A model generated the notes under the pieces. The model was not told where the DNA came from. It did no database searches and was given only the letters and a program-made list of their open reading frames with translations. Below are positions 1 to 56,915 of a DNA stretch of 56,915 nucleotides, piece by piece. The DNA is taken from NCBI GenBank assembly GCA_018398765.1, contig JAHBMJ010000097.1:1-56915 (forward strand), given 5' to 3'. Made by a program: the position numbers and the translations under genes. How positions within the stretch are numbered: position 1 is the first letter of the stretch; each line of letters begins with the position of its first letter. Source of the stretch: Chromera velia. Taxonomy: Eukaryota.

Positions 1-1847
1 CGCGCGTAGTAAAGTCAGACCCGGTCAGGAAGTGCGTGACCGTGCGCAAATGCGAGCGACTGAGAGCAAAATGCAAAACGTGCAATTGAGCTCAAAAAGT
101 AATTCTTCACATACATGCAGAAAAATAAATGAAAGAGACTTGGATCGGAAAGAAACATTCAGAAGTACCAGGAGTGGGAATGGTGGACTGTCAGACTTTC
201 TCTCCTGTAGGTACTGGACTGAAGTACTGACTGGCTGAACTTATTGTCTCACCTAGCAGTAATATATTGCGATAGACCGTACTGGACAGAAGGGAGCCAG
301 TAGACCAAACTAGACTGGACGGGACATAAACTTCGATCTGCTGTCCCTATACAAGGTTTGCAGCCAGGGTCCTTTCGGAAAAGACATGTCCGGACCAAAA
401 GACATCGAGTTGACAGCTGGTTGGTATGCACTTGTAACAGTCGCATTAGTCTGCTTTAGATAATCCAACTAATGTCATTGAAGAGTTAACTGTATGGCTA
501 GTCAGTCAGAGAAAAGAGAGCTCTGCATACAAGGAAGGGGGTTGCACATGCAGAGAAGAAGGCAAAAAAGTGAAATCTGCATTACATTTTTCCTCCCCTC
601 TGCTTCTTTCTACACATGCTTTTGCTACCAAAGGAACCAAAACAGCCATATTTTTGCTTCAAACCTGTCGGGTAATCTTTACAAAATATAGGGGATCTTC
701 AATCAAGTATCTAATTTTTAAGATGTCCACTCTCCAGAAGATCATATGTTGCCATATAGTAATGCATTCACACAAAACATAGAAAGTGTAAGCTACGTAT
801 AGTACTAGAGGCTCAATTACGATAAGCGTAGATCATAGGCAGACTCACATTAAAGTGTGACCTAGCAAAGTCAATCTGTTGATCCACTATTCAGACCAGC
901 CAACACCATGATCGAGAGACTAACACAGAACAACTTTCGCACGCAAGGTCAGACGTCATTTTATTCAGACTGAGCGTACGCAGCATTGTGAGGTCGGCAG
1001 CGGCCCTAGCGCGGCGCGACGCTCATGACAGGCCCACAGAAAGGGTCTGCCAGAGGTATACTGTTACTTGTTTTCCTTACCCGTTACATCTGTTCGACAG
1101 AATCTGCACCCGGGCCCTGTATTATGCACAGGCAAGGTCTCTGCTGCTGAGCTGTTTTATGCAAAAATCCATAAACGTTCCGGCTTCACGGTCAAAGCAG
1201 GTGTATGGAAGCTTAACTGAGAGAGGAATGTATGTATAGATGGAGGGGTCGAGTCGGACACGCTCACGGAATTCTACTGTGCGCAGCCCCGGAAAGCACC
1301 TGTGCATACAAATTTGTATTGGGTGACTCTTCATGATTCGGATTACCTACTAGTAGTCTGCAAACAGTCAAAGTGAGAAGGGGCAACTGGATGGGTCTCT
1401 GGCTTCGGTAACAGACCCTGACTCTGGAAGCCAAACCTAGAGCTAAACATTCCAGGGTAGCTCACACAAAGTTGAAAGATCGTTGAGACAAGAACTTTCT
1501 GTCCCCCCTGCCTCTTCCATTTAATGGATAAACAGATGGCTGAATCTCCCTTCTCCACCTCACTTCGACTTATAAAACAGATTACACGTGTTGTTCTTCC
1601 GTACTTGCCTGCGTGCCTGAATGTGTACATGAATGATGAATCTATGCCTATGATGGTTAATGCATAAATGAAAACTCTCCAATTCTCCCAACTCCCTGTA
1701 GTTTACGGACTTCAGAGTCTGGATATGCCCGTCCCTGACTAACGTGTCATACTTCTCGTGTAACGCCCTCCTCTCATGGGGGCTACCAAGGCGATGTGCT
1801 GTGTCCTTCTCTGCAGACACTCTATCCTGATTTACTTTAACAGGCGG

Positions 1848-2323
1848 GACCTCCCTGAACCTAACTACCACTTAAAAGTTTAAGCCGCATTTTTGGATAA
1901 GCTGACCTCCCTGAACCTAACTACCACTTGAAAGTTCAAGCCGCATTTTTGGATAAGTTTGAAAGTCCGTGCCGCAGGCGTGGATCATTTATGGTGTTTT
2001 GAAAGCTAAAGCTGCATATCTGGACGGTGTCTTGACCATCTACGCCGCAGGCGTGAACGGTCTCTTGAAAAAGGATGCCGCAGATAGAGATGATCTTAAT
2101 TATATTTTTTCAAATGGCACTTAAGTTTAGGGAGGTTGATAAGCTTGAAAGTTTGTGCCGCAGGCGTGGATCATTGATGGTGTTTTGAAAGCTAAAGCTG
2201 CATATCTGAACGGTGTCTTGACCATCTACGGCGCAGGCATGGACGGTCTCTTGAAAAACGATGCCGCAGATAGAGATCATCTTGATTATATTTTTTCAAG
2301 TGATACTTAGGTTCAGGGAGGTT
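1848..2323 (+). mobile_element. MITE (outer copy), interrupted by a second copy of the same family
   Basis: Starts GACCTCCCTGAACCTAA and ends TTAGGTTCAGGGAGGTT (terminal inverted repeats). Flanked by ACAGGCGG (1840-1847) and GCAGGCGG (2324-2331), an 8-bp TSD with one mismatch. No coding capacity. Confidence 0.85.
1904..2137 (+). mobile_element. MITE (inner, nested copy, 234 bp)
   Basis: GACCTCCCTGAACCTAA...TTAAGTTTAGGGAGGTT, flanked by a perfect 8-bp duplication GATAAGCT (1896-1903 and 2138-2145). Confidence 0.9.
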
Positions 2324-2998
2324 GCAGGCGGGATAGGGGGGAACTGTATAGCCGGATCTGGTATGATTGAGATAAAGAGAGCAACACGGGAGGAGACGGT
2401 CTTTGATGTGCGTAAAACAACAGGATTGAATTGGAATATTACAATAAGCTTTCTCATCATAACTGCCTCGATCAGACAGACAGACAGAAAGCTGAACCTT
2501 GTAGTAACAATGTCTGACTACTGAAAGTCACATCAGAGTGAAATCCAGATCAAAGTACAAAGCAAAGCAACAAACAACACCAGAGAATCAACACTTTTCT
2601 AGGGGAAGTGCGGCGTCGACTTTTAAATTTTTTTTTTGAGTGTGGCGTCATTTTTGGGATTTTTTGGGTTATCCGACCTCGATTTGTATAGTAAATTTTC
2701 GATGTGTCCCCGCGCGTAATTCAGCCAGCTATAGCCAGCTACTATAAAAAAGCTACTTATATAATCTTATATATGCATGTGTCAGATGCATGCATCATTG
2801 CAAAAAATTCCTTACAATCGCGCCCCCAATGATAGAGGAGCTTGTTTCGGCCATTTTCGGGCCAAATTTCGGCCACGCAAAGCGAAAAGAAGTTTCGTGT
2901 GTCACTGTGTGTCTGTTCCTGCATGGCTCTACTGGATGGGAGGAGGCGGGAGGTGATTGATTGATGTTTCTCTCCCTTGAATGAAGCAGTTCGATTAA

Positions 2999-7454
<4,456 letters not shown>

Positions 7455-8683
7455 CTGATTTGATCGAATGATTGATCTAATGATTGAAGGGTCAAATTGA
7501 TTCCTTCCTTCTGCCTTTCTTTCGGTCCACTGGAGGGAGGGAGAGGGAGGGAGGGAGGGTGAAAGAAAGAAAGAAGGGGTAAATCCCACGGATCCGGTTG
7601 GGGGCGGGGACAGGTTCATCGCTCGACTGATGCACTGACTGACTGACACACGGTCACGGACCAATGAAATGAGAAGCCAATACGTAGAGAGGCAGAATAG
7701 GGGGCGACCTGATCTGCGCTGCATGCATTTACGACAGGAATGCACACACACTCACTCACTCACACACACACACTCACACTCACGCACGCGTCCGACTCGA
7801 TCCGATCGATGGGCCATCCATCAACGCAAATTCAGCCCAAGGTCGGAATTCACAACCGCACTGTTGCCCTACGCTCTTCCACACATCACTATATCCATGA
7901 ATTCACGTGCATGCTTTCAAGCAGAATCAAAGTGAATTGCCGCGGGGACGTGCCTTGCTGCATGCGAAAAGGCCTTGTGGTGGAGGCGGCACTTGGCAGC
8001 TCGTCGATTGGCTCGAAATCAATCAAAGGAGGTGCCCTGTGCCCTCCTTTACTATAACGGCATCCATGGATACAGATTCTGCGTCGGATACAGTACTAGA
8101 TACAGTAACATCATTGTTCCCCTCTTGGTGAAAATTCCCTGGCATCATATATGCTAGCCTATATATATAGGTCCCATCATTATATATTATGATGATGTAT
8201 TGCATGTAACTTAATCCTAAACTTACTGATCGAGCTAGTGATCGAGGCGCGTAGTAAACCACATTCGTATTTATACAATTTTGGTTAAATGTTTATGAAA
8301 AGCTACTTATAGTCTAGCTTATAGTTGTAATTGGTCTATATCAGTGGGATAACTTAAACCTCATTTTCCTGATAATTATTTTTTTATAACCATTATTTAA
8401 AGAATAATAATTATTTTGATCATGAACAAAAATACGTTTCACAAGCCTTAGTGGGCTTAATCAAAGTTTTAAAACACATTATTTTAAGAACTTTGATTCG
8501 TTTTTCACCAAAAAACACGCCATAAATCTAACAAAATTTTATGGTAAAGTTGAGGCCCTTGAGGGTTTTGCATAATTATTATGGCTTATTATCAGTTTAA
8601 GATAATTATTATTGCTATTATCTAAATAATGGCCTTATTTCCTCCCCCATGAATGTGTGCTCTGGGTTGTCCTCATTGACTCC

Positions 8684-9221
8684 TGATGAATCCGCTAGTG
8701 GGCAAGCTAGCGAGCTATACGGGGCTCTACATACACACAACTTACTTGAGTCTACTTCAGTATTCGTTTGTCGGGTCCTTCATCGTCACTTCGAGTCGTT
8801 CTGGTAAGATCCTTTCTGTATGGCTTGTCAAGTAATTCTGGCTTCGCATGTATGCACGTCTGTATCGCTTTCTAAGTGAATCCAGATATAAACATGGATT
8901 CAACGTCATGTCTGTTTCTATCTTTCCATCTCTGTATGTTTACGCTTTATGCTTCTTTCTGATACTAAGATCAGTCTCACTTCTATTACTATCTGTTGTT
9001 GATATGTTGCTTTGACAGTGTTGCTACAACTGTGTTGTTTGCACCGTTAAGGCTGCCGCACGCCTGACGCACGCTCGGCGGGCTGTCCGTTCTGTGGGTC
9101 CGCTCCCGCGCGCGCCTGACGCACGCTCCGCGGGCCGTTCGTTCTATGGGTCCGCTCCCGCGGCCGCGCACGCCTGGCCCATCCCACGGCCCGTCACCAC
9201 TTTCTGAATTAGGGCACAACA
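8684..9221 (-). repeat. 3' LTR (538 bp)
   Basis: Direct repeat of 14009-14546 with 27 substitutions by manual alignment. Contains a GC-rich internal tandem duplication (CGCCTGACGCACGCTC...GGGTCCGCTCCCGCG). Confidence 0.97.
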
Positions 9222-9240
9222 ACCACTCCCCCCCCTAACT
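9222..9240 (-). other. Polypurine tract
   Basis: G-run purine tract on the minus strand (plus strand accactcc...ctaact) directly abutting the 3' LTR. Confidence 0.85.
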
Positions 9241-9399
9241 CTGCTCGTCCTCAAGCAGATTATGAAAAGAAAAGGACACAAGTCAACATGACATAAACCA
9301 CTTGACCTTCGGGCCTCCCGATATCCTGCCAGGTCTGCCAATCCATCAATGAATATCAACGCAACGGGGGAAATTCAATGAAATGACCAAGCGAAGTTA

Positions 9400-9560
9400 A
9401 TTAACTTGACACATGACTCTTTCTTTCTCCTTCTCAAAGTCCCGAACAAGATCAGGGGCCTCCACCTCCTCTTCTAGTATCCATGCGAAGGTACCGTTGT
9501 CGAACGAGACCCGGTACTCTTTCATTCCTTCTTTTTCTCAAACAACCAGAATGTAGGTGG
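9400..9560 (-). pseudogene. Chromodomain-like C-terminus of integrase
   Basis: Manual translation gives [53 protein letters not shown]. The EYxV...W..EE.V.APDLV..F pattern resembles retroelement chromodomains. Confidence 0.6.
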
Positions 9561-9961
9561 GCTAAGGTTTCTCTCTCTTCTTGTTTTCAGCACTGCTTTC
9601 TTTCACTTCTTCTTTCTCCACCTCCAATTTATCCTCCAATCCTAATTCATCCAAAAGGTCGTCCTTATCGGGGTCTTCTCCGACCCGGAAAGATGACTTA
9701 GGGGTGCCTAGGGGAATTCTCTCTCCCCTTTCCTTCTCAACGGCTGACGTCCTTTCCTCAGTCTCTCTCTCTCCTCTCTTCACCGGCTGCTATAACATCA
9801 AACAATCCATGCTAATGACGTTTCTCTCTTTAAATTTCCTCCCAGAGGGTGAATGACAGCAATATGCGGTCGGTTGTGAGGAACCGCAACCACTACGAAT
9901 GTCTGCCCCTCTTCAAATTTCGTTACAAATTTCGGTTGTTTCCCCAAATTCGGCGTTGGCT

Positions 9962-11596
9962 TCAGAGAAGTATACAATCTCCTGGACGGAATTTCTCTGT
10001 CATCTGAGGGGGATTCCTGTATTCTCTTGCCTGCCTTTCCCTTTCTGCCCTTCCTCTTGCCTTGTCAACTCTCTCAATCCGTTCCTGCCTGATGAATCCT
10101 GCATACTCGTCGTAACAGACAGGCGGTGCTCTCGCACCTTCGGGAACGGGCGTGACCCGAAGAATGCTCTGAGGGTCATACGCGAACACAAGACCAAAGG
10201 GAAAGTACCCTGTCTCTGCATGCTCCGTCGTTCTGTAGGAGGCTAGGAAGGGCTGTAGATACAAGTCCCAATCCCACCTCTCTTCATCAAGCTGTTTCTC
10301 TAACCCCTGCACTAAGGTTTGGTTGAATCTCTCTGGGATCGCGTTGCCCTGTGGATGGTAGCTGGTAGTGGTCAAGTGACGGGCTTTCACCAGCTTGAGC
10401 AACTCTTACACAATCTCTGTAAGAAAATTCGTTCCTCAGCCAGAAACAAGGGTCTCAATAAATCTATACCGACAGATGATTTCTTCGAAGAGGATCTTCG
10501 CGACCTTCCAAGCAGGGACCTCAGGCAATGTAAATACCTCAGGCCATCGGGTCAAAGCGCACGTGATGACAAGCATGAATCGGTTCCCCCTCCTGGACAT
10601 TGGAACGGGGCCGACCGTATCGATGCCGACTCGCTGGAACGGTCGGGAGGGAACGGGAAGAGTCTGTGGGTTTCGGCTCTTCGGCTAATTCTTTCTCTCT
10701 TGACACGGTCGGCACTTGTACACCCACTCACGTGCGTCTTTTCTCAAACGGGGCCACCAGAATTCAGCGAAGAGTTGCTGAGAAAGTTTCTTGACTGCTG
10801 GGTGCCTGCCTATTGGGTGGTCATGATGCATAGTCAGGACGGTGCCCCTCAACACCGGAGGGACATATAGCTGCTCAGCCCCCCCCTTTTCATATCGATA
10901 GAGGAGCCTGTCCCTGATATCAAACGAATCCTCCTGCGCCATCACATTCTTGCGTCGGCTCATCTCCACTGGGAGTGTTCCTTCCTGCAAGTACCTGAAC
11001 AGATCAGAGGCAAAGGGATCAGAGGGAAGCATAGCCTTCACTTTATCCAAAAAGGGAACTGCCGCTGCCAGAGAGCTGACGCCCCCTACCTCTACCCCTA
11101 CAATCGATGCCTCCAGACTTGAACGAATCGGGATGCTCCCATCTACGGGGAGGTTGCAATGCCTGTAAAAAGGGGCTCCTGTGTCCACACTGTGCTCTGC
11201 AGGAAGCGGCACGCGCGAAAAGGAATCGGTATCTGCATGGGCTTTCCCATCCTTATAAAAAAATTTCGGTGCGTACTCCTGCAAAGCCCGAGCCCATTTC
11301 CCCACTCTCTCATTCGCCAGTTTGTTCTTCTTCATCGCTAGGTTCGGTTTGTGATCTGTTTGGACAAACACCACGCTGCCCAGCAGGTAGTGCCTCCACT
11401 GTTGGCAGCAGTAGACTGTTGCCAATGTCTTCCTCTCGTGTGCTCTGTACTTTGGTTCTGCTCCCACAAGCGCCCTGCTCGCATACGCCACCATTCTCTC
11501 TTTCTCATCCCTTACTTGCACAAGAACCCCCCCGATGGACACCTGACTAGCGTCCGGCTTTACGATAAATGGAGAACGCATGTCAGGGAAGGTCAT
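9962..11596 (-). pseudogene. pol: RNase H and integrase (frameshifted)
   Basis: RNase H motifs PDASQVSIGGVLVQ, AYASRAL and QTDHKP. Integrase zinc finger HHDHPIGRH...CRPCQ. Core motifs TTSYHPQGNAIPERFNQTL and YRTTEHAETGYFPF. Confidence 0.95.
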
Positions 11597-11656
11597 GATC
11601 GGAGGCTCGGTAAGTCTCCGACGCAGGTCCTGAAAAGCTTCGTCTGCTGCTGTTGT

Positions 11657-13943
<2,287 letters not shown>

Positions 13944-13996
13944 ACCGAGAATGGCGCGAAAAAGAAAGGGTGCAGAGGTCCTTCAGATCGGGAATG

Positions 13997-14007
13997 CTCT
14001 GCTACCA
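13997..14007 (-). other. Primer-binding site for initiator tRNA-Met
   Basis: Minus strand TGGTAGCAGAG, 1 nt from the 5' LTR, complementary to the ...CUCUGCUACCA 3' end of eukaryotic tRNAi-Met. Confidence 0.85.
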
Positions 14008-14008
14008 C

Positions 14009-14546
14009 TGATGATTCCGCTAGTGGGCAAGCTAGCGAGCTATATGGGGCTCTACATACACACAACTTACTTGAGTCTACTTCGGTATTCGTCTGTCGGG
14101 CCCTTCATCGTCACTTCGAGTCGTTCTGGTAAGATCCTTTCTGTATAGCTTGTCAAGTAATTCTGGCTTCGCATGTATGCACGTCTGTATCGCTTTCTAA
14201 GTGAATCCAGATACAAACATGGATTCAACGTCACGTCTGTTTCCATCTTTCCATCTCTGTATGTTCACGCTTTATGCTTCTTTCTGATACTAAGATCAGT
14301 CTCACTTCTGTTGCCATCTGTTGTTGATGTGTTGCTTTGACAGTGTTGCTGCAACTGTGTTGTTTGCACCATTAAGGCTGCCGCACGCCTAATGCACGCT
14401 CGGCGGGCTATCCGTTCTGTGGGTCTGCTCCCGCGCGCGCCTGACGCACGCTCGGCGGGCCGTCCGTTCTGTGGGTCCGCTCCCGCGGCCGCGCACGCCT
14501 GGCCCGTCCCACGGCCCGTCGCCGCTTTCTGAATTAGGACACAACA
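14009..14546 (-). repeat. 5' LTR (538 bp)
   Basis: Direct repeat of 8684-9221, adjacent to the PBS and the TSD. Confidence 0.97.
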
Positions 14547-15613
14547 ACTCCTCAAAGCCTTGCTAGTGGCTTGGGATTTAGCGTCACTAAATCTAGGATT
14601 TAACCCTCAATCATCATATCACATCACATCACATCATTTCAATAATCATTATTGAGTTATCTCAGTGATGTAGTAACTGGTGCTAGAATTTATGTTTAAC
14701 TTTAATTAATTAAAGTCTGCATGTTACTAAGCTTTCTAGTAAGCTTTAAAATTTAAATGTTTGTATAGAGAAGTTTTAAGAGAACCAGGTAAAGAATTTT
14801 TATGCATACAATTAAGACTATACAGTTGTGTAGACTAGTTTCTAGATCGACAACGACTAGACATGTAAACCATTAATTTATACTTAGCTGTTTATTCGTT
14901 TTTTTTCCTTAGCTAGTTCTTCAGTGAGGCTCATGGGGGGCAGTGACTTAAAGTTTGGCTCATGCAGTCAAATTTAACAACTGTTGTCTGAGTCTAGGTC
15001 TGAGCGTTATGCAAGTGTTATTCACGTGTTACAGAACTGTTGCTACATGTTGTTTATAGGTACGTTAAAAAAGTAAAAAAAACCAGTTAAAAAAAAAAAA
15101 GAAAATTAAAAATTAAACAACAGTTTAAAAAACTTAATTGAATTAAAGATCTCCTCTGATCACCGATTTTTTTTTTTTTTTTACGCTGAAAATTAATTTA
15201 TGCATGCAGCACCATGCATATAGTCCCGGGAATCCTGGCCACTAGCCCGGCAATCTTGCATGGGATTCTTGGCATGATTAAATTTTATCTAGGATTTTAT
15301 ATATTAAAGTAAAACTATAGTAGTACTATAATTTAGACTATAATTATAGAAACTAGACTTAAAGAACGCTTTTCGACTAACTCAAAATCTAGCTCAAAAT
15401 TTAATGAAAAAAGACTACAACTTGGACTAGAAGTAAAATTTACTATACTCTGAAACTTAAACTTACAATATCTTACAATGCTGTTTACTGTAAAATTTTA
15501 ATTATGTGAAACATTCAATGTGGTTAGTTTGGGGGTCAGTCATCGCCAAGGTCATTGCATGCAGTGACTGGTTTAACCGCCGTAATGACTGGTTTGAAAA
15601 AATATAGAACGAA

Positions 15614-18600
15614 CTAAAACGAGCTGCTTGGCCTGGAGACTACCGAGTCTCTGTCTTCTTCTTCGGCGCTTGCGCTCTGACTTTCTTGTCCCAACCTCTC
15701 TCCGGACCGCCTTTGCAGCAGCACGGACGTTGCTTCTTGACCTCTGGAGTGAGATCGCCCTTGTATTGTGGGCTCAGGAAGGCCTCTGCCGTCTCTGCCG
15801 TCTACACCGACCCCGGCTCCCCCAATGGGCACTGGAGGAGGCGGGGGGGCCGCTCGAGGGGCAGCAGAGAGAGACCCTCGAGAGGCGTGGCCTTGAAGCT
15901 GTCCCGGAACCCCCGGGGTGTCCCTAGGTGGCAGGGCCGCCTGACCGGCAGCAGCAGCCGCCGCCGAGGTGGACACGGCAGCTGCAGGCACCGGGGTGGT
16001 GCGTGTGGAGACTCTCCGCTCTGTCTGCCGGACGTTGACCTCCACGAAATATCTGCAGAAAGAAAGAAAGAGACACATGGACGCCGTGTGTGATCTGTTT
16101 TCAGTCTGATGTGGACGAGCTCTCTCTCCATCTCATCTGACGGAATGTCTTCTTTCATCTCTCTCTTGGCTCATCTCTCTCCCCCCCTCTCTCTCTCTCT
16201 CTCCCTCCCTCCCTCCCTCCCTCCCTCCCTGACCAGCAAAACATCAGAGAATACACAGAGAGAACCCGCAAGAGAAAGCAAATCTCCCCCTTCTGTCCTT
16301 CCCCGCCCCCTTACCCACCCGAGGCGATCTGCAACGAGTGTCGTTGGAGGAGTGATTCGCACAGGCTGCCTTGCTGCTTGACCGCCTCCTTCCCTGTCTA
16401 CAGAATCCCTTGGAAGCTCTGCTGCAGCTCCACCACCCCCCCCAGGAAGTCCAAATCCCTCTTGGCGCCTACTCTCGTCTCTTTCCCCAGAGGGCATCCT
16501 TCTCTCTTCTGATGACTTTCCTCTTCCTTGCCCAGATTCGACGACTTTCTGCGGTCTCCCTCGTGCACTCTCTCTCTCCTTCTCCACGCTCCCACCACCT
16601 CCGACAGCTGGAGTTCTTCCAACCCCACCACTTCCAGTGCTGCTGTCTGCATCCCAGAACACGCGGCTGTCCTCTGCAGCACGCGACTCGGCAGAAACGA
16701 AAGAGGCAAACGAAGACGAACTCCCCCCCCCCTCCCGACTTCCACGCGGACCTCTTTGCACGTCTCGTGGGACTCTCCGGCTGCTCACTCCATCGTCATG
16801 AGCAACAGCACCTGACGCACGCGGAGACCGTGGAGAATAAAATCCGTCTCTTTCAATCAAATTGCCCTTCTCTCTATCCTCCCCCTTCCTTTCATTCTCG
16901 TCCTCTCCATCTTGCATTTGTCCTCTTTCTCCCCGACAACTACCTCCTTCTTCTTCTTCCTGTGCAGAAACGAACCTCTCCCTTTCCCTCCCACCCCTTC
17001 CATCAAAATCATGCACACTTCGTCCAGACAGATTCGAAACGTGACCTCTCTCTCCTATAGCCTCCATTGCACCTTCCTCCGCCCTATTTCGGGACAGAGC
17101 TGCTTGCAAGGAAACCGGAGATTGCTCCCTCTCCCCTCCCCGCAGCAAACCCAAATTCACCCCTCCCCCTCCAACTGCAGAACGATGCAACACCGCAGCA
17201 GATGACGAACCCGCACACGCAGCAGCAGACACAGCAACATGATGAGATGGCGGATGGTCAATAGAGCCCCCCGGCGGTCGGAACCTTCCAATGGCATCAA
17301 AAGAGTCCACTGCGCCAACAGCGGCAGCAGCAGCAGACCCTGAGGACACCAGGAGGTCACCTCTATTCCCCCCACTCACATACCTTTCCCCCTCGCCCAT
17401 ACCACCCCCCACCGCTCCCGACGGCTGAGAGGGACTTCGGGGCTCTTCAACGAGTGACAGCGGCTCTTCCTGTCCCGTGCCCGCAGACAACGGGGCAAGA
17501 TCGCCTGACCGCATGGAAACGTTTTCCTCCTCTCCCTCTCCCTCTTCGGCAAGTTGTTCATCCTCTCCCTCCCCTCCACCCTCACCTCCATCCTCTCTAT
17601 CGCACTCACACTCTTCATCCTCTTCCCCCCCCCAGCCTTCTCCAGACACACGCGAACCCGCGCCTTCATCGGGCCAATCCCACCCAAATCCCGGGCCCCC
17701 AGTCCACATCGGAGGCATGCCGGGGCCCCGCCCCCCAGAGACGGCAGGGGGGGGGGGGACCCCATGCCCCTCCCTCTCGCCCTCCTGTCCACGATGAATA
17801 CCCTCCCACATATCCCCTCTCCCTCTCCCAACCCCCCCTCCAAATTCACATTCACGGGGGCCCATCCGAGACGACGAAACACCTAGCCCCGCCCCAGTAT
17901 GCCGGGCATGCCGCAACCCTAGAACGGGAACCCCCCCACCGACACCCCGGAGAACTCCCCCCCCGTTGTTGGGTGTGGGAGGTCGATGGGAAGGATGGGA
18001 AGTGAGACCTGGACCGCTGCCCGGGGGGGGACCGGGGGCCGGACTTCGCCTCAACCGAAGCTCACCCCCTCCTGGCTGCATGCGCCGATTCACTCGCCAT
18101 CGGCGGTCTGACGAAGCCGCAGAAGACGACAACTCATCTTCCCCGCCCCCCACTGCTTTCCTTCCCGACGTAGAAGGACCCCCCCTTGACATCATCGCAC
18201 CGTGCGACGGTCTGCGCTTCCTCTCTGCCCCCCCTCCTCTTCTTGCCGGGTCTCTGGAAGAACCGGAAGAAGAGGGGAGACGTGAACGCACAGGCTCGAC
18301 CGGTGCGACTGCAGGGGGAGAGGACGTTGCGAGAGGAGGCAGGGGTCTTGAGGGGTGCCCGAGGGTTCCTTGCAGCTGATGCATTCCGCTTCTGTCTGCA
18401 TGCCCTAATTGCAGAGCATGAAGAGGAATGGGTGCGGAGGCGGGGGGGCCCAAAGGAACCGCAGAGTGTGTGGGGGCTTGGCAACGAGTCACGACAACAT
18501 TCTTTCCCCCCCCCGCACCTGTTCCGAGTTGAACAGGAGCGGCAGGAGGGGAGGCAGCTGCAGGGGCAGGAGGGGAGGGGGTCTGCGTGCGCTCCTCTGG

Positions 18601-19863
18601 AACAGACAATCCCCCACCTGAAGCGGTCGCAAAAGGGGAAGCGGCAGGAGGCGTGGGCGAAAGCGACGGGACTGGTGCCCGCGTGCCTATCATACCCCCC
18701 CGTCCCCCTCCCCCTCCCCCTCCTCCTCCTCCTCCTGCCCCCCCCCGCCCGCGTGCTCCCCGTGTCTCTACTGCGGGTTGTCTTTGATTCCTCCCCTCTT
18801 GGATCTTTTCATACACCCACATGTCAACAACACCCAACACGATAATGAAAACGAAGACAGAACACCCGGTCAATACGCAGGTGAGTAAAAGATATGAAAT
18901 CCAAAAGTTCTCCCTCATGAACCATCGAACACCAGTAAGATGGTTCTCAAGGGTAACAACCCCATCAACAACAGTCAGGGGTGGCGTCATCTTCACAACT
19001 GCACGATGCAGCTGGTGGGGCCGAACAAGAGGGAGGGAATCCAACACACGGACTCTCACTGCTTGACCATCTCGGGCAAAACCAGTGAGAATGGGAAAAA
19101 ACCAAAACAATTCCACCATCTTCTTCCGCCATCTTGCCAAGTGTTGCGGAATGAAAGGCTTGGCAGAGTGTCCCACCCTCGCCCCTGTCTCATCAAAGAG
19201 CTCGATAGAGAACATCGCAGCCTCCATTTTGCTATTCCGTTCGGTATTCGGCAAAAAGCACTCCACCAAAATATCATAATCGTACCCAAGTGCCTTTAAA
19301 GCCGTCCTGTCTGGGAACCCAAAGTCCTCCTCTGAAGGACTGTATGCCCACCCTCTCTTTGTGAACCGCACATCTGCTTGAACAGTCGGGTTCACGAAAG
19401 GCACCCCGACACTCTTCCTCAGAGCATCGTCACCTGCAACACCCCCCTCCCCTGCCTTCGGAAACATGAGAGAAAGGTCATGCGACGGATGGAAGTCTGC
19501 TACTCCATATCCCTGCAGTCGCATGAGGTCAAAGTCCATCAATTGAAAGGCTCTGCTGGCATACTGTCGGTAGTCGAAGTTCAGCTGAAACCTCTGGAGC
19601 CTTTGGGGAATCACCAACCAGTAAAGGAGGCTATAGGATAGACTCCAGAACACAAAGGCACCAACGGCAAAGCCAATAATGACAGACAGGTGGAGGAACA
19701 CCACCGACGAGATCCAGAACAGATTGTACGTCGCATCTGCCCCGCCGTGTACGATCGTTCTCAACTCCTGCAGCCGTCGGTCAGTGACTTCTCGGAATGC
19801 AGTCACGTACGTCTGGATGATCTGGTTCACATACTGACGGGGAGATACAAGCAGCCTGAGCAT
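15614..19863 (-). CDS. Seipin (lipid-droplet biogenesis protein) with a long Gly/Ser/Pro/Glu-rich C-terminal extension; two exons (19863-16319, 16052-15614)
   Basis: Two TM segments flank a lumenal domain with seipin-like motifs YDILVECFLPNTERNSKMEAAMFSIEL and LTGVRWFMRENFWISYLL. A phase-2 intron at 16053-16318 (GTGGGT...TTCTGCAG on the minus strand) joins the last exon in frame. Confidence 0.8.
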
Positions 19864-20580
19864 TGAGCCACAAGTCGGCCCAGCTTCTCACTCAAGATCT
19901 GTCCTACTTCTTCTCATGTCAGTCGATCGATTTGAGAGACAAAGTAGAAGTTCACACAGCAAGTCTGACCAAGACCGGGAATCTTTAAGACATCTGTGCA
20001 GTAACCTTCTGCCCAGCTTTCGATTCTGACCTTCACAGACCGTGGGTGCAAGTCTTTCCTCACAGTGCAGCACACAATTGACTCAAAGCTCGGAAGGGGT
20101 TCAGAGATGCATGTTCAGAGGAGACGGCATCGATCTGTGCATGCATGATGTTGCGTCACACGTGCGTCAGTCTGAACATGTCTGAACTCACAATAACTCA
20201 CATGACCTTTCAAGCAGCAGTGCCCGTCTCCTTCTGTCTGACAGACTGAGCGCCACTGATCAGTCCGTCTACATAGGCCGTCTTCTGTCTGCATCATTCT
20301 AGATCCCGTCAATCTGCACATGTCTACCCACAACTCAATTCAGATCGAGTGAAAATTCGGCAGAATCAAAGCAGAGAGGCCCTAACGTAACTGCAGTGGA
20401 CCATCGTTTTGCAGTCCCAGTGAGTTCAGTTAATTAGATGAATGTGACGCTCCACCGTGAACTTTGAACTGCCTGGAGGGTCTCCCGGTTCCTTCGAAGA
20501 GCCGGGGTCTGTTGCGTGTCTCTGTGTGCTCTTTGTGATTCTTTTTCCGTTTCGAATTTGTCTTGCGTTTAGGGGATTCA

Positions 20581-21055
20581 ATGTTTACCGTGCTGACCCA
20601 AATTTGGGTTTGTCTTCAGCTCTGTCTTTACGTCGGTCTTCTCTTGTTTGAGAGATACAAAACGAGCAAGAAGAAGAGGGTCGCCTTTCTACACCTCGAC
20701 CTCGGTATCGGAGGGGCAGAGCAGCTGATTGTGCACGCAGCCTGCGGTCTCCAGCAGAAGGGCCTAGATGTGACGGTGTACACATCTCACCACGACAGAA
20801 ACCACTGCTTCACTCCGACAAAAGACGGTCAGCGCATGTTTCGCCACTTCGTTTGGTAAGTGCCTTGATAAACTCCAAAAGATTTTGGATTCCTTAGGGC
20901 CTTGTGGGGTACCAGGGGGTCCGGGTTCGAGTTTGGAATGGTCTGCAAAGTACTTGCGCGTTTTTTCAATTCTCTTCAATTCCGGACGTATTGCTTTCGT
21001 CCCTGCGCCTCTCTCTTTCCTCCCTGCCCTACTTCTCTGTGTCTCGCTGCTGCCG

Positions 21056-21088
<33 letters not shown>

Positions 21089-24000
21089 CCTCTCCCCCCA
21101 ACCGCCTCCCCCTCTCTCCCCCTGTCTGTTTCTGTGAATATTTGTGATTGTATCTTGTGATTGTGCCCAAAATGGGTGTCTGTTGCCTATTAGCGCACTG
21201 ACTGGCTTTCTCTGATCGCAGGGACCCTGGAAGTTCATGTGTATGGGGACTGGCTCCCTCGTCATCTGTTCGGGAGGTTCCATGCGGCCTTCGCGATTCT
21301 CCGGATGGTCTGGGTCTGCCTGTGCATCTTCGGTGCAGGTGAGGGGGGGAGACGTTAGGGGGAGACACGAGGAAAAACTCAAAAGTGATGGTGAGGTAAA
21401 AGAGAGGAATCAAGGCATGCGTGTGCATATTCCTCCTGCACTTTGTGAGTCTTTTGCTTGAACAACTTTCTTTCTTCATGCTGGTAGTCCCTGGTTTCTT
21501 TTGCCGCCCCCTTTCTTCTCTGTTCCGCTCAATGCCCCTTCTACCTCTTCCATCAGATCCCCGCCCCCGGGTTGATTCCTGGTGCGTTTCGAATCGTTTA
21601 GTTTCTCTGGGTGGTTCCTCAAAGGAAAGGAAGAGGAAGGTTGCCCTCGTGGTCAGATATTGTCGTTTTGTTTTGACCTCCTTCGTTTCTCTGAAATCCT
21701 CCCTGTCTCACTGTGGGGAGGAAATGCATGCGTGCAGGGCAAGTGTACTCTGTAGTAATCACAGACCAGGTCTCTGCCATCAATCCACTTGCAAGGCTGC
21801 TGATTTGCAAGAAGGTGGGTAGGTCAGAAGATGAGTGGTTGTACGGATGTAACGACGGCTTCACGACATTTCCCGATGACGGCCTTCCCTCCCCTTCCTT
21901 TCATATTTCTCATCCTCTTTTCATCTGCTTCCACCAATCCATCGTCCAGCGTGTACACTAGAATGAGTGTGTTGGACTTTCTCTGTCTGCGCGGCTCCTC
22001 TACGCCCCTCGAATGAACTCAGTTTACCTGTCCTCCCTCCCTCCCTCCCTCTTACATGCAGCTGCTGTTCTACTGTCACTTTCCCGATTTGCTTCTGTGC
22101 ACGGATCGGGGGGGGTCCCTGAAGAGCCTCTATCGGTCGGTTGTTTGACCATCTATCTGCATCTCCGTCCTGATGATGCTTTCAGTCTCTCTGTCAATAT
22201 TTCTGTAGCGCCGATAAATCAAGTACGTGCACGCGTGGGAAGTACGGACATGCAGTCAATTGACGCTTCAGTCTCCTCTTCTCCCCTCTTCTGACCTGCC
22301 TGCAGTTCAGCAATCGACTGGGTTGAGGAACAAACTACAGGTGAGGAAGCATGGAAGGGAAGGGAAAAGAAGGGAAGAAGAGATCTTGTGGGTGGGAAGA
22401 AGCAGACTGAACAGGAAAGAGTTTGGGGGGTCCCAGAACAAAAAGAAAAAAGAGAACAATAAATGAGAACGTGACGCGATGAAATCCTCTCCACCTCTCC
22501 GGAAATGCTCAACATAAACTTGTTCTCCCTCGTTTTTTTTTTTCCCGGTGAACCACGTTTTTCGCTGTCTGGGCATCTGTGAAGAAGAAACAAGAAATGG
22601 GACGGCACATACATCTCCGCATTCATTTATGTTGCAATGTTGCAGGTTGCGCAGACAGGCTTCTTGTAAACTCTGCTTTCACTCTGGAAGTCGCCAGGCA
22701 AACTTTTCCTGCTCTTCGGTAGGTGGAAGAAGGTTGATGTGGGTGGGGTATGATGTGAAATGCCGGGAGCTTTACTGCAGGAGAAAAAAGCTTCTTTTTT
22801 GTTATTTTCTTTCCGCATTTCCAGGGAGGCAGTTTCGTGTTCATGTTCTTTAGCTGATGCCTCTCCCCACTTGAGCACTCTGCGCTCTCTCCTGTCCTCT
22901 TTATGCAACACGTTCCCTCTTCTGTCCCTCTGTTTTCCTCTGAAGGTCTCAACCCATCGACATCCTCTATCCCCCCGTCGACCTGAAGAAAGCGAAAGAG
23001 AACCTCGTCGCTGCCAAACTGCCTCTCGTACCTCCAGGAGCTCGGACGTCGTCAGAGACGAGATCGAACCTCAGAAAGGCAATACAAGAGGAGGATGCAG
23101 AGTTGCAACGGTCGGTCGCTTGCCTTGGGGTGCTTCTCTGTTCATGGGGAAGGGAAGGAAGGCAGGGGGTGGGTATTCAATGAGACTCTCTCCTCTCGGT
23201 TGAATGAATTGCATACGGAGCTTTTCTTTCCCTTCTTCAAGAGTTTTCCTCGACTTTTTGTGTCTGCACACGTCTTCTCTCTCTCTCTCTCTCTCTCTAT
23301 CCCGAGAGGATCCATCCATGCATGCAGGTTTCTCTACAGCAGCCCAGAAGGAAACTCAGGAGAAGGAACAGAGGCTCCTCTGTACTTTCTGAGTCTGAAC
23401 AGGTCAACAGAGAAGCGTTCGTTCACGTGGGGGGGGTTGGTGCAAGCCGGGACGAAAGCGATTGATTGAGTCAACATCGCTCGCAGTGGTTGCAGAATAT
23501 GAGGAGGGAGCATCTCGAGGGGGTGCGGATAGAACGAATGAGAATGAATGTGCAAAGAATATTGTTGTGCTTTTTGCTGTGTGAGTTTTCCCTTCTCTGC
23601 AAGGTCTCTGTCTCTTTCTCGTCCGTCTTTTCTGCCTGCTGAAGAGGCACTTTCGATTCCCCTTTTTGGCTTTTGATTATTGCTCCCCCAATCTTTTTTC
23701 TGCCCGAGTGCTTATCGTGTACAGATATGAGAGGAAGAAGAATGTGGGACTCGCCATTGGAGCATTCGCACAATTGCAGAAAGAATGCAAACAGGGAGAA
23801 GACCCCGGAAAACTCATTATAGCAGGTCTGTCTCTCATTGAATGGGCTTTTCTGTGTGTCTGCTGCTTGTGTGTGAAATGGATTGAAGACACAAAGAACC
23901 ATTCGCTCTCTGTCTGGTGACCGTCTTGTTGTGTTGTTCTCCGATGACTCTCTTTTTCTTCTCTTGTCTCTTTTTTACATGAAAACAAGAAGAGATGAAA

Positions 24001-24970
24001 AACGAGTCATATTGTCCGTCTGTTTTTCTGTCTGTCTTGTCTGTCTGTCTGTCAAAGCACGCTGTGTCCGTTTCGCTTCCCCGGCTTGCCCGTCACCTTG
24101 GGCTTTTCTTCTTTCTTCTTTCTTCTTTCTCTTTCCGTCCGGTCCCCCCCGGTTCTTCCTATCAGCCTCTCACTCTTTAGTCTCGGGATGCTCTCTCGTC
24201 TTATGGTGTGCTTATCCCTTTCACTAACTTTCTCGCTCGCTCACTTTCTCACCGACAGGAGGCTACGACGGCAGGGTCTCTGAAAACAGAGAATATCACG
24301 AAGAGCTGAAGAAGAGGGCGAGGGAGGAGAGACTTCTCGCAGAAGAAGAAGGGGAGGGAGGGGAAAAGAGCAGAATTATTTTCCTAAGGTCCATCAGTGA
24401 CAAACTCCGATGGCTTCTCCTGTTTGGTGCCCGAGGACTAGTGTACACTCCCCAAAACGAACATTTTGGCATGGTCAGGGTGTTGGTGGGTGGTTGGACG
24501 TTTTGGAACGCCTTTCTTTCTTCCTTACTTCCCTTCTGCAGTGTCTCCTGCTCTTTCTTCTTTGCCGCGTTCCTGTTCTTCTTTTTATTATCGCTTCCTC
24601 TCTGTATACTATCGAGTTCACTGATTCCTCTCTCTATCCATTCATCTGCGGGGCCCAAAATCATGTGCGCCTGAGAAGCGCCTGTCGCGAAAAGCGGACG
24701 CCCTCCTTATTCCTCTCTTCTTTCTCACACTGTATCGTTGTCCGTTTTTTTCTTGGTCTCTACGTCTCTCTCCATTTNNNNNNGGGTCAAGGGCGTCTTT
24801 CCTTTCCCAAACAGTTTCCTTCCGTTCGCAAGGCACGGTTCTCGCCTCTGTGTCGACTGTTGCTCCTCTTCCGAATTTTTGGTTTGGGGTTTTGTAGGGG
24901 GCTGAACGCGAACGCTTGTGCGTGTCTGTGTTTCTGTTTTTGTGTCTGCATATGCGTGAGAGAGCTGGGA

Positions 24971-25013
<43 letters not shown>

Positions 25014-25961
25014 GAGAGAGAAACAGAGAGAGCGTACATATATGCGTGTGAGAGAGAGAGGGGTTGAAGGCGTCTACTCCTAGGTGAATCGCGACGTTCA
25101 TGCTCATTCGTGCGTACTTGCATACGAGAGCAGGGATTTCTCTGCGCGGACACTGATGCCGACTTTGGTCGGGCTCTACGGCAACTTTGGGGGTTTGAAA
25201 AGGGAAAAAACAGCACTCCGGGGCAGTCCAATGGAGCTCTAGATGTGAGTCTTCTTTTTTTTGTCATCCTTGCTTGTCTTTCTCCCTTTCTCTCCTTTCT
25301 TCACTTCTCTTTACTCTGCCTATTTCTCTGCCCTCTCTCTTTTCCTCAAAGTTGCTCTCTTTCCTGCATGTTTGTTTGTCTTGCTTTGTTTTTTCTTGTC
25401 TTCTGGTTTCCTCTTTGTTGTGATCTCTCTCCGCACAACTTCGATCTTTGTCCTGTCTGTGCAAGGTGTGACCTGACCTATCTGTGTGCGTGTGCTGCTG
25501 CAGGACCTTCGCGGCAGGTGCATGGAGAGGGTAGAGAAGCTGTTCGGACTCGGTGAGTTGAATTGGTTTGTTTGAGTGACGCTTGACCACATCGATTAGA
25601 GAAGACGAATCAGTCAAATCATCTCAATTGCTCTTCTTCTGTAGTCGAATGGGGGAAAGGGGGAGGGGATCGAAGGGCTTCCGGGTTTCTGAAAGGTGCT
25701 CACTTTCTCTTCTCTATCCTTCTTAATTCACGCTCTTTCGTCTCTCATCCGTCTGTTGCCCATCCAGACTTTACATCCAGCACCCTTTCGCCCGACAGAC
25801 TGATGGCCAGCAGCCGCTTCGCGAGAAGAGCCATGCACCCAAGCCTCGCCAACTTCAGTTCCTTGTTACCTTCCACGCCAAGTTGAAAGATTGGTGTTCA
25901 TTTGTTTGCAGACGCGTTTGCCAACAAACTCGCAGGCGTTGTGGGATCCCTTATGAAGTAG
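20581..25961 (+). CDS. ALG2: Alpha-1,3/1,6-mannosyltransferase ALG2 (GT4), multi-exon
   Basis: Exon peptides AFLHLDLGIGGAEQLIV, TSHHDRNHCF, VYGDWLPR, ITDQVS, LFYCHFPD, DWVEEQTT, LLVNSAFT, ILYPPV, LSLNR/YERKKNVGLAI, GGYDGRVSENREY, YTPQNEHFG, GFLC. Last exon ends AFANKLAGVVGSLMK*. One expected exon probably lies in the N gap at 24778-24783. Confidence 0.93.
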
Positions 25962-26848
25962 AAAGAGGTTCGATCATCCTGAGTTTTTTCCTTGTTTGTC
26001 TCTCTTTTGTGTGCACGGTTGAAGATCCAATGCTTAGTTCAGCTTAGCCCATTTCCACATTAATTGTCATTCGAAAGTGTGTCAAATGAATTGAATTGAA
26101 TTCTTTTACACTTTAATAGTACTTTATACATTACACTATCTTATACTACTATTATTATCAGTGTTATTGTTCATCAAAATGTCTCGATCTGGCTTCGATC
26201 ACAGTTAAAGTCAGAAATACGTAGTTTTTTGTTCAAAAATTTAAGTTAGATTTTAAAGTATGGCTTAGTTCGCATCTTAATGCTTTTATTTAAAACGATC
26301 GATACAGTATGGTTCTTTTTCTTATATGCAAATGCTAGGCCTCTTTAGGTGCCTAAGCCCAGTCTCCATCGTCTCTAGGGGCTAGCATTGCTGCAATCGA
26401 TCCTGCTGAACTGAAACACACTTCATTTAACTGCCTGCCGACCTGCGAGGTCGCCGCTACGATGGAGGGAAGACCCGTTGGCGGGACGTCGCTCCTATAT
26501 GGTCGCCCCATGTATACGCTGCGAAGCCGCCCTCCGTGCCGAGGCGTGAGGCGAGAGCATGTGCATGCATGCATGCATGTCTTAGATATGTCTTGGTCTC
26601 CGCATGCAGGGGAATGTATGTTAAAATTTTGAATTCAAATGACTGACCTTTAATAGTGACTCTTGAAATCGATTCACACGCGAGCAATCGATCCAATCGA
26701 TTTCATCAAACTTTCGATCAGTATTTTGCTGTCTTGTCAGCATTCGTTCACCTTTTGATTTAAAGTATGTTCTGATTGCAGCATTAGGCAGCAATTTTAA
26801 AGTGGTAATACTCATTACGGCAACCGGATTCAGGTACGCAACATCCAG

Positions 26849-28891
26849 ATGACTATTCTTCGGGGGTTCCTCTCCAAAAACTCCTTTCGTGCGATTCTTG
26901 TATACTTGTTCTTCTTCCTTGATCTCCTCTATATTGACTTTTCAAACACTCATGGGATTCCGAGAATATTGTGGATTCATTCTATGAAATTCGTACTTTC
27001 TTCTTCAACATTCCCTTTATTTTTTGCGGGGGATCTTTTCGTAATCCTGGTTGTGGAGCCGCTCACCATCCCAAGACTCCGAGCCAGCCTCCAGCACCCG
27101 CGCGTATCCCATGATACCTTCTTGGCTATCGCAAAGTACTGTATCGAACTGGTACGCAACGGCCAAGGCGGGACTGTGACTCTTCGTGGGTGCACTCCTT
27201 TCCGCAAATCTTGGTGGCCATTGCAGAACCGGGAGGTGGCAGCAACCTCTGAACCTGTGGCCCACCAGCAACTAGCGGTGACAACCGGCAATCTGAGGGA
27301 ATCTGCAAGGCCTGGTATGTCTGTGGTTCATGGTGACTTCATCGAAGAGACGGGATTGTTTGTGAAACCGATATTTATTTCGAAGCACCGAGGAGCCATG
27401 CAGTTTAACCTCCTCGAAGCTAGCCCCGGGGAGTCAAAGGGGGGTGGAAGAAGCAGGGGGTCGCGGCATGGGGCGGCAGAGGACCCGGCAGTGTTTGGTA
27501 AGGCCACAGTGGTGGTTGTTTCTGAAGAAAGAAAACAGATCTCCCTTTTCTTTCTGGACACCGCTCGCGAATGGAGTGTTGTTTTGATGGATGGGAGGGC
27601 ATGCCACTCCCGTTTAGGAATAGCCGATAGCACAAGTCAGGCAGGTGAGCTTGCAGAGGAAATCAAGAAGGCCTATGAAAACACAAATCCATGGAGTGAA
27701 GAACATTTTCTGGGATCCTTATTCGAACTCCTCACGCCTATCTTTTTGCACAGCCACACCGCGTTGTATGTTGCAATAGCGTATCTGTTCCTCACGGGGA
27801 TTATGGTATTCTGGGAAGATGGGTGGGTCTATGTAAGCATCGGTCTGTACGCATTTGTGTGTCCATACTTTGTGCGGGAGGTGACACCCACTGACCGGAA
27901 AACGCTGAGGAAGTGTTTGGCGGGGATAAAGGAGCTTGTGGAGATCGGGTGGGGAGCTATGATGGTTTTCCCAATGAGGGACCCTGAAGACGCTTTCATC
28001 TTGCAGATACAAAAGAAGGAAAAAGTGGAGTGTGGACACCAATTTCTGTCAAGCTTCGACCCATCAGAACCTTCCCATGATGGTGCAGTGCTGATTGAGG
28101 GCGACTGCATCTCGTATAGACGGGCGATGATTTGTGTAGAAAATAGAAAGCCTCTGTGGTGCAAGAAGAGACAACCGCCGCTGGAAGTGAAATCTTTCCG
28201 CGTGCAGGCGGCTGAGACGCTCAGTCGGGAAGGGGCACCAGTGGTACTTGCTCTCCACGGAGATGCACGGGAGTTGTTTGTGTTTTTTGAGGAAGCGGGC
28301 GTGCAACGGGTTATCCGCATGGACCCAAGAGTCACGGAGGAGCTTGCGAGGGTCGAGAGGAGGCTGCGGGCTGTTCTTTGCAGGGGGGACATGACGTGGT
28401 GGAAGTGGTGCAAGAATTCAATTTCAGATGGCTATGCCACCGGCATATTTGGAATGGCTGTCAAAGCCTTTCTTTGCCTTTTATTTTTGTTTCTTTGCGT
28501 GAGATTCATGTATGCGGCGCTGCTGATGTTTGTAGAAATGGTTTACGTTATTTTCAGTATTTTTCTGTTTGATTGGACATCGTCTTGGGTAATGTTGATC
28601 TGGTTTAGTTCAGCCCTGCTTCTGCTGGTTTTCTTCTTTTTGCAAGAGTTCTTCGTCACATATCGGGCGAGGAGACGGGAAGAAAAAGTTGACAGGGCAG
28701 AGGAAGAGGAGGAGGGGAGAGGGAATGGAAGAAGGGGAGGAAGGCTGGCGGGATTGATTGAGATATTGGTAGCTTCCTGGATCGCAGCATACCAGCGTCT
28801 TCTCGGAGCTGAAGAATTCCGGCGCCAAGGGATTAGAGAGAGGGACCAGAGACCAGCACATGAGGGCAATGAGCACAGTGAGGGTATTTAA
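26849..28891 (+). CDS. Membrane protein with two tandem diadenylate cyclase (DAC/DisA_N)-like domains, 680 aa, intronless
   Basis: Domain 1 (~27110-27550): CIELVRNGQGGTVTL, HRGAM, GSRHGAA, VVVVSEERKQISLFF. Domain 2 (~27900-28290): IKELVEIGWGAMMVF, FDPSEPSHDGAVLI, SFRVQAAETLS, VVLALHGDARELFVFF. Hydrophobic helices lie before, between and after the domains. Confidence 0.82.
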   Translation: MTILRGFLSKNSFRAILVYLFFFLDLLYIDFSNTHGIPRILWIHSMKFVLSSSTFPLFFAGDLFVILVVEPLTIPRLRASLQHPRVSHDTFLAIAKYCIELVRNGQGGTVTLRGCTPFRKSWWPLQNREVAATSEPVAHQQLAVTTGNLRESARPGMSVVHGDFIEETGLFVKPIFISKHRGAMQFNLLEASPGESKGGGRSRGSRHGAAEDPAVFGKATVVVVSEERKQISLFFLDTAREWSVVLMDGRACHSRLGIADSTSQAGELAEEIKKAYENTNPWSEEHFLGSLFELLTPIFLHSHTALYVAIAYLFLTGIMVFWEDGWVYVSIGLYAFVCPYFVREVTPTDRKTLRKCLAGIKELVEIGWGAMMVFPMRDPEDAFILQIQKKEKVECGHQFLSSFDPSEPSHDGAVLIEGDCISYRRAMICVENRKPLWCKKRQPPLEVKSFRVQAAETLSREGAPVVLALHGDARELFVFFEEAGVQRVIRMDPRVTEELARVERRLRAVLCRGDMTWWKWCKNSISDGYATGIFGMAVKAFLCLLFLFLCVRFMYAALLMFVEMVYVIFSIFLFDWTSSWVMLIWFSSALLLLVFFFLQEFFVTYRARRREEKVDRAEEEEEGRGNGRRGGRLAGLIEILVASWIAAYQRLLGAEEFRRQGIRERDQRPAHEGNEHSEGI

Positions 28892-30480
28892 ACATGAACA
28901 CGGTGACTATACATGACAGTCTACATGCATGCAGCAACACAGTCATGCACCACGTGTACACTATCTTTCACGCACAGGCGCCCAACGTACGACACGTCAG
29001 GGTAATGCCATTGGAGGAAACAATGCAGAACACAGGGGCCAGGAATGCTGTAAGACAGCTGAACGAGTACGGCGTGGAGTCGTCCCTTTTTTTACTGCAT
29101 TGGAAAAGGCAAACAAGAATATGAAGAAGACAAACACCTCCAAGCAGGTCCGTCAACGCTCCATATTTGTTTCGTAACACAGTATGGGTGCATAGATCAT
29201 CAAAGGCACTTGCAGCTGGTGGCTTGACATCCAGTCTTACTGGTTGAGGGAGCCTTGATTTTTGAACATTTTAGTGCGGAAGAGTTACAGTTTTGAATCA
29301 AATTGGGCAGATGTAAAGTTTTACTTGGGGTAGGTTGGTCTGCCCTTCGGCTATTGATGGCAATGATGGCTTTGAGGCGTTAATCTGCTAATCTGCTTGA
29401 TGAACACAATGTTGTTCCATATGGGAGTCTCTAGTCTTTTGCACGTTGTTCATCTTCGATCCTCTTTGTCTGCCACGGACTCCCTGTTCTGCACTGCAGG
29501 TTTGTCACATATCATATCACATATCACAGCCAACAAAAAGCCATGCAAGAGAGAAGATCCTCATGAACGGACATACAGGGCTACCTTGAATCACACATAA
29601 CTATGCAACTGTATTGCTGCAAGCCTGCAACTGTACCAACATATATATGCATCAATAAAATTCGAACTTCAACTTTTTTTAAACAACATTGCAATAGGTA
29701 ATTGAATTGTTTAAAAACAATATGAAAAGGAAGAAAAGGCAGCAACGATGTTACAGTACAAAACATTCTCCAATTGCAAACAGCTTAAATGACTTTATCA
29801 TGAAATTCCGGTGTTTCTTTTTTAACTTTTAACCTTTAATACATACTCAGCCTTCAAGCAAGCCATCATTCAAGTTTAACTTCAAAGGTGTTTAATCATG
29901 GAATATATTTATTCACTAGTTACTCACTTCAAAAATAATATAATCAGGAATATATTCAGGAATATATTCTTAAATTAATTAAGGGGGGGTCCGGGAGGCG
30001 GAGCCCTCCGGGCTACATTTTTCATTTTTTTTTTTAAATACAGTTTATAACTATAAAAAATTGGTTTTGAAAAAGATAAACAGGCGCTATCTAGCTGTTA
30101 GGCACTATTAATAGGCAGTAGTGTAACAGTTACTATACTAGACTGTGTTACAGTGTTACTAGAATTTTATAAAATCTTACAATTTATAAACTTATTAAAC
30201 TAGCAAATAACATATCATATGAATACGCGGTTGAAAGTTCATACACGTTTTCATTACATGAACATGCACACACTACACCAAAACATGCATACATACTGCA
30301 GCACACCCTGCATAGTGAAAGGAGGCCTTACTGTATGCACTACGTAAGATGCACTCTTTTTCACTTTCAGCATTCGAACGTGAAACACCAAAACACCACA
30401 AGCACTGTCGAGACTAAAACACCAAAACACCAGACTGAGTCCACACTGGAGCACTGGGAGCCGATCTAATTGAGCTCATT

Positions 30481-30675
30481 CTAATGCTGGGTAGCGATTG
30501 CTTTTTTGATTTCTTCTGTCTTCTTTTTGCAGCTTCGAAGGTGAGTCCAAAGATTGGACGTCCCTCTACTGCTTTTGGCTGTCGTCCCGCAGGAATTGCA
30601 TGTATACGATTCTACAGGTTTGCCGAGCGGTGGCTGAACTGCTTTGAAGAAGTTTTGTATGTTCACTTGACTCAT
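30481..30675 (-). pseudogene. BED zinc-finger fragment, probably the N-terminus of a hAT-like transposase
   Basis: YTCNSCGTTAKSSRGTSNLWTHLRSC (C-x2-C...GTSNL..HL..C) in AT-rich degraded DNA. No catalytic domain recognisable downstream. Confidence 0.7.
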
Positions 30676-31424
30676 TTTCAAACGATAGAGTTAATCGTCT
30701 AAACATATCAGGCCTCAGTCATCTCAGACTGGTATCATGACTTGCTGTGACTTTAAGTTTGCATCTTACCTTGTGTTTGAAACTCATGCATGAAGACCCA
30801 ATTTTTTATGCAACCTGTACAATCGGCTATTCGGCTCCGAATGCATGCACCGATGGCCGCACCGATAGATCATGGCTGCGGCCGCTAGCAGGAGCGGTGG
30901 GCCGCGCCGGCGCGTGCATGGCCGGCCCGTGGGCTGCATGGGCTGGGCCATGCGTACATGCAGTGCACTAGATGTGCACAAGCCTCTAGACTACTCCCAA
31001 AACATTTGCTTTTATAATTAACATAAAAAAAAAACCACACACCGTTAGAATGACCTAAAGTATTAAAGACTAGTAAGAATCGGACTTTGGCTAATTAATC
31101 ATTTTATTCAATCACATTCAATCACTTCATGGGATAATTAAATATATTTTAATCATAAGTGACTAAACACCTTTGTTTAACTTAGGGCTGAGGGCTCCAA
31201 TAGGTTTCACCTTTGCTATAACTTTGTGAGTTACCCTTCTAAATCTTTGTAACTCCTAGTGTTACTAAATCGACCAGCACATCATATCATGATCGATTCA
31301 TATGTTACTATATAGGCTCTGCACTCCATAAATAAATAAAAAAAAAGTTTCCAATCTTTTTTTTTTTCTTTTTTTATTTATCAACCAAAAATTATACAGT
31401 TTTTATGCATGCAGCATCCCGTGT

Positions 31425-31907
31425 AACACTCATGCAACAGTTGAACAACAGCTGTTTGTATGTTGAATATCATGACAAATAAAAAAAAATTCATTAAAAA
31501 AAAAGTTTTTCCAATCTTTTTTTTTTTTAAATGTAGTGCACAGCCTAGATGCTACTACTAAAACATTTGAGTATTAGGTTATCTGAAGATCTATAGGACC
31601 TGCATGGTAAGGACGTAAAACTAAGTGTAAAACCCGTGCGCCGTGTAGGCTACTGCAGGAATTAGCAGGAATTCAAGCTGTACATGGAAGTTACGGGAAA
31701 ACCGCGTTCTTGTCTGTGTCCTCTTCCAGTGTGGAAGACTCGGAAGACTATCTTAGCATGTGTACACTTCAAAAGTTGCGTATCTAGTTCTAGGCCTATC
31801 ACAGAAAAAAAAAAAATGATTTAAGCCCGTTCTCGCTTAATTTTTTTTTTTTTTGCCCGACGATGTTAAGTGACAAACAACTGTTGTTCAAGTGTTGCAT
31901 AAGTGTT
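31425..31907. repeat. 35-bp inverted repeat pair
   Basis: The reverse complement of 31425-31459 matches 31873-31907 (ACAAACAACTGTTGTTCAAGTGTTGCATAAGTGTT) with 3 mismatches. Confidence 0.75.
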
Positions 31908-32627
31908 GTTTTGATGTTGCATAAGTGTTGCTTAGGTGTTGCACACACAAAAAAAGAAAAAAATAATTTAAGCCAATTCTGGTTTACTTTTTTTTTTGTT
32001 GTTGTGATACGCCTAGATCTAGTTGCATATCGAACCAGTTGAACGGCACGGGGGCGGAAAGCGACTCGGATGGTGCATAAATAATGATGACAATACTAAT
32101 AAATTATTATTATATTTGATTATAAATCTGTATCTGACATATTTTAAGGTTTTAGAGAATCTCAGCCATGCAAAACAAGTTATAAAGCAGCTTAACAAAC
32201 TGGTTGACAAAGCTTAATACTATAGTAGTAGTATATTTCATATATTTCTCGGTCTCCTTTTCTAGCTTTGTCTTCCCTCTCGGTCGTTTCCCCTGCGTTT
32301 CCCCTGCCACTGCAAGTCTGTTCCGATGCAAGTGGTTTTTAACCCTGGTTGCTTGAGGGTGGAGCTACCCTCTGTCTCTATTTCTATTTCCGCCTTAGCT
32401 AGGCTTTGATCCACTGGCATGCACATGCCCCAGTGGGGCCTAGGTCGAGGGATCGAATCTATGCAGGAAATACTAGGTTGGCCAGAGCCTATATGGCTCA
32501 CCGGCTTTAACCAATCAATCAATCAATCAATCAAACCTCATACATCATCATCATCATCCCTATCCTATCATCATCATATTTTAGAGTAATACAGATAGAC
32601 ATAGCGGGAAGGCCCAGTGCGGAACCT

Positions 32628-32661
<34 letters not shown>

Positions 32662-33209
32662 TCAGTACAGAAACTTCTAGAGAAACTTTGAATGACTTGC
32701 TAGATGACTAGAGGAGCAGCAGGCGCACCGTCTGATTGGGACCTAGATTGGGACCGTCTGAATCAAGCTCTAGATTAAGCTATAGGACTGATGGAAGCGC
32801 TGCAGTCCGAGCACGAGGTAGTATCCCGAATTGTGTCTGGACCAGGCGCCCGAGCTCTGTCTCAGACTGTTTGTCGCCAGGAGAGCGTGAGGCCATCGAC
32901 ATGCATGCTTCGAGATGCAACAGAGACTCCTCATCCGTCTCCAGACTTCAGACGTGTCTGCAAGGTAGAATGGGTGGAGAGACGGAAAGATGCATAAATG
33001 CATGGTTTCTCTTTTCTGTTTGGCACTCAATGCTTTGACTGACAATTTAAGGAGGCTGCATTGAAAAAGCTTGAACCGCTGTCTGCTAGACACTTCATTG
33101 ACCCCATAATCCCTTCGCCTTTCTGTGTGCATGGGTTCGCTCTCAAGATTTGAATGAATGGCAAGAAATGAGCTGGCGTGCATCCAAAGGTTTGAACGTC
33201 GGCAAAATT

Positions 33210-33495
33210 CTGAAGAGGAGAAGCGGAAGAGCGAGAGAAAGAGAAAGAGAAAGCGAGAGATAGATAGACATGCAGACAGACAGAAAGGCAGACAGAGAGG
33301 AAGGAACGAAGGGAAGGAAGGAAAGAAGAAACGAAGGGAAGAAAGGAAGGTAGGAAGGAAGGGAAGGAAGGAAGAACAGGAAGAAGAGAAAGAAAAAAAA
33401 GAAAGGGAGGGAAGGAAGGAAGGAAGGAAGGAAGGAAAGAGGGAAGGAAGGAATGAAGGAAGGAAGAAGGAAAGAAAGAAACACAGAAAGAAAAA

Positions 33496-33526
<31 letters not shown>

Positions 33527-33770
33527 GAAGGAAGGAAGGAAGGAAGGAAAGAGAGACAGACAGAATATATCGTCTTTTCTTTGCCCTTTTCTCTTTCTTC
33601 CTTCTCTTCTGTTTTTTTTTTCCTTCTTTTGGCGCGCTGCGCTCTCAGTGGAAGGGTACCAGAGCTCCAGGCCTTGAGCGTACCTTGCGGCCCTTCCTTG
33701 CTCAGTGCAGGCTTACGCCTTTGCACTTCGACAGACTATATAGTTTCTTTCCCTCCTCTTCTTCATGAAC

Positions 33771-33804
<34 letters not shown>

Positions 33805-34260
33805 TGTATGTTTCTTCTTCTTCTCCCTCCTCTTACTCATGAACACAGACAGACAGACAGACAGACAGACAGACGGACAGAAACAGCGAGAAAGAGAGCG
33901 AGGGAGGGAAGGAAAGAAGAAAAGAAAGAAAAAAAAGAAAGAAAAAAAGAAAGAAAGAAAGAAAGAAAGAAAGAAAAGAAAGAAAGAAAGAAAAGAAAGA
34001 AAGAAAAGAACGAAAGAAAGAAAGAAAGGAAAGAAAGGTAAAAAAAAAAAAAAAGAAAGGTAAAAGAAAAAAAAAGAAAGAAAGGTAAAAGAAAAAAAAA
34101 GAAAGAAAGGTAAAAGAAAAAAAAAGAAAGAAAGAAGCGAGCCCTCGGTGTGGACGGGCTCAGGGCGCGGAGACGCGGGGGAAAAAGAAGAGAAGAAAGG
34201 AAGGCAGGGAAACAAGAAAGGAAGGAACGAAGGTAGGGGCAAAAGAAAAGAAGGCCAGCT
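33210..34260. repeat. Purine-rich (GAAA/GGAA/GACA)n low-complexity block
   Basis: Directly visible. Includes several tandem GGTAAAAGAAAAAAAAAGAAAGAAA-type units near 34035-34135. Confidence 0.9.
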
Positions 34261-34692
34261 ATGAACAACAGAAAGAAACACAGACAGAGCCGAAACCCAC
34301 CACTGGGAGGCGGTCCCGAAAAAGTCACTGGGTGCATGTGAGCTTTGGGTTTTCCCTCGCCGCCCCTCGCTCCAGAACAGACACGACCTAGCTCTGTCTT
34401 TAACCCTCCCGTCTCAAGTCTGGAGCCTTCCATTGGACAGGCCATCCTCTGTCTCTCTCTCGACTCATTTCTTCGAAGACAACCTGCAAGTGCCCGTTTG
34501 AGCTCACTCGTTTCTCCTCTCTTCTCGCCCTCCTAATTCCCCTGCTGTCTGCCTCTTTTGCTCATTCTGCAACTGCGGCACTGTCTGCACATGCTTCCGT
34601 CCCATCTCTCATCCGCGAAATGAACGAAAACCCTTTCTTCGGCGAAATCGACTCAATCACACTCTCTAGCCTTCCCTCTCCTGCTTGACTCT

Positions 34693-35307
34693 TCAAGTCT
34701 CTCCTGGAAGTACATGGAAAAAGTGGAAAATCTGGGTCTCTTCCTCTTGAACCGCAACTACTGTGTTGCAAATGTTGCACGATACAGGAAGGAATCGCAC
34801 TTTCACAGCAGATTCCCCGTCTCCGTCCCCCCCAATTCCCTCCATTGCAATCGGCTCTCCGGAAGGACACATTATACTCGCACTGCTGCCGTCTGCCGCT
34901 TCAGGTGGCTGACTCTCAACAAACGTTCGCCGCCTTTTCCTTCCCCCGCCTCCTTCATCAACTGCCTCTTTGTACGTCTGCTCTGTGTGTACGGTGCAGT
35001 TGTACGCAGAAATCGCTCTGTATTGGTTCGGGTACAGATCATGACCCTGACAGGAGTAACAAAGCTGAGTGAAACACCCAGGGCAGGATAACACTGCATC
35101 GGTATGTGGATGCGCCTCGGTTTCTTCCGCCTTTCCATCCGAGTCTCTCAGACTGCGCACAAACATCGCGTCTTCCTCATCTTCTTGTGCGTCAAAGAAG
35201 GTCTCCCCAGGCTCTGCAGCGTCTGCACTTGGCTGCCATTCAGATAGATGTGTTTCTAGTCTGGTGGAAGAGGAAAAGTCAGGAACCCAGTCGTCCTCGC
35301 AGTGCAT
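34693..35307 (-). CDS. EAPP: E2F-associated phosphoprotein (EAPP)-like zinc-binding protein
   Basis: TDAVLSCPGCFTQLCYSCQGHDLYPNQYRA...NC and PVSCNICNTVVAV...IFHFFHVLP match the Eapp_C pattern. Acidic N-terminus. Confidence 0.88.
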   Translation of the reverse strand: MHCEDDWVPDFSSSTRLETHLSEWQPSADAAEPGETFFDAQEDEEDAMFVRSLRDSDGKAEETEAHPHTDAVLSCPGCFTQLCYSCQGHDLYPNQYRAISAYNCTVHTEQTYKEAVDEGGGGRKRRRTFVESQPPEAADGSSASIMCPSGEPIAMEGIGGDGDGESAVKVRFLPVSCNICNTVVAVQEEETQIFHFFHVLPGET

Positions 35308-35373
35308 CGTTCTTTTCTCGGACGGCAGGCGACAGAAAGGGAAAAGATCACCTAAGGATCACGAGCAGAGCAA

Positions 35374-35657
35374 GGATAGGTCACTCCTATTGGCTTCTCA
35401 GACGATGAGACAACTTTTGTGAAACCCCTCGCAATTTGTTGGGAAACATGCACAGAAATCAGATAAAACAGCTGTGCTGAGACTGCGTGGGGGGGACAAT
35501 CTGCAAGGTGTTTCGCACGTTGTAAGAGAAAGGTCAATGACGTCCGAGTATGGAATGACGCAGTGAGTCGTTCAAGATACTGAGTGGTCGGGGGAGAAAG
35601 AGGGACGAAGTCAACGAGGCGGAGATAGGCGGAGAAAATTAACCTCTTAATCGACTC
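35374..35657. repeat. Non-coding segment duplicated at 41845-42209
   Basis: Collinear shared blocks GGATAGGTCACTC, ACAACTTTT, GGGGGGGACAAT, TCAATGACGTCCGAGTA, AAGTCAACGAGGCGGAGA. Confidence 0.85.
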
Positions 35658-36102
35658 TTCCGCTGGTGGGTGCATGAAGAGGAGACGGATTCAAGAGACG
35701 CGCGCGCGCAAATGCGCGCGAACGAAATGCGCGCGAACGAACCTGAAGGGGATTTTATGGGGATTTTAAACTGTATGCAGGCATGGCTTCCAAGCATTAA
35801 TTTCCAAGCTATACATACGTATTTCCATGTACGTACGTATCAATGACTGCAGTCTGAAGATTGCCCGACTTTTGCTTCAATCACCATATTAGTAACTGGA
35901 CCCTGAGGGAACTTGTCCAGACAGTTGCACAGAATCTCAAATGGCAGTTAGAAAGGATCGAGTTGAATCGGAGCAGTTCTGTATAGCAACACCTATAGAG
36001 CAACACATGCATGAGCAACACGTAACACGCAGATGCTGCAGTAGCTACTGTTTGTCCACCACTGAGTCTGCTCTTTTTCTTCAACTTTGATGCAAAACCT
36101 TC

Positions 36103-37797
36103 TTGGCCAGCTTGATTTTCTCTCTGATCGTCTGGAAGGAGATGAAGAGAGAACCCTCCCAAGCAGCCACGGAAGTAACTGTAAACCTGCGTCTTGTGTG
36201 CAGAGACTTCAATTCCGCATGCTTGCAAGATCCTGCGGGAAAGATTACTATCCTTGCACAGATCTTCGAAGGATCACAGCATGATTCCCATACCGTACTG
36301 CGTGATTTGCTCCTCCAAGAAGCCCGCTTCCGCCCAGAAATCGATCTGGTGATCTCTGCACTGCTTCAGACGAGGAGGATGGGCGATCTCCGTTACCTGA
36401 AGCTTCTTCACCTGTATCCCCCCTCGGTCGATCGTTTCCCATGCAGCAACAGCATTCTATCCCAAACAGACCTTACTGCAACTGGCAACGCCAATTGCAG
36501 AGGTGAGAACGGCTGTATCCTTTAAGGATGCAAAGCGATTTCAAGACAGGCTGCGGACTGTTCTGTCTTTTCCGTCGGGAGGGCCCGGGGGGCAGAATTT
36601 GGGACTGAGCTGGCATGGAGGGCCCTGAAGTGCGGAACTTTCAGGGCTCTCGCCCACTTAAACAGCCGCACAGGAATCTTTTAAGAGCGTCTCTGCAAGA
36701 CCTTGCAGACCTGGTCCGAAAGGGACATCCCGACGATCTGTCTGTGCTGCTGAATTTTGTGTCAATCCACAGAGTCCCTGGCAGACACAGCGTTGAGGGG
36801 CAGTTAATGAGAATGGTTGCCCTGAAACAAATAAAGAAAATCATATCCCTGAAACCTGCAACGCTGAGGACAAACCCCACACACGCAATTCCCAGAATGG
36901 CAATATGAGCATTCTTGACTGGCACAGATTCAGAGAGTGTAAAGCAGCTGCTTGCCTGAGGGGCACGCGTCGCGGGAGAGTTGGGCGGGCACGAAGGAAT
37001 CTCTGTGTTGCGCACAAACCTCTCCGCCCAGTCTTTTTCAGATTCCTTTTTGACAGCAGCTGCGATCGAGAGCGTCCCAGGTCTCGAGGGGAAAGTCACA
37101 GAGGACAACGCTCCTTTCCTCGTTCCCCTCATTGAGCGAGACGGGAAAATGCAGATCGACGTTGATCTCATTTCAAGAGTCTTACGTGCACGTGAGACGG
37201 GAGTGGGGGGAGAAGGCGACTCAGGTTCTGTTGAGGGAGAGGGAATGGGAATCGGGGCAGGGGTTAGAGTGGAGGATATTTTGAATTCCTCCCATTGCAG
37301 ACCAGAGGATGTTGAGTTTGTTGGGAGCGTGTTGCCCTTCGTTACGTTGGTTCAAGAGGGGGTACGTAGAGTGGCAAAAACCTTCCGCTCTGCAGCCGGG
37401 CACCCTCTCTTGCCGTACTTTCTTGCCATCTCCGGCTTGAGCGTACCGCTTCCGACGGACCCTTTCTTGGGCACCAGAGCGCCGGTGAGGGGGGTTCAGG
37501 AAGCGCGGGGAGGGTCGTCAGCCTGTATAGAGGCTTTTCAAAGAATGCTTCGGGCCAACCATCCGATCACGGAGTGGTCCTATGAAGAGTTGCATGGAGA
37601 AGATGGGGGATCATGCGACCTTCGGTTTTCTGTTCAGAAACATGGAAATCCGAAACGGTCGATTCGTGTCAGCGAACAAGGACGCCGCCACCCGAGAGGA
37701 CAACGACACCCTCGGCAGGCTGGCCAACAGCCAGAAGCTGACCGAGACCATCATTCCCGCTGAGCGTCGGGACCTGTGCGCAAGTAGGTCAAACTGA
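36103..37797 (+). pseudogene. Frameshifted intronless coding relic of unknown family
   Basis: Successive protein-like ORFs in different frames (36103-36525, 36615-36908, 36981-37763, 37582-37797), with no microsatellite-rich introns between them. Confidence 0.45.
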
Positions 37798-37905
37798 ATA
37801 AGTGTTTAGAAACGTGAGCGAAAGTGTGCGAGTATGGGTGAGACTCACCTGTGCGTGAGAATGCGTTAAGCCTGAATTGACGCAGCTTTTTCTCTTTCGT
37901 TCAGA

Positions 37906-37957
<52 letters not shown>

Positions 37958-38203
37958 TGCGTCCACAAAGTAGAGGATGCCTTTCACCGATCCCGTGAAA
38001 CGCCTGTCGGCAGTTGTAGACGCAAGAAGCACCTTCTTACACTGTCTGAACTTTTGTTTATGTTTTCTGCTGTCTGTTTTCCTTTGTATATGAAAGCACA
38101 ACGAACAAAATTTACAGATAGAAAAAAGAAGAACATATAGTTTGTTTGTGTCTGTGTGTCTGCATTCTTCTGTTTGTGTGTGTGTCACACAGTGTGTGTG
38201 TGT

Positions 38204-38246
<43 letters not shown>

Positions 38247-38364
38247 AGTTCCTACTTCGACATTGTCAATGAATCTAGTCAATGAATTGTTGCACGCAGG
38301 AGGGAAGGCGCTTTGGATGACTTCGTGGCGTGGGCAAAAACCGCGGGACTGTAAACGGGGCTGG

Positions 38365-38406
<42 letters not shown>

Positions 38407-38529
38407 GAGAGGGAGAGAGAGAGAACCAGAGAGAAGAAGACGCAGCGAACTCACTCTCCTGACCGATCCTCTGAAACGAACGCCGCCGACCCTGTTCCGT
38501 CGTTCATCGACAAGGAAGCAGAGGAAGTG

Positions 38530-40070
38530 AATGATGAACAAGCACAGCGTGAGGATGGACAGATGGCCCCCGAAGAAGTCCATCAACGTCCCGACACCAC
38601 CACCGACACTGACCACAAGCATGAGACTGCCGACACCCCGAAAGAGTACGACAGCTCTGAGCCCCCCAGCGCCCCCCAGTCTCTTCGACAGCCAGTCCGA
38701 GGGATCTTCCGACTCGGAGTCCGACAGCGATTACGAAGACAGCGACTCCCGATTTCAGAGTGTTTCTCGAGAGGCGGTCTTCATGCAGATGGAGCAGCTT
38801 GACAAGGAAAACGCGACAGAGAACGTGCTCAACTCATACAAAGGCAGGTCCCTTATACAGTGAGCGGACTTCTATAAATCCAGCACATAAGTTTGCGCGT
38901 ACCTTCTCACCTGACTGTCGGAGTTTTCTGCGGGGAAGGGGAGATCGCGACTGTCTGTGTTGCTCTTTTTCCCTGCGGTGCATGTTTTTGTTCTTTCCCC
39001 TTTTTGTGTTGTGCGCCGTGTCTTTGGCTCCTTCGTGCAGGATCAGTAGAATCATTGTCTCCATCTCTGCAAAGCGTGTTCCCCCCAAATGGCGACCTGT
39101 CTCTTGCTGGCCCGCTGTCTCATCATGCTCAGAGTCTCTCTCTGAGTCTCTCAACCAGAAAACTCCTGATGATGACTCAATTGGTTTACCCCGAGGGGGC
39201 TGCAATGAAGGCAGCAATTTGGCAAGGAGAGCGGGGGTTGGAGGACGACATGGAGGTACGGGCAGAGTACAGAGTATTGTCTCGTTTCACCGTGGAAGGG
39301 TGCCCTGCAGCCCAGGTGAGGGCTGATGATGGAAGCAGATTCCAGATTGTTTATGGGAGGTCTGGAACGATGATTCGCCTGATTGGAGGAGATCTAGATC
39401 AATCTGGTCATGAGACCCTTTGACTTCTTCGTCTCTGCCAAGGCTGTTCAGATCCTGGACACCCAGCTTGCCTTTGCCTGCAAGAACGACAACATGTGTG
39501 ACCGAGGGTTCCCGGAGAACCTCTGCTGCGACTTCTGTAACTTTACCAGGATGGGTTTCTCCGAAGGCGGGGTGACCCTGGAGTCCTCTGAGGCGCGGGC
39601 GTTGGAAACAGAGCTCAGCCTGCAGGCGCATGCAGGCCAGGGCGGGCAAAGCACCGCGGTGTGTGTTCAAAACTTGCCAGGGAACCCTTCGACCCCCTGC
39701 AATGCCCTCAAATGGACTGTGATCAGTTTCGTTGGGGATCGCGTGGTGGCCTCTGATCTGAGTGAGTCCTGCAGGAGTTCGATGGAATTTGAAGAATCTT
39801 TCCTCTTGATCCTGTTCGAATTTGATGAATGCTTCCTTTTGATCCGGTTTCAAATTGTATTCAATCATGAGTAAAAAGGTGGCTTGGCTAAGCTCGTTAC
39901 AATGCCATTCTCTTGTCTGCAGATGGCGTTTCGATGACCATCAAGAACATCCCAGCGACCGTTCCGTTTCGGAAGGGCGTCTGGCGGACATACTCCGAAA
40001 CAGAGGGCCGGATAAACTTTGACGGAGAATTGATTCTTCCGAAAGTGGGTCGATTGAGCTTGTAGTGCCC
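38530..40070. other. Possible degenerate coding region; strand and product unresolved
   Basis: High-complexity GC-balanced sequence with overlapping 110-190 aa ORFs on both strands. No recognised motif. Confidence 0.25.
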
Positions 40071-40104
40071 ATGTATGAACGCTTTCAGAAAACAAAGAGA
40101 AAAG

Positions 40105-40565
40105 CAGAGACAAAAGGAAAAGGAAAGAATGAAAAAGGAAGAAGGAAAGTCTTAGAGGGAAACTTTAAGAAAAAAGGAAGGCAAGGAAGGAAGACAAGAG
40201 GGAAGAAAGCCTGAGAAGGGAAGGAAGGAACAAAGGAGTGAAGACAAGAAAGAAGAAAAGAAGAAAGGAAGGAAGGAAAGAAAGAACGAAGAAAGAGGGA
40301 AAAAGGGTTTTTAAGAAAAAGGTGAGTGAGAAAGAAAGAACGAAAGGAAGAAAGATGAAGAAAGCAAGAAAGGAATTATAACGGGATGGAAGAAAGGAGC
40401 AAACGAAGAAAGGAAGAAAAGAGGAAAGGAAAGAAGGAAATAAGCAAGCAAGTACAGAAGCAAGGAGAGAAGGAAGGAAGGAAGGAAGAGAGAGAGAGAG
40501 AGAGAGATCATGGAGAGACGGACAGAGGGAAAGAGAGGGAGAGGGGGGGAGAGAGGGAGAGAGAA
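40105..40565. repeat. Purine-rich low-complexity tract
   Basis: GAAG/GAAA/GA repeats. Confidence 0.9.
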
Positions 40566-41844
40566 CAGCTCGGGGATGTATCGGGGATGTGCAAGCGAGT
40601 GCAGCGGAAGTCGTTGAAAGCAATAAAGACTGAGTTTAGAAGAACTTCAAATTGAGGAGAGAGGTGAACACGTGCAAGTCAAGGGGGCAATTTGGGGTAA
40701 TTTAGATAGAAATGTAGAGTGATAAAAGGATTCATGCCCAGTTTTGTGATTTTTGAATATCAGATAAGATTCTGTTGCATTTCATTGGCCCTGTGGATGC
40801 AGGGAAAGAGAAAAGATCGAAATGTCGGCTGAGCAAAAATTTAGATCCGACGAGAAAATGTTGAAGCAACTGTGAATTCAGACATCTCAGTGGATGGGCG
40901 CAATTTCAAATTTGAACCAGCAGACTGAGCTTAGAGATCATCACACGCCATCGCGATCAGCCGTAGCGGTTTGTGGTCCTCGAGTGAGCAGCTGCTGTGC
41001 AGATGCAGAAGATGACATAGGAAGATGACTCTCGCTTTCTACGATGCAAACTGGTAAGATGTGGGGTGGGCTGGGGGCAAGTGTGCTGCTGAGATTGAGT
41101 CTCTCGAGTGGCGTGAAAGGACAGAGACGGACATATCGGGGCTGTGGGGGCCGGCGTTACTGCTGCATCGTTCATGAGTGCCATTGTGATACACAGATCG
41201 ACAGGCTGGTTCCAAGTGCATGCCTGAGTGGGAAGCTAGAATTGGCTGCAACGTCCTGTGTTGTACAAACTAGAGTACAGAACATGCACTGTCGTGCATA
41301 TTCAGGCCTCCTCGTTCCCTAGAGTGGTGACGTGCTCTAGGGCATGCTACTAGCGTTCGGCCAGTCACAACATGCAACTTGAACGCAGACTAAAACGATT
41401 TCTGGCTTTATGGCTAAGTCTTGGATGTTATTAGATATTTAACATTTATACTGTAAATTGTACATGTAGTTAATTGAGTTTATATAGTATTTCCCACTGT
41501 ATTTATTCATTCATACTCTAAAAACATCATTTTACTTAATTTATTGATGGACTGCTCAATTGAATCATGAATTGATTTATTGATAGGACCGTGACTGAGT
41601 GCCTTCCTATTATGTTTGTATCGATCGTAATAATATATTATAGTACATCATTATCATCATTATTATACTTCATTATCATCGGCTACCATCGGTTTATAAC
41701 TTTTAAAAGACTATAAATATGTGTGTATCGTAGTGTATCGCTATGTATCGCTTAGTACTGAGTCGGTGGTAGTTGGCAGCAATTTAAGCAACAATCTACT
41801 TATGTACGTGGAAAACAGTCGACATCAGCGCAGAGGATAGGTTT

Positions 41845-42209
41845 GGATAGGTCACTCTTATCGGCTTCTCTCAGACGACGAAACAACTTTTATGAAAATT
41901 CTCGTAATTTATTCGGAAACATAGAATAATAGAGAAGTTATTTCATAAAAGTTAGATCAAACAGTTGTTCTCAGACCGCAAGGGGGGGACAATATGTAAG
42001 GTGTTTAGGATGTTGTTACTAGTTGTTACTACGTTATAAAAGAAATATCAATGACGTCCGAGTACATACTGGTATGTACGTTTGAGTATCGAATGATGCA
42101 CAGAGTTGTTCAGGATACTGAACTATATTGAACGGTTATCTGTGAGAGGGAAGGAGAGAAATATATAAGGACAAAGTCAACGAGGCGGAGAAAATAAACT
42201 TCTTGACTC
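41845..42209. repeat. Diverged, more AT-rich copy of 35374-35657
   Basis: Same collinear blocks with several insertions. Confidence 0.85.
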
Positions 42210-42237
42210 AGTGTCAGATTCCCTGCATGTCAGTGCA

Positions 42238-42486
42238 AACCTCCCTAAACCTAAGTGCCACTTAAAAAAATCTAATCAAGATGATCTCTATCTGCGGTAT
42301 TGTTTTTCAAGAGACCATCTACGCCTATGCCGGTCTCTACGCCTATGCCTGCGGCGTAGACGGTCAAGACACCATCCAGATATGCGGCTTTGGCTTTCAA
42401 GAGACCGTAAATGATCCGCACGGACTTTCAAGCTTATCCAAAAATGTGGCTTGAACTTTTAAGTGGTAGTTAGGTTCAGGGAGGTC
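42238..42486 (-). mobile_element. MITE, third copy (249 bp, inverted orientation)
   Basis: AACCTCCCTAAACCTAA...TTAGGTTCAGGGAGGTC, flanked by the perfect 8-bp TSD TCAGTGCA (42230-42237, 42487-42494). Internal sequence is the reverse complement of 1904-2137 with a small internal duplication. Confidence 0.92.
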
Positions 42487-43037
42487 TCAGTGCATGTGAA
42501 GATGGTACGTGCAGAGGGCCTGTGCGGCGCCGCGCTGGGAGATGGACGATGCGCACGATTGCGCACGCGTCCCGCGGCCGGGGCGCATATCGCGGGACCG
42601 CGGGCGAGGCGACGCCAACGAAGGCAAAAATATCCCGTGACTTAATTGAACTCATGAAGAGTCACTTGATCTGCTCTGTTACTCAACCCCTGACTCTGTG
42701 GCTCAGTACATCGAATTCCCCACCTGGACGGAAGCTGTGCACAAGAGCGGTTGCTAACTGGTTTGCCGTGTGCCGTGCAGAATCGGCTCGTACTGACAGC
42801 CAGATCTGCATGCATTTGTGGGGTTGATCCTAGATCCAGTACCACTGGTGTTGATCTCGGAAGAGAATATATTCTGTGTCGGCCTGCTTACTTTCACTTG
42901 CCCTGGCTAAGTCCTTTCTTCCCTAAATAGCACAATGTGTGCAAGGGAAATCTGATCAGCCGTCATCTCCACCACAGAAGAGACTCTTTGACACAGAGAA
43001 CAAGAGAGACGGTCGTATTCAAGTAGACTCTCTGACC

Positions 43038-43999
43038 ATGACAGAGTAAGTCTGGCACCTCTTCAGTCTGAGAGCCTGATCTCATTTGGAGCAGGCACTT
43101 CTCGGTCCTCACTCTTATGTTGTCTGCCTTCATCCACTCCCCTGCCATGCCTGCGTGCAGCAACGAGGTAATCAAGCAGAGGTTCCAAGACGCGTTCAAG
43201 GAATTGATCCTCGTGAAACGCGACCCAAATGAAGGTGAGCGAGCCTGTAGGCCGCGTTGTGGAGGGCGTTGAAAGAGAAGATAGAATATCTGCCTTAGTG
43301 AGATTGCTACATCTCACCGAGCAGGCACAAATAGGACGTAGAGGAGACACGCAGGACGTGTCTTTTTTTTGCACCCTTCACCAGAGGGGGCAAGGGATTC
43401 GCCAGGCGTATATGAACATGTGCAGACAGACTTTTGCGTCGAGACGATCTTCTCCATCTACGCTTCTCCCTTCCCCCCCCTTGTTCTGACTCCTCTGCAG
43501 CCGCCAGTTTGGCCATCCAAGTCGCCAAGGGTTCCCTTACCCTTGAAGAAGCTGTGCAGGCTGCCACAGCCTCAGCCTCGCCCTCCGCATCAGCATCAGC
43601 ATCGGGTGCGAACAAGGCAGAGGGCACAACAGCTGAAGCAGGGGGGAAGGAAGGGGCGTGTGCCAGTCCGAGCCCAGGAGTAGACACGCAGTCGGGGGGG
43701 GAGACTGTCGAAACGGAGACGGGGGTCGAGGGGGCCTCGAGTGCAACTCCGTCTCAATCCCCCGCGGCTGGGGGTCCATTTGGGGGGTCTGGAGTGGGGG
43801 GGAGCGCGAAGAAGAAATCCGCATGTGAGACGATAGCAGACCTCGTTTTGTCGGTGGAGGAGGATGACTGCGTAATGCGGGGGGCAGAGCCGACGAGCCA
43901 TGCGGACAGAAGGATCACCGACACCCTTCTAGAGCAATGCGCAGGTGTGTGCCAGATGTTGATGTAGATGTGTGACTCTCTCTCTCTGTCTCCCCCCCN

Positions 44000-44067
<68 letters not shown>

Positions 44068-44837
44068 CTACTTTGACGTCCGTGTGTATGCAGATTTCTG
44101 AATTTGTATAGCTCTGTCTATGGGCGTGTCCTCCTCTATTTGTCATGGTGCACCATGGTTGTGCACCAACCCAAACTGCTTAACTCCTCCGCTTTCCTGT
44201 CTTTCTTCCTTCCTTCCTCCTGCAGAAGAACTGTCAAACTTTCGACTCATCAACAGGCTGTTCACTCTGCGGAGATCCGGGCGTCCCCCGTCTCCCTCAA
44301 TTGATGCACAGGGAGACACGGTCATGTCGGCAGCAGACGGGGGCGGAGAGGGGGGGACGGAAGAGGCCTCTTCGTCTTCCTCTTCTGGTCCTGCAGCTGC
44401 AGCAGCGTCTTCTCCTTCTCCTTCTCCTTCTCCCCCCCCCTGCCTGTCTGCCGTCATGTCCCCTCTCTCCCGAGTCGATCCAGATGCACAAGAACCCTCA
44501 GACACCTTTCCGGGTCGGTCGGCGTGAAGGAGAAGCTTTTTCCACGTTTTCCTTCCTGCCTTTCCTCGCCCAACCTCTGTTCTTGGACCCCCTCTGGTCT
44601 TCTGGTGTCCTTCCTTCTCGCTGAACGTCTGCAGAACTCATTTTACGTGCACCAAGCAGCCGTCATTCAGCTGCAGAAGCACATGCAGGAACATGCCCTC
44701 AATGTAGCACAGCACAGGCAGGAAATACACATCCCTCAATGACTGACGGAATCCATCAGAAATCTTGCGGATGCACATTCTCCTTTTTCTATAAGAGCGT
44801 GGCTGCGGTCTCATGGCTTGTATGGCCAGGAGAATGT

Positions 44838-44868
<31 letters not shown>

Positions 44869-45680
44869 TCTCATGAGTGTCACTGCAGCTCTAGACTTCG
44901 AGCAACTTGGGCGTTTCTTCTCCCAAATTCAGCAATTCGACGAGGCAAAGGGGTCCGAATGGTCCAACAAGCTGCTGCAGTCCATCACGAGTCTGTGCGA
45001 ACAGCTGCTGGTTGAAGCCGACATCGAGGCAAAGAAGAAACTTCAAGCGGAACGGGAAAAAAGAGAAAAAGAAAAGGCCACCTCCCCATGGAACCCCTAC
45101 AGGGACCCTGACAGATTCACTTTGAAACCAGTCGTCATGTCAGTTCGTTAATTCGTCTCTTCTTATTTTGTGAGTGAGCTATCGAAGAGCCCGCGAGATA
45201 AAGGAAGCGACTATTTTGGATGCAATTCGCGTTGAGCCTCTTTCAAAGGGGCGTTACCCCCCTGCAACTGACAGCACGACTGTGACACAAAGACAGCGAA
45301 CGCGTCGTCACTTCAACCGTTTCCCTGTCGTCTTTCCCCCCATCAGTCTTACCCTGGAAGGAAGAGTGTTTCCTTTCCTCCTGCATGCAAACTGGCTGGC
45401 AGACCTGTCTTCGCGCCAGTTGAACTCCCGTCCGCTTGCACGCCTTCCTTTTCAATGAATTGGTGAGATGCTTCTGTTTTGCCGCAGTGGTCGCCCACCA
45501 GGTCGACACTTAACCCTCTTTGTGCGCACTCTCTGCTGGTTCGTTTTCATTCGCTTTCTGTGTCCTGACGGTTACTTGGACGCAGGCTCTACTACCCGTC
45601 TCAGTTGCGCATGTTCCTCATCGCGCTCGGTAAGTCTTCCTGTCAGCCTATCTGGTCGACAGGAGAGGAGACTCGATACA

Positions 45681-45716
<36 letters not shown>

Positions 45717-48700
45717 TGTCTATGTCTTTTGTTGCCCTCTCTCATCGATCCTTGCCTCTCAGTTTTTCTCAGGAACAACAGTTCCTCTACGTCTCAGGAA
45801 GACAGGAACAACAGGAACGACTGCAGAGAACCATTCACTCCTTGCCTTCCTGCCTGTCTGCCTCTCTATGTTTTTCCTGTCCTCATCTCTTCTCTTCTCT
45901 TCTCTTCGGTGCTGTTCCTTCCATCTGTGCCTCCATGCAGAGCACCCCGGACTGAGGGAATACGAGAACTTTGAAATGTTTGACAAGATCCTTTCGTGCA
46001 TCCAAAAACTTCCTCCTGAGGGAAGGAAAACACTCATCGAATGGTTAGTTGATTGCGAATGAAGAAAAACTTCTCCCCCCTTTGTCTCTCTCTCTTCCTG
46101 ATGCCTGCACTAATGCCGGTTGCTTTCTTTCTTCCTGGCTTGTGCCACTACAGAAAAAACCTGTTTGCATTTTTTGGGGCAGTTTCTTGCGCCACCCCTC
46201 ACTTCCACCGCCGCTCAAAATCAGAGCCGCCTGGGTGCTCATTTTTTTGCTCCTGAACCTGAAAATTCTGTCTTTCTTGGTCTTCCTGTTTTGACCTCCT
46301 CCACCATCCATCAATTCATCCATTCAGGTGCATCACTTCCTCCTTTCCCCTCCCCCTGTGCGCAGGTATGCCAATATTGATGAAGCTGAGGGTGTCGCTG
46401 CCCCCCCTGTGCCTGCCCGGCCGCGTGCCCCCTTCATTCCAGAGAGTGCGCAGACGGTCAACGAGAGGAGCATCGGCAAACAGAGCATCGAGAACCTCCT
46501 CCAGGCTCTGCAGCAACTCCTCACAAGTCAGTCAGTTAGTCAGTCAGTCAGAGAAGTGGAGTTCAGAGCCCCATGCCTTCCAATTCTTTTTTACGGTCCG
46601 TTTCCATTCAATCAGGCACAAGGGTCCTATGGCATCTTTCTTTCCAGCTGGGCCATTCATTCATTCATTCATTCATTCATTCATTCTCTTTGCCATTTTA
46701 CCCTTTGAATCTCTCTGCTCAATTGACCCCGGGAGGGACCTTGCGTCTCTCTCTACTCTTCCTGCATGTGTGCGTGAACTCTTCGATCCTCCCATCGTGT
46801 CCTGTCCACCAGGAAGGACTTGCATGCACTCGGGTGTTCCTTCCAAAAAAGAAAGGTGACGTGCCCTGAAATGGACATTTTGTATTGCTTTGTGTGGACC
46901 CATCAATCGCATCCTCAGTTCGCATTCTGGAGAATTTGAACGAGGACGCACGGCAACAGGGGTACGACCAGTTCATCAAAGAGGCAGGTCCCTCCGCCAG
47001 AGCTGCACTGAACGTGATGGGCATCTTGTTTGAAGCCAACGAGAAGAGAAAACAGAAATCGGGCAGGTGGGCGGGCTTCGACTTGCTTCCTCGATTGTCT
47101 GTTGTTTCCTTTCCTTTTCATGTGCGTACTCCATTTGTACGTCTCCTTCCTTTGCTTGCAAGCGGGCATGAATTAATTAAGTAGTCCTTCCATGTTGTAA
47201 GGGAGGAAAGAAAACCTTCCTCTTCGATTCATTCTTGCAAATATTTGCGGTTTTTTTTGGTGGGTCATGGGGTCACTGTCGGAATGCGAATGGTTCTTTC
47301 CTTTCTTGCCTCATTTTTCTTTGTGTCTCTACTTCTCTCCCGACGTGAAGCCTTTTCTGGAAGAGCTTTTGTTTTTTTCTGGTGTCCTTTTTGCATGGCG
47401 TTCAAGCTCTCTGTTGGGAGGGGAAGGGTGGGGGGAGAGGGTGTTCGTGCGCCGACGCATGCGCCTCCTGCTTGTCAATCTCTTTACGTGTACGTGCTTG
47501 CATCCGAATGGTGCATGTCTTTGCAGGAGGCGCCCTTTCGGCATAGCTCTGTGGGAGGATTTCCGGAATGATGCCGTGAACGCCTCCGGACTTCTGGTCA
47601 AACATGAAACCATCAGGTCGGTAGGTCAGTCAGTCAGTCAGAAACGGAGACAGACCTCCACTAGCATCCCTACAGGGATGGCATTTTTCTTTTTCTCTTT
47701 TGTGTCCGAGCCCTGGTGGTTGAGTGTTCTCTTGTTCTGGTGTGAGAGTCCATCAAGGTGATATATCGACGGTGTGGGAGGGAGGGAAGTAAGGCAGTGC
47801 CGAGACCGAAAGCAAGAAAGTTGCATGGTGATGTGAACGTACGTTTGAGCTCATTTTCTTTTGAGGAACTCCCCCTTCTCCTCTGTGTGTAGCATTCGAA
47901 AGAAGGACTCTGACTGCACACATATATGTGCACGTGCATGACTGTTTTTCAGATGGATTTCTGAGATGAGGGGGCAGCGAGACCCTCCAGGCATCGACCT
48001 CTGCCGATTCTACTTCGTGTTGGACCCCGCCAATAAAGCGCAAATCCTCAAGGTTTGTCGGTGTGATCGGAGTCGGAGAATTGCTCTGGTATTTTCGTTT
48101 TTTGTGTTGTAGGAAGAATGAGCGCCAGCAAGACTGGATGGAGAGGGTGGGACGGTCTGCTGTCGCGTGAATGTATTTCTCCCCTCCCAATTTCTTTCTA
48201 CCTGTCTATCTGTGATGTTTGCCGTTTTTGTGAAACGAAACAACCAAGACTCTGGGATGATGCACGAAGAGTCTTTCCTTTCAAGGAATGAGTTCTTTGG
48301 GCCGTTGTGATACGACATAAAAAGAGATACACACATACACACACTCACACACACACAGGTACATAGGTTCAGAAAGACGGTCAAGCCCGCGTCCCTTCTC
48401 CCGCTTCGTCTCGCCCATCTGCAACGCCGTCCGTCTTTGAGATTGTGCCTGCCCGCTGTTCTGATATTCCTGCTCTCTCTGCATGCTCTGAGTCTTTCTT
48501 GTTTGCTTTGTGTTGGCCTGTGCAGTGGCACGCCACAGTCCAGCAGAGACAGGAGAGCCACAACGCGATGCTGGCTTCTCTCATGGGCGGGTAAGTGTTT
48601 TTTCTTTTTCTACTGGAAGAAAGACGCAGTGGTTCCTTAAGAATGAATGCCTCTCGGTAGGTGAGCGTGGAGAGGAGAAGGCAGAGAGAGCGACGGGGGA

Positions 48701-48979
48701 AAAGAGATGACCGACGATGGTGGAGCCCGGCAGGCAGGAGGTTGAGGGGTCGGATCCGTCCTCCCTCCCTCTTTTGTTTTGGTTTCTTGTGATATTTTTC
48801 TTCCGGATGACCAATGCGCCCAGAATAGGATCGACGGAGCATTGGTTGAGTCCTCGCGTTTGCTCCCTCCTTGTCTTTCCTTGTTAGTTGCCCGGATGCG
48901 TTCATGGCCCCCACCACGTAAACTTGCTCTTTTCGTTTCTCCACACCTCTTTTTTTTCATAACCTTTGCCACCCTACTT

Positions 48980-49018
<39 letters not shown>

Positions 49019-51213
49019 TTTAAATACGCGTGTGCAGGCACCGGTCCTATCCGTATTTGTATTTGCGCGTCCAGAGGACGAACATTGTGGAGGATACGCT
49101 CAGACAGGTGAGAGAGAGCAGGGGGCGCTGCATGGTGGGTGATAGGGCAGGGCGGCGGGGGCGTGTGGGAGGATCTTTCTTTCTCTGAAGCTATCCACCG
49201 GATTGGTTTTCGTCCTAGCTGGCACAGACAGACCAGTTGCTTTCATTGAGTTTCGGCTGGCGGTTTTGCTTTATTCATGGAGTCTTTCACTGTGTCTGTC
49301 CTTCTTTTGGTATCGTTCCAACTGGTTGTCCCTCCCCTTTTTTTTTCAGTTGAGTCGCCACCCGACGACAGACTTGAAGAAGCAGCTGAAGATTCAGTTC
49401 GAAGCAGAGGAGGGGGTGGACGAGGGAGGGCCGACAAAGGAGTTCTTCCAATTGCTCATCCAAGAGGTCGGTCGGTCGGTCGGTCAGGGTGCCGGGTTTC
49501 TGCCTGTCTGCCTGCCTGCCTGCCCGTCTGTTTGTCTCTCGGATGGTCTCTTTGCCTGCCCGGTGTAGCGTGTCGGTCCCGTCATCCTTCCTGCATGTCT
49601 GAGAAAGGAAAGTTATCGCTGCAAAGATGCGGCATGCGATGTCTGTCCTGCTCTGTTTGTCTGGGTGCTTCGGCTGATCCTCTCCCGTCACTGCGGTTTC
49701 CCTCCCATCCGTTCCACGCTGCTTGAGATTCAATTCAAGACTTCAGATTCCTTTTCTGGTTCCAGGAATGGGTGATGGAAGAGCCACGCACGCAGCATGC
49801 AGTTCGAGGTGAGATTGCATTTCTTGTTCTCCTGTCTGTATTTCTCCTGTCTCTCCTGTCCCCTGATTGATGAATGGATGGATGAATGAGTCTTGCAGCT
49901 GTTCAATGCCGATTTCGGGATGTTCATTTACAACGAGGACTCCCACCTCTTCTGGTTCAACTCGAACAGGTAGGGAGACAGGGTGGGGGGGGTGTTATGG
50001 GGGACGGTCAGTGTGGGTCTGTCGGACTGCTCTTTGCATGCTGGTAATTCATTCAGGCGAGGAAGAAATGCGGACTCTGATTGTAGTTTTTCGGTGTACA
50101 GCGAAAAGTCTCTGGTACAATGCATGTGTGTTTCTTCTTCTGTACACAGCATGCATCGGATTGATTTACATGACAGATTCTCCTCAATGTTCCCCCTGCT
50201 TCTTTCCGCCTCTTTGCATCAATCACTCCGTCCGTGTATGCATGCATGCATGCATGCAGTCTTGAGGCCAATCTGCAATTCGAGCTGATCGGGAAAGTTC
50301 TGGGTCTGGCGATCTACAACAGCGTGATCCTGGACGTCCACTTTCCTCTAGCAGTCTACAAGAAACTGATGGGGGTCTGTCAGCTCGAGTATGGGGTGGA
50401 TGTTGGGGAGTTTCTGTCTGCCTGTCTGCCCTTCTGTCTGAAGTGAAGGTGGAGTCACTGTGCGGGTACAGACAAAGAGCGCCAACTCCCAGCAATGGGA
50501 TGAAGTTTGGTGGCACGCATGTCCACGTCGGAACCTTTTTTGTGACTGAAGCTCACTGCGCCTGTATGAGTGGAGTAAATGAATGCATGGACTGCATTGT
50601 TTGAGTGGACAGGAAAAGATTTGAACATTCACCACCTCTCTCCCTGCTGCCTGCCCGCTTTTCTGCCTGCAGGAGTCGGTTGGGCTCGATGACCTCCGGG
50701 AGCTTCAGCCCGATATTGCAAGGTGTGTGGGGATCGAGGTGTAGGTTCGTTCTGTGAAGTGTTGTTTCCTCATTGGTTCTGCTTTGGTTGGGTACGTTTC
50801 TCGCTTTGTCTGGCTCTTTTTCCGAATGTGTATGGAAAAGATGTGCTGCATGGTGGTAGAAAGAGAATCCGGATTGCAGGGAATTGTACATAAACTTTGC
50901 ACTGCAGGAGTCTGGAGCGTTTGGAGAAAACAGAGAGCCCGAAAGAACTGGAGGACGCTTCCCTGACGTTCTCTGTCGAGGTGCGCCTGTCTGTGCGCTC
51001 ATTTGTTCATCTCTCTCTCTCTGTCTCTCTCTCTCTGTGTGTGTGTGTGCGTGTGTGTGTCTTTTTTCCTGTCTCCCTGTTGCGTGCGCTAGCGCTCTTT
51101 CTCTCTCTCGGTGTGTGTATGTGTACATGCGTGTGTGTGAGAGGGAGAAACATACACAGTGTGCTGTGAAAGGCTGAACGATCGAATGAGTGTGTGTGTG
51201 TGTGTGTGTGTGA

Positions 51214-51246
<33 letters not shown>

Positions 51247-51271
51247 CGCGTGTGTGTGTATGTGTATGTGT

Positions 51272-51306
<35 letters not shown>

Positions 51307-52341
51307 CGTGCGTGCGTGTGTGTGCGCGCGTGTGCGCGTGCGTGTCTAGATCCTTTTTGTCTCCTCCACACGAGTGAGGTGTGTTGTGAAAGGCTGAACG
51401 ATCGACTGAGTGTGTGTGTCTGTGTGTGCGTGCGTGGGTGCAGGTCGAGCGGTTCGGAGTCGTGGAGGAGAAAGAGCTCGTCCCAGGGGGGTCCGAGAGA
51501 GCTGTGACGCTCGACAACGTGTCAGTCCGCCATCTTGTTTGTTTGTGTGTCTGTCAGTATTTCCGGAGGGGAAGGAAAGACACACACACACACACACAGA
51601 CAGTCTGTCGGGTCCCGTACCGCCGTAGTCTGAGCGACCGTGTCGTCCTTTTGTCTTTGCTTCTTTCCTTCTTTCATTCTCTGTAGTGCAAGCCAAAAAA
51701 AAGAAGCGAAAAAACGCTTCTTTCTGTCCGTCTTTCAACCAGTCGGCCGTGAAGTGGAGGAACGCATTTGCATTTGTCTGCGTGACGGTCCTGCCTCGGG
51801 AAACGTTCTGCCTTTTTTTTTCATTTCCCTCTCTCTTGTGTCTTCCTTCGTTCCTGCCTGCAGGTGTGAGTACATCGACCTCTACACAGACTGGCTTCTG
51901 AACAAATCAATTCAACCTCAGTTCAAGGTGGGAGGGGGGAAGGGAGGGGGCAGAGGCAACACCTCTTTTTTTGATTCACGTGCACACAGACGCCTCGCGT
52001 CTTTTTTTCGATTTCAGCTCTTCGTGGATGCGTTTTCTGCTTCCATATCGAGCAGAGATGCGACCTTTACGCTGAATCTGTCGTTTGCTGTGTGCCGAGT
52101 CTCGAGACAGATGTGTGTTCAGTGAGATTTGCAGGCATTGCCCTTGTGTTGTCGACCTTCATCCATCGCATACTTAGGTGGTCATTTTCATTCCTTCCTG
52201 CTTACTGTTCCTGCCTGCAGGCCTTCCAAAGGGGGTTTGATGACGTCTGTCGAGGGGGCGGCTTTGAAATGTTCAGGTAGGTGCGTTGGCTTTGTGTTAG
52301 GCAGGCAGCCCTGATGTGGTGGAGGGGAGGGCGAGTGGGGC

Positions 52342-52410
<69 letters not shown>

Positions 52411-53256
52411 GAAGTGGATGGGGTGGTTGGAAAAGAGGAAAAGAACACACAGATTCAAGCCAAGGAGGAGAGCAGGGACAGAGTCTATATGACAGACGGT
52501 TGATAGTCCATAGGGTCTCCCCAACATTTTGCGGATCCCCTACTGTTCTTGTCGCATCAGTGAGAGAGGAGAGGGAGAGACAGAAAAGAAAGAATCGATC
52601 CCCATGTTTGGCACGTACCCTCCGGTTGCATGGATGCAGAGCTGAGGAGGTGGAGCTTCTGGTTTGCGGGTCCACTGATTTGGACTTCGAGGGCCTGGAG
52701 AAGCATGTGAGCTACCAGGTCGGTCTGCCTGCCTGTCTGCACGATCGAGGGTTTGAAGGGGGGAGAGTAGCAGTACGCGAAGTGCGGAGGAGCTCTGCCG
52801 ATTTGTGCCTTCTCAATGTTGTTGCTCTGACGCCAGAAGTGCACTTCGCATTCACCTGAGTGCATGCTTGGATGCCTGGCTGTCCTCAGTCGCTGATTCA
52901 CGCCTGCTTTTTTGCGTAGCTAAGAAACGTGTTTCGAATTTGTGTCAATGGACCTGCAGGATGGGTTTACGGAATCTTCTCAGACTGTTCGCCACTTCTG
53001 GGAGGTTGTGCACGGCTTGAGCACAGAAGAGAAGAAAAAGTTTCTTTTCTTTCTCACAGGCTCGGACCGTGTGCCCATCAAGGGTTTAAAGAGCCTTCAA
53101 CTGTTCATTTCCCGAAACGGTCCCGACTCAGATAGACTCCCCACGGCGCACACGTGTTTCAACCACCTGCTGCTGCCTGACTACGGTAATAAGGAGAAAC
53201 TGGAAAAGTTTCTCAGAATTGCAATCGAGAATTCAAAGGGATTCGGCCTGATGTGA
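43038..53256 (+). CDS. HECT-domain E3 ubiquitin ligase (UBE3A/HECTD2-like), many exons
   Basis: Proposed start ATG ACA GA|gtaagt (43038), then exons 43161-43234 and 43501 onward. HECT peptides [61 protein letters not shown]. Terminal exon FLTGSDRVP...[17 protein letters not shown]...GFGLM* contains the catalytic Cys. Confidence 0.95.
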
Positions 53257-56236
53257 TGTGGTGCGGCGGCGATCGATCAAGCTTGTATGTCGGAGAGCCG
53301 TCTCAAAAAGTTTGAAAATGGCCGTGAAAACCTCAGACTATAGACTTAATTAATATATCAATTGCGCCGTTATGCATCTATATGCATGTCTTCGAAATAC
53401 ATGCAAGCTCGCGCGGTGTTTTGTCTTAGGTTTTGTCGATCAAACAGGTAAGACACTCATCCCATGTATCTAGCCATGTATGCGGTTTTTATCGATCTGA
53501 CATCTAGGAAAGAATTGGAAAGAATCTTACTCTATTTGATTAATTAGTTAGTTAAAATATGCATAGCCCCACTTGGAGCGCTAAGGTCCTACGAAAACTT
53601 TGTTTTTGATGATAATGGTTTTCATTTTTGTATTTCTACACGTTGGGTCAAAAAAATAAGATTTTAGAGCAAGCACTTCGAACAGTGGCTATAACCTGCG
53701 CAACAGGGCCGATTAAGCGTCATCAAGGGCCGTGGAGCTACAACTAAATCTTATTAAATTATTTAGAATTTACAGACTAGAAATTACTATAGATTAGAAT
53801 AACTTTAAAGTTCCTGATCTCTTAGTAACAAGCTAACTAACTCTACCTTATGAGTTTAACTATTTTAGGATAATATAGACTGTTACATGCCGTGGCCCCC
53901 GAGCCACGGTATCTGTAGCCCAAACCGAAAGGAAAAAAGTAAAGGTGAGCCCTGCCCCCTACACCGAATTTCGCACGCGCACCACTTACGTAGTTCCTCA
54001 TATTTCGGGTCGCAAACGCCTTACGGGACTGCGCAGTAAAAATTTTGCCCATGCATAATTGAAATGATTGAATTCGACCGCCTCTGAAGTCTGAATTCAG
54101 ATGCGCTATCAGATGTGCTGTTTGACAGCTTTGTCAGACTTTGTAATGTGGGTGAGCAGATGAGGGAAATCTTCAACTTAATGACGGACGTGGGCATGAC
54201 AGTGAGTGAGAGCTGGGTGAAAACACTACTCTTCAAACGCCGTCTCCGCGCATCTCAATCTATCTGTTGTGAGTTTCATATTGTTTCCGGACTAAGCAGA
54301 TCTGCCCTTTGGTCAGGTCTCCACCTGTCCTGCTCCAAGGAAAGGTGAGTGGTCAATCTGTTCCTGTCTTCGTATTCCTCCTGTTTATTTGACTCCATAA
54401 ATGAAAGGGAGACAGTCAGAGACAATCTGCTAGCAAGCGCATACGACTCTCTGCCACGAGCGAGCTGCTAAACCCGGGCGCCCATGGCTTTCCTCTAGGG
54501 TATTTGACTGTTTTAATTACGATTAAGATTCCATAAATAAAATCATATAAAACACATAATAAAAAACATAAATTATTCAAACATTTTAGGTTGAAGGAAC
54601 GTAGTTCTTCTTAAAAAGCTTAAATCTAGTGAAATTAAACGTGATTACGGGTGAAACTAATCATATACCCCCCTTTTTATAGTATGTCTCTTACAACTGA
54701 TTACGGATTACAAGATTACGGCATGTTTTATAAAAAGCCATCAATAATTTTTTGATGTCTTAGGTCTCTGTGTGACATTTTCTGTTTTTTGCTCACTGCA
54801 CTGTATGGCACTACAATGTGTATGAGCTGCCAGTCAGTGTATGTGACGCGCTCGACTGTCTTGCTCGGTCTTGCTGACTCAGTTTAGAACCGTTTCCTTC
54901 TCTACCCTCTCCCCCTGCAAAACCTAATCCGCCCAAACTAAGAAGGGCCACGTCTTAGTTCCCCTGAAGGAAAAAACAAGAAACTACTCCTCATTTTCCT
55001 TCTCCTTCTCCTCTCCGTCTTCCTCCTCCTCCTCCTCCTCCTCCTCGTTGTCCCCCGCTTCCTCACCTCTGCTCTGCTCTTCCTCATTGGAACTGTCACG
55101 GATGATGTCTCCCTCCTCCCCCGTTTCTTTTTCACCCGTAGCATGTGCAGATTGCTCTTCTGCCTCAGGAAAAGTCTGTTTATAGACGAAGATGAGCTGC
55201 TAAAAGTCAAGGAAGCGTTTAAGGAGCCCCTTGCTAAAGACCCTAATGTTGTGATGGATGTTGTAATTGAAGTCTAGTGATGACACTATCACATTGTGAC
55301 GGTTTGATTTTGTTTTTTGAAGGAAGGTCCAAGGGGGGGGGGGTGTTTACTCAATTTTACTACATATTATGCATTACAAGTTTACGAGCCCTTTCTAGAC
55401 ATCACCTAGAGACACAACTTTAATCGCAGATTGTGAGCCAACCAGTGAGCACTTTGATAACATTTTGACTTTGTTTGAAGTAATTTAATGCAATAAGTCC
55501 TAAAAAAATGGTTTTTAATATACGGGTGATGTTTAACACTAACATACCCTATGTATAACCCCTAAAAGTCATAGAGTAATGTTTGAGCCTGCCATGCAAT
55601 ACATGTGATTTCCTGTCTGTACTGACTTTGGGCTGTGAATCCTTGTGTCTTTGAGTAAATGGGTGAATGAGTAGGCGTGTTGGGTTTCCGTGTCCGTCTA
55701 CATATCTGTCTTAAAGTATCCCCCCGTTGCTGTCCACGATACTCGTTTCGATGCACAGTACCCCTGTAGACAAATTTTTCTAGTATTTATGTGCGTGGAT
55801 GCCAGTCTGTGATATGGTTTTATCTTCATGTGCTCTGTCCGGCTTTCTCCGTTCCACATTTTTCTGTGTCCCTTAGGCTATGTGTATATTGAAATTCGTC
55901 TCCTTTGAGTGACCAGGTGCACGTTGATTGAGTGCAGGAGTGCTGAGACTCTGAGGAGAAGCGCAAGGGCAAAAAACTGGCTGACTGACTGCCTGACTGA
56001 CTGACTAACCCACTGATCGACTGGCAGCGATAGACAGTCACAGTAACTGACTATTTGTCTGTCTTGTAGGTTTGTCTTGCTATCTGTAAAAAAATTCCCC
56101 TCCCCTGGAATAAAAATATGGCCTGTTTGCCTGCCTGCCCACCTGCTCACCTGCCTACCTATCTGTCTGCTTCTCCGTATATTTGTCTGTATAACATGGT
56201 ATATAGGTGTATGCGTATGTATATGAGGCCAGGAGG

Positions 56237-56273
<37 letters not shown>

Positions 56274-56328
56274 TGAGAGCAAGAGCGAGAGTGAGAGCAA
56301 GAGCGAGAGTGAGACAGAGAGAGAGAGA

Positions 56329-56371
<43 letters not shown>

Positions 56372-56797
56372 TGGGCAGCTTGTGCTTTAAGGCTTTAGCA
56401 GGACTACATCCATGATGTATTTCATTGTGTTGGCCTTTCTGCCTCGTGTGTTTTTGTGCATACGTGAGAGCTTCCTTTGAAAGGCTCTTTGACATTCCCG
56501 CTCCACTCTACCGCAGGGCCTGTGTATACTAGTGTGTATGGTTGTCTCTCGGTGTGTGTTTGCCTGCATATTCCTTTATACGACCACCAGGCAGTGTACC
56601 GAGGTCTGCTTGCTTGATATTACACTCAAAACTCTCTGGGTTGATTGCCTGCTTTGGGGTTACTGCCCAGGGCCACTGCCTCTTTTTGCACTGCACAATT
56701 TTGAATGTTCTACGTATCAGTCTGTGAATGAAATGAAAGCCTTAGAAACTTTGAAGGAAAGGGGACATTCCTTAGCACATCCTTATCTAATCTTCCG

Positions 56798-56915
<118 letters not shown>

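What the first reader, a model, noticed from the sequence alone, without database searches (positions are those of the whole stretch)
26849..28891. Eukaryotic TM-DAC-TM-DAC protein whose two cyclase domains carry complementary catalytic motifs
Seen: two DAC/DisA_N-like domains, each preceded by hydrophobic helices, resembling a duplicated CdaA module. Domain 1 keeps GSRHGAA (27458-27478) and VVVVSEE (27509-27529), with 19 residues from R to S, but has HRGA in place of HDGA (27386). Domain 2 keeps HDGAVLI (28076) but has SFRVQAA instead of GTRHRAA and LHGD instead of VSEE. Established: bacterial and archaeal DACs (DisA, CdaA) make c-di-AMP as head-to-head dimers with two symmetric sites, each using the (H)DGA motif of one subunit and the RHR/SEE region of the other. 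c-di-AMP synthesis is regarded as prokaryotic. Inference: the reciprocal loss leaves exactly one composite site, as in the TM-C1-TM-C2 pseudo-heterodimer of animal adenylyl cyclases. The protein could be a membrane-regulated synthase of a linear (pppApA-type), asymmetric or cyclic dinucleotide, with the dead site free for allosteric use. That would be an undescribed protist second-messenger or immune system.
Basis: partly seen in the sequence, partly recalled or inferred. Interest (0 to 1): 0.92.

Follow-up and report, generated by a model that had tools for sequence, protein, structure and literature searches.

The report
Protist protein with two half-dead cyclases
A gene in a eukaryotic (protist-type) genome encodes a membrane protein with two worn copies of the bacterial enzyme domain that makes the messenger c-di-AMP, each copy keeping the catalytic residues the other lost, so the pair likely forms one shared active site and would be a eukaryote's own maker of a dinucleotide signal, though no activity has been tested and no relative in another species was found.

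Summary
Observation largely confirmed. The 680-aa ORF passes Pfam's DAC cut-off (E 2.9e-10, two stretches). Both domains are complete DAC remnants: the motif-less halves still fit a bacterial DAC profile (3/2000 and 0/2000 shuffles). Domain 1 keeps G-S-R-H and S-E-E; domain 2 keeps H-D-G-A plus the Arg. Together they hold 7 of 7 polar catalytic residues against about 20% background identity. Corrections: domain 1's lost HDGA most likely sits at RPGM (aa 154-157), not HRGA, and a third block of 3-4 membrane helices follows domain 2. The gene is eukaryotic: spliced neighbours, and a spliced 3' intron in contigs of 3 of 4 runs (one study). Best reading, inferred: one composite site joining two nucleotides once, giving a linear or asymmetric dinucleotide. 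Against: no orthologue among 1.84 billion representatives; transcribed variants differ by 3-15% with a near-neutral share of amino-acid changes; no complex model could be run; membrane topology is only roughly estimated. Bacterial CdaG already pairs a fully dead DAC-like domain with a live one; a reciprocal pair in a eukaryote was not found in print. This scan earlier noted a different, frame-broken eukaryotic DAC gene (e1-7376012).

The parts
26849..28891 (+). Intronless ORF, 680 aa; public protein collections hold the same sequence from Met46 (635 aa)
   Evidence: contigs of runs X1 and X2 cover the region from 26768/26790 across the first ATG without a joint
26885..27067 (+). N-terminal hydrophobic segments, aa 13-29 and 57-73 (predicted membrane helices; the first may be a signal anchor)
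   Evidence: hydropathy scans
27101..27694 (+). DAC domain 1 (aa 85-282): predicted donor half; keeps the phosphate and metal residues, lacks His-Asp
   Evidence: model (pLDDT 52, aa 116-201 low), fold search (circular: built on a DAC alignment)
27308..27319 (+). RPGM (aa 154-157), the most likely worn equivalent of HDGA in domain 1
   Evidence: block test; spacing; weak BLAST match to domain 2 (E 0.31); rival registers
27386..27397 (+).
27458..27478 (+). GSRHGAA (aa 204-210), intact GxRH motif of domain 1
27509..27529 (+). VVVVSEE (aa 221-227), intact SEE motif of domain 1
27764..27874 (+). Two hydrophobic segments between the domains (aa 306-322, 326-342), a predicted membrane hairpin that would keep both domains on one side
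   Evidence: approximate scale; five Lys/Arg follow the second segment
27881..28393 (+). DAC domain 2 (aa 345-515): predicted acceptor half; keeps HDGA and the Arg, lacks G-T-x-H and S-E-E
28076..28087 (+). HDGA (aa 410-413), intact; Asp411 is 42 residues after the first strand, the bacterial mode
28193..28213 (+). SFRVQAA (aa 449-455), worn GTRHRAA; Arg451 kept
28253..28264 (+). LHGD (aa 469-472), worn VSEE; Asp472 at the metal-binding Glu position
28460..28795 (+). C-terminal membrane block: aa 538-554, 558-574, 583-599, basic and acidic linker, weaker segment 633-649; no family match over a cut-off
29145..29499 (+). GT-AG intron 3' of the stop codon, spliced out in contigs that also carry the ORF end
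   Evidence: tables 5 and 8: joint 29144 to 29497 (cut +3) in 3 of 4 runs, one study

Best explanation
This is a eukaryotic membrane protein with two DAC-fold domains that have lost opposite halves of the catalytic residue set, and it likely works as a pseudo-heterodimeric nucleotidyltransferase with one composite active site. Shown: the gene, the two domains, and which residues each keeps. Inferred: domain 1 (R206, H207, S225, E226, E227) would hold the triphosphate and metal of a donor NTP; domain 2 (H410, D411) would hold the ribose of an acceptor nucleotide and aim its 3'-OH at the donor's alpha phosphate. The opposite site has neither the Asp nor the phosphate cradle, so one binding event would make one 3'-5' bond: a linear dinucleotide of the pppApA or pApA type, perhaps with a non-adenine base, which could cyclise only after release and rebinding in flipped orientation. 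The pairing could be within one chain or between domain 1 of one chain and domain 2 of another; like-with-like pairings would be dead. Inferred origin: a bacterial CdaA-type gene acquired by transfer, duplicated in tandem, then split in function. The membrane helices would supply localisation and regulation.
For: Pfam DAC over cut-off with two stretches. Motif-bearing halves 25.9 and 35.3 bits, 0/1000 shuffles each. Motif-less halves still fit the fold: domain 1 hairpin 3/2000, first helix and strand 15/2000; domain 2 C-half 0/2000 masked; the Atlas, given only aa 425-520, returns DAC-bearing clusters as its top three by features (0.81-0.83, lead level) and DAC/DisA models in 6 of its first 7 structure rows (TM 0.49-0.50). 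Of seven polar catalytic positions domain 1 keeps 5, domain 2 keeps 3, together 7 of 7, while identity to the consensus elsewhere is 27/136 and 29/136, and 10/30 and 6/20 at strongly conserved columns; at a 0.3 retention rate the chance of covering all seven is about 0.009 (hand arithmetic; inflated by the fact that the motifs are how the gene was noticed). DG and GxRH are present in 143 of 143 bacterial domains, so neither domain is a normal DAC alone. Residue roles, attack on the opposing ATP and the pppApA intermediate are published (PMC7288161 section 7; PMC3900455 passages; His170 metal ligand, PMC11686323 passage; Asp and Arg essential, PMC12974146 section 7). Around HDGA 5 of 5 listed transitions in the expressed variants are silent (p 0.005, window chosen after looking), and one variant has an in-frame 6-base insertion. 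Two hydrophobic segments separate the domains.
Against: No orthologue: only the gene itself and bacterial CdaA-type proteins at E 2e-4 to 6e-4 among 1.84 billion representatives; nothing (self plus one CdaA at E 0.83). With a narrow CdaA profile the motif-less halves scored weakly (21/1000 and 313/1000) and Pfam finds nothing on them alone. Only three motif blocks are shared out between two domains, so a complementary split matching this scheme has roughly a 1 in 9 chance even at random (hand count). Of 27 listed differences in the ORF 19 change the amino acid; 8 of 25 transitions are silent against 31% expected without selection, and no contig carries the window's letter at those 27 places (only 40 of 273 rows were shown). 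One low-depth contig has a 2-base deletion in domain 2. Domain 1's adenine-contact Leu is Thr109 and aa 116-201 are modelled at pLDDT under 50. Published monomer structures show Asp and RH/SEE all touching the same ATP, so each worn pocket may bind too weakly to work. That the partner subunit lends His/Asp to the metal is recalled, not seen in the papers read. Three helices followed by a basic tail after domain 2 do not fit a simple positive-inside topology.
Confidence: 0.45

Rival explanations
1. Non-catalytic nucleotide sensor: the paired pseudo-DAC domains bind c-di-AMP or ATP (for instance from bacteria) and pass the signal to the 7-8 membrane helices, which act as a channel or effector, as degenerate GGDEF/EAL domains act as c-di-GMP receptors.
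For: Both domains are dead by single-domain rules; a large membrane part with no family match follows domain 2; DAC dimers hold product tightly (PanS co-purifies with cUAMP, PMC13640721 section 7).
Against: The residues kept are the triphosphate and metal ligands and the catalytic His-Asp, which product binding does not obviously need; the adenine-contact Leu is changed in both domains (T109, M371).
Confidence: 0.2
2. A transferred bacterial gene that is now drifting: it may once have been a working tandem cyclase, the complementary look is partly chance, and this copy is an idle or decaying duplicate.
For: Singleton; near-neutral silent share, 8 of 25; window letters absent from the contigs at 27 listed places, with a strong A>G/T>C skew (115 against 44 reverse changes in X1, whole laid stretch), as if the window copy had gathered C>T/G>A changes; branch lengths of 7 and 10 changes per site.
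Against: 680 open codons although 5% of C>T/G>A changes would make a stop (chance of none 0.27 for 25 changes, 0.075 for 50); 7 of 7 catalytic residues kept across the pair at 20% background; each lost residue is 1-3 base changes from the canonical codon, 8 of 10 needing two or more, so the losses are old; at least two variants are present as spliced or unspliced transcript-like contigs.
Confidence: 0.2
3. The composite site is real but the chemistry is not dinucleotide synthesis: domain 1 activates ATP and transfers AMP to water (ATPase or pyrophosphatase) or to another acceptor such as an RNA end, a sugar or a protein hydroxyl held by domain 2.
For: M. tuberculosis DisA with its Asp-Gly mutated loses cyclase activity but hydrolyses ATP (PMC3900455 passages), which is domain 1's state; domain 2's phosphate cradle is replaced by bulky residues F450, V452, H470.
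Against: Domain 2 keeps the ribose-binding HDGA loop at bacterial spacing and R451, which points to a nucleotide acceptor.
Confidence: 0.1
4. One circularly permuted DAC domain built from the C-half of domain 1 and the N-half of domain 2, the other halves being unrelated sequence; it would act as an ordinary homodimeric c-di-AMP synthase.
For: HMMER sees only the C-half in domain 1 and the N-half in domain 2; Pfam finds nothing on the other halves.
Against: The other halves fit DAC blocks in the right order and spacing and the Atlas sees DAC in aa 425-520 alone.
Confidence: 0.05

Closest known systems
CdaA/DacA membrane diadenylate cyclases (Pfam PF02457, TIGR00159; structures 4RV7, 6HVL, 6GYW), above all the CdaA_N-DAC-TM-YbbR type
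   Same: DAC fold behind membrane helices; HDGA with the His typical of CdaA; best sequence relatives are of this type (P0003, P0006-P0008); PDB hits are CdaA.
   Different: Two domains in one chain, neither with a full motif set; about 20% identity to the consensus; 15.9 bits on TIGR00159 against a cut-off of 188.8; no CdaA_N or YbbR match; eukaryotic gene.
CdaG family (DACNG-DACNH-DAC) and the CBASS-DAC / DS-2 anti-phage systems
   Same: A degenerate DAC-like domain and a DAC in one chain (PMC13640721 passage); DAC used for immune signalling (PMC13092281, PMC13069673).
   Different: DACNH lacks all catalytic residues and the C-terminal DAC is whole; here each domain keeps half. This protein is membrane-spanning between the domains, has no PADLOC match and no CdaG model among its NCBIfam matches.
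PanS of the PanDA system (minimal DAC)
   Same: Shows that a DAC fold can make an asymmetric product (cUAMP) when two adenine-contact positions change; the equivalents here are S205/A209 and F450/A454 (PMC13640721 section 7).
   Different: PanS is a soluble homodimer with D, G, G, R all kept and an operonic 2TM effector.
Animal membrane adenylyl cyclases (TM6-C1-TM6-C2) (recalled, no call)
   Same: Works-like analogy: two homologous domains in one membrane chain, one catalytic and one degenerate site at their interface.
   Different: Unrelated fold (class III cyclase), one substrate molecule rather than two, and no evidence here of an allosteric ligand.
Dictyostelium diguanylate cyclase (PMC4686194, abstract start seen)
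   Same: Precedent for a prokaryote-type dinucleotide cyclase used by a protist.
   Different: GGDEF fold, c-di-GMP, activity shown.

Membership tests
DAC/DisA_N domain superfamily (PF02457) | Score over Pfam's gathering cut-off | tested here: met
   40.2 bits against 27 for the whole protein; single domains 23.6 and 21.8, under the cut-off
DAC/DisA_N domain superfamily (PF02457) | Alpha/beta DAC fold over the whole domain | tested here: inconclusive
   Block tests and Atlas support both domains; own domain 1 model matches CdaA (E 5e-5) but was built on a DAC alignment chosen for one register; single-sequence model failed
Canonical diadenylate cyclase (CdaA, DisA, CdaS, CdaM, CdaZ) | DGA, GxRHRxA and SEE motifs within one domain | tested here: not met
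   Domain 1 lacks His-Asp; domain 2 lacks G, T, H, S, E; DG and GxRH occur in 143 of 143 bacterial domains
Canonical diadenylate cyclase (CdaA, DisA, CdaS, CdaM, CdaZ) | Head-to-head pairing of two DAC domains | not tested
Canonical diadenylate cyclase (CdaA, DisA, CdaS, CdaM, CdaZ) | Makes c-di-AMP from two ATP with a divalent metal | not testable with these tools
   Needs an enzyme assay
CdaA (TIGR00159) | Equivalog cut-off and three N-terminal helices (CdaA_N) before a single DAC | tested here: not met
   15.9 bits against 188.8; no CdaA_N match; two domains
CdaG / CBASS-DAC | DACNG and DACNH domains before an intact DAC, beside a CD-NTase and effector | tested here: not met
   No intact DAC; no NCBIfam or PADLOC match; neighbours are eukaryotic genes
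Pseudo-heterodimeric single-site enzymes (works-like class) | Complementary retention of catalytic residues in two homologous domains | tested here: met
   5 of 7 plus 3 of 7, union 7 of 7
Pseudo-heterodimeric single-site enzymes (works-like class) | Both domains on the same membrane face | tested here: inconclusive
   Two segments between the domains, but only an approximate scale, and the C-terminal count is unclear
Pseudo-heterodimeric single-site enzymes (works-like class) | Pattern conserved in orthologues | tested here: inconclusive
   No orthologue found; variant contigs show D411 unchanged, but 233 difference rows were not shown

The most novel reading that the evidence does not exclude
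A eukaryote-encoded DAC-fold synthase that, by splitting one bacterial active site over two tandem domains, makes its own linear or asymmetric dinucleotide messenger under membrane control, in a small, fast-changing gene family of the kind seen in immunity: a new nucleotide signal chemistry in protists and a natural half-site enzyme for dissecting the DAC mechanism.
Probability: 0.3. Interest if true: 0.92.

Novelty: new variant of a known kind. Interest (0 to 1): 0.74.

Why it matters
The papers read treat DAC enzymes as bacterial and archaeal, and all characterised ones are symmetric with two equal sites. A working single-site version in a protist would extend c-di-AMP-type signalling to eukaryotes, could yield a new dinucleotide, and would test directly whether the His-Asp of one domain and the Arg-His/Ser-Glu-Glu of the other are enough for one bond. 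The prediction is sharp and cheap to test: D411A and E227A should kill activity, while changes at D472 or the RPGM loop should not. If inactive, it is still a rare domesticated DAC fold in a eukaryote.

Tried and rejected
Single-sequence AlphaFold of the full protein: pLDDT 40, no fold match. Complex prediction of domain 1 with domain 2, ATP and Mn: not available, no verdict. VIA structural alignment: machine busy, no result. Searches for eukaryotic relatives: full-length and shorter word searches, each scoring only the best ~8000 candidates; exhaustive phmmer; viral and metagenome contigs; phages and plasmids (only E 5-9 noise); PADLOC and PHROGs: none. Longer fused forms were not searched by the word tool. 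No genome is held for this window, so paralogues, phosphodiesterases and receptors in the same genome could not be sought. No second DAC-like frame in the window. Tree of both domains with 60 bacterial domains: quick tree only, both on extreme branches that meet, so no donor and no order of events can be named. Five bacterial frames with long envelopes held no second DAC. Contamination rejected: spliced flanking gene, spliced 3' intron, GC3 0.55 against 0.52 and 0.50 in neighbours. RNA editing as a way to restore the lost residues rejected: 0 of 10 are reachable by A>G or T>C; editing as the source of the differences is unlikely since every covering contig shows them, but needs DNA of the same strain. 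Runs X5 and X6 hold next to none of the words and no listed run is on record as RNA: no evidence either way. Literature: 10 searches listed no paper on a eukaryote-encoded or reciprocally split DAC; two searches were swamped by unrelated hits. Galperin 2023 (J Bacteriol, PMC10127676), the main survey of DAC architectures, is not held and may mention such proteins; one structural paper on CdaA was also not held. Supplements were not read.
Full report
THE GENE. The ORF at 26849-28891 (+) encodes 680 aa without introns. Protein collections hold the same sequence from Met46, under UniRef, EukProt and MetaClust labels. The window is eukaryotic: a seipin gene, an E2F-associated phosphoprotein gene and retrotransposon RNase H/integrase remains pass Pfam cut-offs (15 of 44 ORFs scanned), and the upstream gene shows seven GT-AG joints in all four runs laid. 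Contigs of these runs (one study; RNA is the tool's guess, but they are spliced) cover the ORF in pieces, and in 3 of 4 runs a contig joins the end of the ORF across a GT-AG intron at 29144-29497. GC3 is 0.55 against 0.52 and 0.50 in two neighbours. Contamination is therefore unlikely.

TWO DAC DOMAINS. Pfam gives DAC at E 2.9e-10, 40.2 bits, two stretches; PDB sequence hits are 4 of 4 diadenylate cyclases, all weak (E 0.06-2.8). HMMER sees the C-half of the fold in domain 1 and the N-half in domain 2. To ask whether the other halves are DAC remnants I collected 143 bacterial DAC domains from genome loci (four come from a genome marked unpublished, G001, and two of them are in the 52-row profile) and slid gapless profile blocks along each domain against 2000 shuffles. 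In domain 2 the 32-column block GTRH...SEE falls on SFRVQAA...LHGD without a gap (0/2000 masked, 8/2000 unmasked); MAFFT gives the same register. In domain 1 the HDGA-hairpin block falls on RPGMSVVHGDFI at aa 154 (3/2000 masked, 10/2000 unmasked) and the first helix and strand on aa 94 (15/2000). A narrower CdaA profile had given only 21/1000 and 313/1000 for these halves, and Pfam finds nothing on them alone. Independent of my alignments, the Atlas given aa 425-520 returns DAC-bearing clusters (0.81-0.83, lead level) and DAC/DisA models at TM about 0.5; for the whole protein all its ten best family hits share the DAC family. My model of domain 1 matches CdaA structures (E 5e-5), but it was folded on 40 DAC rows chosen to keep the RPGM register, has pLDDT under 50 over aa 116-201, and is not independent evidence.

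HRGA at aa 180 is probably a look-alike in a loop insertion. It is not among the top three block placements and breaks both bacterial spacings. Pairwise alignments are split among V172 (56 of 134), P155 (23) and R181 (15), so the register is not settled, but none supplies an Asp.

COMPLEMENTARITY. Domain 1 keeps G204, R206, H207, S225, E226, E227; domain 2 keeps H410, D411, G412, A413, R451. Of seven polar catalytic positions they keep 5 and 3, together all 7, while identity to the consensus elsewhere is 20-21% and about 30% at strongly conserved columns. Eight of ten lost positions tested are two or three base changes from the canonical codon. This looks like long selection on exactly these residues. 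The caution is that the motifs are why the gene was noticed, and that only three blocks are shared out between two domains.

MECHANISM. In Listeria CdaA, Asp71 binds the ribose; Thr102, Arg103, His104, Ser122 and Glu123 bind the phosphates; Glu124 holds the metal (PMC7288161, section 7 read). The His before the Asp is an essential metal ligand (PMC11686323, passages). The 3'-OH of one ATP attacks the alpha phosphate of the opposing ATP and pppApA is a detected intermediate; the Asp-Gly mutant keeps only ATPase activity (PMC3900455, passages). Asp and Arg mutants are dead in Leptospira CdaA (PMC12974146, section 7) and in PanS (PMC13640721, sections 5 and 7). CdaA forms back-to-back dimers and becomes active when two dimers meet head to head (PMC6368335 and PMC11686323, passages). 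That the partner subunit lends its His and Asp to the metal is recalled and was not seen in these texts. From this I infer a donor pocket in domain 1 and an acceptor pocket in domain 2, one bond per binding event, and a linear or asymmetric product, with cyclisation possible only by rebinding. Changed adenine contacts (T109, F450) leave base choice open; PanS shows such changes can admit uridine. Pairing may be within a chain or between chains. Two hydrophobic segments between the domains fit one membrane face, but the scale used is approximate and the C-terminal block does not give a clean topology. No complex model could be obtained.

AGAINST. The protein is a singleton. Among 1.84 billion representatives only itself and three bacterial proteins pass E 0.001, all on the N-half of domain 2; add nothing. 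The contigs of X1-X4 match flanking intron stretches almost exactly (0/378, 1/318, 1/418) but differ from the ORF by about 3-6% in some pieces and 9-15% in others, so at least two variants exist and none carries the window's letter at the 27 listed places in the ORF (40 of 273 rows shown). Of these 27, 25 are A>G or T>C and 19 change the amino acid; the silent share equals the neutral expectation except around HDGA, where 5 of 5 are silent. This fits either a fast-changing family under selection at the active site or a drifting duplicate. The tree is uninformative.

KNOWN RELATIVES AND NOVELTY. It is a member of the DAC fold family but fails the membership tests for CdaA and CdaG. CdaG already joins a fully dead DAC-like domain to a live one, and DACs serve in CBASS-DAC and PanDA immunity (PMC13640721, PMC13092281, PMC13069673; passages and sections). 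Ten paper searches listed no eukaryote-encoded or reciprocally split DAC; reviews searched for 'eukaryot' mention only host sensing of bacterial c-di-AMP, and one paper states that DACs are absent from mammalian cells (PMC10167629, passage). Galperin 2023 could not be read, so absence from print is not established. Earlier notes of this scan describe a frame-broken, intron-split DAC in another eukaryote and dead-plus-live tandem DACs in prokaryotes; I did not test them, but one led me to CdaG.

VERDICT. A real eukaryotic gene with two complementary half-dead DAC domains: a new variant of a known kind. Single-site dinucleotide synthase 0.45; non-catalytic sensor 0.2; drifting relic 0.2; other AMP-transfer or hydrolase chemistry 0.1; permuted single domain 0.05. 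Interest 0.74.

Noticed in passing
window 22000-32600: Differences between the window and the contigs of runs X1-X4 are skewed to A>G and T>C (115 against 44 reverse changes in X1) and are several times denser over the DAC gene, its 3' region and intron than in the flanking gene; could be hypermutation of a duplicated locus, paralogues, or editing.
   Followed up: partly
window 22000-26000 (+): Multi-exon spliced gene directly upstream; exon translations carry stretches that recall the ALG2 mannosyltransferase (label recalled; Pfam found nothing on three single exons).
   Followed up: partly
window 16171-19863 (-): Unusually long single-exon seipin-domain protein, 1230 aa, domain at aa 71-331 with about 900 further residues.
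   Followed up: no
window 10685-11596 (-): Retrotransposon RNase H and integrase zinc-finger fragment.
   Followed up: no
window 34693-35307 (-): E2F-associated phosphoprotein (Eapp_C) gene, 204 aa, also held under an MMETSP label.
   Followed up: no
window 30200-30660: Short stretch matched by contigs of very high depth (about 140-625) with loose ends: probably a repeat or a highly expressed related locus; no open frame seen on +.
   Followed up: no
window 31425-31907: 35-base inverted repeat, 91% complementary, 413 bases apart, with contig loose ends at both arms: a possible miniature inverted-repeat element.
   Followed up: no
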